Shown here piece after piece: positions 1 through 56,303 of a DNA stretch of 56,303 nucleotides (the stretch's first letter is position 1; each line of letters starts with the position of its first letter). The stretch spans positions 1 to 56,303 of the forward strand of contig CAZUZG010000003.1 in assembly GCA_964624665.1 (NCBI GenBank), written 5' to 3'. The notes beneath the pieces are model-generated. The model saw nothing but the letters and a program-made list of their open reading frames with translations. It was not told the origin of the DNA and did no database searches. The stretch is from an uncultured Candidatus Saccharibacteria bacterium. Its GTDB lineage: Bacteria; Patescibacteriota; Minisyncoccia; Phycocordibacterales; UBA9973. Position numbers and translations under genes: made by a program.

Positions 1-2
1 GG

Positions 3-230
3 AATGATTTAAAGCAAATACAAAAGCTTTATTTAGAAGATAAATATGAAGAAGCTTTGAGCTACGCTTCAAGCGTAGACACTATCGTCCGAGAACAAGT
101 CTCTCCGGATATATGGCTGGCAATGGGTGGTACGTTAACACCAAAAGGCTATGAAAGATTGGAAGAGTTAAAACAGAGCAGAGAAAAAGGGAAAGATATG
201 GGAGGCAGGGAAAGCTCATTAGATTTATGA
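3..230 (+). CDS. 5'-truncated hypothetical protein with basic C-terminal tail
   Basis: Open frame from window edge to TGA 228-230 (NDLKQIQKLYLEDKYEEAL...RLEELKQSREKGKDMGGRESSLDL); read by hand. Confidence 0.6.
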   Translation, partial: NDLKQIQKLYLEDKYEEALSYASSVDTIVREQVSPDIWLAMGGTLTPKGYERLEELKQSREKGKDMGGRESSLDL

Positions 231-264
231 ATCTTTCTTGTAAGGCATGATATACTGCTAATGC

Positions 265-552
265 ATGAAAAAAGATAGAGAAAAAACTTACCAAATTTTA
301 AAGGAGCTAAAAGGAATAATTCTATTGATTAGGAATGAACAAAAAAAAGAAGCAATTCAACTTTTCAAAGAATTAACCACAAAGTATTCAAGTTATATTC
401 TCGATAGCGAATCGAACTTAAAATTCATTTACTTTAAAATATCAGATTGTTTAATATATGATTTTACGGTTTTTTCTATCGAAGAAATTATTGATGAGTA
501 TAATACAATTATTTACAAAGAATTTAACAACGACAAAAATGTATTAATATAA
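265..552 (+). CDS. hypothetical protein
   Basis: 95 aa ORF, no recognised motif. Confidence 0.5.
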   Translation: MKKDREKTYQILKELKGIILLIRNEQKKEAIQLFKELTTKYSSYILDSESNLKFIYFKISDCLIYDFTVFSIEEIIDEYNTIIYKEFNNDKNVLI

Positions 553-591
553 AAGCCATAATTTCTTATGGCTTTTATATGCATTACATTC

Positions 592-813
592 TTATTGCTT
601 CTTGTAATCCTTGCCATACCATCCCTCCTCATGCTTATCAGGAGTTGTCTTTGAAAAAGTTGTTTCGTGTTTCCCTGACCCTTTATCTTCATCATCGTAA
701 GTGTATCTGGTGCTTCTTACAACATTGTCTGATGAATTAGTGGTATTAAATTTTGCGTTATCCGGTTCATCCTTATTTGAGGAAGAACCAAAGAGAGAAC
801 TAAAAATTCCCAT
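592..813 (-). CDS. small hypothetical protein (MGIFSSLFG N-terminus)
   Basis: GGAGGT Shine-Dalgarno before ATG 813; upstream TTGACA-17-TAACTT promoter. Confidence 0.65.
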   Translation of the reverse strand: MGIFSSLFGSSSNKDEPDNAKFNTTNSSDNVVRSTRYTYDDEDKGSGKHETTFSKTTPDKHEEGWYGKDYKKQ

Positions 814-851
814 GCTGACCTCCATTTTTAAAATGTGTGAATAATTAGGAG

Positions 852-880
852 AAGTTACAAAAAAAATCTGCTCGTGTCAA
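852..880 (-). promoter_or_regulatory. sigma70 promoter for 592..813
   Basis: TTGACA (880-875), 17 nt spacer, TAACTT (857-852). Confidence 0.5.
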
Positions 881-939
881 GTTGAAGTTTGGATCGCTTA
901 TTTTTTTAAAATCTCAACAAACTATGCTATAATTTTACG

Positions 940-1425
940 GTGCAAAACGAAACAAACTATGCTTTCATAGACGGACAGAATTTATATCTCGGCTCTTTGG
1001 ACGCGGGTGTTAAGTTGAACTACAAAAAATTCCGCACATACCTTAAAGACAAATACAATATTGAAAGAGCATACTTATTTATCGGCTATCTTCAAGGAAA
1101 CAGTGAATTATACAGCGAACTTCAGGAGCATGGCTTTCTTTTGAAATTCAAGCCAGTCTTGCAAGCCAAAGGAGGACAAAAACAGAAAGGGGATATAGAT
1201 GCCGACCTCGCTTTCAATGTCATGCTGTATTACAAGGAATATAATCGAGCGATTATTGTAACAGGCGACGGGGATTTTGATACACTTGTGAAATATCTCA
1301 GAAAGAAAGATAAATTAGTGGGAGTCATAAGCCCTAATAAAGACAAATGCTCCAGCCTATTAAAGAAAGCCGCCGCCGAAAAGATGCTTTATCTGCAGGA
1401 TGTTGGGAAAAAAGTATTGGACTAA
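940..1425 (+). CDS. NYN (LabA/DUF88, PIN-like) domain ribonuclease
   Basis: FIDGQN, KGDIDADL and TGDGDF acidic motifs; TGcTATAAT just upstream of GTG suggests a leaderless transcript. Confidence 0.9.
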   Translation: MQNETNYAFIDGQNLYLGSLDAGVKLNYKKFRTYLKDKYNIERAYLFIGYLQGNSELYSELQEHGFLLKFKPVLQAKGGQKQKGDIDADLAFNVMLYYKEYNRAIIVTGDGDFDTLVKYLRKKDKLVGVISPNKDKCSSLLKKAAAEKMLYLQDVGKKVLD

Positions 1426-1427
1426 AA

Positions 1428-1480
1428 TGAAAAAGCACCGCGAGGGACGAAACCCTTAGCAGTGCTTTTTCCTGGTGATA
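1428..1480 (-). ncRNA. putative small hairpin RNA convergent with NYN gene
   Basis: Stem AAAAAGCAC/GTGCTTTTT enclosing GAGGG-ACGAAA-CCCTT; minus-strand promoter TTGCAA(1514-1509)-17-TATACT(1491-1486). Confidence 0.45.
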
Positions 1481-1615
1481 CGATCAGTATATTATAGGCA
1501 AGATAAAATTGCAAGCCTTTGATGATCTAAGGATAACATATTTTAATTTGAGGCTTTAAAATTTATATAGAACTTTGCGTTGTTTTTAGCACCTAACTTT
1601 TTAAAATAACATTTC

Positions 1616-2086
1616 ATGAATCCGATACAGATAGCTTTACAGGAAATGCGTGGTATAGATTTTTCACGCATGATTTTAGCAATGGTAAATAAAGAGGGGG
1701 GGAATTATAAAGAGGCATTTATTGCCACAATGGCTCAAATATTAGCTTCACGCAGAACCAGCCAATCAATAGAAGTTAATGGTATTAACTATCGGATAAA
1801 ACACTATTCGACAATTCAACAGCACAACCCAGCTATAATTAGCGATCTAATAGGCAACGGGCTGAATGAGAATTACAAAACTATACAGCTACTGACACAC
1901 TTTCCATCTAAGGAAATCAATGGCAATTACACTCTTTCTTCTGTTTCAACTTATCAAAATTTTCTAGCGAATAGATTTGTTAATTATAATCATTACCGCA
2001 ATCATACAATTGCAAACATTGTTTGCGCAGAAAATGAAACAACGCGGAGCAATGGAGATATTATTCGTTTAAGCGCGTTTGCATAA
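1616..2086 (+). CDS. hypothetical protein
   Basis: 156 aa ORF. Confidence 0.6.
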   Translation: MNPIQIALQEMRGIDFSRMILAMVNKEGGNYKEAFIATMAQILASRRTSQSIEVNGINYRIKHYSTIQQHNPAIISDLIGNGLNENYKTIQLLTHFPSKEINGNYTLSSVSTYQNFLANRFVNYNHYRNHTIANIVCAENETTRSNGDIIRLSAFA

Positions 2087-2112
2087 AAGTCAAAGCAAAA
2101 ATGATTATGTAT

Positions 2113-2445
2113 TTATACATTCCAGTAAGAAACCGCTATTTGGTTTTCAGAAGTATCTAAACCAATTCCTCTATAAATCAATGTGCCATTTTCAGTTCTT
2201 CCTGCTCTCCATTCAAATTCATATATATTGTTTGCCGACCTGATAATCAATATACATTCTGTCAAATCCAAACTATTATTTTCAAAAAAAGCACAGTTAT
2301 ATGTTCCCGTTACTGAATCTGTCCTACCATCTCTTTTTATGGCCATTTCCGTATATATTCTATTGTCGCCTCTATTTGCCCATTGAGCCATAAGATTTCC
2401 ACCTGTCTGTATTTGATACACAATAATTCCGTTTACTTCGTTCAT
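2113..2445 (-). CDS. hypothetical beta-strand-rich protein
   Basis: 110 aa ORF with alternating beta pattern. Confidence 0.65.
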   Translation of the reverse strand: MNEVNGIIVYQIQTGGNLMAQWANRGDNRIYTEMAIKRDGRTDSVTGTYNCAFFENNSLDLTECILIIRSANNIYEFEWRAGRTENGTLIYRGIGLDTSENQIAVSYWNV

Positions 2446-2467
2446 TAGTTCTATTTTTAATTCTTAA

Positions 2468-2839
2468 TTATTTACCCTCAAACAACTCCTCCAAATCCAT
2501 TATATAAAAATTCCGCTTTATTATGCTCCTGCACAACGACCCCATAACAGCCAAAACTATGCTGATCACAAAAAACAGAATACCGATGATTCCTTGTAAT
2601 ATAAATACAACCTGACTCAAAGCTTCTTTTGGGGTATTAATTTCCTTAAATATGATTTTAAATATATAAACTTCGCTTGCGCTTGATACAACAAAAGCCA
2701 CGCCTGCCAGAAAAAGAATCATTGCAACTATTCGGGCAATCCACCCCAAAGGGCCATATATAGTGGTAACTCTAATTATGCTCGGTCTTTCCTTGCGCAG
2801 TTGCTCAAACTTGATTTTCGCCGTTTCAAATTTATCCAT
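2468..2839 (-). CDS. two-TM membrane protein
   Basis: Two long hydrophobic segments. Confidence 0.7.
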   Translation of the reverse strand: MDKFETAKIKFEQLRKERPSIIRVTTIYGPLGWIARIVAMILFLAGVAFVVSSASEVYIFKIIFKEINTPKEALSQVVFILQGIIGILFFVISIVLAVMGSLCRSIIKRNFYIMDLEELFEGK

Positions 2840-2906
2840 CGTTATAAATATTTAAAGGCAAGATACGAAAGAAGTTTTTTAAATTAGGGTATGTAAAATC
2901 AATGTT

Positions 2907-3074
2907 ATGAGCGCAACTCAAAAAGAAAAAGTAGAATCCATAAAAATAACTGTAACATATGCCACTTCATTAGGTCGGGGATCGAATGATTTTAATAACT
3001 TGAAAGAATTAAAAACTTGGTTAGATAAACACCCGCTTTTTGCCGAAGCATTAGGTTATACGAAAAAGAAATAG
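2907..3074 (+). CDS. small hypothetical protein (55 aa)
   Basis: Hand-read ORF MSATQKEKVESIKITVTY...LFAEALGYTKKK followed by hairpin 3081-3107. Confidence 0.5.
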   Translation: MSATQKEKVESIKITVTYATSLGRGSNDFNNLKELKTWLDKHPLFAEALGYTKKK

Positions 3075-3080
3075 TTGCAT

Positions 3081-3107
3081 AAAAAAACCGTCCATTGGAC
3101 GGCTTTG
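3081..3107. terminator. bidirectional intrinsic terminator
   Basis: AAAAAAA-CCGTCC-att-GGACGG-CTTT between convergent genes. Confidence 0.6.
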
Positions 3108-3130
3108 CAAATCGAAAGAAAAAACAAGCA

Positions 3131-4273
3131 TTAAGCTCTCTCAACCATTTTCTTGAGCAAAGCAATGACCTCGCCCAAATGCTCAGTTTTCTCAACAACA
3201 ACAGTACAGCATTCGCCGCCCCAAAACTTCTGCACGCTGTCCTTATGCAACAATATTTTGTTATGCTTAATCATCTTCTGCGTTTCCGCAATCGGATTAA
3301 GCATGACAATGGAAAGGCTGTTTTTCTTAATCTGAATAACCGTTATCTTCCGAACCTTGTGGATTGATACATAGTAGTTGGTTGAATTAAACTCAAGCCC
3401 TTTGTCTGCTTTCAACAACTCCGCTTTAATCTTACCGTAAATCTCTTTCACGACATTCGATGCTTTTGCCAGGTGTTCCGGTTCAGTCAATTTCGGCAAA
3501 TCTTTCCGGCTCTCTTTTTCTCTTAACGGTTTCTCAGGAATCGTTATCTCATCAAACTTCGGCTGGAACGTTATCATCATCTCATTTTTCACCGCATATC
3601 TTTTTACGATAATTTGATTTGTCATGCGCCCCCAGGTCTCAGGATAATTTTGCTTTAGAGGAGCCAGCTCTTCCATATCATTATCGGAGATAAATATGAT
3701 AGAGGGCCTGTTCCGCATAGCAATGGTTAACTGCGACAGGATTTCCTCAGTCGATTTCGCTTCAAACTTCTGTTTTAGCTCCTTGTATTTCGTTACCTGA
3801 TTAAGAACTTTCTGAACGATCTGATTTTGATTTTCAGGATTATGCAAAAAGCTGAACACCGGCGTCATCTCATAGAAGATTTGCAAGAGCCTTGTTTTTG
3901 AAAACAGGATTTTCAAGAGATAGAACCTCGGTATTTGCATTTCCGCAAAATGAAATATGAAAGCGTCGGCCACAAAGCCGTTTGAAAAATTAATGCCTGT
4001 CGATTTTTCAAATGTAACGACAAGGGCGAAGTCGCCGAAAATGACACCGAAGTTTTTAAAGACCAATTGCCGGAGCTCATCTTCATTTTGAAACTTCCGT
4101 TCATATGCAGGCGGCTGTTCCTTGTCCGGCAAGTGTAATACATTTCCTTTCAGAACATACGCATCGCTCAAATCAGGGAAGACCGGCTGTTCCTTTCCGT
4201 TTAAGTTATTGTTGATTGGTTTAACTGCTTTCTTTGCTTGTTTTTTCTTTGGTAAAGAACCTTGTTTTTTCAT
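3131..4273 (-). CDS. degenerate PD-(D/E)XK-like N-domain fused to DUF5655-like C-domain
   Basis: FQNEDEL..IFG..ADAFIF N-terminal pattern; EHL..S..VKEIYGKIK...NYYVS...IQIKK C-terminal pattern. Confidence 0.6.
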   Translation of the reverse strand: MKKQGSLPKKKQAKKAVKPINNNLNGKEQPVFPDLSDAYVLKGNVLHLPDKEQPPAYERKFQNEDELRQLVFKNFGVIFGDFALVVTFEKSTGINFSNGFVADAFIFHFAEMQIPRFYLLKILFSKTRLLQIFYEMTPVFSFLHNPENQNQIVQKVLNQVTKYKELKQKFEAKSTEEILSQLTIAMRNRPSIIFISDNDMEELAPLKQNYPETWGRMTNQIIVKRYAVKNEMMITFQPKFDEITIPEKPLREKESRKDLPKLTEPEHLAKASNVVKEIYGKIKAELLKADKGLEFNSTNYYVSIHKVRKITVIQIKKNSLSIVMLNPIAETQKMIKHNKILLHKDSVQKFWGGECCTVVVEKTEHLGEVIALLKKMVERA

Positions 4274-4358
4274 GATTTCTGAGGTTTAAGGGTTATGAAA
4301 ATTATTTCCGTCCGGAGTGTAACTCCGGCTTAAACCGAAGTCAAAAAAAAGTGGGGAT

Positions 4359-4387
4359 AAAAAAAGCCCGACAATTGCCGGGCTTTG
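4359..4387 (-). terminator. intrinsic terminator of symE-like gene
   Basis: AAAAAAGCCCG-acaattgc-CGGGCTTT. Confidence 0.6.
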
Positions 4388-4391
4388 TAGT

Positions 4392-4613
4392 TTAAGGTAT
4401 TGTTTGTAATACCTTTTTAATGAATATTTTACCCCTGCCAATGGAAACCTCAATCTTATCTTTCACATTGAAACCTGCTTGCAACAGGTATTTCCCATGA
4501 AGCCGGACAAAAGGGAAGTAATAGCGGTCAGTGCCGTCCTTGCTTCCGGCTGATACCGTTAAGATTCGTTTTCGTGTTTTAGCCGGGCTAATTTTTTCTT
4601 CTATTGTTTCCAT
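4392..4613 (-). CDS. symE: SymE family type I toxin (AbrB fold)
   Basis: PFVRLHGKYLLQAGFNVKDKIEVSIGRGKIFI matches the SymE signature; start placed at METIEE. Confidence 0.75.
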   Translation of the reverse strand: METIEEKISPAKTRKRILTVSAGSKDGTDRYYFPFVRLHGKYLLQAGFNVKDKIEVSIGRGKIFIKKVLQTIP

Positions 4614-4831
4614 GCATAAGGTTTTTGTGAATGAACTTTTTCCGTGTGCAGGATAACTCAGGGTGGAATATATGCAAGCCGGGAGGAGTGGATATCTCAA
4701 AAGCATCGCTGATATTGGATTATCGGCCTTTGATTAGAATGGATATAAATAAGAAAATTTCAGAAACTTTAATTTGCGAACTGACGTTAAAATAACTTAA
4801 TTCACATAAGCAAATAAATAATCCGCTTGAC

Positions 4832-7522
4832 ATGAAAAATCTTGCCTCATCAATAACCAGACTGTCCTTAGTGATTTTAATTCTTGGAATAAGTATAAAT
4901 TCATTCGCCCAAAGCGGACAGAAATATTCAACAAGCGGAAATGCTTTAGCTGAGGGTGATAAAATAGGAAGCACCAATAACCAGCCCGTAAGTATTATTA
5001 CCAACAATCAGGAAGCGGTAAAAATATTATCCGACGGCAGGACATTATTCAGAAAAGATATAACGGTAGAAGGAGAGTTAAAGGTAGCAAGTTTGGCAGG
5101 GAACGGATTTCGTTTAATAAGCCCGGACAACAACGGATTATTTACCAGCTTTAATTTTAGCAACGATGCTGGCGATGTGCTGCTTGGCAATGGAACCTTC
5201 GGCAATTTTAATAACATGGCCGATGCGCGTATTACAAATTTCTTTAACGGCTTATCAACACAAATAACACTCGGCAACGGAACATTTACAGACGGGACAG
5301 CATTTTTACAGCAAGGTATCAGCAGTTATTTCACCGGAGCATCTAATCAGGTAGTGAACGGACAAGGGGCTTTTGCCGATTTTTCCGATATGCTCGAAAC
5401 AGGTCTGCATGATTTCGGCTTGTATTACAGCAATGGCAATTTAGGAGTTGGCACAGCCTCTCCAACCAGCACTCTTGATGTTTCAGGCGATTTAACCGTA
5501 CATGGAAGAATCTTTTTAGTAGAAGGAAAAACAAAAAGCGAGCAGGTTGAAACAGAAGAAGTATTAACGAAGGATGTTAAAGCCACTTCAAGAGTGAGCG
5601 CCCGCACCCTTGAATCAGAGGAATTAAGCAGCGCAAGTATCGTTACAGATTACATACGCCCCGAAGTAATCCAAATGGATTCGCAAACAAAAATAATGGG
5701 CGAAACCAATGTTGAGGGCGAAGTAAACGTAAGCGAAACAATGACAATTGGCCGGACATTGTATGCTATGGAAGAAGAACAACCGCAGCAACCCATACCA
5801 CCTGCCACCCCGCCAACCTTTCGCCTGAGTGTATTCGGAGGAACAAGCATAACAGGTAACGCATACATAACAGATAAATTAGGGCTTGGAATTGAATCGC
5901 CAACCGAGAAGCTTGATGTGTTCGGAAATGCAAAACTAAGCGGAAACATGACTATTGGCGGAAACCTGAATCTGACAAACGTACCAAACCTAAACGAAAC
6001 CGATGTCGCATATAACTTAGTGGTAAATAATGACGGGACAGTTTACAGGAAAATAGAAAATGAACAACAGGCTGTAAACGATCCGTGGGTGCTTGGAGGC
6101 AACAGTAATATAAGCGATGTAGATAATGAATATCTTGGGACAAAGGATTATTTTGATTTGGTGATGAAAACAAACAGCGCGGAACGTATGCGTATTTCTA
6201 AAGATGGGAATATCGGAATTGGCACATCTTCTCCAAACCACACATTGCATTTAGCCGGAGGCAATTTATGGCCGGTTAGCTTTGCAATAGAAAACAAAGA
6301 ACTTGCAACCGATAATAACTTAATAAGAATAACTGCGGAAAAAGAGCATTCTATTATCCAGTCAAAAGGTGATATTTTAATTAACTATTATAACGGCGGA
6401 GGCACTAATGTTTTGCTGGGTGGAGGATATAACGGTACAGAACAGCGAGTTAATTTAGGCGTAACCGGAAAAGCTACGATTGGTAACGGGACTGATTTTA
6501 TAGATTTCTTTAATCTTAACAACGACCCAAATGTAGAAGGGCCAAATGGCAATATAGTTCAGGTTAACGCACCACTTGATGCGCAAATAAATATCAGAAG
6601 TAACTACAATACTGGTGTATTAAGTGATATAACCTACTTCGATAATGTAAATCAACAAATTGCGCCTACTTCATATAGAGCGGTAGCAAAAGAAGATGAA
6701 TATTTTTTTGATGGTCAATTGTATCCCCCAACAGCGGGGCAATATGTGGCCAATACAACATTTTCCGTAAAAAGCAATGGAGATATATTTAGCGCAGGAA
6801 AAATAAATGCAGCGGGAATTATTGATGCAGCAGGTTTTAAAGTGAACGGACAAGACCTTGCTACAAGTTTTGGTCAATGGACTACAAGCAACACAAATAT
6901 TTATTACAATACAGGCAATGTAGGCATTGGTGTTGCCGCTCCCACAACCAAACTACATGTTAATGGCACAATAACAATAGATGCGGATAATACACCAAGC
7001 CTAACCACAACCGGTTGGCGTGCAGCAATAAAAACCCCGATGGGTAATATATGGCAATCTACCGTTACTGATAGTCAAACCGGTAAATACCTGGGCTTCG
7101 GTGTTACCAATGGCGGCTTTTATATGATTAAATCCGATGCACAGGTAGGCGGTAATTACAGTTATCCATTCGAGTACAAATTCAACAACGACCCCAATCA
7201 GCAACAGCTAAAAGTGCGCGGAACAGTTGTAACCAATGAAGTATTAATAGTTACAGGCGACAATGGCGATAATACCTGGGCCGATTATGTGTTTGATGCT
7301 GATTATAAATTGCCAAGCATTGCCGAAACTGAAAAGTATTTTAAAGAGCACCATCACTTAAAAGGTGTGCCATCTGCAAAAGAAGTGGAGAAAGGGCTTA
7401 AACTATCCGAAATGCAAAAAGCACAAATGGAAAAAATTGAGGAAATGATGTTATACATTGTGCAGCTGAAAGAAGAGAACAAGCAATTAAGCGAACGTTT
7501 AAATAAGCTTGAGCATAAATAA
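4832..7522 (+). CDS. secreted trimeric fibre/adhesin with C-terminal S74-like intramolecular chaperone
   Basis: Signal peptide; four GNxGIGTxxP..L.V.G repeats; C-terminal WADYVF..YKL...HHHLKGVPSA.EV...EKIEEMMLY coiled coil typical of Bacteroidota. Confidence 0.85.
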   Translation: MKNLASSITRLSLVILILGISINSFAQSGQKYSTSGNALAEGDKIGSTNNQPVSIITNNQEAVKILSDGRTLFRKDITVEGELKVASLAGNGFRLISPDNNGLFTSFNFSNDAGDVLLGNGTFGNFNNMADARITNFFNGLSTQITLGNGTFTDGTAFLQQGISSYFTGASNQVVNGQGAFADFSDMLETGLHDFGLYYSNGNLGVGTASPTSTLDVSGDLTVHGRIFLVEGKTKSEQVETEEVLTKDVKATSRVSARTLESEELSSASIVTDYIRPEVIQMDSQTKIMGETNVEGEVNVSETMTIGRTLYAMEEEQPQQPIPPATPPTFRLSVFGGTSITGNAYITDKLGLGIESPTEKLDVFGNAKLSGNMTIGGNLNLTNVPNLNETDVAYNLVVNNDGTVYRKIENEQQAVNDPWVLGGNSNISDVDNEYLGTKDYFDLVMKTNSAERMRISKDGNIGIGTSSPNHTLHLAGGNLWPVSFAIENKELATDNNLIRITAEKEHSIIQSKGDILINYYNGGGTNVLLGGGYNGTEQRVNLGVTGKATIGNGTDFIDFFNLNNDPNVEGPNGNIVQVNAPLDAQINIRSNYNTGVLSDITYFDNVNQQIAPTSYRAVAKEDEYFFDGQLYPPTAGQYVANTTFSVKSNGDIFSAGKINAAGIIDAAGFKVNGQDLATSFGQWTTSNTNIYYNTGNVGIGVAAPTTKLHVNGTITIDADNTPSLTTTGWRAAIKTPMGNIWQSTVTDSQTGKYLGFGVTNGGFYMIKSDAQVGGNYSYPFEYKFNNDPNQQQLKVRGTVVTNEVLIVTGDNGDNTWADYVFDADYKLPSIAETEKYFKEHHHLKGVPSAKEVEKGLKLSEMQKAQMEKIEEMMLYIVQLKEENKQLSERLNKLEHK

Positions 7523-7549
7523 ATTTGGTTATTAACAACATCATCAGAC

Positions 7550-8095
7550 ATGAAACAGTTTTTTTTATTACTACTTATTTCTATAAGCCTTGCGGCTTGT
7601 ACAAAGGACAATCGTTACGAAGAAGACCCCTGGACCCCCTTCGGACATGATGCTACAAGGCACCTTAGAGAGACCCACTGGCAGGTAATACAATTATGGG
7701 TAGATGGCATAGACAGTACCGCCCAGATTATGTGCGATACCTGTCATTATTTTGATGAGTATCGCTTTTACGACCCGCCTCCCTATAAAGATTGGTACTA
7801 CAGACCATGGTCAGGGGGAGCGGCTTTTTATAAGAATAAATTAATTTACAGATTCTCGTGGAAGGTTGAGAGCCACGATATGCTCTGGTTGTACGCGAAT
7901 AAATTTGCTAACAATATATATGAACACGGTGCTTTTCATCAGTTTACTTCTGAACCGGATTATTCTCACCCCACAGTAATCAATAACTATATGCCTGCCT
8001 GGAAAATTAAAAAATTCTCACGTGGCGATCTTAAAATAGAAATGAGTTATATGGGTCACACATACATACAACTATGGAAAGAAATAAAAAAATAG
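7550..8095 (+). CDS. lipoprotein, lipocalin-like
   Basis: Lipobox ISLAAC; W..W.V.G.DST pattern. Confidence 0.75.
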   Translation: MKQFFLLLLISISLAACTKDNRYEEDPWTPFGHDATRHLRETHWQVIQLWVDGIDSTAQIMCDTCHYFDEYRFYDPPPYKDWYYRPWSGGAAFYKNKLIYRFSWKVESHDMLWLYANKFANNIYEHGAFHQFTSEPDYSHPTVINNYMPAWKIKKFSRGDLKIEMSYMGHTYIQLWKEIKK

Positions 8096-10488
8096 TCCTA
8101 CTTTTTATGCTATTATTAACGGCAGAGGTTAAGGCGCAAAGCAGTTCGCAGAACCTGGCCAAATACTGGTATTTAAGAGATCGGCTCCTTAACCATTTCG
8201 CGCCCATTGGCACGGGCCGTTCCGAGAGTTTTGCGGCCGCCATTACTTATGGTCATGATTGGAAATATGAAAATGACACAACCATTCATTATGGCGATTC
8301 ACCCAATCATCAGGCATTATACATAGGTGTTTTAGCCACCGAGTACCGCCTTTTAAAAAACAACGGGCAGGATGTAAGCCAAACCGTTAAGGAGCTGTGG
8401 CATGCCATTTATGCTATAAACCGCATGGATATGAACGAGAGCCATTGCCCCTGGAACAGGGATGGCGCTACCGGCAATTTTAATGGCCGGACAGATGTTT
8501 TGAATGGCTTTTACAGCCGGGAAGATATATTTGAAGAAGGTTCCATAGCGTGGGATGCCGGTTTTAGTTCTATTAATAATAATAACTCATTAATAAGTAA
8601 GGTCAACGAAAATGTCGCTGATCCGGCTTTGGATAATCAGTTGGGTAACCCACCTAAAGTGGGTTTAGTTTCCTGTGGGGTATACAGGGTAATTGAGGAA
8701 AATGGATTTAATTTCATCAGCTACCCCATTTATCCTTATCAAAAACATACCGTTGATATATGCCAGGAAGGTGCCGCATACAGTTTCGATTATTATACCA
8801 GCCTTTTTGTGGCCTTTGCCCAGGTTGTAAAATACCTCGACGATGGTGTTAACTTTAATCAGCAACCATTTCAGGATAATGAAACAGATATAAAGCAGGA
8901 GGTTAAAAGAATAACTGACCGTATGATGGCCTATATAGAAACCGGCCCTTATGGAAATGGTACTACGCCCTTTTTGCTCCTCGAGCCCGATGGCGATGAG
9001 GTGCATAAGTGGGGCAGAACAGCCGTACATTTTGCCTATGGTATGGAAATGGCAGCTTATAAAATTACCGGCGACAATGCTTATAGCATAAAAGCAAGTA
9101 ATTTATATGTACCTGGACTAATTCCGGGTGAATCTGAAAATTTATGGACCTCATTAATTGATATTTATGTTGGTGGCTCGGATGCCCTTACAGCCCTTTC
9201 ACAATTTGTTGACGCAAATTTCGACTATAATTTGCTAGATGGTACTAATTCGGTTTGGGAGGTATTAAACATAGCGGCCGTAGGCGACTCATGGGACGAG
9301 CCTCTAAGAAGCACCCAAAATAATATCTGGTTGGCGAGTCATTCTAATGGTTGGGAAAGTTACTATCCGCTGCTTCATGCTTGCCTTCAGGATAAAAATT
9401 GCATTACCTCCAATTCCACCATTGAGGACGATTTAAATTCCATGCCCTGCGGGGGAAACTATAACCTGGGAGATGGAGTTGTTTCGCCTGGATGGGCCGT
9501 TCCCATAAAATGGCATTACCGGTATGGCGAAACATTGTCTGGAAGAAGTGGAACGGACAAGGATGGCATTTTTAATTCCCTCGACTGGATGATGCTCTTT
9601 AACCTTTATTGCCTGTATAATGATAATTATGTAGGCAGCTACCACAAGGTAATGCACGAAGATTTAAACCTCACCGGTTCCTTACCCATTGTGCTTCCTA
9701 CATTACCTTCTAATCCATATTTAGTGGCCGAAGGTTCAGAGAGTACTGGCTCATCAGCTATTTTAGCCAACCCTAAAAAATATGTTACAACAGGAACAAT
9801 AACATCTAACCAAATAATTGAAAATAAAAATTTAAGCGGCACCTATACCGCTTACGATTTTACAAACCAAACACCTGTAACCATAAACATTACAATTACA
9901 GATAATGCCATAGCCGATGTTACCTATAAATCTGCATCAACAATACGTTTAACATCAGGTTTTCATGCAAAACCGGGCGTTAAATTTCACGCATATACCG
10001 CCCCCTTGCATTGCAATAGCAGTGGCACAGACTACGAGCGTTTATCAAATAACACAAACAGCGGCAAGGATAATACCGTTGCAAGCCCAACCAATGAATT
10101 TAAACAAACAACACCAATTAATCAGAATGTGGCCATAAGCAATTCAGGATATAAAACAACAGGCGCAGGGAATGTTAATGCTAACAGAAGCGTAGCAAGC
10201 AATGCAGCATCGAGCGTTGCAAAAAGCGGTGGAAATATTTTTGCCATTGCACCTAACCCTAATACAGGCCTGTTTGAAATAAATTATTCAACAATTTTGC
10301 AAACCAACAATGCAGTTCGTGTTTCAATTACAGATGTTTCCGGGCGAGTGGTATGGCAACAACAGCAAGAAGGCGGTACAAGCAGTTACATATGGCCGGT
10401 CAATCTGAGCCAATACTCCAAAGGATTATATTTAATTAAATTGCAGAATGGGGAAGTAACTAAAACAGGAAGGATTGTTATAAATTAA
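8074..10488 (+). CDS. T9SS type A CTD-containing secreted protein with uncharacterised N-terminal domain
   Basis: Signal peptide; IRLTSGFHAKPG coathanger-like motif; C-terminal IAPNP...ITDVSGRVV...KGLYLIK..RIVIN. Confidence 0.85.
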   Translation: MERNKKIVLLFMLLLTAEVKAQSSSQNLAKYWYLRDRLLNHFAPIGTGRSESFAAAITYGHDWKYENDTTIHYGDSPNHQALYIGVLATEYRLLKNNGQDVSQTVKELWHAIYAINRMDMNESHCPWNRDGATGNFNGRTDVLNGFYSREDIFEEGSIAWDAGFSSINNNNSLISKVNENVADPALDNQLGNPPKVGLVSCGVYRVIEENGFNFISYPIYPYQKHTVDICQEGAAYSFDYYTSLFVAFAQVVKYLDDGVNFNQQPFQDNETDIKQEVKRITDRMMAYIETGPYGNGTTPFLLLEPDGDEVHKWGRTAVHFAYGMEMAAYKITGDNAYSIKASNLYVPGLIPGESENLWTSLIDIYVGGSDALTALSQFVDANFDYNLLDGTNSVWEVLNIAAVGDSWDEPLRSTQNNIWLASHSNGWESYYPLLHACLQDKNCITSNSTIEDDLNSMPCGGNYNLGDGVVSPGWAVPIKWHYRYGETLSGRSGTDKDGIFNSLDWMMLFNLYCLYNDNYVGSYHKVMHEDLNLTGSLPIVLPTLPSNPYLVAEGSESTGSSAILANPKKYVTTGTITSNQIIENKNLSGTYTAYDFTNQTPVTINITITDNAIADVTYKSASTIRLTSGFHAKPGVKFHAYTAPLHCNSSGTDYERLSNNTNSGKDNTVASPTNEFKQTTPINQNVAISNSGYKTTGAGNVNANRSVASNAASSVAKSGGNIFAIAPNPNTGLFEINYSTILQTNNAVRVSITDVSGRVVWQQQQEGGTSSYIWPVNLSQYSKGLYLIKLQNGEVTKTGRIVIN

Positions 10489-10638
10489 ACTGGACTTCTG
10501 TCCCAACCAGAGCTATACTCCACCCGTAAGCCCCAAGGGGAAGCAAGGCCCTGCTGAGGAGCAACCTTGTCAGCAATAAGGTTTACCGGCTGTGGTTGCA
10601 CAGTTTTGAACCACGACAATAAAATTGTCGTGGTTTTT

Positions 10639-10875
10639 TTATATCTCCCCAGTCTGAATAAATTCAAGGTATTTATCAAGCATCCATCCTTCTGTAAAAG
10701 GAACAATGTCAAGAATAGTTTCCAGGCTAATATCGATTACAACCTCCACATAAAAATTATTGAGACGATAAAGGGTAAATGATTTATCATTTTGTACCAC
10801 CGTAGCAAGCTGCGATCCGTCCGTCCATAAAAGCGCCGCTTTATGGTCTAAGTCAAGCTGTAAAAAATCATTCAC
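10639..10875 (-). CDS. small hypothetical protein of Bacteroidota type
   Basis: LLW.DG..LAT....FTLYRLNNFYVEV pattern. Confidence 0.65.
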   Translation of the reverse strand: MNDFLQLDLDHKAALLWTDGSQLATVVQNDKSFTLYRLNNFYVEVVIDISLETILDIVPFTEGWMLDKYLEFIQTGEI

Positions 10876-11058
10876 TTTAGTTCTATTTATTAGACTTGTA
10901 AATGGTGGGGGCTCAAAATTAAAATAAAAGGCTTTAAATAGCCCCTGGTTCGCTTAATTTTCCACTTTAATATAAAAGGGTTAAAATGACCCCTCTAACG
11001 TAACCATTGCCGTAAAATGGCTTAAAGAAAACCTAAAATTTGTGGTAGCTTTTGAAAA

Positions 11059-11102
11059 AATAACACGCAGAATCGCACGCGAAATAACACTCAATAACAC
11101 TA
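11059..11102 (+). repeat. four tandem arm-type integrase-binding repeats
   Basis: AATAACACGC, AATCGCACGC, AATAACACTC, AATAACACTA at 12/12/10 nt period. Confidence 0.65.
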
Positions 11103-11122
11103 CAACTCTTGAGGTCAAAATA

Positions 11123-11146
11123 AAAAGCCCTGAAATTCAGGGCTTT
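11123..11146 (-). terminator. hairpin downstream of tRNA fragment
   Basis: AAAGCCCTGAA/TTCAGGGCTTT inverted repeat. Confidence 0.65.
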
Positions 11147-11150
11147 AAGT

Positions 11151-11194
11151 AGTAGCGGAGACGGGAGTTGAACCCGTGACCTCAGGGTTATGAA
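11151..11194 (-). pseudogene. tRNA-Met(CAT) 3' fragment = att core
   Basis: Minus strand TTCATAACCCTGAGGTCACGGGTTCAACTCCCGTCTCCGCTACT gives anticodon loop, T arm and 3' acceptor strand; no D arm or 5' acceptor strand upstream. Confidence 0.85.
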
Positions 11195-11285
11195 ACCCGA
11201 ATCCAGCCCAAACCAGCCTTGAAAACCCTACAAAACGGGTAAAACAGGTCAATAGTTGTAAATATTTGTCCTTACGGGTTCAAAA

Positions 11286-11307
11286 AACAACACGCGGAAT
11301 CGCACTA
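11286..11307 (+). repeat. two arm-type repeats right of att core
   Basis: AACAACACGC-gg-AATCGCACTA. Confidence 0.6.
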
Positions 11308-11399
11308 TTATTTAATAAAGTTCTAAATAAAGCCTAAATTGAAGTTTTCATGAACAATTTTTTATTTTATTGAAATAAATTGTTAATTTGTTCCGTTAT

Positions 11400-11960
11400 A
11401 TGGAAATACTTTTGGTTCAAACCTTAAAGGATAGGGATAATGCTGATCATGTAGAAGAACATGGCCCATTTATTTGTGTAAAAGACCATGCTTGGCTAGG
11501 AAGGGGATACTATTTTTGGGATACTCATTTAGAATTAGGGCATTGGTGGGGTAAAGTTGCCTGTTCGGGAAATTACATGATCTGCGTTGCTGACGGGGTC
11601 ATTGACTCTTCTTGTTGGGATTTACATGGAAACGGAAAACATCGCATAGAGTTAAAGGAAGTTTGTGATGAATTGATAAAATCCAAATTAATGAGCAAAG
11701 AAAGTATTACCATACCAAGGTTAATTGAATTTCTAAAAAAGAAAGGAAAATTTGCTTATAAAGCAATTAGAGCTTTAGGCATGAGGAGTATGGGTGATTC
11801 TAATACTGATTTTATTTTAAGATTTCCATTTGAAATACAGAATCCATCGTATTTAGAGGTGTATCCAACGGTTCAAATTTGCTTAATTGAGAAAAACGCA
11901 CTATGTTTGCGGTATTATAGAATAGTTTATCCCGAACATTACAGTTTGGAGTTTGCTTAG
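11400..11960 (+). CDS. CmdT-like ADP-ribosyltransferase toxin
   Basis: WLGRGYYFW motif and C-terminal VQICL; upstream of a small gene and a SecB-like gene. Confidence 0.7.
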   Translation: MEILLVQTLKDRDNADHVEEHGPFICVKDHAWLGRGYYFWDTHLELGHWWGKVACSGNYMICVADGVIDSSCWDLHGNGKHRIELKEVCDELIKSKLMSKESITIPRLIEFLKKKGKFAYKAIRALGMRSMGDSNTDFILRFPFEIQNPSYLEVYPTVQICLIEKNALCLRYYRIVYPEHYSLEFA

Positions 11961-12038
11961 ACCAAGGTGATTGAACAAAATTGAAAGTTAAATTAAAACA
12001 AATTTATTGTTGCTTTCTTACTTTAGTGATCAACTAAC

Positions 12039-12067
12039 TTGACAAAAAAAAGTAAATGGTTTAATAT
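12039..12067 (+). promoter_or_regulatory. internal promoter for antitoxin
   Basis: TTGACA-17-TAATAT. Confidence 0.4.
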
Positions 12068-12105
12068 AGCGGGAGTATTAAATTGTTATTTAAAAGAAGA
12101 ATATT

Positions 12106-12348
12106 ATGAAAAGTGAAATGGTAAATTGGCTGAGAGAATATCTAAGAGATACTCCGGCTGAAGAGGTGAAGAAGGATTGGAAGGAAATAGAAGAACTTGG
12201 ACTGCGAGGCCCAAATGCTTATGACTATTTGGAATTTATGTCGGATAGTTATTGCAAAGTTTCATATCCTCCGCCTCGAGAAGAAAATGAGGTAGACTTA
12301 ATCTCAAAAATGACTCCGGAATTTTCGGAGTCATTTTTTTTTGCTTAA
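12106..12348 (+). CDS. putative CmdA-like antitoxin with aromatic C-terminal (ChAD-like) tail
   Basis: 80 aa, lies between toxin and SecB-like gene, ends PEFSESFFFA. Confidence 0.6.
   Translation: MKSEMVNWLREYLRDTPAEEVKKDWKEIEELGLRGPNAYDYLEFMSDSYCKVSYPPPREENEVDLISKMTPEFSESFFFA
12306..12342 (+). terminator. terminator-like hairpin inside antitoxin 3' end
   Basis: AAAAATGACTCCG / CGGAGTCATTTTT 13-bp inverted repeat plus T run. Confidence 0.6.
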
Positions 12349-12357
12349 ACTTGTAAT

Positions 12358-12801
12358 ATGAACAATGAAGAAATAAAAAATGAAGTTAAAAAAGCTTCTT
12401 TCGATTTTTCGAAATTTAGGTTTTCTAATTTTCTATTTAATGAATCGCCAAATAATAGTGAAGCATTAAGTGTGGATTTTAAACCTAACGGAGTTTTTTT
12501 TGAAAAAGACGGCCGATTTGAATTAACAATCATTTTTACGGCATTTGCGAAAGAGAAACCTGAGAACCCAATAATACAAGCCACAGTAATAGGGTCATTT
12601 CTTTTTGTCGATAATCCATCTTTTGAAGAAATTCCGCCATATTTCTATAAAAATGCCATTGCAATTATTTTCCCTTACATAAGAGCATTTATTAGTTCTA
12701 TGACAATACAGGCAAATTCTAGAATAATCGTGCTTCCAGTATTAAATTTGACCTCCTTAGAACAACCATTAAAACTAAATACTACAGTAGATAAGAATTG
12801 A
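12358..12801 (+). CDS. SecB-like chaperone (CmdC-like)
   Basis: NAIAIIFPYIRAFISSMT...IVLPVLNL SecB signature. Confidence 0.85.
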   Translation: MNNEEIKNEVKKASFDFSKFRFSNFLFNESPNNSEALSVDFKPNGVFFEKDGRFELTIIFTAFAKEKPENPIIQATVIGSFLFVDNPSFEEIPPYFYKNAIAIIFPYIRAFISSMTIQANSRIIVLPVLNLTSLEQPLKLNTTVDKN

Positions 12802-12844
12802 TGAGTGTTTCTTTTAAAGTATATTGGTTTATTCAAAATAGTCA

Positions 12845-12866
12845 AAAAACACGCGTAATTGCACTA
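12845..12866 (+). repeat. second copy of paired arm-type repeats
   Basis: AAAAACACGC-gt-AATTGCACTA resembles 11286-11307. Confidence 0.5.
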
Positions 12867-12986
12867 AAGAGATATATTAATCTTTAGGATAAATTATTTT
12901 AATTAACGAAAACAAGGGAATAATATTTTAAACCCGCCATTCCAGTTTAAAAAAACTATAACACAGGAATCACTCGAGGTAATACT

Positions 12987-14243
12987 TCAATGCTTGGGTG
13001 GCTCTAATCCCATGTTTTTCATAGCTCTATTCCAAATTGGAACTGCCATAAAGAACCCAAAATGATTTTGAAATTCAGATGCTTTCGACCCAATATTAAA
13101 TAACATTGTAAAAATTTCGTCTTTAATATCCTTATTCATGCACTCATGAATAAACTCAGTCGTTTCATCATATAACTTCAGATTAAATAAACACTGACTT
13201 TTTAAAACAAATATCACTTCTAACAAAGCTTCCTTGTTCGTGAAAGAAAAATAGGTATCTACAAAATCGTGTAAATCTTCATAATAGTTACCTAGTATTA
13301 TCCTTAAGGAGTTTTCCTCCTCATTAATTTCAGTTTCAATAATTTGATTACACAACGCAAGGGAGTCTTTAGATTTACCTAATAGATTAAGAACGGCGGC
13401 TTTTAAAAAAAGCCATTCTTTGTAATTAGGATAACTTCTGAGTATTTCTTCTGCAATGGTGAGTGCCATCCCATAATTCCGTTCTTCTATTTCAATATAA
13501 AAAAGAAGGCTTTTTGCAAAAACAAACGATGGGTCAAGTTGTATAGCCTGAGTTGCTAATTCTTTTGCTTTGGGAATATCACCTTTTTTTAAGCAAGTAA
13601 TTGACCACTTATAGGTATTCGCCAAAATACTACGATTATACTTGTCATGTATAGGTCGTTGTTTACTAACTATCTCTTTGTAAAATTCATTCTGTTTATC
13701 AATATTATCGGAGTTAAAAATTTCGTTTTCTTTTTCCTTTGAAGGGAAACCAAGAAGTTGGTCAACTAAAAGTTGCAAACCTGTTTCAATTCTCTTTTGA
13801 GATTCTATGACCTCGTTTTTATTTTCAACAGGGGTGATCTTTTTCTTTTCAATGTAATCTTCAAAAGTTCGATATCCATAAAGAGCATCGTTTATCTTCT
13901 CATTTATTTTGTTTTGAATCTCAAGGGACAAGCTACTAATATTAGCAGTTTTGTTATAAGGCGAGTTTCCGCCTTCTGGTAGGTCGTGTATATCTGTGAA
14001 ATTCTGCCAAGTTCCATAACCCAACCATTTACAAAGCCGCTCTAAAAAATATTCTTGCACAGGTCTTTCTCCATTCCATTGCGCTTCCATTGTGCGAACT
14101 ACAATGCATATTACTCCAGCAACCCTCACTTTGCCGGCATCGCTTAGTTTGCTTTTTAAATAACCACCATCAGTGTCTTTAAGGCAAACCAATCTCTTTA
14201 ATAATTCAAAGTGGTAAGTATATATAAGAATGGATTTAGCCAT
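12987..14243 (-). CDS. TPR-repeat protein with N-terminal HTH-like domain
   Basis: LERLCKWLGYGTWQNF N-terminal motif; TPR helices (AKELATQAIQLDPSF, ALTIAEEILRSYPN); divergent from element operon. Confidence 0.7.
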   Translation of the reverse strand: MAKSILIYTYHFELLKRLVCLKDTDGGYLKSKLSDAGKVRVAGVICIVVRTMEAQWNGERPVQEYFLERLCKWLGYGTWQNFTDIHDLPEGGNSPYNKTANISSLSLEIQNKINEKINDALYGYRTFEDYIEKKKITPVENKNEVIESQKRIETGLQLLVDQLLGFPSKEKENEIFNSDNIDKQNEFYKEIVSKQRPIHDKYNRSILANTYKWSITCLKKGDIPKAKELATQAIQLDPSFVFAKSLLFYIEIEERNYGMALTIAEEILRSYPNYKEWLFLKAAVLNLLGKSKDSLALCNQIIETEINEEENSLRIILGNYYEDLHDFVDTYFSFTNKEALLEVIFVLKSQCLFNLKLYDETTEFIHECMNKDIKDEIFTMLFNIGSKASEFQNHFGFFMAVPIWNRAMKNMGLEPPKH

Positions 14244-14597
14244 AATATTTATCTATTGCAGAGTCTTAACAATGAATAAAACGATGCGTCATAAACCTTT
14301 CATAAAAACGTCAATTCCTATGACACGCTAATAGTCGTGCTTTGTATCATCAAATTAAAGATATAAATAAAATGACAAGTGTTCAAGTGATATTTCAAGT
14401 AAAAAATGGAATTAAAAAAACCACCGCTTGCAACGGTGGCTTGAGCTCAAGTCGAAACCTGAGTGCCTTAGTAATGTCGAAGATTACAAGACCGTTACAG
14501 TATAGCAAAGCCCACAAGCCAAGTCAATACTGCAACACTAGCCGTCTAACCTCTTAAATCTCCCGCATTTCTAAGGTGCTATTAAACCAATAGCACT

Positions 14598-14873
14598 ATG
14601 AAAAACATAAACTACAAAGAAGAATTTAAAAGGCTGGAAGCCTTACTTCACAAACTGCAATCTACAAAGACTGGTCAAACAGTTTACCGCAAAGCTTTAG
14701 TTAAGAGCATAAAGCTGTCGGTACAAGAGCTGGTTAAAATCACCAAAGCTATTACAGAAGAAAAAACTCATGTCAATCAGCAATTCAATAAAGCTGATAA
14801 TGATGTTGAAGATTTTTCCTTTCCGCGAAGAATTGACGATGAGAATATACGATTTGACAGAGAGGGGAAATAA
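14598..14873 (+). CDS. hypothetical protein
   Basis: 91 aa, first gene of element operon. Confidence 0.6.
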   Translation: MKNINYKEEFKRLEALLHKLQSTKTGQTVYRKALVKSIKLSVQELVKITKAITEEKTHVNQQFNKADNDVEDFSFPRRIDDENIRFDREGK

Positions 14874-14899
14874 ATATAAACCATAAAACAAAAACAGCC

Positions 14900-15100
14900 A
14901 TGAAAAAACCAAGAAGAAAAAGCAACGCGAAAGCATTGGAAGCCCTGCAATTCCTAAAGGAGATTTCCGAAGGGAAATATACTACCGGCCCTTTTCAAAT
15001 TCGCCTATGTCGAATTGGTGAAAAATCTGAAGCGACAGATGACAAAAGCGAGCAGGAAGATGTGAGCGATAAAGAAGATAAACAGGAAAAGCCAAAATAA
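14900..15100 (+). CDS. hypothetical protein
   Basis: 66 aa, A-rich leader aaaaacagccATG. Confidence 0.55.
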   Translation: MKKPRRKSNAKALEALQFLKEISEGKYTTGPFQIRLCRIGEKSEATDDKSEQEDVSDKEDKQEKPK

Positions 15101-15101
15101 A

Positions 15102-15416
15102 ATGGAACTGCTATCTATCGAACATATCAATGAAAATTACCTGTTCTATGAGACCTTGAGGGGAGCCAAAAAGTGGCTCTCCAAAAAAGGTTTATTGATA
15201 GTTCGCATTGGCCGAAAGTATTATGTCCGCCATGATGAATTTATGCAGGCGCTACAAAACCTCATGCCCGAAACTCCGCCTTCAAAACCCATAACAAAAG
15301 CAATTAAGCACAAGCCAGAAAGCGAATACGAAAAAGCGATATATAAAAACTTAATAAAAAAGATTGACGGATTTGACTGTCCTAAAGAGAGGACGGTATA
15401 CTCCACACCACTATGA
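15102..15416 (+). CDS. excisionase-like winged-HTH protein
   Basis: AKKWL..KGL.IVRIGRKYYV; overlaps integrase start. Confidence 0.6.
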   Translation: MELLSIEHINENYLFYETLRGAKKWLSKKGLLIVRIGRKYYVRHDEFMQALQNLMPETPPSKPITKAIKHKPESEYEKAIYKNLIKKIDGFDCPKERTVYSTPL

Positions 15417-16831
15417 AAAAACCGCTTCACATACCTGCTTCTAAAAAAACAAGCTCGCTATACATATGGTGCCAGGTCTGCCGGACTCAGGTGGTTGAAC
15501 TATGCAAAAAAACCGGTGAGCCTTTAAGCAAATGCAAAGAGGGCAATTCTCACTCCTATCGCGCCGTTGTGTATGAGCCAGGAACAGGCAAGCGACATGT
15601 TCGCCATTTGGGGCGTGATTTGGAGCAGGCGCGAAAGGCAACGATTGATCTGAGGGCCGAAATAAGGAGGAATAGCCAGCAAAAGGAAACCAAAGAAGTT
15701 AAAACCAATCAACCTGAAACCCAAAAAGGATTAAACCTGTTATTAGCCTCTACACGCCATATTGCCCATTTACGCGGTTTACGCGGAGCCGCCCACACGC
15801 TCCCGAAAAACCTGACGGAGCCGTATATAAAAAGCATAGAACGCTACCATGTTTTGTTCGGACAAGCTTTGAAAATGAATGGCGTAAATCCAAAAACAAT
15901 TTGTGTGGAAGATATTACACAGGAACACATAGGATTTTTTCACACCTTTTTATTAGAGCAAAAAAAATATGAGTCAAAAACATACAATTCGGCAATGGAT
16001 TCGCTCACGCTACTTTTCAACTATTTAAAAAAGCACGAAGGCTTTAAAACCTTAGAAAACCCATTTGAAGAAGTTAGAAAATTAAAAGTAATTCCAAAAA
16101 AGATAGAGACAATCGAACCGCATGAATTCAGTGAATTATTGGCATTAGCCGATGATCCAACCAAAGGCGAGCAAACACTTTCCACCGGACAAAAAAAGCA
16201 AATATATTTTTCCTTCAACCGCGATTTTTTCATAGCGGGATATATGCTTGGTTTGAGGCGCGAACAATTAGTTTCGATACGTTTCAGTCATTTCAAGGAA
16301 GACCCCGCAACACATGAGCCGATTATCATAACCTCCAATAACTTAAAGGTGGAACGGATTATGAAAGACGGGGAAGCCAGAATAACGGCTGTTCCAGTAT
16401 CGCCGCAATTCAGAGAATATCTATACAACAACTTAAACTATGAAGCCAACAGAGGCACAGACAAGTATTTGATTGCAGACGATAGCCCATACAAGCGTAA
16501 AACCATAATGGATATAGTCAGTAAAGCTTTTACCCATTACTGGAAGCAACTGCCATATTCAAAAGATAAGGATATTTCCTTCTCAAATCTTAGAAAAACC
16601 TATGCTACACAATTACAATTATTAGTTGGCTCAAATGCCCGCTTTATTACAAATCATACGCCTGAAGTTATAGATAAGCATTACACGAACAGGGAAGCCA
16701 TTGCTAAAGAGGCCGGACAACATAACCTATACCCAACCCTAAACTTAACAACAGAAAGGAGGCAACATGAATTAGAAAAGGCCAGAGTATTAAAACAGGA
16801 AAAGCAAAAAGGCATTGAAAAAGAAATTTAA
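15413..16831 (+). CDS. int: tyrosine integrase
   Basis: GLRREQL, NLRKTYAT, NH...HY catalytic motifs; SAM-like core-binding region. Confidence 0.9.
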   Translation: MKKPLHIPASKKTSSLYIWCQVCRTQVVELCKKTGEPLSKCKEGNSHSYRAVVYEPGTGKRHVRHLGRDLEQARKATIDLRAEIRRNSQQKETKEVKTNQPETQKGLNLLLASTRHIAHLRGLRGAAHTLPKNLTEPYIKSIERYHVLFGQALKMNGVNPKTICVEDITQEHIGFFHTFLLEQKKYESKTYNSAMDSLTLLFNYLKKHEGFKTLENPFEEVRKLKVIPKKIETIEPHEFSELLALADDPTKGEQTLSTGQKKQIYFSFNRDFFIAGYMLGLRREQLVSIRFSHFKEDPATHEPIIITSNNLKVERIMKDGEARITAVPVSPQFREYLYNNLNYEANRGTDKYLIADDSPYKRKTIMDIVSKAFTHYWKQLPYSKDKDISFSNLRKTYATQLQLLVGSNARFITNHTPEVIDKHYTNREAIAKEAGQHNLYPTLNLTTERRQHELEKARVLKQEKQKGIEKEI

Positions 16832-16846
16832 AAATCATTAACAACC

Positions 16847-17257
16847 ATGAAAACACAAGACCAAAAACCAACACGCCAAAAACTAACTTTCATTGAAAGT
16901 GAAATGTCAGAAAGTCCGTTCATCCGTGTAATGCAGGCAGATAAACAACTTGGGGCCATACACCGCTCGTGGGATGCAGACAATAACAAGCCTGTATATA
17001 CAGTCGAAGATGAAAACGGCACAAAGAAGTTTATCAGTGGACTAACACTCCAAGATATTAAGCGGGGCTTTATCCAACACTCAAAGGAGATTTTTAATTC
17101 AATCATCCCTGAACCCCCTGTTATTACAGGGCAAGAAAGCTTAGAAGATTTGAAGCCCGCAATAAGCAGAGAATTAAAAGCTCGGGTGAAAACCATTGAG
17201 AATGCAAGGAGGGCTAAAAGCAAAACTAAAAACAAATCAAAAGGATTAAACAGATAA
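16847..17257 (+). CDS. hypothetical protein with basic C-terminal tail
   Basis: Ends RRAKSKTKNKSKGLNR. Confidence 0.7.
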   Translation: MKTQDQKPTRQKLTFIESEMSESPFIRVMQADKQLGAIHRSWDADNNKPVYTVEDENGTKKFISGLTLQDIKRGFIQHSKEIFNSIIPEPPVITGQESLEDLKPAISRELKARVKTIENARRAKSKTKNKSKGLNR

Positions 17258-17259
17258 CT

Positions 17260-17652
17260 ATGGAAACAACTACAGACAAACCAACTACAAGCACGGAACC
17301 GAACAAAACTGTTTTCGTTCCCAACTATCCGGCCAGAATTGGACAGCCGAGCATTATCGTAAAACACGGCAATGACAACATCGGTTACATCTATGCGGAA
17401 TTTGATACAGAGCGCCACGAACATTTTTATTACGCGACCAACTATAGCGGAAGCCCTGTTTTTGTACAAAAGATAAAGAGCCTTGATATGCTCAAAAATC
17501 TTTTCATAGGCTATGCGGAAGATATGCACCACGAGCTTGTGCATGGTTACAGTCTTCCACCAGTAGACCCCATTCTAAAAGCCAAGCGGGACGATGACCT
17601 TAACAAGTTAAGAAACGACAAGGGCAATAAAGAACATGATTTAAACAGATAA
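17260..17652 (+). CDS. hypothetical protein with basic C-terminal tail
   Basis: Ends LNKLRNDKGNKEHDLNR. Confidence 0.7.
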   Translation: METTTDKPTTSTEPNKTVFVPNYPARIGQPSIIVKHGNDNIGYIYAEFDTERHEHFYYATNYSGSPVFVQKIKSLDMLKNLFIGYAEDMHHELVHGYSLPPVDPILKAKRDDDLNKLRNDKGNKEHDLNR

Positions 17653-17680
17653 GTATTACCAACTAATAAAAACAAAAGCC

Positions 17681-18742
17681 ATGAACAAAGAAAACAAAAA
17701 TGAATATTTCCATAGATCAGGAATAACAAACAAGGAAATCGAAGCAATGCTGGAAAGCACCCACAGCGGTATTCTAAGTGAAGTCAAAGACCGGGCGCGT
17801 CTTTATGCAAGACAAAACAGGCCTGATCCCCGGGGGGATGTTTTGAACGTTTACACCAATGACACAACAGCTAAATATCAGGCGTTAAAAACGGATATAG
17901 GGAAGCAATTGCAGGTTGAAACAGCGGAAAGTGAAGCACAGGCATTAAGCGAAGAAACAGCCCGAAAAATCAAGCAAATAAGCGAGGAGAAGAAGCAGGC
18001 TGAAAAAGAACTTCATAACTTCTTGTTAGACCTCGCAGATCAAGGCTTAGAGCCGGAGGATTTAAATGCCATAAAGCCCAAAAGAAACGCTGACTGGATT
18101 ATTATTGCCATTAACTGCGGTGAAGTGCTACTTACAACTACCGCCCTGCAACTAATCGGCGGAAACCTAATATTCTCTTTCATATTGGCGGTTGCTATAA
18201 CGGCAGGCTTGTTTCTACTAGCGAAACAACTGGCTATTTATTTAAAAGAAGATTCCGGCGACGCCAAAGCAAAACGCATAGCCGTAATTGCAACAAGCAT
18301 CGTGGCATTAGCTGTCTTTTACTTTCTGGCGAAGCTTCGCGCTGAAAGCTTAAAAGACTCTGAACATTATGCAATCAGCCCCTTGCTCCTTGTTGGTGTA
18401 AATATTCTCTTCTATCTGGTGACGGTAATCCATTACTACAAAAATTCTTTGACCCCGAAGGAAAAGAAAGAAATCGAACGCATACAAAGGCTGAAAGAAA
18501 AATATTTGGCACTAACAGGCTTGATAAAAAAGTGCGAGGAGGATGACAAGGCTCTATCGGAAGAAACCTCGCAAAAGCTCAATATCCTTTCGCAGAAAGA
18601 AAACTACTACAACTGGCTTATACAAAAAGTCGATAAATGCAATATGGTCGCAGTCCATGAATTCGTATCGCACAATCTGCTATACAGAAGCGACAAGAAG
18701 ACACCTGACTGCTTTATTAAAATCATTAACTCTAAGAAATAA
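17681..18742 (+). CDS. coiled-coil four-TM membrane protein
   Basis: Four hydrophobic helices flanked by coiled coils. Confidence 0.8.
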   Translation: MNKENKNEYFHRSGITNKEIEAMLESTHSGILSEVKDRARLYARQNRPDPRGDVLNVYTNDTTAKYQALKTDIGKQLQVETAESEAQALSEETARKIKQISEEKKQAEKELHNFLLDLADQGLEPEDLNAIKPKRNADWIIIAINCGEVLLTTTALQLIGGNLIFSFILAVAITAGLFLLAKQLAIYLKEDSGDAKAKRIAVIATSIVALAVFYFLAKLRAESLKDSEHYAISPLLLVGVNILFYLVTVIHYYKNSLTPKEKKEIERIQRLKEKYLALTGLIKKCEEDDKALSEETSQKLNILSQKENYYNWLIQKVDKCNMVAVHEFVSHNLLYRSDKKTPDCFIKIINSKK

Positions 18743-18745
18743 CAG

Positions 18746-19471
18746 ATGAAAACATCAATAAAAAAGATTGCGCTTACTGCCATTGCCGGTGTATTACTCT
18801 CATTGCTTTTGTATGGCTGTGCAATGAACCAAACCTATCCGATTGCCGAATCGGTATTGATAGACAAGACGGATACATTTTTAGCTAAACCCGATGCGGA
18901 AATGATTAAAGGACAGTATAAAGCAAACGGGGCGTGGGAGGGCTATTTGCTTCGCGTATCGACCATAAGCGACATTGACTATAACTATACATGGGAGATA
19001 AAGATATCGCCGGAGTGCCAGCTATTATCAAACATCTATGACCGCAAAGACGAACTGGCCATATTCAATTCCGGAATAGACAGCGCCTTTAAGGAAGTTG
19101 AAGTTTCGCCCACAGGCAAAAACAGCTCTTCTATATATGAGCCGATAATCAGAGAACTGACATTACTTAAAGGGCAAAGCTCCAAAAGAAAAATACTGAT
19201 TGTATATAGTGACCTTATGGAATACTCTGCTCTGTCAAATTTTTATGACGCGCAAACCATAGACGGCCTCAAAACAAGGCCGGACGAGTTTGAAATGCTA
19301 TTTGAAAAGACAATGCCTGTTCCTGATCTCACGGACATAGAAGCATATTTTATTTTCCAACCGGGGGACAGTTTGCAAAGCAGGCAGTTTGAAACAGTAA
19401 GCCGATTCTACAAAAATCTGCTTATAAAACATGGGGCAAGTGTAACGATTGCCGCCAATTTAATTCTATAA
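18746..19471 (+). CDS. lipoprotein, vWA-like fold
   Basis: Lipobox LLYGC; VLIDKT and LIVYSDLME strands. Confidence 0.7.
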   Translation: MKTSIKKIALTAIAGVLLSLLLYGCAMNQTYPIAESVLIDKTDTFLAKPDAEMIKGQYKANGAWEGYLLRVSTISDIDYNYTWEIKISPECQLLSNIYDRKDELAIFNSGIDSAFKEVEVSPTGKNSSSIYEPIIRELTLLKGQSSKRKILIVYSDLMEYSALSNFYDAQTIDGLKTRPDEFEMLFEKTMPVPDLTDIEAYFIFQPGDSLQSRQFETVSRFYKNLLIKHGASVTIAANLIL

Positions 19472-19493
19472 CAACTTTAAAAATTAAATATAA

Positions 19494-19655
19494 ATGAAAG
19501 AACGCAACAACGATGAATCAGTTTTAGGGACTTTTCTCACTTTTCTCTTTAAAGCCCTCTGGAAGCTTCTCCTTATCTGCCTTTGGGGACTGGCAAGAAT
19601 AGCCACTGTCATATTTGAAGCCATTGCCAATCTGCTAAAAGGCCTTATCAGCTAA
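19494..19655 (+). CDS. small membrane protein (53 aa)
   Basis: Hand-read ORF MKERNNDESVLGTFLTFLFKALWKLLLICLWG... Confidence 0.6.
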   Translation: MKERNNDESVLGTFLTFLFKALWKLLLICLWGLARIATVIFEAIANLLKGLIS

Positions 19656-19671
19656 CACTAAAAAACAAGCC

Positions 19672-21123
19672 ATGAATAAAATTGCAACTTCAATATTCGA
19701 TTTTACTGAAAAAGCCCTGATATATATCTTCGATGGTTTAGAGGATTTCATAAAAGGCGCGCCAAAGGGCAATGAAGGCTACACTGCGAGCTTTGCTCCT
19801 ACCAGCACTTTGCTTTCTTCAAGGCACACCGGCTTCTGCTTGACGGGCGATAAAAGCCTGGAAGCTAAAAGAAGCTTTCAAAACTCAATAGTTTTCGGTG
19901 GAACGGGTGTCGGAAAATCTACAGTAGTACTGCTTCCGAGCCTCTATTCAATGAACAATTTTTCTTTCGTAGTCCATGATCCCTCATCTGAACTATTTCT
20001 TAAATCTTCTGCCTACCTTGAATCTATTGGATATACGGTCAAAGTCTTAAACTTCAGCGATCCCTCGATATCCTGCGGATACAATCCTTTAGCCAAAGCA
20101 AACACTTCTTCTGAAATCAATCGGGTGGCACAGCTTCTAATTTCAACTTCATTGGGGAGTAATAATAAGGATCAGTTCTGGTCGAATCTCGCGCAAACCC
20201 TCATATTCCTGCTCATTTCAATCCTAAAAAAAGGTGAGCCGAAATATTGCAATCTATTTAATGTTCGAATGCTGTTAAATCAAATGGGCGGTTCACCCGA
20301 AAAAATCGACAAGCTATTTTCCGAACAAGCAGATGAAATCCTATTTTCAGAATACAAAAGCTTTGTCAGCTATGACGATAAGGTCGTGTCGGGCGTAATT
20401 GCAACCTGCAAGAGCGCATTGCAAATCTTCGCGGACGATTCCGTTGTGCGTGTTACATCTCATGACGAAATAGATTTTCAAGAATTCCGGGATAAAAAAG
20501 TCGCACTTTACATCCAGTGCAAGACAGCAGACCAGAAATACCTATCGGTTCTTACGAGCTTGCTATTCGAAGAGATGTTTGCTTTCTCAATGTCGAAACT
20601 GCCTGCTCCGCATGAAAAACCAATAGCACTACTTATTGATGAAGCGGGAAGCCTGAAGCTTCCGATGCTCCAGCTTGCTGTCGCTAATTGCCGGAAATTT
20701 TCCGTTGCGATCATGTGCCTTTATCAATCCTGGGATGAAGTAATACATTGCTACACCAAGCACTCTGCCGAGGCTATCAAGGCTAACTGTTTTGCAAAAA
20801 TGTATTTCACCGGGCAGAATTTGGACACTTCTACTGAGTTGGAAAAATTGCTTGGAAAGCATGAATACAAAGAGAAAAATAAAGAGGGTCGAGAGGAAAC
20901 TAAAATCCGCAGTTTATTAACCGCTGATGAAATCAGGACTTTAAAAATCACTGAAGCCCTCTTGATTTGTGGGCATCATTTACCGCTGAAAATTAAGCTC
21001 CGCCCCTACTATGAGAACAAAACATATTTAAGATACAGCACTATGCCCGTGCCTCCATTACAGAGCAACATACCTGAAACAGTTGCCATATTGCCATTGC
21101 CTGAAGTCGGAACTAACGAATGA
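19672..21123 (+). CDS. VirD4/TraG-family type IV coupling protein
   Basis: Walker A GGTGVGKS, HDPSSEL, YNPL, FW, Walker B LLIDEAG, LLTADEIR. Confidence 0.9.
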   Translation: MNKIATSIFDFTEKALIYIFDGLEDFIKGAPKGNEGYTASFAPTSTLLSSRHTGFCLTGDKSLEAKRSFQNSIVFGGTGVGKSTVVLLPSLYSMNNFSFVVHDPSSELFLKSSAYLESIGYTVKVLNFSDPSISCGYNPLAKANTSSEINRVAQLLISTSLGSNNKDQFWSNLAQTLIFLLISILKKGEPKYCNLFNVRMLLNQMGGSPEKIDKLFSEQADEILFSEYKSFVSYDDKVVSGVIATCKSALQIFADDSVVRVTSHDEIDFQEFRDKKVALYIQCKTADQKYLSVLTSLLFEEMFAFSMSKLPAPHEKPIALLIDEAGSLKLPMLQLAVANCRKFSVAIMCLYQSWDEVIHCYTKHSAEAIKANCFAKMYFTGQNLDTSTELEKLLGKHEYKEKNKEGREETKIRSLLTADEIRTLKITEALLICGHHLPLKIKLRPYYENKTYLRYSTMPVPPLQSNIPETVAILPLPEVGTNE

Positions 21124-21668
21124 AGAAAACCAAGCAAAATATTAAACTCTGGGAATATTTAGATTCAATCGGCGTGCTTGTCGATTCGAAGCCTGATGAA
21201 ATATTATTGGCGAAAAAAAATTATGCTCGCTTGTACCAGCGTAATTACAAAAAGGTAAGACGATTAAAAGAACCTGAGTTTACAATCCACTTTCCAAAAC
21301 AAAGCCAGGACTATCAAAAGCTTGAAAGAGCCGCCAAGGCTCACAAAATGGCGATAACCAATTTCATCAAGCATTCAACGCTATGCTACATATCCAAAAC
21401 ATATTTAAAGCCAAGACTTGAAGTGTTTTATAAGATTGAACAATTGTTGGCTGATTGCTCAAATCATACGAAAGCCATTGCCTCTCAAAAAGAAAAATAC
21501 AACTGGGACAGGGAAGCCAAGTATCAAGTTATTGAAACAAGGATTATGCAATTAGAAACAGAGCTAAGGGCTTTAATGTATGCCCCTCCTGCCATTGAGG
21601 AATATATACAGGAAGCTATTGAGAAAGATAACAGCTTAAAAGACCGCCTACGGGCCATGCTTGTATGA
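21120..21668 (+). CDS. MobC-like mobilisation accessory protein
   Basis: RHH-like segment (LERAAKAHKMAITNFIK); translationally coupled to T4CP and relaxase. Confidence 0.6.
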   Translation: MKKTKQNIKLWEYLDSIGVLVDSKPDEILLAKKNYARLYQRNYKKVRRLKEPEFTIHFPKQSQDYQKLERAAKAHKMAITNFIKHSTLCYISKTYLKPRLEVFYKIEQLLADCSNHTKAIASQKEKYNWDREAKYQVIETRIMQLETELRALMYAPPAIEEYIQEAIEKDNSLKDRLRAMLV

Positions 21669-22507
21669 TCGTAAAAGTATTATCACATAAAAGACCGAGT
21701 TACAAAAAACTCCTTTCATATATGTTTGATTCGGACAGGCATAACCTCTACGATTCAGACGGGAACAGCCTTTTAATCACGCATAACATAAAGGGCAATA
21801 GCATAGATGAATTTGACAGACAGTTTAAATTGAATGAAAGCAACCGCATACAAAAAAGAAAAAGCCGGGTCTACGCCTATCATGAAATTTTAAGCTGGAG
21901 GAATACCGATACTAAACACATTACAGTAGAGAAGCTACAAGACATTGCAAGAGAATATATACAGAGGAAGAACCCCCGCTCAATATATATTTTCACCGCA
22001 CATTGGGAAAAATCTAACATCCACCTCCATGCAATTTCTTCCGGCGTAGAGTACCGCTCCGGCAAATCTGCCCGGATTTCAAAAGAGCACCTATTGGAAC
22101 TAAAACAGGGCATACAATCTTATCAATTAGAAAACTACAAAGAAATATCACACTCAGCAGTCAATCATGGCAAAAAAAGCAAAGCCATAGTCAGCGAAAA
22201 AGAATATCAGGTTAAGAAACGAACTAAAGAAAAAACCGACAGGGAACAGGTCGCTGATTTATTAAAGGATTGTTACAAGCAATCAAAATCACAAGATGAC
22301 TTTATTAAACGCCTAAAAGAAAATGGATTGGAAACATATATGCGCGGTAAAACGCTTGGCATTTTGTTTAACAAAAGAAAGTATAGGTTAAACAAGTTAG
22401 GTTTTACACCTGAGTTATTGAGTGAGTTAGATAAGGCAATTAACAGAAGCCGGGAATTGGAGAGTGTCAGGGAAAGGAAGAATAAGGGGATTGAGAAGAA
22501 TATTTAA
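21665..22507 (+). CDS. MOBP-family relaxase
   Basis: LLSY motif I, YHEILSW motif II, HWEKSNIHLHAI HUH motif. Confidence 0.9.
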   Translation: MIVKVLSHKRPSYKKLLSYMFDSDRHNLYDSDGNSLLITHNIKGNSIDEFDRQFKLNESNRIQKRKSRVYAYHEILSWRNTDTKHITVEKLQDIAREYIQRKNPRSIYIFTAHWEKSNIHLHAISSGVEYRSGKSARISKEHLLELKQGIQSYQLENYKEISHSAVNHGKKSKAIVSEKEYQVKKRTKEKTDREQVADLLKDCYKQSKSQDDFIKRLKENGLETYMRGKTLGILFNKRKYRLNKLGFTPELLSELDKAINRSRELESVRERKNKGIEKNI

Positions 22508-22534
22508 TAATAAGGTAACAAAACTTGATAAATA

Positions 22535-22561
22535 AAAAAGCACCGAATAAATTTGGTGCTT
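22535..22561. terminator. bidirectional terminator
   Basis: AAGCACC(G)AA / TTTGGTGCTT between convergent genes. Confidence 0.55.
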
Positions 22562-22578
22562 GAATTGAAAAATAAAAA

Positions 22579-22797
22579 CTAAGTATTAATTTTTATTTTT
22601 GCTGCCTCAACATGAGAAATGATTTCTTTTTCGTTAAAATCATTCATAAATTTCTTCATATCATCCGAAATCGATTTATTCAATTCACACATTTGCTTGT
22701 CATCTAAATATTCTAAGTCAGATGCCCAAGCCTCGGTAATTTCTTTGATAGGGTTTTTAATGTTGAGACATTTTAGACGATTGTCAGTAGTTTTCAT
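22579..22797 (-). CDS. small hypothetical protein coupled to protease gene
   Basis: 72 aa; start overlaps the stop of the upstream gene. Confidence 0.65.
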   Translation of the reverse strand: MKTTDNRLKCLNIKNPIKEITEAWASDLEYLDDKQMCELNKSISDDMKKFMNDFNEKEIISHVEAAKIKINT

Positions 22798-24346
22798 ATT
22801 GTTTAAATTTGTTAAATATCTGTTTCTTTTTATTTATAGCAAACTTTCCATGATTATCAAAATAACTTATTACCTCGGGATGCCATATAAATATTAAATT
22901 ATCAATTGATAAAGCATTCGCATGAGTTGCATCAATGATTATAAAACCAAAAGCATTATTATCCTTAACTAAATCAGTATTACTTAATTGTGCAACATAT
23001 ATAAATTTTGGCATTGTTGTAGCAACCACTATTGCTTTTACTGAAGAATCAATGTCATTTTCAGATGTAATCCAACGCTTAAAAGAACGACTTGTTGTTA
23101 AGAAAAGGCGCAAAAATACAGGTTGATTTTCAGATTTACAAATTGGATATTTTTTTAATATACTATATATGAACTGTCTCGCTTGTGATGCAGGTAAATA
23201 AACCTTAGAATGTAATGGTACTATATAGCTTACAAGTTCCAAATTTTTAAAATCATCATCATTGTCATCCTGATAATAAGATAAATAACCAGAGTCAGAC
23301 CTATTCGCAAATCCAAAGTTTCCAATTTGATATGGAGGCTTATTGTCATCAATAATTACATATTTCTTAACTAAATCACTATATTCTGATACTTTTAAAG
23401 TAGATGATGTTCCATCTAAGTTATTTATTAGTAAATCAATTTGCTCAATATTTTCAAAATTAATATGAGCATGGGGTGGTTGATAACCTACATATAAGAC
23501 TGCGTGTTTTTTATGTGAGTTGGACAACACACAAATAACTGGAATCCCAGACTCAATATAATAATGAAGAATTCTATGGAAGTCTTTATATGGAGGGCTA
23601 CTTGGAAAATAGCCTCTCTCGTATGCAATTCTATGATAAATTCTTACTCCAAACCCAAATTCCTTTAATGCAAATGATATTTGTTCTGGACTTAACCCGG
23701 GCGAAGGAGTTTGTCTTTCAAAAGAATATTTAGAAAGAGCTTTAACAATGTCTGAAGGAAGAGCCATTTTATAATCCTCATACTTACCTCCAAAGTACTG
23801 TAAGGTTTCCCAAATCGCAGTTTCAGCACATTTCATATATTCAGCATCTTGTGAAGCAAATGGAAATCCTTTTATTTTGAATCTTTTGTTCGAAATTAAA
23901 ATATCTGTTTCTAAATAATAGCTCTGAAATTCATGCCATTTTAAACATTCAGGAGAAATCAGACCTCGTCCAAAAAAATTGGGGAAGGTAGGTCTGATAC
24001 AAATAAAGCCATAACATTTATGATCGTCCTCATCTTTTAAGGTTAACGATGTTAACTTATTTAGGTCTACTTTTTCATTAAAAAAAGATATTCGTACGCA
24101 ATCTCTTAGATAATTTTTGTGTTTTGTAGAAAAATAATTGTAGTATGTGTTTCTATATAATTTATCAACATAAGGATATTCGTAATACACATTAATATCA
24201 GTTTTGAAAGTCAAAAATCTTTGGTTTAAAAGAGCCCGGGTTTGCTCTAATGGAAAACCAAATTTGGTTTCGAGATAAATAGATAACTGATTGGGTAACT
24301 CATTTATACTACAAGTTCCAGCTTCGATATGGTTTATTTTTTGCAT
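22784..24346 (-). CDS. C39/papain-like cysteine protease domain protein
   Basis: SQD....CAETAIW (Q/C), HAVLYVGY (H), IIDDN (D) in papain-fold order. Confidence 0.65.
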   Translation of the reverse strand: MQKINHIEAGTCSINELPNQLSIYLETKFGFPLEQTRALLNQRFLTFKTDINVYYEYPYVDKLYRNTYYNYFSTKHKNYLRDCVRISFFNEKVDLNKLTSLTLKDEDDHKCYGFICIRPTFPNFFGRGLISPECLKWHEFQSYYLETDILISNKRFKIKGFPFASQDAEYMKCAETAIWETLQYFGGKYEDYKMALPSDIVKALSKYSFERQTPSPGLSPEQISFALKEFGFGVRIYHRIAYERGYFPSSPPYKDFHRILHYYIESGIPVICVLSNSHKKHAVLYVGYQPPHAHINFENIEQIDLLINNLDGTSSTLKVSEYSDLVKKYVIIDDNKPPYQIGNFGFANRSDSGYLSYYQDDNDDDFKNLELVSYIVPLHSKVYLPASQARQFIYSILKKYPICKSENQPVFLRLFLTTSRSFKRWITSENDIDSSVKAIVVATTMPKFIYVAQLSNTDLVKDNNAFGFIIIDATHANALSIDNLIFIWHPEVISYFDNHGKFAINKKKQIFNKFKQYENY

Positions 24347-24608
24347 TTTCAAAAGAATTGCTCGAATTATGTTATTCTTATTTAAGAATTAGAAAGTTAT
24401 TCAGAATATCAGAAGTTCAATATGTCATGTAGGATAAACCATCCTTGCTCGAAAGGCATTAGCAGTTTCAAGATTGGTTTTGGATTTGGTATAATATTTC
24501 CATTATTTCAAATAATATTCATTATATTAAATATATGAAACGCGATACAGCAAATTTTGTTTCAATTATTCAAAATTAACTTATTTTTTCATATCACGCA
24601 TAATATAA

Positions 24609-24938
24609 GGCAATGAAATCTGTGCCGGTATCTTTGTCGGCCTTGCCATCTATGCATTAAAAGACATTCTAAAGGTTGCTGTTTTCAAACCCGATGATTT
24701 AAAACATTATGCTTTTAGATTTCTACCTCGAATTACACTGGTTACTGTTTTATCAACCTTATTCTTCATGGTAGCAGTTTATGTATACTGTGGTATTTTT
24801 TACAATGACTTTAAAACATTAAAGCATGTAATAATAGAGATGACTTGCGGAACAATTGGCATATATTTCGTTGCCTATTTTCCTTATAGAAAAGAAATCC
24901 AAGAAGCCGACAACTTTTTTGATTCAAATAAAAACTAA
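24609..24938 (+). pseudogene. startless three-TM membrane protein fragment
   Basis: 109 open codons directly after an in-frame TAA; first ATG only mid-frame. Confidence 0.45.
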
Positions 24939-24956
24939 TTACGAAGCTTGAAGCTC

Positions 24957-25033
24957 GGGGGTTTGGGGGCATCGCCCCCAACAGGATTCGCTTTTTGACC
25001 TTTCTACCCTGTCAAAAAGCAATCCTGCTAATA
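24957..25033 (+). other. oriT (MOBP type)
   Basis: TGGGGGC/GCCCCCA hairpin, inverted repeat CAGGATT(C)GCTTTTTGAC/GTCAAAAAGCAATCCTG, and RP4-like nic ATCCTG^C at 25027/25028. Confidence 0.75.
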
Positions 25034-25218
25034 CCACTCACTCCATATATTCTGACGAGTTCTGTTGTTAAAAGTAACGGTATGGGTTATCGTTCTCTTT
25101 GTCCTGATCTTCTCCTTAGGCTCAATTTCAGGTTCGATCTACCAATTATTCCCTAAGGTTTTTATACTTTTTGCTTGACTCTTTTTTCCAATCCATGTAT
25201 CTTTGTAAAAAATTCAAA

Positions 25219-25515
25219 ATGCCACGAGTTGAAATTTTATTGGATCAAATCCAAAATCAGGAAACGGATCAAAGGGGAGTTGCGGGTCAATGGATAATGG
25301 GGCCGAAACACAGCGATTTTTATAACCAAATGTTTCCTCATCATAATGACCAAAGTGGGGGTAAATGGCACCCAAGGGTAAAAAGTGAGCATGGTCAAAG
25401 AATCTTAATCTATTTCTGTAGGGTTCAAGGAATAAGAGGCAAAAATTGGTTTGTTTTACCTGAATTTAGTGAAGAATTTGAAAACCAATACCGACAGGCA
25501 GTACAGATGAATTGA
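25219..25515 (+). CDS. hypothetical protein
   Basis: Bacteroidota-type TATCTTTG promoter element just upstream of ATG 25219. Confidence 0.6.
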   Translation: MPRVEILLDQIQNQETDQRGVAGQWIMGPKHSDFYNQMFPHHNDQSGGKWHPRVKSEHGQRILIYFCRVQGIRGKNWFVLPEFSEEFENQYRQAVQMN

Positions 25516-25673
25516 ACTCTCTTTGTTAAATATGAGTAGAAAGATGCTCCTAACTAAAGGATTTTTTACTCGCATGAAAATACTATCTTTGGTATGACGG
25601 GGTTCATAGTCAAACTTGACAAAAACATTTAATTTTGATACTGTATACACAGTATAATCAAAAAAATTGTTCC

Positions 25674-25988
25674 ATGAAAAAGAGTAAAATAGAATCAACA
25701 AAGATAAATTTGTTAGATTTAATAAAGGTTTCTGCTGCAACGGAAGCAGAGTTAGTATCTTTAATTCTCCCGAAAATTAAGCAGCCGCTTAAAAGTGGCA
25801 GGATTATTTCTTTAGATTTTTCTGGTGTATCAAAAGTCAGTTTTTCCTTTTTGGAAGCTTTGATTACTGAAATAAACCTTGAGTTTCCTGATTTAGATTT
25901 AAACCAAATCTCATTTGATAATTTTGATAATTATTTATTGAGAGAATATGTCGATGAGTTGCTTCATGGTTCATCAGAAACCGCTTAA
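25674..25988 (+). CDS. STAS-like (DUF4325) protein
   Basis: ISLDFSGVSKVSFSFLEAL motif. Confidence 0.75.
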   Translation: MKKSKIESTKINLLDLIKVSAATEAELVSLILPKIKQPLKSGRIISLDFSGVSKVSFSFLEALITEINLEFPDLDLNQISFDNFDNYLLREYVDELLHGSSETA

Positions 25989-26000
25989 ATAAAAAGCCCT

Positions 26001-26759
26001 TCAAAGGGCTTTTTTTCTTTTTATAGAAACCGTCGTTCCATCCGAGTGTATAATAATATCGTAAATATCCGGCAGTTTTTTAAAGATACTCAATATACTT
26101 TTTTCTTTATATGTTCTTATATCGAATTCCGGCTTAATCTTTCTGAATGCATCCCCCATAGTAGATAAAAGGGCTGTTTCGTCTTCTTTCTTTGCCATTT
26201 CATGCGCTTTCGCTGCTAAATCTATAAGCTCCGGATTAACTTCAGGTTTCTTAACTTTCGTTTCTTCTTTTCCTTTTTCTTGAAGATTCACATGTGGAAT
26301 CTTTTTCTCTGAAACTTTTAAGGCCAAATTTTCAGAGAAAACAAAAATCTCACATGCTTTAATAAATGCTTCCGGAGTAGACGAAAGTTTTCCAATTCCC
26401 ATTACAAATACTCCTTCTTCTCTTATTCTATGAGCTAAACCAGTGAAATCGCTATCACTCGAAACAAGGCAATAACCTTGAACCGTCTTAGAATAAAGGA
26501 TATCCATGCCATCTATAATCATAGCTCCGTCAGAAGAATTTTTGCCCTTTGTATAAGCAAATTTTTGCATTGGTCTAATAGCGTGAGTATTTAGCTTGGT
26601 TTTCCATGAATTCATGGTTTGGATAGTCCAATCGCCATATATTCTTTTAATGGTGATTTTACCATACTTTCCTGTCTCGAGTAATATACTTTCAATCAAT
26701 TCAGCCGACGTATTATCGGCATCAATAAGGATTGCTATTCTTTTTTCATTAGTATCCAT
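26001..26759 (-). CDS. NYN domain protein with OST-HTH/LOTUS domain
   Basis: LIDADN, RIYGDW, GKNSSD, SSDSDF; C-terminal PEFDIRTY. Confidence 0.9.
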   Translation of the reverse strand: MDTNEKRIAILIDADNTSAELIESILLETGKYGKITIKRIYGDWTIQTMNSWKTKLNTHAIRPMQKFAYTKGKNSSDGAMIIDGMDILYSKTVQGYCLVSSDSDFTGLAHRIREEGVFVMGIGKLSSTPEAFIKACEIFVFSENLALKVSEKKIPHVNLQEKGKEETKVKKPEVNPELIDLAAKAHEMAKKEDETALLSTMGDAFRKIKPEFDIRTYKEKSILSIFKKLPDIYDIIIHSDGTTVSIKRKKAL

Positions 26760-26832
26760 TATCTCCTATTTCAATTCTAATACTAAAAGTAAGATTTAAA
26801 TTGAACTATTGATTAGGCAATTTAATAAACGT

Positions 26833-27090
26833 TTAATCAAAACCTTCCGAAAAGAACTCAGTAACAGTCATATCTAAAGCGGTAATGATTTTTACAAGCG
26901 TATCAAATTGAATATTTCCACCAGTTTCATATTTTCCGTATTGCGCCCTGGCTAAATTATGCTCGTAGGCGAAGTATTCATAATTGGAATACCCCTTCTT
27001 GATCCTTAATTCCTTTATTCTATTTCCGAGCTTTTGAAGATACTCCTTCCTGATCTCTTCTTCCGACTTGGTTGATTTCTTCTTTTTCAT
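26833..27090 (-). CDS. XRE-family HTH regulator
   Basis: LGNRIKELRIKKGY...QYGKYETG. Confidence 0.9.
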   Translation of the reverse strand: MKKKKSTKSEEEIRKEYLQKLGNRIKELRIKKGYSNYEYFAYEHNLARAQYGKYETGGNIQFDTLVKIITALDMTVTEFFSEGFD

Positions 27091-27198
27091 ATTCATACCC
27101 AAAACAAATGAAAAGGGATGTTTTTTGTTACCCGTTTAAGATTACCTCTTTAAATAGGTATTTTATTATTATATTCGTATTACAAAAACTCAGAACCC

Positions 27199-28602
27199 AT
27201 GAAAACACAACTACTCCTTTATCTATTCCTTACACTGATAGCAGGGAATTGCTACGCTCAACCCTCTAATGACGAGTGTTCAAATCCAATTCTATTAACA
27301 CCCTCAAGCACAAATTCTTGTAGCTATACCACAGGAACAACATCAGGGGCCACCCAGAGCATGACAACCTATTCTTGCAATGGAGCGCAGGGCAATGCCG
27401 ATGATGATGTTTGGTTTGCATTCTATTCGAATGCAACATCAGAAGTAATAACAGTTATTGGCTGTTCGGGTTTTGACGCTGTTGTTGAAATAAGAGGGAA
27501 TTGCGTCAATCCTTCCGTACCTATCTCTTGCGCAGATGCCACTGCCGACGGTGGCACAGAAACAATCACTTTAAACAATCTTGGCTGGAATACCTACCGG
27601 TTAATAAGGGTATACAATTATGGAACAGGTTCCGGTTCGGGATCATTTCAGATTTGCGTGTCTCAATTTACGCCAACCGTTACCGCTTGCTCCTTAAGCG
27701 GAATTACTCCCACACTCTCATCGCCGGGTTCAAATTCTTCCCCTGGGCAAACCGTTTCAACAACAAGCCCGACTCTTTCATGGAATAATGTATCAAACGC
27801 ATCAAACTACGAGGTATATATCAGCAAATATCCATATGGCTCTGCAAATATCATCTTTCAAGACCTTTGCGTTTCGGGGACATCTCTAACTATCCCGTCA
27901 GGATATTTAGTCAGCGGTACTCAGTATCGCTGGAATATAATCGGCGTTTCCAGTTGTGGCAGTTGTTGCTACACCAACGCCGCTTCACCATTGTATTTTA
28001 ATGTCGGAGGAGGTTGCGCCATTGCTTCCGTAACCCCCACAATCAATTCGCCGGGCAGTAGCTCATCGCCTGGGCAAAACATCGGCATAACAACGACTCC
28101 AACGCTTTCTTGGAATGCTGTATCAGGCGCAACCGATTACGGAGTATATATACGGGATATGTATACCAACTCATTAATACTTAATGACGATTGCGCCTCA
28201 TCAGGGACAAGTTATATCGTTCCTTCCGGCATTCTATACAACGGAGGGCAATTCAGATGGAATGTCCAGGCTAATGTAAGCTGTGGTTCTTGCGCGAGTA
28301 ATTTTGCATCTCCCTTGTATTTTACAATTTCAACCACAGTCGGCGGATTAAATGATTTTACTGAAAGGGAATTTAATATTTATCCCAATCCAAACTCCGG
28401 CACATTTACCTTGAAATTGGACGCTGTAAATATTCCAGTTCAGATAAAAGTAATAAATGCTATTGGCGAAACTATCTATTCTGAAGCCACAAAAAATCTC
28501 TCAAAAAAAGAAATCAATTTAAGCCATGTTCCGACAGGAGTCTATTCTGTTCATGTAATTGCCGGAGAAAAGAATTATCATGAAAAAATTGTGATCGAGT
28601 AA
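27199..28602 (+). CDS. Cys-rich T9SS CTD protein with two FN3-like repeats
   Basis: Signal peptide; PSNDEC and DDDVWF motifs; duplicated SPG...PTLSWN.VS.A..Y.VYI; CTD IYPNPN...GVYSV. Confidence 0.85.
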   Translation: MKTQLLLYLFLTLIAGNCYAQPSNDECSNPILLTPSSTNSCSYTTGTTSGATQSMTTYSCNGAQGNADDDVWFAFYSNATSEVITVIGCSGFDAVVEIRGNCVNPSVPISCADATADGGTETITLNNLGWNTYRLIRVYNYGTGSGSGSFQICVSQFTPTVTACSLSGITPTLSSPGSNSSPGQTVSTTSPTLSWNNVSNASNYEVYISKYPYGSANIIFQDLCVSGTSLTIPSGYLVSGTQYRWNIIGVSSCGSCCYTNAASPLYFNVGGGCAIASVTPTINSPGSSSSPGQNIGITTTPTLSWNAVSGATDYGVYIRDMYTNSLILNDDCASSGTSYIVPSGILYNGGQFRWNVQANVSCGSCASNFASPLYFTISTTVGGLNDFTEREFNIYPNPNSGTFTLKLDAVNIPVQIKVINAIGETIYSEATKNLSKKEINLSHVPTGVYSVHVIAGEKNYHEKIVIE

Positions 28603-28613
28603 TTTAAACGGCT

Positions 28614-30581
28614 ATGAAAAAAATTACGCTCTCAATACTGTTGCTTATCACCAATCTAATCGCGCCTTTAAACGAAGCAAGCGGACAAACCCAATACCAA
28701 CCCCAATACAAAATCACCGCTAAGAATATAAAAGGTAATGCCGAGATAAAGCAGAACTTCATATATATCAATCCGGGCAATTACGAAATTTTGGATATCG
28801 ACTCTTTAATTAAAATAGAAAAACGGTTTAGCAAAACGCCCGTAAAAATCTCGGTGCTTAACTTTTATCTCTATTTCGAGGATAGCAAAGGAAAAATCCG
28901 GCATATTTACTATGAAGACGAAAGCCGGCAAAAAAAGGGGATAAATAATTCGGTAAAGAGCAATTATATTCAATTATTACGTGATTCCGCCGAAGAAGGA
29001 TATATGCCTTTAGAAACGGCTTTCTCCTACCTATACCAAAAAGCGATTAAAGAAAAGAGTGCTTGCTTCCAATTATCTGACATACTTGTAGAAAAAAGAG
29101 AACCATGGGCAACAAGACCCAAGCTTGAAAAACTTGAAGACACGCAATTCCTGATTGTCTCCGGCCGACCGACAATTCAAACCATTTCAACAGTTCCAAC
29201 AGAAAAACCCAAGCATCTATTTGCAAGGCTGATAATTGAAAGCAGTAATCAGGAACGATCCAATGGCAAATCTATCCCCGTTAAATCTCTGGACAAAGAC
29301 GGGAAAATCATCGAATCAACCGTTACCGACCAATGGGGCGACTTTTCACTCAGCGTAAAAGATAAAAGCGAATTAAATCTTAAAATTGACGCAAAGCTGG
29401 AAAAAGACCAAAAGCTATTCTTAGCCAGGCAGACGGGTAAGGTTGTAAGAGAAATAAAGAGAAATGCGAAAGGTGATTTCATGTTTTCAATATTGCCGGC
29501 TGATATCGTAAAGCTGGAACTAACAGAAGAAGCTGATCCGGTATTGAAGCTGGCTAAATCGCCCCCAAACCCTGCAACTTCAACGACTCTTGTAAAACGT
29601 ATTTCCTTTGCCAATAGCAATTATGATATTTCAGAAAAGGCAAAAGGGGAATTGGAAAGCATCGTTTCATATATGAAAGCCAACCCAAAAATACACCTTG
29701 AGCTTATCGGGCATACCGATTCAAAAGGGGGAGAACAGGCAAACCTGATTTTATCGAACAAAAGAGTTCAATCGATTATCAGCTACCTAAACAAAAATGG
29801 AATTCAAAAAGGAAGATTGATAGGCTACGGCAAAGGGGAGTCGCAATTGCTCAATCGCTGCAAGGATAGCGTTGAATGTTCGGAAAATGAGCATGAACAA
29901 AATCGCAGGGTTGAATTGATTTTCGGCTATCGAAAAAAAGTAGAGTTTAGCGGAACGGTTTTAAACGACGAAAACAAGCCGATTGAAGCCGAAATAACAG
30001 TCGAAGATGAACGACATGAGATCAAAAAGATCAGGAGCAATCCAATGACGGGGAAGTATATGTTTTCAGCTAATTTGATGCAAGGCAGGTCTTACACGAT
30101 CAATATCATGAATGACATTTTTTTTGTTTCCACTAAAGAATTTAAAGTTTCCGAATCAGACGAAAAAAACAAGGAGCTGGCTAATATCAAGACGATTTTG
30201 CCGAAACTGAAAAAAGGCGGGAAATATACCTTGGGAAACATTCATTTTCAACCCGACTCTCCTGAACTTCTGCGAACATCTTATCCGTCTGTTATTTCAT
30301 TATGCAAATTAATGAAGAAGAATCCGAAGATGATTATACAAATACAAGGCCATGTAAATCATCCGTTTAACGGAGGACTGTGCAATAATCCGAATCATCA
30401 ACATCTGTCTGAACTAAGAGCTCAAACTGTATATAACATTCTTATATCTAAAAATATTGAGAAAGACAGACTGTCTTATGTCGGCCTTGGCGACAAGGAA
30501 CAGCTTTATCCCAGAGCCAATAGCGATGAAGAGTTTGAGAAAAATAGAAGGGTAGAGATAAAGGTTGTGAGGGTTAAATGA
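28614..30581 (+). CDS. double OmpA-like domain protein (PorE-like)
   Basis: GHTD...LS.KR...NRRVE and GHVN...LSELRA...NRRVE. Confidence 0.85.
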   Translation: MKKITLSILLLITNLIAPLNEASGQTQYQPQYKITAKNIKGNAEIKQNFIYINPGNYEILDIDSLIKIEKRFSKTPVKISVLNFYLYFEDSKGKIRHIYYEDESRQKKGINNSVKSNYIQLLRDSAEEGYMPLETAFSYLYQKAIKEKSACFQLSDILVEKREPWATRPKLEKLEDTQFLIVSGRPTIQTISTVPTEKPKHLFARLIIESSNQERSNGKSIPVKSLDKDGKIIESTVTDQWGDFSLSVKDKSELNLKIDAKLEKDQKLFLARQTGKVVREIKRNAKGDFMFSILPADIVKLELTEEADPVLKLAKSPPNPATSTTLVKRISFANSNYDISEKAKGELESIVSYMKANPKIHLELIGHTDSKGGEQANLILSNKRVQSIISYLNKNGIQKGRLIGYGKGESQLLNRCKDSVECSENEHEQNRRVELIFGYRKKVEFSGTVLNDENKPIEAEITVEDERHEIKKIRSNPMTGKYMFSANLMQGRSYTINIMNDIFFVSTKEFKVSESDEKNKELANIKTILPKLKKGGKYTLGNIHFQPDSPELLRTSYPSVISLCKLMKKNPKMIIQIQGHVNHPFNGGLCNNPNHQHLSELRAQTVYNILISKNIEKDRLSYVGLGDKEQLYPRANSDEEFEKNRRVEIKVVRVK

Positions 30582-30669
30582 TTTTCGGTTGTTTTATTAG
30601 CCAAATTTATTTAATAGAACTATAAACAAAAATTAAACTATTTCTAAACTCAACACCCCGTTTTTGCCA

Positions 30670-30698
30670 TTGACAAACTAACAATAGATTGCTATACT
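30670..30698 (+). promoter_or_regulatory. consensus sigma70 promoter with extended -10
   Basis: TTGACA-17-TATACT preceded by TG; overlaps palindrome TACTAAC-ctc-GTTAGTA. Confidence 0.8.
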
Positions 30699-30704
30699 AA
30701 CCTC

Positions 30705-30954
30705 GTTAGTATTTACAAGTTAATACAAAAACCCGTTGCCCTATAAGGGATCTTCCGCCAAAAGCGGAACGAGGCAAACAACGAAGCTATTCAAATCATC
30801 ATAAGAGAATTGTATTCCGATACCCTTGTGATAGTTTTATGAAGTAAAGCTCTCGATTGCCTCGGCGAGCTTTAAAGTGAAGCTTGCCGGGACAATCCGG
30901 ATACAAGCTTTGCGTAATAGCCCCGCTTGGTTCGCCATGCGGGGTTTATTATTT
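30705..30954 (+). ncRNA. putative structured ncRNA/leader upstream of tyrosine recombinase
   Basis: At least six stems, 8-nt long-range complement CGAGGCAA/TTGCCTCG, and a terminal GC hairpin with T tract. Confidence 0.6.
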
Positions 30955-32022
30955 ATGAGATTAAGCGAGGCAGTAAAAGAATTTGTTGAATTAAAAAAAG
31001 TCAAAGGCCCACGCTCCAGAAAAACAGGAGCGCGTTACGAATGTAGCCTAAGAATATTTTGTCTTTGCATGCAAGATCCCGAACTGGAAGATATAGATCT
31101 CGCTCATGTCATTTGGTATTTAGGCGAAATGGAAAGACTCGGCTGGAAACCGAACGGAATAAATCTTATTGGCCTTGCATTGAGAAAGCTTTTTGAGTTC
31201 TGTCATTTAAGAGGTTATAACGTAGCCTTCAGCGAACTACTTATTCCATTAAAAGAAAAAAGTTTTAATGTTCCCCGGGTCACAGACTTAACTACATTTA
31301 AAAAACTATTGGCTCAAATCCCGGAAAACACAGGAGAGCCACGCGCTATCAGAAACAGGGCCATTCTTCTTATGCTTTGGGACACAGGCGTTCGGTCTGG
31401 CGAATTGATGTCTCTCGACCTTGTTGATCTTGATTTGGAAAAAAGAACCGCATTTATTAAAACAGAGAAATCAAGAGGCCGAAGACCTGTCCGGCAAATT
31501 TTCTGGACAGAGCCTACTCATCAGGCATTACTAAAATGGATAGAAAAACAGGAACACTTAAGAAGCAAATTTAATTTCACTGATCCTGAAGCATTATTTA
31601 CCTCTATTTCAAAATCGCCAAGACTCCCTCTTCGTGGTTGCAGATTGACATCAAGAGGAGTAGCCGAAACAATGAGGGTGCTTTCCAATAAGGCTGATCT
31701 TCCTTGTGTTGTTAATGCACACGCCGTTCGTCATTCTATGGGACGAGACACAGTTAAAATTCTTCGAAGCAATTCAGCAGTCTCAAATATTCTTGGCCAC
31801 TCTAGCCTGGAAAGCTCTTATGTTTACACTATGCTGTTCGGTGAAGATTTAAAAGAACAATGGTCTGAAGTAATGAAAGGAAGAGGCAACCCAATGGCAC
31901 AGGCTCCAAAAAGAGCTATCGGCTTTCCACGATTCAAAAACGAGCCAAGCTCTGTAATTAAGGGCCAATTTCGGCCAACGACAATAAGGACATCTAATGG
32001 TGGGAGGTTTGTAAGAGCATAA
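30955..32022 (+). CDS. XerC/D-like tyrosine recombinase
   Basis: RNRAIL..LWDTGVRSGEL, KTEK, HAVRH, LGH, Y. Confidence 0.9.
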   Translation: MRLSEAVKEFVELKKVKGPRSRKTGARYECSLRIFCLCMQDPELEDIDLAHVIWYLGEMERLGWKPNGINLIGLALRKLFEFCHLRGYNVAFSELLIPLKEKSFNVPRVTDLTTFKKLLAQIPENTGEPRAIRNRAILLMLWDTGVRSGELMSLDLVDLDLEKRTAFIKTEKSRGRRPVRQIFWTEPTHQALLKWIEKQEHLRSKFNFTDPEALFTSISKSPRLPLRGCRLTSRGVAETMRVLSNKADLPCVVNAHAVRHSMGRDTVKILRSNSAVSNILGHSSLESSYVYTMLFGEDLKEQWSEVMKGRGNPMAQAPKRAIGFPRFKNEPSSVIKGQFRPTTIRTSNGGRFVRA

Positions 32023-32078
32023 GTTTATGACAAGAATTAATCTTGCATTTCTTAAGCTTGATATAGTACAATTAAGGC

Positions 32079-32369
32079 ATGAAAAAAACATCATCAAAAA
32101 AAGAAGTCTCCGTAAACGATTTGGCAATAATGGTGGCTAAGGGATTTGAGAGTGTTAATCAAAGGTTTGACCAAATAGACACAAGATTTGCCAAGATCGA
32201 TTTAAGATTTGAAAAAATTGAAAACAAAATGGATGTGCTTGATGAAAACCTTAAAGCCACAAGGCGCGAGATACTTGATATTGGAGACCGTTTTGTTCCA
32301 AGGTTTGAGTTTGACAACCTCCTTATTCGTTTCAACAAGTTAGAACAAAAGTTATTAAAAGGGAAGTAG
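32079..32369 (+). CDS. coiled-coil hypothetical protein typical of Parcubacteria
   Basis: DLAIMVAKGF plus RF..ID heptads. Confidence 0.8.
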   Translation: MKKTSSKKEVSVNDLAIMVAKGFESVNQRFDQIDTRFAKIDLRFEKIENKMDVLDENLKATRREILDIGDRFVPRFEFDNLLIRFNKLEQKLLKGK

Positions 32370-32573
32370 AAGAATTGATCGACATTTGTATATCCACACC
32401 ACTACTCTTTATTTTTTTATAGGAAAATAGTATGATTCAAGGGATTTAAAGTCTTTGTTTACTTAATAGTGGTTATTATTTTCCTACACTACCCGCATGG
32501 TACGATAACGAAATGGGATATACTTTTACTCTAGTTGACCATGTTTTGAAATCGGGAGAGAATCTTTAAATAT

Positions 32574-32879
32574 ATGGAAAGCTATAATAAATTAGTCCGA
32601 GATGGAATCCCTGAAATGCTAGACGGCAAAGGAGTAATATATGAAAAAAGAATTGCTTCTGATGAAGAATATAAAGTAGAGCTTATTAAAAAACTTGCAG
32701 AAGAAATTAATGAATTTCAAGAAGTAGGTGATATCGAAGAATTGGCTGATGTGATTGAAGTTATAGAAGCTTTAAAAAAACTTCCTGAATATGAAAATGT
32801 CGAAGAAATAAGGCAGAAAAAACTTGAAGAACGCGGAGGTTTTGAACAAAGAATTATTCTTAAGGGAGAGAAAAAATAA
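32574..32879 (+). CDS. MazG-like NTP pyrophosphohydrolase
   Basis: YNKLVRDGIP, EELADVIEVI, KKLEERGGF. Confidence 0.85.
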   Translation: MESYNKLVRDGIPEMLDGKGVIYEKRIASDEEYKVELIKKLAEEINEFQEVGDIEELADVIEVIEALKKLPEYENVEEIRQKKLEERGGFEQRIILKGEKK

Positions 32880-33377
32880 ATGAAAATATACATAGCATCA
32901 GACCATGCAGGATTTAAATTAAAAAGGGAATTGATCGACTTCATCAAGAAGTTGGATTTTAGAAATGAAATTATCGACCTCGGTCCTTTTGCCTATGATG
33001 AGAATGATGACTATTCTGATACTGTTGTGCCGGTCGCCAAAGCTATTCAAAATGAGTCGGAATCTTTTGGTGTAGTTATTGGTGGCTCGGGCGAGGGGGA
33101 AGCCATGGTGGTCAATCGATTTAAAGGAGTTAGGGCTTCTGTTTTCTACGGCGAGCATACGCCAATACAGTATGTCGATATGACTTTGAGAGAAAGCACT
33201 GATCCGTATGAAATAGTAAAACTTTCTCGTTTACATAATGACGCCAATGTTTTATCGATTGGCGCGAGATTTGCAAGCGAAGCCGAAGCCAAAATGGCCG
33301 TGCAATTATTTTTAGAGACAAAATTCAGCGGCGAAGAAAGGCACTTGAGAAGAATTAATAAAATAGATAATTTATAA
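32880..33377 (+). CDS. rpiB: ribose-5-phosphate isomerase B
   Basis: IASDHAG, GGSGEGE, HNDANVL, RHLRRI. Confidence 0.93.
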   Translation: MKIYIASDHAGFKLKRELIDFIKKLDFRNEIIDLGPFAYDENDDYSDTVVPVAKAIQNESESFGVVIGGSGEGEAMVVNRFKGVRASVFYGEHTPIQYVDMTLRESTDPYEIVKLSRLHNDANVLSIGARFASEAEAKMAVQLFLETKFSGEERHLRRINKIDNL

Positions 33378-33382
33378 AAAAA

Positions 33383-34066
33383 GTGGAAAATTTTAATCAA
33401 GGTTTTGTTTCTTTGTCTTTTGATGATGGTTGGAAAAATCACTATACGAGAGCATTGCCAATTCTTGAAAAATATAAAATAAAGGCGACTTTTTATGTCA
33501 TTACTAAAATGCCTAAATATATGCTCGAGGAAGGAGAGGGCAGAATGAATGTCGAAGATTGGATCGATCTTGAAAAAAGAGGACATGAGATCGGATCTCA
33601 TACGAGGACTCACCCCCATTTAAGTTTTTGTTTTTCAAAAAGATTAAAAAATGAAATTACGGGCTCAAAAGAAGATCTTGTTAGTATTGGAATTAATGCC
33701 AAGACTTTTGCTTATCCTTATGGTTCATTTAATTTAAAAGTTGTTCAGTCTGTAAAAGATGCGGGTTATATAGGAGCTAGAGCTTTTCATTATAAATTAG
33801 GTTACGGATTTAATTATAAAAATGAAAACAAGCATTTATTTAAAACCCAAGCAGTTGTTTGGAACTCTAAAATAGATGAAGTTATAGGCTGGATTGAAAA
33901 AGCAGTCGCTGAAAAATCATGGCTGATTCTAAGCTTTCATCAGGTCGAAAATAAAAAGAATGAATGGGGCACAAGTCCGGAAATTTTAGAAAAAATTTGC
34001 CAATATATTTCAGATAAGAAAATAAAAACTCTGACTGTCGCAGACGGTATTAAAATGTTAGACTAA
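33383..34066 (+). CDS. polysaccharide deacetylase (NodB family)
   Basis: SFDDG, HEIGSHTRTH, FAYPYG, LSFH. Confidence 0.9.
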   Translation: MENFNQGFVSLSFDDGWKNHYTRALPILEKYKIKATFYVITKMPKYMLEEGEGRMNVEDWIDLEKRGHEIGSHTRTHPHLSFCFSKRLKNEITGSKEDLVSIGINAKTFAYPYGSFNLKVVQSVKDAGYIGARAFHYKLGYGFNYKNENKHLFKTQAVVWNSKIDEVIGWIEKAVAEKSWLILSFHQVENKKNEWGTSPEILEKICQYISDKKIKTLTVADGIKMLD

Positions 34067-34071
34067 ACAAT

Positions 34072-34785
34072 ATGATAGAAATCATCCCGGCAATCATGCC
34101 TCAAAATTATGAAGATTTGAAGAATAAGCTCGCTTCGGTGAGAGGGCTTGTTAATACCGTGCAGATCGATTTAATGGATGGCAGGTTTACCAGAGGCATA
34201 ACCTGGCCTTTTTCAAAACACGATGCCGAAGAAGGAGTTTTTTCTTCTGATCCATATTTTTTATCAATCATGAATGAAAGAGAAGGATTGCCTTTTTGGG
34301 AAGATGTCGATTTTGAACTCGACCTCATGGTTAAAAATGCCGCCGATAATTTGGATTTCTTTTTCAGGCTCGGGCCAAAGCGCTTGGTTTTTCATATCGA
34401 AGCGGAAGAAAATGCCCAGGAGCTTTTGGAATTCATCGAAGGCATAGATCTTTATATCAGAGATAATATAGAAATCGGCGTAGCGATAAATCCGACAACG
34501 CCGATCGAGAATATTTTCCCGCTTTTAAATGTTATCGACTTTGTGCAATGCATGGGCATAGAAAATATCGGTTTTCAGGGCGAACCTTTCGATGAAAGAG
34601 TTTTCGATCATATCAAGCGTTTGCGAAGCGAGCATGAGGGGATTATAATTAGCGTTGACGGCGGAGTAAATTTTGATACCGCGCCTCGTCTTATGGATGC
34701 AGGCGTTGATCGATTGGTTATCGGATCCGCAATATTTAGAAGCGGCAACATTCACGGCGCGATCGAAGAACTTAAAAATCTCTAA
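34072..34785 (+). CDS. rpe: ribulose-phosphate 3-epimerase
   Basis: QIDLMDG, DLMV, GFQG, SVDGGV, VIGSAIF. Confidence 0.9.
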   Translation: MIEIIPAIMPQNYEDLKNKLASVRGLVNTVQIDLMDGRFTRGITWPFSKHDAEEGVFSSDPYFLSIMNEREGLPFWEDVDFELDLMVKNAADNLDFFFRLGPKRLVFHIEAEENAQELLEFIEGIDLYIRDNIEIGVAINPTTPIENIFPLLNVIDFVQCMGIENIGFQGEPFDERVFDHIKRLRSEHEGIIISVDGGVNFDTAPRLMDAGVDRLVIGSAIFRSGNIHGAIEELKNL

Positions 34786-35643
34786 ATGCTAAACGATAAA
34801 AAAAATAAAGAATTGGAACTCACAGCCAATCGAATCAGGCAGACGATTATAGGCATGCTTGTCGATGCCGGTGCCGGGCATTCAGCCGGACCTTTAGGCA
34901 TGGCCGATATTTTTACCGCTCTTTATTTTTCCGTCTTAAAACACGATCCAAAGAATATTTTTTGGCCGGAACGCGATCGTTTAATATTATCAAATGGCCA
35001 TATTTGCCCAGTGCGTTATGCTGCTATGTATCATGCCGGCTATGATATAAAACCTGAAGAATTAAAGACTCTCCGCAAGATCGGTTCGAGGTTGGAAGGT
35101 CATCCTTCTTATCTTCGCATGCCGGCGCTGGAAACTTCGTCCGGTCCTTTGGGTGAAGGCTTGTCCGAGGCTTGCGGCTTTGCCTTGGCGGCAAAAATAG
35201 ATAAAGCTGATACTAAATATCATGTTTGGTGTCTGATGTCCGACGGCGAACACAATGAAGGCATGACCTGGGAAGCCATAATGCTCGCGGCTAAATATAA
35301 ACTCGATAATCTGACGGTGATCGTAGATCGAAATTACATTCAGATCGACGGCAATACAGAAGAAATTATGCCTCTCGAATCGCTCGCCGATAAATACAAA
35401 GCTTTTAATTGGAATGTGCTTGAAACTGATGGTCATAATTTTACTGAAATAATATCAAGACTCGAAGAATCAAAAGCCGACCGAGGCCGACCAACAGTCA
35501 TAATCGCCAAGACTACTCCAGGCAAAGGAGTAGATTTTATGGAGAATAATTATAAATGGCACGGCGTTCCGCCGAATAAAGAACAGGCCGAAGAAGCCAT
35601 AAGGCAGCTCAAGGCTATAGAGCAGAAAATTTTAGAATCATAA
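34786..35643 (+). CDS. tktA: transketolase N-terminal subunit
   Basis: DRLILSNGH, SSGPLGEG, SDGEHNEG ThDP motif. Confidence 0.92.
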   Translation: MLNDKKNKELELTANRIRQTIIGMLVDAGAGHSAGPLGMADIFTALYFSVLKHDPKNIFWPERDRLILSNGHICPVRYAAMYHAGYDIKPEELKTLRKIGSRLEGHPSYLRMPALETSSGPLGEGLSEACGFALAAKIDKADTKYHVWCLMSDGEHNEGMTWEAIMLAAKYKLDNLTVIVDRNYIQIDGNTEEIMPLESLADKYKAFNWNVLETDGHNFTEIISRLEESKADRGRPTVIIAKTTPGKGVDFMENNYKWHGVPPNKEQAEEAIRQLKAIEQKILES

Positions 35644-35660
35644 AACTTATTTTAAATACA

Positions 35661-36632
35661 ATGGATTATAAATTAGCAGAAAATTATTTAGATGAAAGTA
35701 AAGTCAAATGGACGCCGATGCGAGACGGCGCAGGTCTTGGCCTGGCAGAGCTTGGCGAAATTAAAAAAGATGCCGTGTTGATCGGCGCCGATACGATCGA
35801 ATCTTGCCGAGCGCATTATTTTGCTGAAAAATTTCCGGAGCGGACTATTGAAGTCGGCGTGGCTGAACAAAACATGATCGGCATTGCCGCCGGACTTGCG
35901 TATCAAGGCAAAGTTCCTTTTGTTGTGACTTATGCCGCTTTTTTAATTGGCCGGGCTTGGGAGCCAATTCGTACCACGATCGCTTATCCGGAAAATCATG
36001 TGATTCTAATGTCTTCGCATACTGGTCTTGCGACCGGCTCCGACGGCCCTACGCATCAAATGACCGAAGACCTAGCCCTCACTCGCACACTGCCAAATTT
36101 TACCGTTATCGCTCCTTGTGATGCCGAACAAGCCAAGCTTGCCGTCAAGGCGTCATACGATACTAAAGGCCCAGTCTATATACGAAACGTCCGCGAAGCG
36201 ACGCCCGTATTCACAACTTCCGAAACTTCTTTTGAAATCGGCAAGGCTCAAATCTTAAGAGAAGGCAAAGATCTGACTGCCATAGGTCATGGCTATACGG
36301 TATATTTCTTGCTTCAGATTGCTGAAGAATTAAAAGATCAGTTTTCAATCGAAGTCATAAATATTCATACGATCAAGCCTTTAGACAATGAAGCTGTTAT
36401 AGGCTCGGCCAAAAAGACAAATAAGGTTTTTGTCGCTGAAGATCATAATATCATCGGCGGGCTTGGCAGCGCTGTCGCTGAATGTTTGATCAGGGAATAT
36501 CCTGTTCCGGTTTACAGGCATGGAGTTTACGACCAATTTGCCGAATCCGGCAGCGTTAAAGATTTGTGGAAAAAATACAAATTAGACAAAGATGGAATCA
36601 AGCAGATTTTGTTGAATTTTATTTCTAAATAA
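35661..36632 (+). CDS. tktB: transketolase C-terminal subunit
   Basis: GVAEQNM, DGPTHQ, TIKPLD, GGLGSAV. Confidence 0.92.
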   Translation: MDYKLAENYLDESKVKWTPMRDGAGLGLAELGEIKKDAVLIGADTIESCRAHYFAEKFPERTIEVGVAEQNMIGIAAGLAYQGKVPFVVTYAAFLIGRAWEPIRTTIAYPENHVILMSSHTGLATGSDGPTHQMTEDLALTRTLPNFTVIAPCDAEQAKLAVKASYDTKGPVYIRNVREATPVFTTSETSFEIGKAQILREGKDLTAIGHGYTVYFLLQIAEELKDQFSIEVINIHTIKPLDNEAVIGSAKKTNKVFVAEDHNIIGGLGSAVAECLIREYPVPVYRHGVYDQFAESGSVKDLWKKYKLDKDGIKQILLNFISK

Positions 36633-36637
36633 AAAAA

Positions 36638-36826
36638 TTAGTTTAGTTGTGTTTTTGAAACTTTTTTAAGTGCCAATTCTTTGTTTAATATCTCAACTTC
36701 TTTTTCTAATTCTTTAATTTCTTCCTCGTTATTGGTCATGCTCATTTTTATGCCAAGTTCTATTAGCTTATTTTCAATATCTTTAACTTGGTTTTCGGTC
36801 GGTTTTATATTTTTCAAATTTTCCAT
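36638..36826 (-). CDS. small coiled-coil hypothetical protein
   Basis: 62 aa, directly after pfkB. Confidence 0.55.
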   Translation of the reverse strand: MENLKNIKPTENQVKDIENKLIELGIKMSMTNNEEEIKELEKEVEILNKELALKKVSKTQLN

Positions 36827-36828
36827 AG

Positions 36829-37821
36829 TTATATTTTCTTAGGCTTATAATTTTCAGGCGCATTTTTTAAATATTCTTCGATCTGCTCTTTCGACAAAAG
36901 GCCTTTTTGCGCGCCGACTTGCTGGACGACCGACATTGAATTGATAGGCCCCCACATCAAAGCTTCCTCGACTGATTTGCCTAAAGCCAGAGCTGAGGTA
37001 AAGGTCGAAGCAAAAGCGTCACCGGCGCCGGTACGGCTATATGGCGGTTTTGGATCAGGATAAGCGTTGATAAGCCAAGCATTCTCGCCGTCCGAAGCAT
37101 AAGCGCCATTTGGGCCATCAGTAATTGCCACGATCTTCGGACCAAAGTCCATAATACCAGCCATTAATTTTTTAACATCTTTTTCTTCTGTTTTTAAAAT
37201 CCTTTGAGCTTCTTCCAAATTGCAAAAAAATGCTTCAGTTCTTTTATAAATATCTTTTAGTTTTTCCGCACCGAGCGACATTTGAAAAGTGCCTGGTTGA
37301 AACGCGAGTTTTATTTCCGGGTGGGCATTTAAATATTCGGCGATTTTTTCATGAAAAAGGCCGGAGTTTCCGCCCAAGGAGCTTAAATATATCCAAGCCG
37401 GCACAGGCATATCTTTTTGGATTTCATAATCATAATCAGCATGCTTGACCAAGATAGTCCGGTCGGCACCGTACCACAAGACATAATGATAATTCGTCGG
37501 CTTATTCGATTCGATTTTTATATAGTCCGTCACGATATTGTCTTTTTTTAAAGATTCCAAGCACTCCTTGCCATTTTGGTCGTCGCCGATATTTGTCAAA
37601 AGTGCGGATTTAAGTCCGAGGCGGGAAGCCGAAACGGCGGCATTTGGGCTATTACCGACAGCTCGCACAATTTCGACAAATTCATAAGGGATTTTATCGC
37701 CAAAACGCATGCAAAGTTCGCATTGATTGGTCATCTTATTGCATTCGACATGTGCGTCATTTAGCCTGATAAATGCGTCGGTCGTAATGTCGCCTATAGC
37801 CAGAAAATCAATTTTTTCCAT
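36829..37821 (-). CDS. PfkB-family carbohydrate kinase
   Basis: N.AV..SRLG, IGDD, TGAGDAF. Confidence 0.9.
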   Translation of the reverse strand: MEKIDFLAIGDITTDAFIRLNDAHVECNKMTNQCELCMRFGDKIPYEFVEIVRAVGNSPNAAVSASRLGLKSALLTNIGDDQNGKECLESLKKDNIVTDYIKIESNKPTNYHYVLWYGADRTILVKHADYDYEIQKDMPVPAWIYLSSLGGNSGLFHEKIAEYLNAHPEIKLAFQPGTFQMSLGAEKLKDIYKRTEAFFCNLEEAQRILKTEEKDVKKLMAGIMDFGPKIVAITDGPNGAYASDGENAWLINAYPDPKPPYSRTGAGDAFASTFTSALALGKSVEEALMWGPINSMSVVQQVGAQKGLLSKEQIEEYLKNAPENYKPKKI

Positions 37822-37869
37822 ATGTGGATTTTAGCATATTTTTCAATAAAAAATGATATAATTCGGACA

Positions 37870-38721
37870 ATGAAAACCTTAAAGGAATACATCAAAGAAG
37901 CGGAAGATAAAAAGGTCGCCATTGGGCATTTTAATATTTCCAATATTGAAGGCCTTTATGCTGTATTTAATGCTGCTAAGAATTTGAATGTTCCGGTGAT
38001 TATCGGCGTCTCTGAGGGTGAACGAGATTTTATAGGCGTCAGACAGGTTGTCGCTTTGGTTAAAAGTTTGAGAGAGCAATATGATTTTCCGATTTTTATA
38101 AATGCCGATCATACTTATTCGGTTGATAGGGTAAAGGAAGCCATTGATGCCGGTTTTGATGCAGTTATTTACGATGGTGCCGACAAGCCTTTTGAAGAAA
38201 ATCTCCAAAATACAAAAGAGTGCGTGAATTATGCTCGCGTAAAAAATCCAAATATTTTAATTGAAGCTGAAATAGGCTACATCGGTTCCGGTTCAAATAT
38301 TAAAGAAAGCATACCAGAAGGCGCTGGCATCAAGACTAGCCCAGAAGAAGCTAAAAAATTTACCGAAGAAACCTGGATCGATCTCTTGGCGCCGTCGGTC
38401 GGCAGTATTCATGGTCTTGTTAAAAGCGGCAAGCCGCATATCGACGGTCCTTTGGTCAAAGAAATAAGAGAATCAGCCCGCGTCCCGCTTGTGCTTCATG
38501 GCGGTTCTGGTTTGATTGATGAAGATTTTTTGAATGCTATCAATTCCGGTATTTCCATTATTCATATTTCGACCGAGCTTCGCCTGGCTTTTACTCAAGC
38601 TTTGAAACTTTCAATCCAAGAAAATCCGGATGAAACGACTCCTTATAAAATTATGAAGCCGGCAGTTCAAGCTATGCAAAAAGTAGTCGAAGCAAGGCTT
38701 AAATTGTTTAATAAGCTCTAA
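37870..38721 (+). CDS. fba: class II fructose-bisphosphate aldolase
   Basis: ADH, EAEIGYIG, GSIHG, LVLHGGSG. Confidence 0.92.
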   Translation: MKTLKEYIKEAEDKKVAIGHFNISNIEGLYAVFNAAKNLNVPVIIGVSEGERDFIGVRQVVALVKSLREQYDFPIFINADHTYSVDRVKEAIDAGFDAVIYDGADKPFEENLQNTKECVNYARVKNPNILIEAEIGYIGSGSNIKESIPEGAGIKTSPEEAKKFTEETWIDLLAPSVGSIHGLVKSGKPHIDGPLVKEIRESARVPLVLHGGSGLIDEDFLNAINSGISIIHISTELRLAFTQALKLSIQENPDETTPYKIMKPAVQAMQKVVEARLKLFNKL

Positions 38722-38730
38722 TCATTTGAA

Positions 38731-39402
38731 ATGATCGATTATTATCATATTCTCATCTTGTTATTTATCTGGGCTATCGGCTGGATCGGTTATTTTTATT
38801 CAGGCAAAGGAAAATTGAAAATAGCCAGAGATGCGGATTTGTCCATCGTTTATTTTTTATTTTTGGCTTTTATTTCATATCTTTCCGTAAAAAGCATTTT
38901 GCCGGCTTTTATAATAAATGAATTGCCGAATTATTTTTTTACTGTTCTAGTAATTTTTATTGCTGTAAATCATATCTATTTCTTGATTAGAAAGAAATTT
39001 AAAGAGCCTTTGGTTCATATAGAAAATCATCCCACCGATGAATGGCTCAGGGCTAATCGGCAGTCTATATTCATAACATCATCACATATTCTTTTTCAGC
39101 AAATTATAATTACCGGCTTGGTTTTTTCGATCTATAATACTTTTCCTGACTTAAATCATGTTATGAAGTATTTTGCCATTATGTTTTCTATAATGCACTT
39201 GCCTTTGATTTTTTTTAAAGGATTTGAATTTGCAGTTATGTATACTTTGCCGGCCTTTTTTGCCTCAATAATATTCTCTTATCTATTGCTTAATTTTATT
39301 CCATACGGCTTTATTTTGAATTACATAATTCACTGGTCTTTTTATGCTTTGATCACTTATCTGTTTTGGAGAAATGGAAATAAAAACCAAATACAAATAT
39401 GA
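38731..39402 (+). CDS. multi-pass membrane protein
   Basis: About 7 TM segments; FQQ, H and HW residues loosely resemble CPBP intramembrane proteases. Confidence 0.7.
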   Translation: MIDYYHILILLFIWAIGWIGYFYSGKGKLKIARDADLSIVYFLFLAFISYLSVKSILPAFIINELPNYFFTVLVIFIAVNHIYFLIRKKFKEPLVHIENHPTDEWLRANRQSIFITSSHILFQQIIITGLVFSIYNTFPDLNHVMKYFAIMFSIMHLPLIFFKGFEFAVMYTLPAFFASIIFSYLLLNFIPYGFILNYIIHWSFYALITYLFWRNGNKNQIQI

Positions 39403-41027
39403 TAGAAGAAATAAAAAAATTCTTTAAGGGCGATGTTTTGAATGACGAAATAACGCTTCGAAATTATAGCCATGATGCGAGCCTTTTTGAAATTGCACCA
39501 AAAATTGTCGCTTATCCGAAAGATTCGGAAGATGTGAAAAATTTGGTTAAATGGGTCAGTGAAAATAAATCTAAATATCCAGAACTTTCTATTACTGCCA
39601 GAAGCGCCGGAACTGACATGACAGGCGGACCTTTGAATGATTCTATCATTCTTGATTTTACGAGGTATATGAATAAGTTTATCGGTCTTAATTCGCATGC
39701 GAATGCGACAGTACAGCCCGGCATGTTTTACCGGGATTTTGAAAAGATAACTTTGGAAAAAGGTTTGATAATGCCAAGCTATCCGGCTTCGAAAAGCATT
39801 TGCGCCGTAGGCGGCATGTTTGCCAATAATTCCGGCGGTGAAAAGACCTTGCGCTACGGCAAGACTGAAGACTATGTCAAAAGCGTAAAAATTGTCTTGA
39901 GCGATGGCAATGAATATGAAATCAAATCTCTAAATAAAATAGAATTGGAAAAGAAAATCAGTCAAAACGACACAGAAGGTAATTTGTATAAAAACATAAA
40001 AAAACTGATTGAAGAAAACAGGGAAATAATAAAAAACTCCAAGCCGAATGTTTCTAAAAATTCAGCCGGATATTATATTTGGAATGTAGAATCAGATAAA
40101 AGTTTTGATCTAAATAAATTATTGGTCGGTTCTCAGGGCACTTTGGGTATCGTGACAGAAATAACTTTTAAATTGATTCCGGCAAAAAAATATTCCAGAC
40201 TCGCGGTCATTTATTTGAAAGATTTGAAAAATCTCGGTCAGATTGTAAATAAAACATTAAAATTAAATCCAGAAAGCATGGAGTCTTACGATGATCATAC
40301 TCTTAAAATAGCCACAAAATTATTTTATGAATTTTTAAAAGGCCGCGGATTTTTCGGAGGCTTGAAATTCATGTTTAACTTTGTGGAAGATTTTTTGATG
40401 ATTTTGACCGGAGGCATTCCAAAGCTAATTCTTTTAGTTGAATTTGCCGAAGACGACATGAACTTGATCGATCAAAAAATGGAGACCCTTAAAAAATCTC
40501 TCGGTTCTTATTATTTGAAATTTAAAATCACCAAATCAGAAATAGAAACCAGAAAATATTGGGATATCCGCCATGAAAGCTTTAATCTTTTGCGAAAACA
40601 TGTCAAAGGCAGGCGGACCGCGCCGTTTATCGATGATTTTATCGTTCGACCGGAATTCTTGCCAGAGTTTTTGCCGAAACTTGAAGCAATTTTAAGCAAA
40701 TATAATTTGCTCTATACGATAGCCGGCCATCCTGGCAATGGCAATTTTCACATTATCCCGCTAATTGATAAATCGACAAATGTTGATAAGATAATACTTG
40801 AGCTTTCAGAAAAGGTTTACAGCCTGGTTTTGGAGCATAAAGGCTCGATTACGGCGGAGCATAACGACGGAATCATTAGGACGCCGTTTTTGCTTCAGAT
40901 GTATGGTGAAAAAATAATCAACATATTCAAAGAAGTTAAAAGAATTTTTGACCCGCTCGATATTTTTAATCCGGGCAAAAAGACTTTTTATACGAAAAAT
41001 GACATCACAAGATATCTCGCAAAATAA
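39399..41027 (+). CDS. FAD-linked oxidase (GlcD/D-lactate dehydrogenase family)
   Basis: RSAGT, GSQGTLG, AEHNDG, DP..IFNPGK. Confidence 0.9.
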   Translation: MIEEIKKFFKGDVLNDEITLRNYSHDASLFEIAPKIVAYPKDSEDVKNLVKWVSENKSKYPELSITARSAGTDMTGGPLNDSIILDFTRYMNKFIGLNSHANATVQPGMFYRDFEKITLEKGLIMPSYPASKSICAVGGMFANNSGGEKTLRYGKTEDYVKSVKIVLSDGNEYEIKSLNKIELEKKISQNDTEGNLYKNIKKLIEENREIIKNSKPNVSKNSAGYYIWNVESDKSFDLNKLLVGSQGTLGIVTEITFKLIPAKKYSRLAVIYLKDLKNLGQIVNKTLKLNPESMESYDDHTLKIATKLFYEFLKGRGFFGGLKFMFNFVEDFLMILTGGIPKLILLVEFAEDDMNLIDQKMETLKKSLGSYYLKFKITKSEIETRKYWDIRHESFNLLRKHVKGRRTAPFIDDFIVRPEFLPEFLPKLEAILSKYNLLYTIAGHPGNGNFHIIPLIDKSTNVDKIILELSEKVYSLVLEHKGSITAEHNDGIIRTPFLLQMYGEKIINIFKEVKRIFDPLDIFNPGKKTFYTKNDITRYLAK

Positions 41028-42591
41028 TAAATACGAAGGTTTTGGCACAAGGATTTCATCCTCATCTTTTACGGCGGAGGGCAAACCTTGGGCAGAAGTT
41101 GTTGTAGATAAGATCTTTGAGGTTTTTCCAAATGAAAATGTTTACACTTGCGCAGCCGGCATTAGTCCTTCGGGCCTGGTGCATTTTGGCAATTTTAGAG
41201 ATGTTATGACCGCGCAGGCTGTCTTAGGCGAATTAAAAAAGCGCGGCAAGAAGACCCGCATGATTTTCTCTTGGGACGATTTTGACCGACTTAGAAAAGT
41301 GCCGGATGGCGTCGATCAGAGTTTTGAAAAATATATCGGCATGCCCTTAACTTCTGTGCCTGATCCTTTAGGCCAGCATGCTTCCTATGCCAGAAGTTTT
41401 GAAGTTGTGTTTGAGGAATCCATGAAAGAGCTTGGAATTGAAATGGAATTCAAATCTCAAACTGAACAATATAAGAGCGGAGCTTATGATGATTTGATCA
41501 TTAAAGCCATGCAAAATCGACTGGAGATTGCCGATGTCCTGCTTTCTTTTATGACTGAAAAAAGCAAAGGTGAAAAGGGGATTGACTCGAAGCATTATAA
41601 GGAAAATTTTTATCCTATTTCTGTTTATTCAAAATGGAGCGGCCGAGACAATACAAAGATTTTAAATTACGACGGACAAAACACTATCACTTACAAGTGC
41701 TTTGATACTGGAAATGAAGAAACTATTGATATTAAAAAAGATCATATTGTAAAACTTTCTTGGAAAGTCGACTGGCCGATGCGATGGCTTTTTGAAGGCG
41801 TTGTTTTTGAGCCGGGCGGCAAAGATCACGCTTCGCCAGGCGGCAGCTACGATACTTCGAGCGTAATATCTAAAAAGATTTTTGACAAAGAAGCTCCAGT
41901 TTTTGTCGGCTATGAATTTGTCGGCTTGCGGGGACTTGGAGCAAAGATGTCTGGTTCGAAGGGCAACGCAGTTACGCCCGCGACACTTTTAGAGATATAT
42001 GAGCCGAATTTGCTTAAATGGCTTTATTTGAGGCGTTTGCCAAATCAGGCTTTTGAATTGGCTTTTGATACTGAAATTTATAGGCAGTATGATGAATACG
42101 ATCGTGAATTCAAAACAAATGCAATTCCGTTTAAGCAAGCGGTATCTTTTGGGCAGATAATAGGCTGGGACAAAGAAAAATTAGCTCAATTCTTAAAATC
42201 TGCAGGATTAAATTATAATGAGTCCTCCATTGCTATAAGATTGGAAAAAGCTAAAGCTTGGCTTGAAACTTATAATCAGACCGAGATGATCGTGCTTAGG
42301 GCAGATACAAATAAAGATTATATTGAAAATATGTCTAATGAATCCAAAAACAATGTTCGAAAATTTAGAGAAGTATTGGCTGAAAATATTTCAACTACCG
42401 AAGAGCTGGAAAAAGTCATGTACGACATTCCAAAAGATCCAAGTTTGACCGATAAGGAAAATAGTCCTCGCCAGCGCGCATTCTTTAAAGATATTTATAA
42501 TCTGCTTATAAGCGTCGATACCGGCCCGCGTCTTTCAACTTTCCTTTGGGCGTTAGATCGTCAAAAAGTTCTTGATTTATTGACAGTTTAG
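40999..42591 (+). CDS. lysS: class I lysyl-tRNA synthetase
   Basis: GISPSGLVHFGN (HIGH), WKVDWPMRW, EPGGKDH, KMSGSKG, GPRL. Confidence 0.93.
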   Translation: MTSQDISQNNKYEGFGTRISSSSFTAEGKPWAEVVVDKIFEVFPNENVYTCAAGISPSGLVHFGNFRDVMTAQAVLGELKKRGKKTRMIFSWDDFDRLRKVPDGVDQSFEKYIGMPLTSVPDPLGQHASYARSFEVVFEESMKELGIEMEFKSQTEQYKSGAYDDLIIKAMQNRLEIADVLLSFMTEKSKGEKGIDSKHYKENFYPISVYSKWSGRDNTKILNYDGQNTITYKCFDTGNEETIDIKKDHIVKLSWKVDWPMRWLFEGVVFEPGGKDHASPGGSYDTSSVISKKIFDKEAPVFVGYEFVGLRGLGAKMSGSKGNAVTPATLLEIYEPNLLKWLYLRRLPNQAFELAFDTEIYRQYDEYDREFKTNAIPFKQAVSFGQIIGWDKEKLAQFLKSAGLNYNESSIAIRLEKAKAWLETYNQTEMIVLRADTNKDYIENMSNESKNNVRKFREVLAENISTTEELEKVMYDIPKDPSLTDKENSPRQRAFFKDIYNLLISVDTGPRLSTFLWALDRQKVLDLLTV

Positions 42592-42646
42592 CAATTTACT
42601 GTTAATGTTTTGGCAGAAAATAGTATTAACCTCAAAAAATCAAAAT

Positions 42647-42820
42647 ATGGGATTTGTAAAATTTACCAGTTCTCCTGACTTAGGCAGCGGATTAATGATG
42701 TTTGCATTTATTATTTTAATAATGGCAACTTTGTTTATTTTGCAGGACAAAATGCAACAGCCGGATAATTCATCTGTTTCGGACAAAAATAAAGAAACAG
42801 CCGAATCTGATGCAGAGTAG
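42647..42820 (+). CDS. small single-TM protein
   Basis: One hydrophobic helix; followed by terminator 42837-42865. Confidence 0.55.
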   Translation: MGFVKFTSSPDLGSGLMMFAFIILIMATLFILQDKMQQPDNSSVSDKNKETAESDAE

Positions 42821-42885
42821 AAATCCTAGTTTTATTAAACATCTGCAAAAGCAGGTGTTTTTTTTGCTACTAATTTAAATATAAA

Positions 42886-42914
42886 AAAAGCACAGTCGTT
42901 TTGACTGTGCTTTT
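42886..42914 (-). terminator. intrinsic terminator
   Basis: AAAAGCACAGTC / GACTGTGCTTTT. Confidence 0.7.
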
Positions 42915-42938
42915 GTATGTGATTTTGAAAAATTGCTT

Positions 42939-43406
42939 TTAAGCAAGCGATAGCGGTTGAGCTAAAGATTTTCTATCTTCAGCTTTGCTAAATTCAAGCT
43001 TAAGTCCAAATACAATTCCAAGCAAGAATGCAAAGATTAGTCCAAATAACATTTCTTCCACCAGGGGCCCGGATCCGGCTAATCTAATCATTACCAGGTC
43101 GATCAACAGCGCTAATATAAACCAGATCCCTAATCCAGCTGCCAGGCAATAGCGCAAACCTTTTCCTTCGTAAGATTTTAATTTCAATCCAGGTTTAAGG
43201 GTTGGTAAAATAAAACAAATACCGCGACTCATGATCAAATACAGAATAATGGAAGGAAAAATAATGTTGAAAAAGACTTGCATGTTGATGTGCGCATCGT
43301 CCGACAAGCTTCTTACTTCGTTGAAAATGTGCCTGAAATAAAGAGCGTTGAAGATAGTAATAGTCATCACAATCAGGAATTGGATTTTTTGATTCAATTT
43401 TTGCAT
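42939..43406 (-). CDS. four-TM membrane protein
   Basis: Four hydrophobic segments. Confidence 0.7.
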   Translation of the reverse strand: MQKLNQKIQFLIVMTITIFNALYFRHIFNEVRSLSDDAHINMQVFFNIIFPSIILYLIMSRGICFILPTLKPGLKLKSYEGKGLRYCLAAGLGIWFILALLIDLVMIRLAGSGPLVEEMLFGLIFAFLLGIVFGLKLEFSKAEDRKSLAQPLSLA

Positions 43407-43558
43407 GGTTTTTTAGTTTTTAAGGGTTAAATTTTTCTTTTTTTAACGTGACAAGTTCGGCTGACACAGTATCATATATAAATTTACGAGTCAAGTATTT
43501 AGCTAATTCACTTGTATATGGTTTACATTTAATAATATTTGTATATAATGGATCCATT

Positions 43559-44191
43559 ATGTTTACGATTCAAGTAAAACCAAGAGATGCGAAAAAAGGA
43601 TTGTCTTTTTTAAGAGAAAGCGGTCTATTGCCGGCTGTTTTTTACGGCGCTGGCAAGAAATCAACCCCAATTGTTTTAGACGAGAGAGAATTTGAAAAGA
43701 TTTGGAAAAAGGCTGGAGAGTCCACAACTGTTACTATTAAAACACCGGAGGGCGATGTTGATGCATTGATCCACGAAGTTACTATGGATCCAGTAAAAGG
43801 CAATCCGATTCATGTGGATTTCTTGGTTGTCGATATGAATAAGACCATTCAGGTCGGCATTCCTTTGGAATTTACTGGGGTATCCGAAGCTGTAAAAAGA
43901 GGACTCGGTGTTTTGGTCAAAGTGTTGCACGAAATAGAAATTGAGGCTTTGCCGAAAAATTTGCCTCATGAAATCATGGTAGATGTTTCCAAGCTTGCCA
44001 CAACCGATGATCAGATTTTAGTAAAAGACCTTATTATGCCAAATGGCGTTAAGGCTATAACGGACGGCGATGAAGTTGTCGCAGCTATTGCTATTCAAAA
44101 AGAAGAGGGCGCCGAAGTTTCAGGTCCTACAGATTTGTCTCAAATAGAAGTTGAAAAGAAAGGCAAAAAAGAAGAGGAAACAGAGGCTTAA
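43559..44191 (+). CDS. rplY: 50S ribosomal protein L25/Ctc
   Basis: LR..GLLPAVFYG, HVDF, IEALP.NLP. Confidence 0.93.
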   Translation: MFTIQVKPRDAKKGLSFLRESGLLPAVFYGAGKKSTPIVLDEREFEKIWKKAGESTTVTIKTPEGDVDALIHEVTMDPVKGNPIHVDFLVVDMNKTIQVGIPLEFTGVSEAVKRGLGVLVKVLHEIEIEALPKNLPHEIMVDVSKLATTDDQILVKDLIMPNGVKAITDGDEVVAAIAIQKEEGAEVSGPTDLSQIEVEKKGKKEEETEA

Positions 44192-44242
44192 ATCTATTTT
44201 CAATCCGGTTTCAATTAACCGCATATATATTATTATGTTATA

Positions 44243-45691
44243 ATGAGTGTTCCTATGGTGAAGGATTCTTTTTTATCGTATTTCAAAATATTTTTACCAA
44301 TTTTTATATTTGGAATTCTGCTGTTTTTGTCATTTGGCGTTTTAGTGGTACAAGCTGAGACCGACCCGGCCATTACCGAATGTAAAAATTTTATTGCTCA
44401 GGCTCCGCAATCTGATCTGTCTAATCCTGCAAGCAAAGCCGCTCAATGCAAGACTTTGATCGATCTTTTTGCCGAACTTGCCGAACAGCAGGCTAAATTG
44501 GCTGACCAGCAAGGCGTCACAGGTTCTTTGCAGGGCGATATTAAAAATCTGACTGGTCAGATCACGCAAAAGAAAACTCAGATTAAGGCTAAAATTGCAC
44601 ATATCAATGTGCTAACGAATTCAATCAGTGAAAAAAAAGCAACCATACAAACCCTTTCTAGCAAGATTCAGGGTCAGAAAAATTCCCTGGCTCAGCTCTT
44701 GCGCAAAACCAATGAACTAGACCGGTCTTCGTTGGTTAATTTTATGCTTTCAGCCGCCTCAGTTTCGCAATTTTATTCGGACTTGAGCGATTTTGGCACG
44801 CTTGAATCTCAGATCAAGGAATCTGTAGATGAAATAAAAACAACCAAGAGCGCAACAGAAAAGAAAAAAGCCGAGCTTGAAGTTGAGCAGAATAAAACAA
44901 TTGATGAAAAACAGTCTCTTTTGCAAGTGCAAGATAGTCTTGCAAAAAAGCAATCAACTCAAAAAACTTTGCTTTCGATCAGCAAGGACAAAGAAGCCAG
45001 CTACAAGAAGCTTATCGCTGAGCAGCAGGCAAAGGTGGCTCAAATCAAAGCCAGACTCTTCCAGCTTGCCGGTGGCGCCAAAGCCATTCGATTTGATGTT
45101 GCTTTGCAATTCGCCGAAATAGCAAAAGCAGCGACAGGCATTGACCCGGCTTTTCTTCTGGCAATTGCGACGCAAGAATCAAACTTAGGCGCTAATGTCG
45201 GCTCTTGTTATTTGACAGATCCGGCGACTGGCGCCGGCGTAAGCGTCAAAAGCGGCAAATCATTTCCAAATGTTATGAAACCATCCAGAGATGTACCACC
45301 ATTCTTAGATGTTGTAAGCCGGCTCGGTTTTGATCCGATGAAAACATTCGTTTCTTGTCCTATTCCTAGTGCCGGCGGATGGGGAGGCGCCATGGGTCCG
45401 GCGCAGTTTATCGCTTCGACTTGGAGGATATTTGAAAACAGGCTTTCAATTGCCCTGAAAAAATCAGTTCCGAATCCATGGGAAGCAGAAGACGCTTTTA
45501 TGGCTTCAGCAATGTATTTGACTGATCTCGGAGCGATTGGGGATAGTTATACATCTCAAATCAGGGCTGCTTGCAAATATTACGGCACTGGCGGATCAAG
45601 CTGTTCTTATGGCAAAAGCGTGATGAAACTTGCTGTTAGCATTCAGAGCGATATTGATTACTTGAAGGAATATGGGGTATCTAGAAGATAG
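44243..45691 (+). CDS. coiled-coil lytic murein transglycosylase
   Basis: N-terminal TM, long coiled coil, QES, GGAMGPAQFIASTW, NPW. Confidence 0.85.
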   Translation: MSVPMVKDSFLSYFKIFLPIFIFGILLFLSFGVLVVQAETDPAITECKNFIAQAPQSDLSNPASKAAQCKTLIDLFAELAEQQAKLADQQGVTGSLQGDIKNLTGQITQKKTQIKAKIAHINVLTNSISEKKATIQTLSSKIQGQKNSLAQLLRKTNELDRSSLVNFMLSAASVSQFYSDLSDFGTLESQIKESVDEIKTTKSATEKKKAELEVEQNKTIDEKQSLLQVQDSLAKKQSTQKTLLSISKDKEASYKKLIAEQQAKVAQIKARLFQLAGGAKAIRFDVALQFAEIAKAATGIDPAFLLAIATQESNLGANVGSCYLTDPATGAGVSVKSGKSFPNVMKPSRDVPPFLDVVSRLGFDPMKTFVSCPIPSAGGWGGAMGPAQFIASTWRIFENRLSIALKKSVPNPWEAEDAFMASAMYLTDLGAIGDSYTSQIRAACKYYGTGGSSCSYGKSVMKLAVSIQSDIDYLKEYGVSRR

Positions 45692-45745
45692 GATTTTTGC
45701 ATTTATGTTGCCAGAATAAACAAGACATGCTATTATCTCTCTATT

Positions 45746-45967
45746 ATGAAAAGCGATATTCACCCAAAATATTATCCAAATGCCAAGATGGCCTGCGCTT
45801 GCGGCGCAGTATATGAGATAGGCTCTACAAAAGAGAATTTTTCTGTGGAAATTTGCAGCAATTGCCATCCTTTTTACACTGGCAAGGAAAATATTCTAGA
45901 TGCGGCAGGGCGTGTTGATAAATTCAAAAAGCGCCAGGCTGTTTCCGCAAGCAAGGCTAAGAAATAA
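45746..45967 (+). CDS. rpmE: 50S ribosomal protein L31 (Zn-binding)
   Basis: MKSDIHPKY, CACG, CSNCHPFYTG. Confidence 0.97.
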   Translation: MKSDIHPKYYPNAKMACACGAVYEIGSTKENFSVEICSNCHPFYTGKENILDAAGRVDKFKKRQAVSASKAKK

Positions 45968-45982
45968 ACTTTCGTTTTTTTT

Positions 45983-46963
45983 GTGCAAAACATAGATGAA
46001 TTAAAAAAGAATCCGAAAACTTCGCATTTGGCTGAGGTTTATGAGAAGCTGATGCATGATGAAGAAAACATCCGCGACCTGATGGAAGCGGATGATTCTT
46101 TGATTGAGCTCGGTAAAGAAGATTTATCTAACATAAAAATCCAAATGGAAGCGATCCAAAATCAGATCGATGAAATTTTGGCGTCTGAAAAAGAAGAAGA
46201 GGATTTTCCAAATGAAGTTATTTTGGAAGTTCGAGCTGGCGCCGGCGGAGACGAAGCTTCGCTTTTTGCCCTGGAATTGGCCGAAATGTATCAAAAGTAT
46301 GCTGGCCAATTGAATTGGTCTTGGAGAATTATACATGAATCAAAGAGCGCCGTGGGCGGCTACAAAGAAGGAGTTTTTGAAATACGAGGCAAAGACGCTT
46401 ATCGCAAGCTTAGATTTGAGACCGGAGTGCATCGCATTCAAAGAATTCCAGCCACTGAAAAAACCGGCCGAATTCATACTTCGACCGCATCTGTCGCGAT
46501 CTTGCCCATAAGAAAAAAACATAAATTTGAAATCAATCCGGCAGATCTGGAAATGGAATTCTCGAGGTCCGGCGGCGCCGGCGGACAAAATGTGAACAAA
46601 GTTGAAACAGCCGTAAGAGTCATCCATAAGCCGACCGGCATTGATGTGCGCTCGACCAGCGAACGCAGCCAGCTCAAAAACAGGGAACAGGCCATGTCTA
46701 TCCTTATCTCAAAACTCGAAGCTTTGCAGGAAGAGCAGGATGCCAAAAAATACGCCGCTGAAAGAAAAGATCAAATAGGTACCGGCGATCGTTCGGAAAA
46801 AATCAGAACATATAATGAACCTCAAGACAGAGTCACCGATCATCGCATTAAAAAATCCTGGCATAATCTTAATGGTATTTTAAGAGAAGGGGATTTAGAA
46901 GATATTATTGAAGACTTAACTCTCGGCCGTACGGGCACGGAAGATTTGACTGATTCTGATTAA
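45983..46963 (+). CDS. prfA: peptide chain release factor 1
   Basis: GAGGDEA, PAT anticodon motif, [12 protein letters not shown]. Confidence 0.95.
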
Positions 46964-47203
46964 CATTGTTTATTTTATTTATTGACTTTACAACTCGTGA
47001 ATAGTTTGGTAAATTATTTCTCTATTGTTCTTTGAATAAATTTTCTTTGAATTTTTGCAAGAAGCAGATAGGAAGTAAATTTTTATTTTCTGCCTGCTTC
47101 TTGTGGCCGGGGCACAAGAACACAAGCGAACACCCTGGCCTTAATACTGGCGGCCTTAATGCGACAAATAGCCAGTAAAAATAAAAATTAAAAAAATAGA
47201 AAA

Positions 47204-47746
47204 ATGAAAAAAAGCACATTTCTTCAGTTAATTATTGTTGCCATGTCTGCCATGGCAACAACAGTGACAGGCAATGCTTCAGTCGGCTCAAATGAGGTAT
47301 TTATGAAATCGAAGATTTCAGAATTTACCGGCTTGACTGTTGTCAGGATATCCGATTTTTTTAGCACCATTTACAACATGTCGCCAGGCGTAGGGGATAT
47401 GGTAAATAAAATTTTTGGACCGGCTAAAACATTGTTGCCATCGCTGTACGGTTTCTTGACCTCGGATAAATCTGGCTTTCTGCTTGATCCATCAAAAAAG
47501 CACACGGCAACATTGACCATGTCTCAAATGAAAAGCACAGGCTGGTCATTGCTTTGTGATTTTCATGCCCGTGGATCGATCTCAATTTCCGCTTTTAAAA
47601 CAAAAGCTCTGGAAATGGGTTATGATCCTTTGGTTGTGGATAAATTTAGCACCAAACTCGAAAAGGAGAGTGCTGAAATTAAAAAGGGAAGACCTTTTTA
47701 TGTTTCTGTCACCTCTAATAATGTTTTAGAAGAGGCTACTGTTTAA
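47204..47746 (+). CDS. hypothetical protein (paralogue A)
   Basis: 180 aa with signal-like N-terminus; own terminator 47778-47809. Confidence 0.7.
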   Translation: MKKSTFLQLIIVAMSAMATTVTGNASVGSNEVFMKSKISEFTGLTVVRISDFFSTIYNMSPGVGDMVNKIFGPAKTLLPSLYGFLTSDKSGFLLDPSKKHTATLTMSQMKSTGWSLLCDFHARGSISISAFKTKALEMGYDPLVVDKFSTKLEKESAEIKKGRPFYVSVTSNNVLEEATV

Positions 47747-47929
47747 ATTTAAAGTTCCCCGGGCTTTAAATTAATTCAAACGCACCAAGATATTCTTGGT
47801 GCGTTTTTTCTTTACATCCGGCAAATTATATAGTAGATTGTTAGACATTGTTCTTTTAAAAACTGGCGATGCTGTCGACGGCCAGAAAAAGATACTTATG
47901 TTGGCAGAAAAATCAAAAAAGTAAAAAAT

Positions 47930-48457
47930 ATGGAAACTCCTGTAAATTATGTGCTTTCGTCAGCTTTCCTTGTTAGATGGCTCGAAATAGGATTCAAAAG
48001 AAAGCCAAAAGATGACAATGAAACTTTCAATAAAATCAAAATTTCTGAATTCAGGAATTTATCTTTTATTGAAGTTGAAGAATGTTTTGCGGCCCTGGGC
48101 GATGCCGATTCTTTAGCCAAGACGACAAATATACCAATAATCGTTTTGGAATATTTTCGCAATAAGCTGATTGAAATGAATCTTTGTGTTCCAGATGCAG
48201 TTTATTTGGCCGGAATATTGCCGGAAGATGAGCTGGCCGAACCGCTTTATTTAATTCTGCAGTATTTTATTAAAAAAGGAGTTATCACAATGGCTGATAT
48301 TAAAAACAGCTTTAAGGAGATAGCCCTTATAACAGATCTCCATGAAAGGGAAGTCCTCAATTTTATCAACAAATTGTCTGATGATTTGAGGAACAATCAT
48401 GAGGATATTTTAAGCCCCACAGGGCCCAAAATAGCTCGTGATTATAATTTAAATTAA
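47930..48457 (+). CDS. hypothetical protein (paralogue B)
   Basis: 175 aa; own terminator 48476-48504. Confidence 0.7.
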   Translation: METPVNYVLSSAFLVRWLEIGFKRKPKDDNETFNKIKISEFRNLSFIEVEECFAALGDADSLAKTTNIPIIVLEYFRNKLIEMNLCVPDAVYLAGILPEDELAEPLYLILQYFIKKGVITMADIKNSFKEIALITDLHEREVLNFINKLSDDLRNNHEDILSPTGPKIARDYNLN

Positions 48458-48685
48458 TTTTTTCATTGAAAGTTTAAAGCCCCTGAAAATATGGGGCTTT
48501 TTTTATTTGCTTTTATACTTGCTTTGTGGTACACTGCGTCCATAGTAATTTCCAAGATTGGGCACTCCTAAATGTTGAACATAAAGGTAGGCAAAATATG
48601 AGGCGATTACATTATTAATTAGTTTTGCTTTCTGTAATCTTAAATAATGTAAATTGTTGGGTTAGAGAAGGTTTATTGTCAAAAT

Positions 48686-49006
48686 ATGGCAAAGAAGTTA
48701 TACGTCGGTGGTTTGCCTTACAGCACCACAGATGACGAGTTAAAAGCTCATTTCGGTCAAGCTGGCGCAGTAGCATCAGCTACCATTATCATGGATAAGA
48801 TGTCTGGCCGATCCAAAGGTTTTGGATTCGTAGAGATGTCTTCAGATGAAGAAGCTGCAAATGCTATCAACATGTTTAATGGTAAAGACTTTGGCGGTCG
48901 CAATTTGACTGTCAACGAAGCTCGCCCAATGGAGGAACGACCTCAGAGGAGCGGCGGTTTCGGAGGAGGTAATGGCGGTTTCAACAGAGGCCGAAGAGAT
49001 TACTAA
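48686..49006 (+). CDS. RRM RNA-binding protein
   Basis: LYVGGL (RNP2), KGFGFVEM (RNP1), Gly-rich tail. Confidence 0.95.
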   Translation: MAKKLYVGGLPYSTTDDELKAHFGQAGAVASATIIMDKMSGRSKGFGFVEMSSDEEAANAINMFNGKDFGGRNLTVNEARPMEERPQRSGGFGGGNGGFNRGRRDY

Positions 49007-49036
49007 GCTCTGCGCTCGGATTTTGAAATAAATCTA

Positions 49037-49070
49037 AACAAAAAATCCCCTTTATTGGGGATTTTTTGTT
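49037..49070 (+). terminator. intrinsic terminator
   Basis: AACAAAAAATCCCC / GGGGATTTTTTGTT. Confidence 0.8.
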
Positions 49071-49148
49071 GCATTGACAGGTTAATGATTTGTTGGTAGG
49101 GTGGAGGTAAATAAACGGAGTTCTTAAACAATATAAATACTATAAAAT

Positions 49149-49412
49149 ATGAAAAAATTTTCACAAGAACAGTTAGCTCAAATAAATCAATTAAAGCCTG
49201 ATTTATGTTATCCTAATTTTGGGTCTAAAGGTGAATTAGATTGGCGAATCGATAGTAAGGGGAAAATAAATTGTTCTCTTGGATATGAAGCCAGAGATGT
49301 TGATGGCGATTGGGGTCCTGCTAGAACACATGAATTCGATGTGTCTTTCGAAAAATTATTGGAAATTATAAAGAATCCGGATCCTCATTTTGATACCAGG
49401 AGTTGGAATTAA
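49149..49412 (+). CDS. hypothetical protein
   Basis: 87 aa with own promoter (TTGACA 49074) and terminator 49433-49467. Confidence 0.7.
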   Translation: MKKFSQEQLAQINQLKPDLCYPNFGSKGELDWRIDSKGKINCSLGYEARDVDGDWGPARTHEFDVSFEKLLEIIKNPDPHFDTRSWN

Positions 49413-49528
49413 AAGATTGAAGTTAAGAATTTAAACCGCTCCAATTAATTTAAGGAGTGGTTTTTTTATTAATCAAAAACCATAAAATAATTGCTTAAAA
49501 TAGTGATTTTTGGTATATTTTCTCTACT

Positions 49529-49601
49529 GCGCGTGTAGCTCAGCTGGTAGAGCATTCGACTGATACTCGAAAGGTCCCAGGTTCGATCCCTGGCACGCGC
49601 A
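49529..49601 (+). tRNA. tRNA-Ile(GAT)
   Basis: Acceptor GCGCGTG/CACGCGC, D arm GCTC/GAGC, anticodon arm TTCGA-CTGATAC-TCGAA, T arm CCAGG-TTCGATC-CCTGG; CCA not encoded. Confidence 0.9.
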
Positions 49602-49603
49602 CA

Positions 49604-52156
49604 ATGAATTTTTCTACCTTTGCAAACTATGACGAGGGAAAAGCCCTTAAAGAGCTTGGTTCTGGAAAAGAAGGCTTAAGCGAAAAAGAAGCTCTGGATA
49701 GATTAAAAAAATACGGCACGAACAAGCTTCAAAACCATGAGATCAAATGGTGGCAATTATTGCTTCGCCAATTCAACACACCTTTTATTTATTTGCTTGT
49801 CGGCGCTTCTTTGCTGTCTTTTTTTCTTGGAGAGTTTGCCGATGGTGTTGTAATACTTATATTTATTTTTATAAATTCAATTCTCGGTTTCAGCAATGAA
49901 TATCACTCCAGTAAATCTTTGGATCTTTTAAAAAAATACACCGTATCTAAATCCAGGGTTTTGCGTGGAGGCAATGAGGCTGTTGTCGACAGTCAAAATC
50001 TTGTTCCCGGAGATATTATTATCGTAAATGCTGGCGACATAGTTCCTGCTGATATCAGGCTTTTAGAAACAAGCTCTCTTTCTGTCGATGAATCAATCCT
50101 TTCCGGCGAATCACTGCCTTCAGATAAATTTTCAAATTCTATTTCCAAGGAAAATATTCCGTTATATCAAGCTCAAAATATTTTATTTTCCGGCGCGACA
50201 GTTTTGGCCGGCAAGGGTATCGGTGTTGTGTTTGCAACCGGTAAAAATTCCAATATTGGAATGATTTCCAGTCTTGCTTTGGAGACTTACAGTGAAAGCT
50301 CTTTCGAGAAAAATATTTCAAAATTCAGCCGATTTATTTTGAGAATGATCGTGCTTATAATTACAATACTTTTTATTGCGAATGCCGCGATAAAGGGAAG
50401 GGGATCAAATACTTTTGAATTGCTTTTATTCTCTATTGCTCTTGCGGTATCGGTCGTGCCGGAAGCTTTGCCTGTTGTTACAACGATTGCCTTGTCTAAG
50501 GGGGCAATAAGGCTGGCAAAAGACAAAGTAGTCGTTAAAAGGCTTTCCGCGGTCGAAGATTTGGGCAGCATCGAGGTTTTGTGTACAGATAAAACCGGCA
50601 CTTTAACAGAGAATAAATTGACCGTGAGCGATATTTTGTCGGACGACAAAGAAAAGACGGTTTTTTATTCTGCTCTCGGCAATGCAATATTTAAAACCGG
50701 GGAAGAATCTCTCGATTCTTTTGATATAGCACTTTTCAATCATCTCAATGAAACAGATAAAAAAAGGCTCGAGACTTATTCAAAGATCGATGAAATACCC
50801 TTCGATCCGATTCGCCGACGACATACTGTCGTAGTAAGAAATGAGAATGAATGCATGCTTATTGTTCGAGGCGCGCCGGAAGTTGTTTTTAATTTATGTT
50901 CCGCCTTGCCAGTTAAAGACATTGAATCCATGCGCCGATGGATCTCTGAAATGGGCAAGGACGGCAAGCGAGTTATTGCTGTTGCTCAAAAAGCCGTTAG
51001 CCTGGCCGACTGCAAAATCACCAAGCATGAGGAAAATCTTGTTCTTTTAGGGCTGATTTCATTTGTTGACCCTATTAAAAGCACAACTGTTGAAACTTTG
51101 AGACAGGCAAAGCTTTTGGGTGTAAATATAAAAATATTGACTGGCGATAGCTTGGAGGTGGCTGCCGCTGTCGCTAAATCTGTCGGCTTGATAAAAGATC
51201 AATCCGAGGCCATTACCGGCGAGGATTTTTTTATAAAAGATGGATCAGAAGAAGATCTGGCAAAAAGAGCCGAGCAGATAAAAGTTTTTGCCCGCATGAC
51301 GCCAGAGCAGAAATATAAAATTATAGAAATTTTACAGAAAAAATATGAAGTCGGATTTTTGGGCGAGGGCATTAATGATGCGCCGGCTCTCAAATTAGCC
51401 AATGTTGGCATAGTTGTAGAGAGCGCTTCAGATTTGTCTCGTAATGCCGCAGATATCGTTCTTTTGCAGAGAAGCCTCGGCGTGATTATTAAAGGCATTC
51501 GTGACGGCCGGTCGATTTTTGAAAATACCGTCAAATACATAAAAACGACGCTTATTTCAAATTTCGGCAATTTTTATACTGTATCTGTTGCCGCGCTTCT
51601 TATACCTACACTCCCAATGTTGCCGGGGCAAATTCTTCTTCTTAATCTTCTTTCAGATTTTCCAATGATTGCCATTTCTACCGATAGAGTCAATGAAGCC
51701 CAGCTTCGAAGGCCGAGATCGTATCAAGTCAGAGAGATTTTATTTATCTCTATTATCCTGGGCCTAGTCAGCAGTATTTTTGATTTCTTTTTCTTTATTG
51801 CCTTCAATCATCCCGGCCAGCCAAAAATGCTTCAAACTCATTGGTTCATCGGCAGTGCGCTAACAGAGCTGGCTTTAATTTTTTCCATACGCACTCGTTT
51901 GCCATTCTGGCAGGGCAGAGGGCCTACAGCGTCGCTTTTCGGCCTATCAATACTTGCCGGACTGACAGCGATAATTATTCCTTTCACATCCTTTGGCCAA
52001 AGAGTTTTTGGTTTTATGCGGCCGGAATTAAAATCATTGGGAATTATTGCGATTATTGTCACTGCATATTTTATTGTTACAGAAATCTTAAAAGTTTTTT
52101 ATTATCGCCGCGAATTAAATGTTGATCCGGTTTACATAAATAAAAAACTCCAATGA
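49604..52156 (+). CDS. mgtA: Mg2+-transporting P-type ATPase
   Basis: SGES, PEALP, DKTGT, TGD, GEGINDAP, ISNFGN. Confidence 0.88.
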   Translation: MNFSTFANYDEGKALKELGSGKEGLSEKEALDRLKKYGTNKLQNHEIKWWQLLLRQFNTPFIYLLVGASLLSFFLGEFADGVVILIFIFINSILGFSNEYHSSKSLDLLKKYTVSKSRVLRGGNEAVVDSQNLVPGDIIIVNAGDIVPADIRLLETSSLSVDESILSGESLPSDKFSNSISKENIPLYQAQNILFSGATVLAGKGIGVVFATGKNSNIGMISSLALETYSESSFEKNISKFSRFILRMIVLIITILFIANAAIKGRGSNTFELLLFSIALAVSVVPEALPVVTTIALSKGAIRLAKDKVVVKRLSAVEDLGSIEVLCTDKTGTLTENKLTVSDILSDDKEKTVFYSALGNAIFKTGEESLDSFDIALFNHLNETDKKRLETYSKIDEIPFDPIRRRHTVVVRNENECMLIVRGAPEVVFNLCSALPVKDIESMRRWISEMGKDGKRVIAVAQKAVSLADCKITKHEENLVLLGLISFVDPIKSTTVETLRQAKLLGVNIKILTGDSLEVAAAVAKSVGLIKDQSEAITGEDFFIKDGSEEDLAKRAEQIKVFARMTPEQKYKIIEILQKKYEVGFLGEGINDAPALKLANVGIVVESASDLSRNAADIVLLQRSLGVIIKGIRDGRSIFENTVKYIKTTLISNFGNFYTVSVAALLIPTLPMLPGQILLLNLLSDFPMIAISTDRVNEAQLRRPRSYQVREILFISIILGLVSSIFDFFFFIAFNHPGQPKMLQTHWFIGSALTELALIFSIRTRLPFWQGRGPTASLFGLSILAGLTAIIIPFTSFGQRVFGFMRPELKSLGIIAIIVTAYFIVTEILKVFYYRRELNVDPVYINKKLQ

Positions 52157-52407
52157 AAACATTTTCAGAAAAAGTTTATGCAATAGTCAGCAAGATTCCG
52201 AAAGGAGAGACTATGACTTACAAGCAGGTCGCCCAGCTTGCCGGCAATCCGTTAGCTTTTCGAGCGGTTGGAAATATTTTAAATAAAAATTATGACCCCA
52301 ATATCCCATGTCATCGAGTTATCCGCTCCGACGGCAAAGCCGGCGGTTATAACCGCGGCTCAGAAAATAAAATAAAAATCTTAAAAAAGGAAGGTTTTGT
52401 AAAATAG
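52153..52407 (+). CDS. MGMT-family methylated-DNA cysteine methyltransferase (C-domain only)
   Basis: RAVG, IPCHRV. Confidence 0.9.
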   Translation: MKTFSEKVYAIVSKIPKGETMTYKQVAQLAGNPLAFRAVGNILNKNYDPNIPCHRVIRSDGKAGGYNRGSENKIKILKKEGFVK

Positions 52408-52503
52408 CTATCCAAACATCGCCCCAGGTTCGGAGCATAAAAAGTCCGATAAAAACCTTTTTTAGAAAGGGCTTTATGATAGATATAAATAAAAAACCAC
52501 CCG

Positions 52504-52659
52504 TCAATCCGGGTGGTAATTATCATATTCATCAAAATTCAATGATAATTGTTTTTCTTTGTTAGTCTGTTTGTTGCTATATTTTTTGCGTATTTTTATC
52601 GCAAATCCGGCTATGGCAGCTATGGCAACGCCGGCCAATATCAACTCTGTTGCTGTCAT
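52504..52659 (-). CDS. small single-TM protein (51 aa)
   Basis: Hand-read MTATELILAGVAIAAIAGFAIKIRKKY...; stop lies within hairpin ACCACCCG/CGGGTGGT. Confidence 0.55.
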   Translation of the reverse strand: MTATELILAGVAIAAIAGFAIKIRKKYSNKQTNKEKQLSLNFDEYDNYHPD

Positions 52660-52756
52660 GGTATATATTTTAAGGTTTATCTGCGATCAGTATATCAGAT
52701 TTTTTGTGATATAATCAAATTTGTCGGGTTATTAATTTAATTTTTATTTAAATTAT

Positions 52757-53143
52757 ATGGATATACTATTTGTTCTCGGTAGAATTTTATTTGGCGGATT
52801 TTTTATGATGTCGGGCATCAATCATTTCAAGCATATGAATATGATGGCTCCTTATGCCGCCTCAAAAGGCATTCCAATGCCTAAAACTTTAGTCGGCTTA
52901 TCCGGCCTGATGATCCTTTTGGGCGGTCTCGGAATTGTTTTTGGTATTTATGTCCAAATATCTGTTTTACTGATTTCTCTATTTCTTTTCGTTGTTAGTT
53001 TCAAAATGCACGATTTTTGGACAGTGACTGATCCGGGAGAAAAAATGGCTCAGTCAACAAACTTCAAAAAGAATATGGCCCTATTGGGCGCCGCTTTGAT
53101 GATGCTCATGATACAGACTCCTTGGGCATGGGCATTATTTTAA
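52757..53143 (+). CDS. DoxX family membrane protein
   Basis: GRILFGGFF, HDFW, FKKNMAL. Confidence 0.9.
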   Translation: MDILFVLGRILFGGFFMMSGINHFKHMNMMAPYAASKGIPMPKTLVGLSGLMILLGGLGIVFGIYVQISVLLISLFLFVVSFKMHDFWTVTDPGEKMAQSTNFKKNMALLGAALMMLMIQTPWAWALF

Positions 53144-53147
53144 ATTT

Positions 53148-53585
53148 ATGAAAATTGAAAGCGAGGCTTTTGCAAATAACGGCAATATTCCAAAAACTTA
53201 TACTTGCGACGGGGTAAATATAAATCCGCCTCTTTTAATCAGCAATGTTCCGGAAAAAGCAAAAAGCCTGGCTATCATCGTGGATGATCCGGATGCCCCG
53301 AATGGAACTTGGAACCATTTTATAATCTGGAATATTGATCCGAAAATACAAAAAATAGAAGAAGGCAAATTGAAAGCCGGCACGATTGGCGGAAACTCCA
53401 GAGGTCATTTAGGCTATGATGGCCCGTGTCCGCCGGACGGCGAGCATCACTATGTTTTCAAGCTTTATGCCTTGGATAAAATTCTCGATTTGCCGTCGGG
53501 TGCAAATAAAAAAGAACTTATATTGTCGATGGACGGCCATATTCTGGAAGAAGCCGAATTGATAGGCAAATATAACAGAACTTAA
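53148..53585 (+). CDS. YbhB/YbcL (PEBP/Raf kinase inhibitor-like) protein
   Basis: DDPDAP, GYDGPCPP, HHYVFKLYALD. Confidence 0.92.
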   Translation: MKIESEAFANNGNIPKTYTCDGVNINPPLLISNVPEKAKSLAIIVDDPDAPNGTWNHFIIWNIDPKIQKIEEGKLKAGTIGGNSRGHLGYDGPCPPDGEHHYVFKLYALDKILDLPSGANKKELILSMDGHILEEAELIGKYNRT

Positions 53586-54266
53586 ATGTCTAAATTTTAT
53601 GTTGTAGCAACACCAATAGGCAATCTGGAAGATATTACGCTGAGAGCTCTGAGAGTTCTTGGCGAGGTCGATTTAATCCTTTGCGAAGATACGCGCGTGA
53701 CCAAAAAACTTCTGGACCGATATGAAATAAAAAAACCGACCCAGAGCTATCACAGCCAGTCGAAAATATCCAAGGTTAACCATATCTTTGACCTGCTCAG
53801 AGAAGATAAAAATTTGGCATTAGTTTCAGATGCCGGCACGCCGTGTATTTCAGATCCGGGCGTCGCTCTGATCGAAGCTATTAGGAATGAATTTGGCGGC
53901 GAGATTGAGATTATTAGCATTCCTGGTCCATCAGCTTTGACCGCCGGCTTGTCGATCGCAGGTTTCCCGACTCATGAATTTACTTTCTTTGGATTTCTGC
54001 CTCACAAAAAAGGCAGGGAAACTTTGTTTAAAGAAATGGCATCATCTCAGCGAACTTCTGTTTTCTATGAATCTCCGCATAGAATTTTAAAGACATTGGA
54101 ATCGTTGAATAAATTTATGCCGGAAAAAAAAATAGGCCTGATGCGAGAACTTACAAAAATCCATGAACAAGCCTTGATCGGCGCATCGAAAGAATTATTG
54201 AATTATTTTATAAATAATCCTGACAAAATAAGGGGTGAATTTGTCGTGATTATTTCGGCTAAATAG
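53586..54266 (+). CDS. rsmI: 16S rRNA C1402 2'-O-methyltransferase
   Basis: VATPIGNLEDIT, SDAGTP.ISDPG, YESPHR, RELTK.HE. Confidence 0.95.
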   Translation: MSKFYVVATPIGNLEDITLRALRVLGEVDLILCEDTRVTKKLLDRYEIKKPTQSYHSQSKISKVNHIFDLLREDKNLALVSDAGTPCISDPGVALIEAIRNEFGGEIEIISIPGPSALTAGLSIAGFPTHEFTFFGFLPHKKGRETLFKEMASSQRTSVFYESPHRILKTLESLNKFMPEKKIGLMRELTKIHEQALIGASKELLNYFINNPDKIRGEFVVIISAK

Positions 54267-54280
54267 GTTATAATATCCCC

Positions 54281-54499
54281 ATGTCAAAACAAAGGACAAT
54301 TTTCATTTTGGGCTTATTTACAGCATTGTTGCCATTTCTAGGTTTTCCAAATTCATGGCGCAGAATCATTATTTTAATCTTGGGCCTCAGTATTTCCTAC
54401 TTGGCTTACATTCTTTATCGAGAGGGGAAAAATGCGTCATTATTAAAAAATGGCAAAACTGGCACCTATACGGACAATCGACACGAGCTGGACAAATAA
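54281..54499 (+). CDS. small two-TM protein
   Basis: LPFLGFP.SW pattern. Confidence 0.7.
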   Translation: MSKQRTIFILGLFTALLPFLGFPNSWRRIIILILGLSISYLAYILYREGKNASLLKNGKTGTYTDNRHELDK

Positions 54500-54515
54500 T
54501 TTGATCAAGTTAAAA

Positions 54516-55730
54516 ATGTCATCAAATCTTAAGCGAATTTTAATAATTATCGGATCAGCTATTTTGATGGCGGGACTTTTTCTTTCCGGTTTTTATTTCG
54601 GCTTAAAAAGAAATCGCGCCGATAAATTTTCCGGTATTATGAATGCTGAAAAAAGCGAAGTTGTTGCCGCATCACAGGCTGATTTTGAGCCATTTTGGAA
54701 AGTTTGGAGCTTGATCAATGAAAAATACCCCAATGGCAAGGTTTCTGATCAAGAAAAGGTCTGGGGCGCAATTTCAGGCTTAGCCAGCTCCTTAGGCGAC
54801 CCATATACCGTTTTCTTTCCGCCAAGCGAAACCAAGCTCTTTAAAGACACCATTACAGGAGAATTTGGCGGCGTTGGCATGGAGGTCGGAATTAAAGATA
54901 ACATCTTGACAGTTATTGCGCCGCTTAAAAATACTCCGGCTTACGCTGCTGACATAAAAACTGGCGACAAAATATTTAAAATAGATGACACTTTGACCGC
55001 CGACCTGACCATCGATAAAGCCGTTTCTATAATACGCGGCCCGAAGGGTACAAAAGTTAAATTGTCTATCGTCAGAGAGGGCGAGAGTGAGCCCAAAGAA
55101 ATAACGATTGTTCGCGATATTATTTCTGCGCCGACACTAGATACTGAAAAACGAGCCGATGGAATTTTTGTCATAAAGCTTTACAGCTTTTCAGCTAATT
55201 CTACTTTTCTATTCCGTGACGCCTTAAGAGAGTTTATCCAATCCGGCGACACAAAATTGATACTAGATATGCGGGGCAATCCGGGCGGCTATCTTGATGC
55301 GGCTGTCGACATAGCTAGCTGGTTTTTGCCGATCGGTAAAACAATAGTTTCTGAAAATTTCGGAGAAAAGTCTTCTGAAACCGTTCATCGCAGCAAAGGC
55401 TACAATATTTTCAATAAAAATCTAAAGATGATTATTTTGGTTGATGGCGGTTCGGCTTCAGCTTCAGAGATTTTGGCCGGAGCTTTGAATGAACATGGCA
55501 TTGCCAAACTTGTCGGCGACAAGACTTATGGCAAAGGCTCTGTCCAAGAATTGATAAATATTACTGACGATACAGCTCTCAAGGTTACCGTTGCCAAGTG
55601 GTTTACGCCAAATGGCGTATCGATCTCAGAAAAAGGCTTGGAGCCTGATGTGAAAGTTAAAGTTACCAAAGAGGATTTGGAAAATAAGATTGATCCTCAA
55701 TTAAACAAAGCATTAGAATTATTAAAATAA
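54516..55730 (+). CDS. ctpA: S41 C-terminal processing peptidase
   Basis: LGDPYT, PDZ domain, DMRGNPGG, SASASEI, GKGSVQ. Confidence 0.92.
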   Translation: MSSNLKRILIIIGSAILMAGLFLSGFYFGLKRNRADKFSGIMNAEKSEVVAASQADFEPFWKVWSLINEKYPNGKVSDQEKVWGAISGLASSLGDPYTVFFPPSETKLFKDTITGEFGGVGMEVGIKDNILTVIAPLKNTPAYAADIKTGDKIFKIDDTLTADLTIDKAVSIIRGPKGTKVKLSIVREGESEPKEITIVRDIISAPTLDTEKRADGIFVIKLYSFSANSTFLFRDALREFIQSGDTKLILDMRGNPGGYLDAAVDIASWFLPIGKTIVSENFGEKSSETVHRSKGYNIFNKNLKMIILVDGGSASASEILAGALNEHGIAKLVGDKTYGKGSVQELINITDDTALKVTVAKWFTPNGVSISEKGLEPDVKVKVTKEDLENKIDPQLNKALELLK

Positions 55731-55785
55731 TTAAATCAAGCGTCGCGCTTCAAAGGACGGTGCGCGACATGATTTCGACAAAATC

Positions 55786-56229
55786 ATGAAAGTTATACTT
55801 CTAAAAGATATTCCAAAAATAGGCAAAAAATACGATATCAAAGACATCAATGACGGCCATGCGACCAACTTATTGATTCCAAAAAAATTGGTCGAACCGG
55901 CAACACCCAAAAGAGTAGCTGAAATTGAAGCGATCAAAAAGGGGATTCAGATCGAAAAGAATACGCAAGAAGGTATTCTTAATAAGAACTTGGAAAAAAT
56001 CAGCGGTTTGAATCTTGTTATAAAAGGCAAAGCCAGTGAATCGGGTAGCCTTTTTTCCGGCATCCGCAAAGAAGATATTTTGGAAAAAATGAAAAAAGAT
56101 CATGGGGTGGAAATTTCACCTGAGTATCTGATATTAGAAAAACCTATCAAGGAAATAGGGGAGCATTCAATCCCTGTTCAGGCCAAAAACAAAAAAGTTT
56201 CCTTCAGTCTAATTATTGAAAAAGCCTAA
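55786..56229 (+). CDS. rplI: 50S ribosomal protein L9
   Basis: MKVILLKD, G...N.LIP, LFSG, PIKEIG. Confidence 0.93.
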   Translation: MKVILLKDIPKIGKKYDIKDINDGHATNLLIPKKLVEPATPKRVAEIEAIKKGIQIEKNTQEGILNKNLEKISGLNLVIKGKASESGSLFSGIRKEDILEKMKKDHGVEISPEYLILEKPIKEIGEHSIPVQAKNKKVSFSLIIEKA

Positions 56230-56303
56230 AAACCCAATAAATACAGGCTCTTGCAGTAGGGTGTCCAACAAAGGAGCTTGTGCGACAGGGCTTTATTTTA
56301 AGG

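Follow-up and report, generated by a model that had tools for sequence, protein, structure and literature searches.

A structured leader RNA upstream of gap-targeting tyrosine integrases, a candidate two-state switch

In riboswitch and attenuator leaders, the 3' strand of the aptamer's P1 helix is shared with the antiterminator. IS110-family enzymes, the recombinases of the bridge RNA systems, combine a DEDD/RuvC-like domain with a Tnp domain. For integrase genes, the parts of one source available to us (PMC2951348) describe several kinds of control: KplE1 IntS binds near the -10 element, KplE1 IntS and P4 Int autoregulate at promoters that Int-binding sites overlap, P4 Vis is proposed to bind int mRNA, and lambda int is controlled through the distal sib site.

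Here we describe a structured RNA that lies immediately upstream of a tyrosine integrase gene. It is undescribed, being absent from Rfam 15 and from the literature searched, in which no structured RNA was described upstream of tyrosine integrases. From its conservation, covariation, folding energies, and position, we consider it moderately probable that this RNA is the leader of the integrase gene in a gap-targeting prophage- or ICE-like element and acts in cis as a two-state switch. Coordinates refer to the window, the whole 56,303-nt stretch of DNA that was analyzed; the promoter, the RNA, the integrase gene, and the gap remnant all lie on its + strand.

The leader and the integrase gene

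The RNA (about 250 nt, inside 30670-30954) ends immediately 5' of the integrase start codon, ATG 30955. Folding of 30700-30955 gave -91.1 kcal/mol, compared with -60.2 +/- 5.0 kcal/mol for 200 shuffled sequences (z = -6.2), none of which equaled it. A sequence-only reading of this DNA had described the promoter as perfect; the promoter is present and near-consensus, a sigma-70-type promoter (30670-30698) with TTGACA at 30670-75, a 17-nt spacer, a TG before the -10, and TATACT at 30693-98, matching 11 of the 12 consensus positions. A perfect 8-bp inverted repeat (ATACTAAC-CTC-GTTAGTAT, 30694-30712) spans the -10 and the start site and is probably an operator-like DNA site, since its left arm is situated before the predicted start (about 30705).

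Every structural motif named in the sequence-only reading was recovered. The 5' domain is a three-way junction (3WJ; 30734-30783; 44.7 bits, E = 2.6e-9 with model R2) made of P1 (CGTTG/CAACG, 30734-38/30779-83), P2 (CCCT/AGGG, 30739-42/30746-49), and P3 (TTCCGC/GCGGAA, 30753-58/30764-69), and it holds a single-stranded 8-mer, J (CGAGGCAA, 30770-77); P1 and P2 both covary in the family described below. The junction is followed (30784-30844) by the linker GAAGCTA and a variable middle hairpin (ATCATAAG/CTTGTGAT, arms 30798-805/30825-32, hairpin 30798-30832), in a region whose length and sequence vary among family members. Hairpin H1 (TAAAGCTC/GAGCTTTA; 30845-30874, arms 30845-52/30867-74) carries in its loop the 8-mer J' (TTGCCTCG, 30857-64), which is complementary to J, and its 5' strand is an alternative partner of the linker: the duplex of J and linker with the H1 5' strand and loop reaches -19.6 kcal/mol, against -13.6 kcal/mol for the cross-locus control. 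H1 corresponds to the hairpin that sits next to the start codon in the rest of the family, yet it lies 89 nt from the ATG.

Hairpin H2, the AAGCTTG-CCGG hairpin (AAGCTTGCCGG / CCGG-ATA-CAAGCTT, 30880-30910), has a 5' strand that can alternatively pair with the H1 loop and 3' strand, and the MFE fold in the window selects this alternative long hairpin. The leader ends at the start codon with a GC-rich, terminator-like hairpin (CCCCGC..GCGGGG, 30921-44) and a T-rich run (TTTATTATTT), together spanning 30921-30954; the terminator-like site consists of 30931-43 and GTTTATTATT. This hairpin aligns with the terminal hairpin of the family and, folded alone, has 16 bp at -20.6 kcal/mol with its 3' end 2 nt before the ATG, a position from which it is modeled to sequester the translation initiation region. 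An upstream ORF starting from the AUG inside J was rejected as a candidate: it is not conserved, and the AUG is missing in other J types.

No known RNA family accounts for the leader, in line with the failure of the sequence-only reading to recognize a riboswitch, tmRNA, RNase P, SRP, or 6S pattern. At Rfam 15 gathering thresholds the whole window gave no match at the RNA, the only match being a tRNA at 49529, and a sensitive scan of 30400-31200 with E up to 10 returned four chance-level matches (best 19.3 bits against a threshold of 90), among them a palindromic miRNA-like match on both strands that arises from the alternative H2/H1 pairing. Rfam scans of eight homologous loci gave no matches at E <= 1, and ARAGORN found no tmRNA at the position of the RNA. 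A housekeeping role was rejected, the tmRNA and RNase P of this genome being on other contigs; a search of the genome with small SRP and 6S models found nothing, nor was any of these RNAs indicated by the sensitive Rfam scan of 30400-31200. Because it is sporadic and integrase-linked, the leader is not a core RNA. A BLAST-type search of 61 related genomes with the RNA gave only three short chance-level matches, and a sequence search against all integrase loci gathered gave none, so the family is detectable only through its structure and the neighboring protein. None of the RNA sequencing runs looked up for 30000-33500 contains the sequence.

The neighboring gene (30955-32022) encodes a 355-aa Xer-like tyrosine recombinase/integrase, which scores 70.2 bits against Pfam PF00589 (Phage_integrase; cut-off 27.1) and is thus a member of the tyrosine recombinases. 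Columns R147, H256, R259, H282, and Y291 are invariant among eight homologues, and we take these to be the catalytic residues (the R, K, H-x-x-R, H/W, Y set). The best NCBIfam match, XerC, reaches 102.9 bits against a cut-off of 335.15 (XerD, 87.3 against 329.6), which does not make the protein an equivalog of either. A basic C-terminal extension had been noted from the sequence, and the tail beyond the Pfam domain (residues 294-355) is indeed basic and partly conserved. The integrase is sporadic, occurring in 10 of 401 genomes of the order, and no relative was found among GenBank phages at E <= 1e-20.

An RNA family with two covarying folds

Covariance model R1 found 78 matches (75 distinct), each directly upstream of a related integrase gene and always on the integrase strand. 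The match ends coincide with the integrase start codon (tabulated starts 6001/3001), except for three that stop 5-7 nt upstream. The genome analyzed here has one copy, and in a 151-genome sample of the order matches occurred in four genomes: this one, two other known integrase carriers, and one weak match. The RNA is therefore a real family conserved in homologues, with 75 distinct members by R1, and the coupling to a recombinase suggested by the sequence-only reading proved strict, the RNA being tied to a single clade of Xer-like tyrosine recombinases.

Among the 74 family loci with enough flank for a promoter check, 56 have an equivalent promoter (at most one mismatch in the -35) 3-37 nt upstream of the RNA, and 42 of these 56 have at the same place an inverted repeat that is perfect over 6 bp or more, with arms that change in step from locus to locus. 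The terminal hairpin has a median of 18 bp and -23.9 kcal/mol across the family, with a median of 3 nt from its end to the ATG. Only 6 of the 75 terminal hairpins pass a strict rule of a stem followed by at least 5 T in 8 nt, which makes canonical intrinsic termination doubtful for most members; few pass because the U-run is mostly taken up in a longer stem, paired with an A-run upstream. Most unpaired positions, J among them, are variable and few unpaired nucleotides are conserved, a difference from typical metabolite aptamers.

The structure is supported by covariation in two alignments. In A3 (MAFFT, 51 sequences), 90.4% of cells pair and 20 of 28 pairs change on both sides, a level reached by none of 500 shuffles, although such shuffle controls overstate significance because the sequences are related. 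In A4 (75 distinct sequences), 93.7% of cells pair. The J:J' helix, which the structure of the covariance model did not include, is 98.1% paired in A4 with compensatory changes in 7 of 8 pairs (for example, AU 28 / CG 21 / GC 17), bearing out the 8-nt pseudoknot first noticed in the sequence.

The strand containing J and the P1 3' half can base-pair with the 5' half of the start-codon hairpin as well, giving two mutually exclusive folds, termed OFF (P1 and the terminal hairpin formed) and ON. The ON pairing of the P1 3' strand and linker with the hairpin 5' strand is 86.3% paired, compared with 29-52% for slid controls, and 9 of its 11 pairs are compensatory. In 46 of the 47 distinct loci examined, J, the P1 3' strand, and the linker form a duplex with a stretch whose end is 11-25 nt from the downstream ATG, at energies between -19 and -34 kcal/mol (mean -25.7 kcal/mol, against -17.6 kcal/mol for cross-locus controls). 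Constrained folding gave near iso-energetic means of -82.1 kcal/mol for OFF and -79.3 kcal/mol for ON, and the MFE structure contains the terminal hairpin in 31 of the 75 sequences and the long-range helix in 20. The terminal hairpin has an RNA-like asymmetry of 36 G.U cells to 2 A.C cells; the ON-specific pairs are noisier (86% paired, with 34 A.C cells exceeding 20 G.U cells), and the likeness of P1 and the terminal helix might be explained differently, for instance by a protein partner common to both or by a duplication.

J:J' is just as compatible with a static pseudoknot within a compact fold, which raises the possibility of a static structured leader or processing signal. Such a leader would have one fold and, with no ligand or switching, keep integrase expression constitutively low or set the stability of the mRNA (perhaps as a substrate of an RNase III-type enzyme), akin in spirit to retroregulation by lambda sib, the distal site mentioned in PMC2951348 as a means of int control. 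P1, the terminal hairpin, and J:J', which are the best-supported pairs, fit a single pseudoknotted structure, and the length of the terminal hairpin, its position against the ATG, and the scarcity of conserved unpaired nucleotides are in keeping with a static leader. We nevertheless consider it unlikely, since it accounts neither for the survival through sequence turnover of complementarity between the P1 3' strand plus linker and the hairpin 5' strand, nor for two folds being kept within about 3 kcal/mol of each other on average.

The island and its attachment site

The element is a prophage- or ICE-like island that has integrated at the 3' end of gap, the GAPDH gene. Its right junction, attR, is a remnant of the last ~24 gap codons (AWYDNEMGYTFTLVDHVLKSGENL*, 32495-32569) left by the insertion. 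Of 29 rpiB loci in relatives without the element, 22 have a full-length gap that terminates here and abuts rpiB, and in 23 of 27 loci int is followed by a gap remnant. The same genome has an intact gap on contigs C28/C42 whose 3' end is element-like, and in genome G406 a full-length gap and a second 3WJ mark the attL side. These features are those of a 3'-end-targeting integrative element; the left junction of the island in the window is not contiguous in the assembly. The sequence-only reading had placed foreign DNA just upstream of the promoter, which is true and incomplete: the RNA and the integrase themselves form the right end of the foreign island.

DNA contigs of three runs cover 30549-33029 without differences, and in them no excision or empty-site joint was seen. 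In the OmpA gene region, variant positions, additional depth, and a loose end at 30579 leave a mis-join there conceivable. The only direct repeats found flanking the island within the window were AT-rich chance repeats, and it was the gap remnant that revealed the junction. A PHROGs search with 10 window proteins gave only weak tail-fibre-like matches and one match of unknown function. The element family attaches at the conserved GAPDH end across phyla, a site not described as an attachment site in the literature searched, and this sharing of the gap site across phyla explains Bacteroidota-type cargo in a 0.7-Mb CPR genome.

Two other explanations were weighed. One, drawn in the sequence-only reading by analogy with IS110 bridge RNA, casts the RNA as a recombinase cofactor or guide, forming an RNP that would aid att recognition or synapsis. 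Strict co-occurrence with one integrase clade, the basic, partly conserved integrase tail, and a complex fold with GNRA loops are consistent with this. In 19 loci, however, the longest RNA-att matches were 6-9 nt, at inconsistent RNA positions and in both orientations; the suggestion that variable loops match the flanking junction DNA thus failed, and with it support for the bridge RNA analogy, although short split guides are conceivable. J varies even though every element uses the same gap core, the variable 8-mers pair with each other rather than with DNA, and a lone 3WJ overlaps the start codon of an unrelated small gene. Mimicry of att by hairpin P5 (GGGTAT-like), which resembles the core in some loci, was ruled out because P5 covaries freely. 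We therefore regard a guide or cofactor role as very improbable; a structured RNA beside a recombinase need not be a bridge-type guide.

The other is that the conserved structure belongs to the DNA, as a folded ssDNA site, protein-binding arms of attP, or a replication origin. In these elements attP adjoins int, the -10 inverted repeat is a probable DNA operator, and covariation separates ssDNA from RNA motifs poorly, according to the part of PMC5737381 available to us. Against this, the 36-to-2 excess of G.U over A.C in the terminal hairpin identifies the + strand as an RNA-like folded strand, a promoter is conserved upstream of the structure, the att core lies downstream of int about 1.5 kb from the junction, and protein-binding arms would be expected to conserve sequence, whereas pairing is conserved here. 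A DNA-level structure is extremely unlikely on this evidence.

A candidate switch compared with known systems

Of the two roles suggested by the sequence-only reading, the guide or cofactor is without support and the attenuator is favored by the covarying, near iso-energetic, exclusive folds. The RNA lies in the 5' UTR, between the promoter (30670-98) and the ATG, as it does in the 78 family matches, and computationally has two exclusive pairings, one of them terminator-like or initiation-sequestering. In the proposed OFF state, the P1-P2-P3 junction would be folded and the long GC-rich hairpin formed beside the start codon; its upper stem followed by the U-run would resemble an intrinsic terminator and its 3' strand would mask ~20 nt before the AUG, such that transcription would halt and/or ribosome loading would be blocked. 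In the ON state, J would pair with J' as a toehold, and the P1 3' strand and linker would then invade the hairpin 5' strand to form a long-range helix of ~20 bp, releasing the U-rich initiation region. The wiring in the window is atypical because an extra hairpin separates the J'-bearing hairpin from the terminal hairpin, and the simple model would not transfer to it directly because the loop of the terminal hairpin there lacks J'. Switching in cells, its level (transcription or translation), and its trigger are projections from these modeled folds.

A factor bound by the three-way junction, whether integrase, excision or repressor protein, or small ligand, would be the likeliest effector, given that the junction is found again, without the rest of the leader, over the start codon of another gene in the same elements. 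Solitary copies lie at 8155-8213 of locus L095 and 4854-4909 of locus L129, with small-ORF start codons within J and the P1 3' strand, and a further one lies just 3' of the full-length gap in G406, on the attL side. Second copies were found in only four elements; their J is identical to that of the leader in L129 and L032 and differs by 1 nt in L095. This recurrence hints at a shared factor. In the genome analyzed here there is no second 3WJ, the sole other match scoring 19 bits (E = 0.05). Assignment of the following small ORF to SymE/AbrB was unsupported, with no Pfam match at E <= 0.1.

A second junction with an identical or almost identical J would also permit pairing in trans, and with the strong conserved promoter and terminator-like 3' hairpin it fits a discrete small RNA that stops at this hairpin and regulates other element or host transcripts (for example, by J' kissing the J of the second 3WJ), read-through into the integrase being incidental. 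The RNA always ends at the integrase ATG, however, no separate integrase promoter is conserved, and second copies were seen only in the four elements, which do not include that of this genome, making a trans-acting RNA quite improbable.

If the cis-acting switch is extended to both genes, the 3WJ could be an aptamer-like sensor module of CPR/Patescibacteria and Bacteroidota temperate elements, in which a specific effector, either a small molecule or a protein that the element encodes (the basic tail of the integrase, for example, or a small-ORF product), would drive toehold strand exchange and so control the integrase at one prophage end and the second gene at the other. We find this extension rather doubtful; were it true, an RNA switch would preside over the integration/excision decision. 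In a bolder variant, the terminated leader may also act in trans, with J/J' kissing joining both ends.

To our knowledge, almost nothing is known about gene regulation in CPR/Patescibacteria and their phages or in the Bacteroidota lineages. If it is a cis-acting switch, the leader would define a new class of structured regulatory RNA, numbering no fewer than 75 distinct members and with unusually good covariation support, in control of the enzyme central to lysogeny and island mobility among CPR/Patescibacteria, their phages, and Bacteroidota. It would be an orphan-riboswitch-like candidate with integrase expression as a clear read-out, and a natural toehold-type intramolecular switch.

Like XerC/XerD-type recombinases, the integrase has core-binding and catalytic domains, and its best matches are NCBIfam XerC, XerA, and XerD and Pfam Phage_integrase; it differs from them in scoring far below the equivalog cut-offs, in its basic C-terminal tail, and in the position of its gene at the end of a gap-inserted island. 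Tight negative control of int is shared with KplE1, P4, and lambda as far as the available parts of PMC2951348 describe them: the inverted repeat of the leader overlaps the -10 as Int sites do there, and RNA-level control of int has also been proposed for P4. Those parts describe no ~200-nt covarying leader with a long-range helix, and here attP is downstream of int, rather than over the int promoter as in KplE1 and P4. IS110 bridge RNA and seekRNA resemble the leader, in the portions of PMC11208160 and PMC11208158 available to us, as structured noncoding RNAs with their own promoter beside a mobile-element recombinase gene. The neighbor here is a PF00589 tyrosine recombinase, not an IS110-type enzyme, and the variable segments of the leader pair intramolecularly.

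The closest resemblance is to riboswitch and attenuator leaders. In both, a leader with a 5' junction domain lies between promoter and coding sequence, the 3' strand of the closing helix doubles as a partner for the 5' half of a terminator-like hairpin that would sequester the initiation region, and the exclusive folds are near iso-energetic and each supported by covariation. The leader described here differs in having no Rfam match, in its few conserved unpaired nucleotides, in the gene that it would regulate (an integrase), and in an extra covarying toehold that pairs a junction strand with a hairpin loop.

The leader RNA and its integrase clade

The stems and motifs that the sequence-only reading had listed upstream of the integrase gene (int) are all present. 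The promoter that it called perfect does lie upstream (30670-30698; TTGACA, 17 nt, TATACT, with a TG extension) and matches 11 of 12 positions. The region 30700-30955 folds at -91.1 kcal/mol, compared with -60.2 +/- 5.0 kcal/mol for 200 dinucleotide shuffles (z = -6.2). The downstream ORF begins at ATG 30955 and encodes a 355-aa tyrosine recombinase (PF00589, 70.2 bits) that is Xer-like, yet falls far under the XerC/XerD equivalog cut-offs. The suspicion that the RNA belongs to no known family was borne out: Rfam 15 at gathering thresholds gives no family for the leader in the window, a sensitive scan of 30400-31200 returned chance-level matches only, eight homologous loci gave zero Rfam matches, and ARAGORN found no tmRNA at the leader. 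The leader is single-copy in its own genome (705 kb, 44 contigs), where tmRNA and RNase P sit on other contigs.

The integrase is sporadic, occurring in 10 of 401 genomes of the order, this one included, and by eye the regions upstream of its homologues share the architecture of the window leader. Further loci from genome contigs (27), IMG/VR (11) and metagenomes (80) gave 93 distinct upstream regions. From a MAFFT alignment of 51 sequences (A3) we built a covariance model of the whole leader (R1; 211 positions). At E <= 1e-6 it matches 78 loci, which comprise 75 distinct sequences; the matches are all on the same strand as the integrase and have ends that coincide with its start codon. R1 finds one copy in the leader's own genome and, in a 151-genome sample of the order, matches four genomes: this one, two known integrase carriers and one with a weak match. 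Since BLAST-level similarity between the window RNA and any other locus is nil, the conservation is structural. We are highly confident that both the family and the pairings of the leader are genuine.

Of the 74 loci with sufficient flank, 56 have a promoter (TTGACA with no more than one mismatch, 16-18 nt, TAnnnT) whose end lies 3-37 nt ahead of the R1 match. In the window, the perfect inverted repeat ATACTAAC/GTTAGTAT (30694-30712) overlaps the -10 element and start site; a perfect inverted repeat occupies the equivalent site in 42 of the 56 loci with a promoter, with arms that co-vary between loci (CACTACA/TGTAGTG, CACTATA/TATAGTG, CACTCTA/TAGAGTG, CACTCCA/TGGAGTG). The repeat probably serves a dimeric, element-specific DNA-binding protein as operator.

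The family leader opens with a three-way junction formed by P1 (usually CCAUUG/CAAUGG; CGUUG/CAACG in the window), P2 (CCC-GAAA-GGG), a variable P3 and a single junction strand of 7-8 nt (J), which leads into the 3' strand of P1. A linker and a variable middle region of 1-4 hairpins follow, and then a long terminal hairpin, which carries the complement of J (J') in its loop and whose 3' strand reaches the start codon. Folded on its own, the terminal hairpin has 18 bp, an energy of -23.9 kcal/mol and a distance of 3 nt to the ATG (medians); only 6 of 75 qualify as terminators under a strict rule, because the U-run is mostly paired to an A-run. In CPR-type loci (e.g. L042 5930-5945; columns 166-179 of alignment A2), we also observed a hairpin whose AGCU loop is invariant and self-complementary and whose closing pair covaries (variants CCCAAGCUUGGG, CCCUAGCUAGGG and CCCCAGCUGGGG; GCCGCCAGCUGGCGG in another subgroup); two leader RNAs could dimerise through contacts between such loops.

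Covariation and a mutually exclusive pairing

The structure, including the pseudoknot, covaries among homologues. On A3, P1, P2, the terminal hairpin and J:J' are paired in 90.4% of 1408 cells, and both sides change in 20 of 28 pairs. None of 500 shuffles reached any of five measures and slid controls gave 30-49% pairing; because the aligned sequences are related, these controls overstate independence. On A4, a model-fitted alignment of 75 distinct rows, 93.7% of cells are paired. The 8-mer complementarity first noticed in the window holds across the family, with J:J' 98.1% paired on A4 and seven of its eight pairs compensatory, one of them occurring as AU (28), CG (21) and GC (17) with zero unpaired cells. 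This helix was not fitted, because it is absent from R1's structure. The terminal hairpin has 36 G.U and 2 A.C cells, which marks a folded + strand transcript rather than duplex DNA.

RNAalifold, applied to the CPR-type subset, extends J:J' to a helix of ~20 bp by pairing the 3' strand of P1 and the linker with the 5' strand of the hairpin. This long-range duplex has an energy of -19 to -34 kcal/mol in 46 of 47 distinct loci (mean -25.7, versus -17.6 for cross-locus controls), the one failure being L146, where the junction was mis-picked. It ends 11-25 nt before the ATG in 45 of 47 loci, the window being an outlier at 89 nt. Among the pairs specific to the alternative fold, 86-89% of cells are paired (slid controls, 29-52%) and 9 of 11 pairs are compensatory; these pairs survive complete sequence turnover, from ACUUUU/AAAAGU in one group to GGUGCU/GGCAC in another. 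Column 82, for instance, has two partners: column 9 in P1 (AU 57, GC 14) and, in the alternative fold, column 296 (UA 56, CG 10). Column 296 pairs with column 327 in the hairpin (AU 56, GC 12). When enforced, the hairpin and long-range folds have mean energies of -82.1 and -79.3 kcal/mol; unconstrained MFE structures keep the hairpin in 31 and the long-range helix in 20 of the 75 sequences.

Because the second pairing is mutually exclusive with the first, the fold energies are nearly equal and the hairpin lies at the ATG, we read the terminal hairpin as a putative expression platform that would hide the initiation region, with J as a likely toehold for strand exchange; the hairpin may in addition terminate transcription. 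We hold with moderate confidence that the leader gates integrase expression via this modelled alternative pairing.

The window's copy is atypical. Its J' sits in a hairpin, H1 (30845-30874), followed by a second, H2 (30880-30910), and a separate terminal hairpin (30921-30944), which aligns with the family hairpin and has a loop without J'. The loop and 3' strand of H1 can pair with the 5' strand of H2 instead, which is the MFE choice. The simple switch model thus does not carry over directly to the window's copy. At its 5' junction the window has the GAGGCAA type, found elsewhere with integrases just 42-46% identical, while the closest integrase relatives (70-72% identical) have J strands of the GAUGCGA(G/A)/GAUGCUAG type, so that leader and enzyme must have been reshuffled.

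Attachment site and cargo of the element

In relatives without the integrase, a full-length GAPDH gene (gap) ends just upstream of rpiB in 22 of 29 rpiB loci; in integrase-carrying loci, just the last ~24 codons of gap remain at rpiB. The window's remnant is at 32495-32569 and its rpiB starts at 32880. Of 27 loci, 23 have a match to the pattern TGGTAYnnnnAYGARnTnGGnTAY downstream of int, and 3 of them have two or three copies. The genome's own intact gap spans the end of one contig (C28) and the start of another (C42), and at its 3' end it is similar to the copy that the element of the closest relative carries. In many CPR lineages (L064-L091), the element family has its attachment site in the conserved gap 3' end (...WYDNEMGYT...), and the elements bring a replacement gap end. 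By eye, the intact gap is followed by the motif GGTCGAAnATTA, also present at the attL/attP-distal side of other elements. Three loci (L045, L046, L049) have 2-3 tandem att-like copies, which suggests a hot spot with stacked elements.

An AT-rich motif (TTATTAGCCAA / GGTCGAAATTATTAGCCA-like) recurs by eye in front of the int leader's promoter and right behind gap on the attL side (window 30590-30612, C42 ~400-420, L194 1480-1500, L129 4835-4853), and may be an arm-type binding site for a protein. The stretch from int to the gap remnant encodes, in some loci, a coiled-coil-like protein of ~95 aa in which RFDKID-type motifs are repeated (window 32079-32369, L049 ~7700-8110) and, in others, an unrelated ~80-aa protein (family f9). 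Both have zero matches in Pfam and NCBIfam and are candidate excision or directionality factors.

The host-like genes upstream in CPR loci (TrpR-like and a phosphoribosyltransferase-like gene) are cargo, since they are found only where the integrase is present (5 of 201 genomes). In IMG/VR and Bacteroidota-labelled contigs, the gene order int, gap fragment, AAA_24 / RepO-like / methylase genes, with an S49 protease upstream, fits the attP form of a temperate phage. The window island carries a T4SS coupling protein (TraG/VirD4; 19672-21120), two proteins with T9SS C-terminal sorting domains and an OmpA-family protein (8074-10485, 27199-28602, 28614-30581); this is cargo of Bacteroidota type, sitting in the genome of a CPR bacterium. 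Contigs binned as Bacteroidia carry the closest relatives of the integrase (68-72% identical). Cargo and relatives suggest cross-phylum transfer, or a mis-binned shared mobile element.

A chimeric mis-join at 30579, within the OmpA gene, would be consistent with the sequence variants over 28600-30580, where the summed depth of contigs (runs X1/X2) is up to 3-fold higher, and with one contig that departs from the window sequence at 30579 as a loose end. However, depth is alike on either side and the int-attR-rpiB side has the CPR-typical arrangement; we consider a mis-join improbable. Related copies of the OmpA-gene stretch occur in other organisms of the sample.

Proposed guide and sensor roles, and known systems

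The sequence-only reading had suggested comparing the variable loops with junction DNA. In 19 loci, the longest exact matches of the RNA to a 90-nt stretch around the att core span 6-9 nt, fall in either orientation and lie at RNA positions inconsistent between loci. All elements share the att core, whereas J varies. Of the two roles offered by the sequence-only reading, an attenuator finds support in the exclusive alternative pairing, and a bridge-RNA-type guide or cofactor does not in these short, inconsistent matches, which leave the IS110 analogy unsupported; very short split guides in the leader RNA are still conceivable. The P5 hairpin, which resembles the att core in some loci, was considered as a mimic of it and rejected, since P5 covaries freely.

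The 5' junction also occurs on its own. A junction-only model (R2; 59 positions) finds, in addition to the int leaders, solitary copies in L095 (8155-8213, 47.6 bits), L129 (4854-4909, 44.6 bits) and L032 (3916-3990, 29.4 bits), all downstream of the att fragment. In both L095 and L129, a homologous ORF of ~90-100 aa has its start codons within J and the 3' strand of P1. Junction and small ORF together (L095 8155-8514; L129 4854-5180; L194, contig G406:C30, 1501-1932) occupy the attL/attP-distal end; the ORF is conserved, carries ..VTYRRYGIPALILEGKWL.. and has zero Pfam matches. In genome G406, a second junction lies ~110 nt past the stop of full-length gap (attL side), upstream of the same small-ORF family; R2 found no second junction in the window's own genome, the sole other match having 19 bits (E = 0.05). 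That the junction would sequester the start codon of another gene speaks for a cis-regulatory sensor with a common effector and against a cofactor of the recombinase.

A literature search, supplements aside, found no such leader RNA; PMC5737381 and PMC11109978 mention integrases only with regard to integron attC sites and mobile repeats, and PMC2951348 covers IntS/P4 autoregulation, Vis binding to int mRNA, and sib. No relative of the integrase was found among GenBank phages at E <= 1e-20. The logic of the leader's alternative pairing is that of attenuators and riboswitches; the leader differs in matching no Rfam family. We rate it as a new class of leader RNA that probably controls an integrase, built on an alternative-pairing logic that is itself already known.
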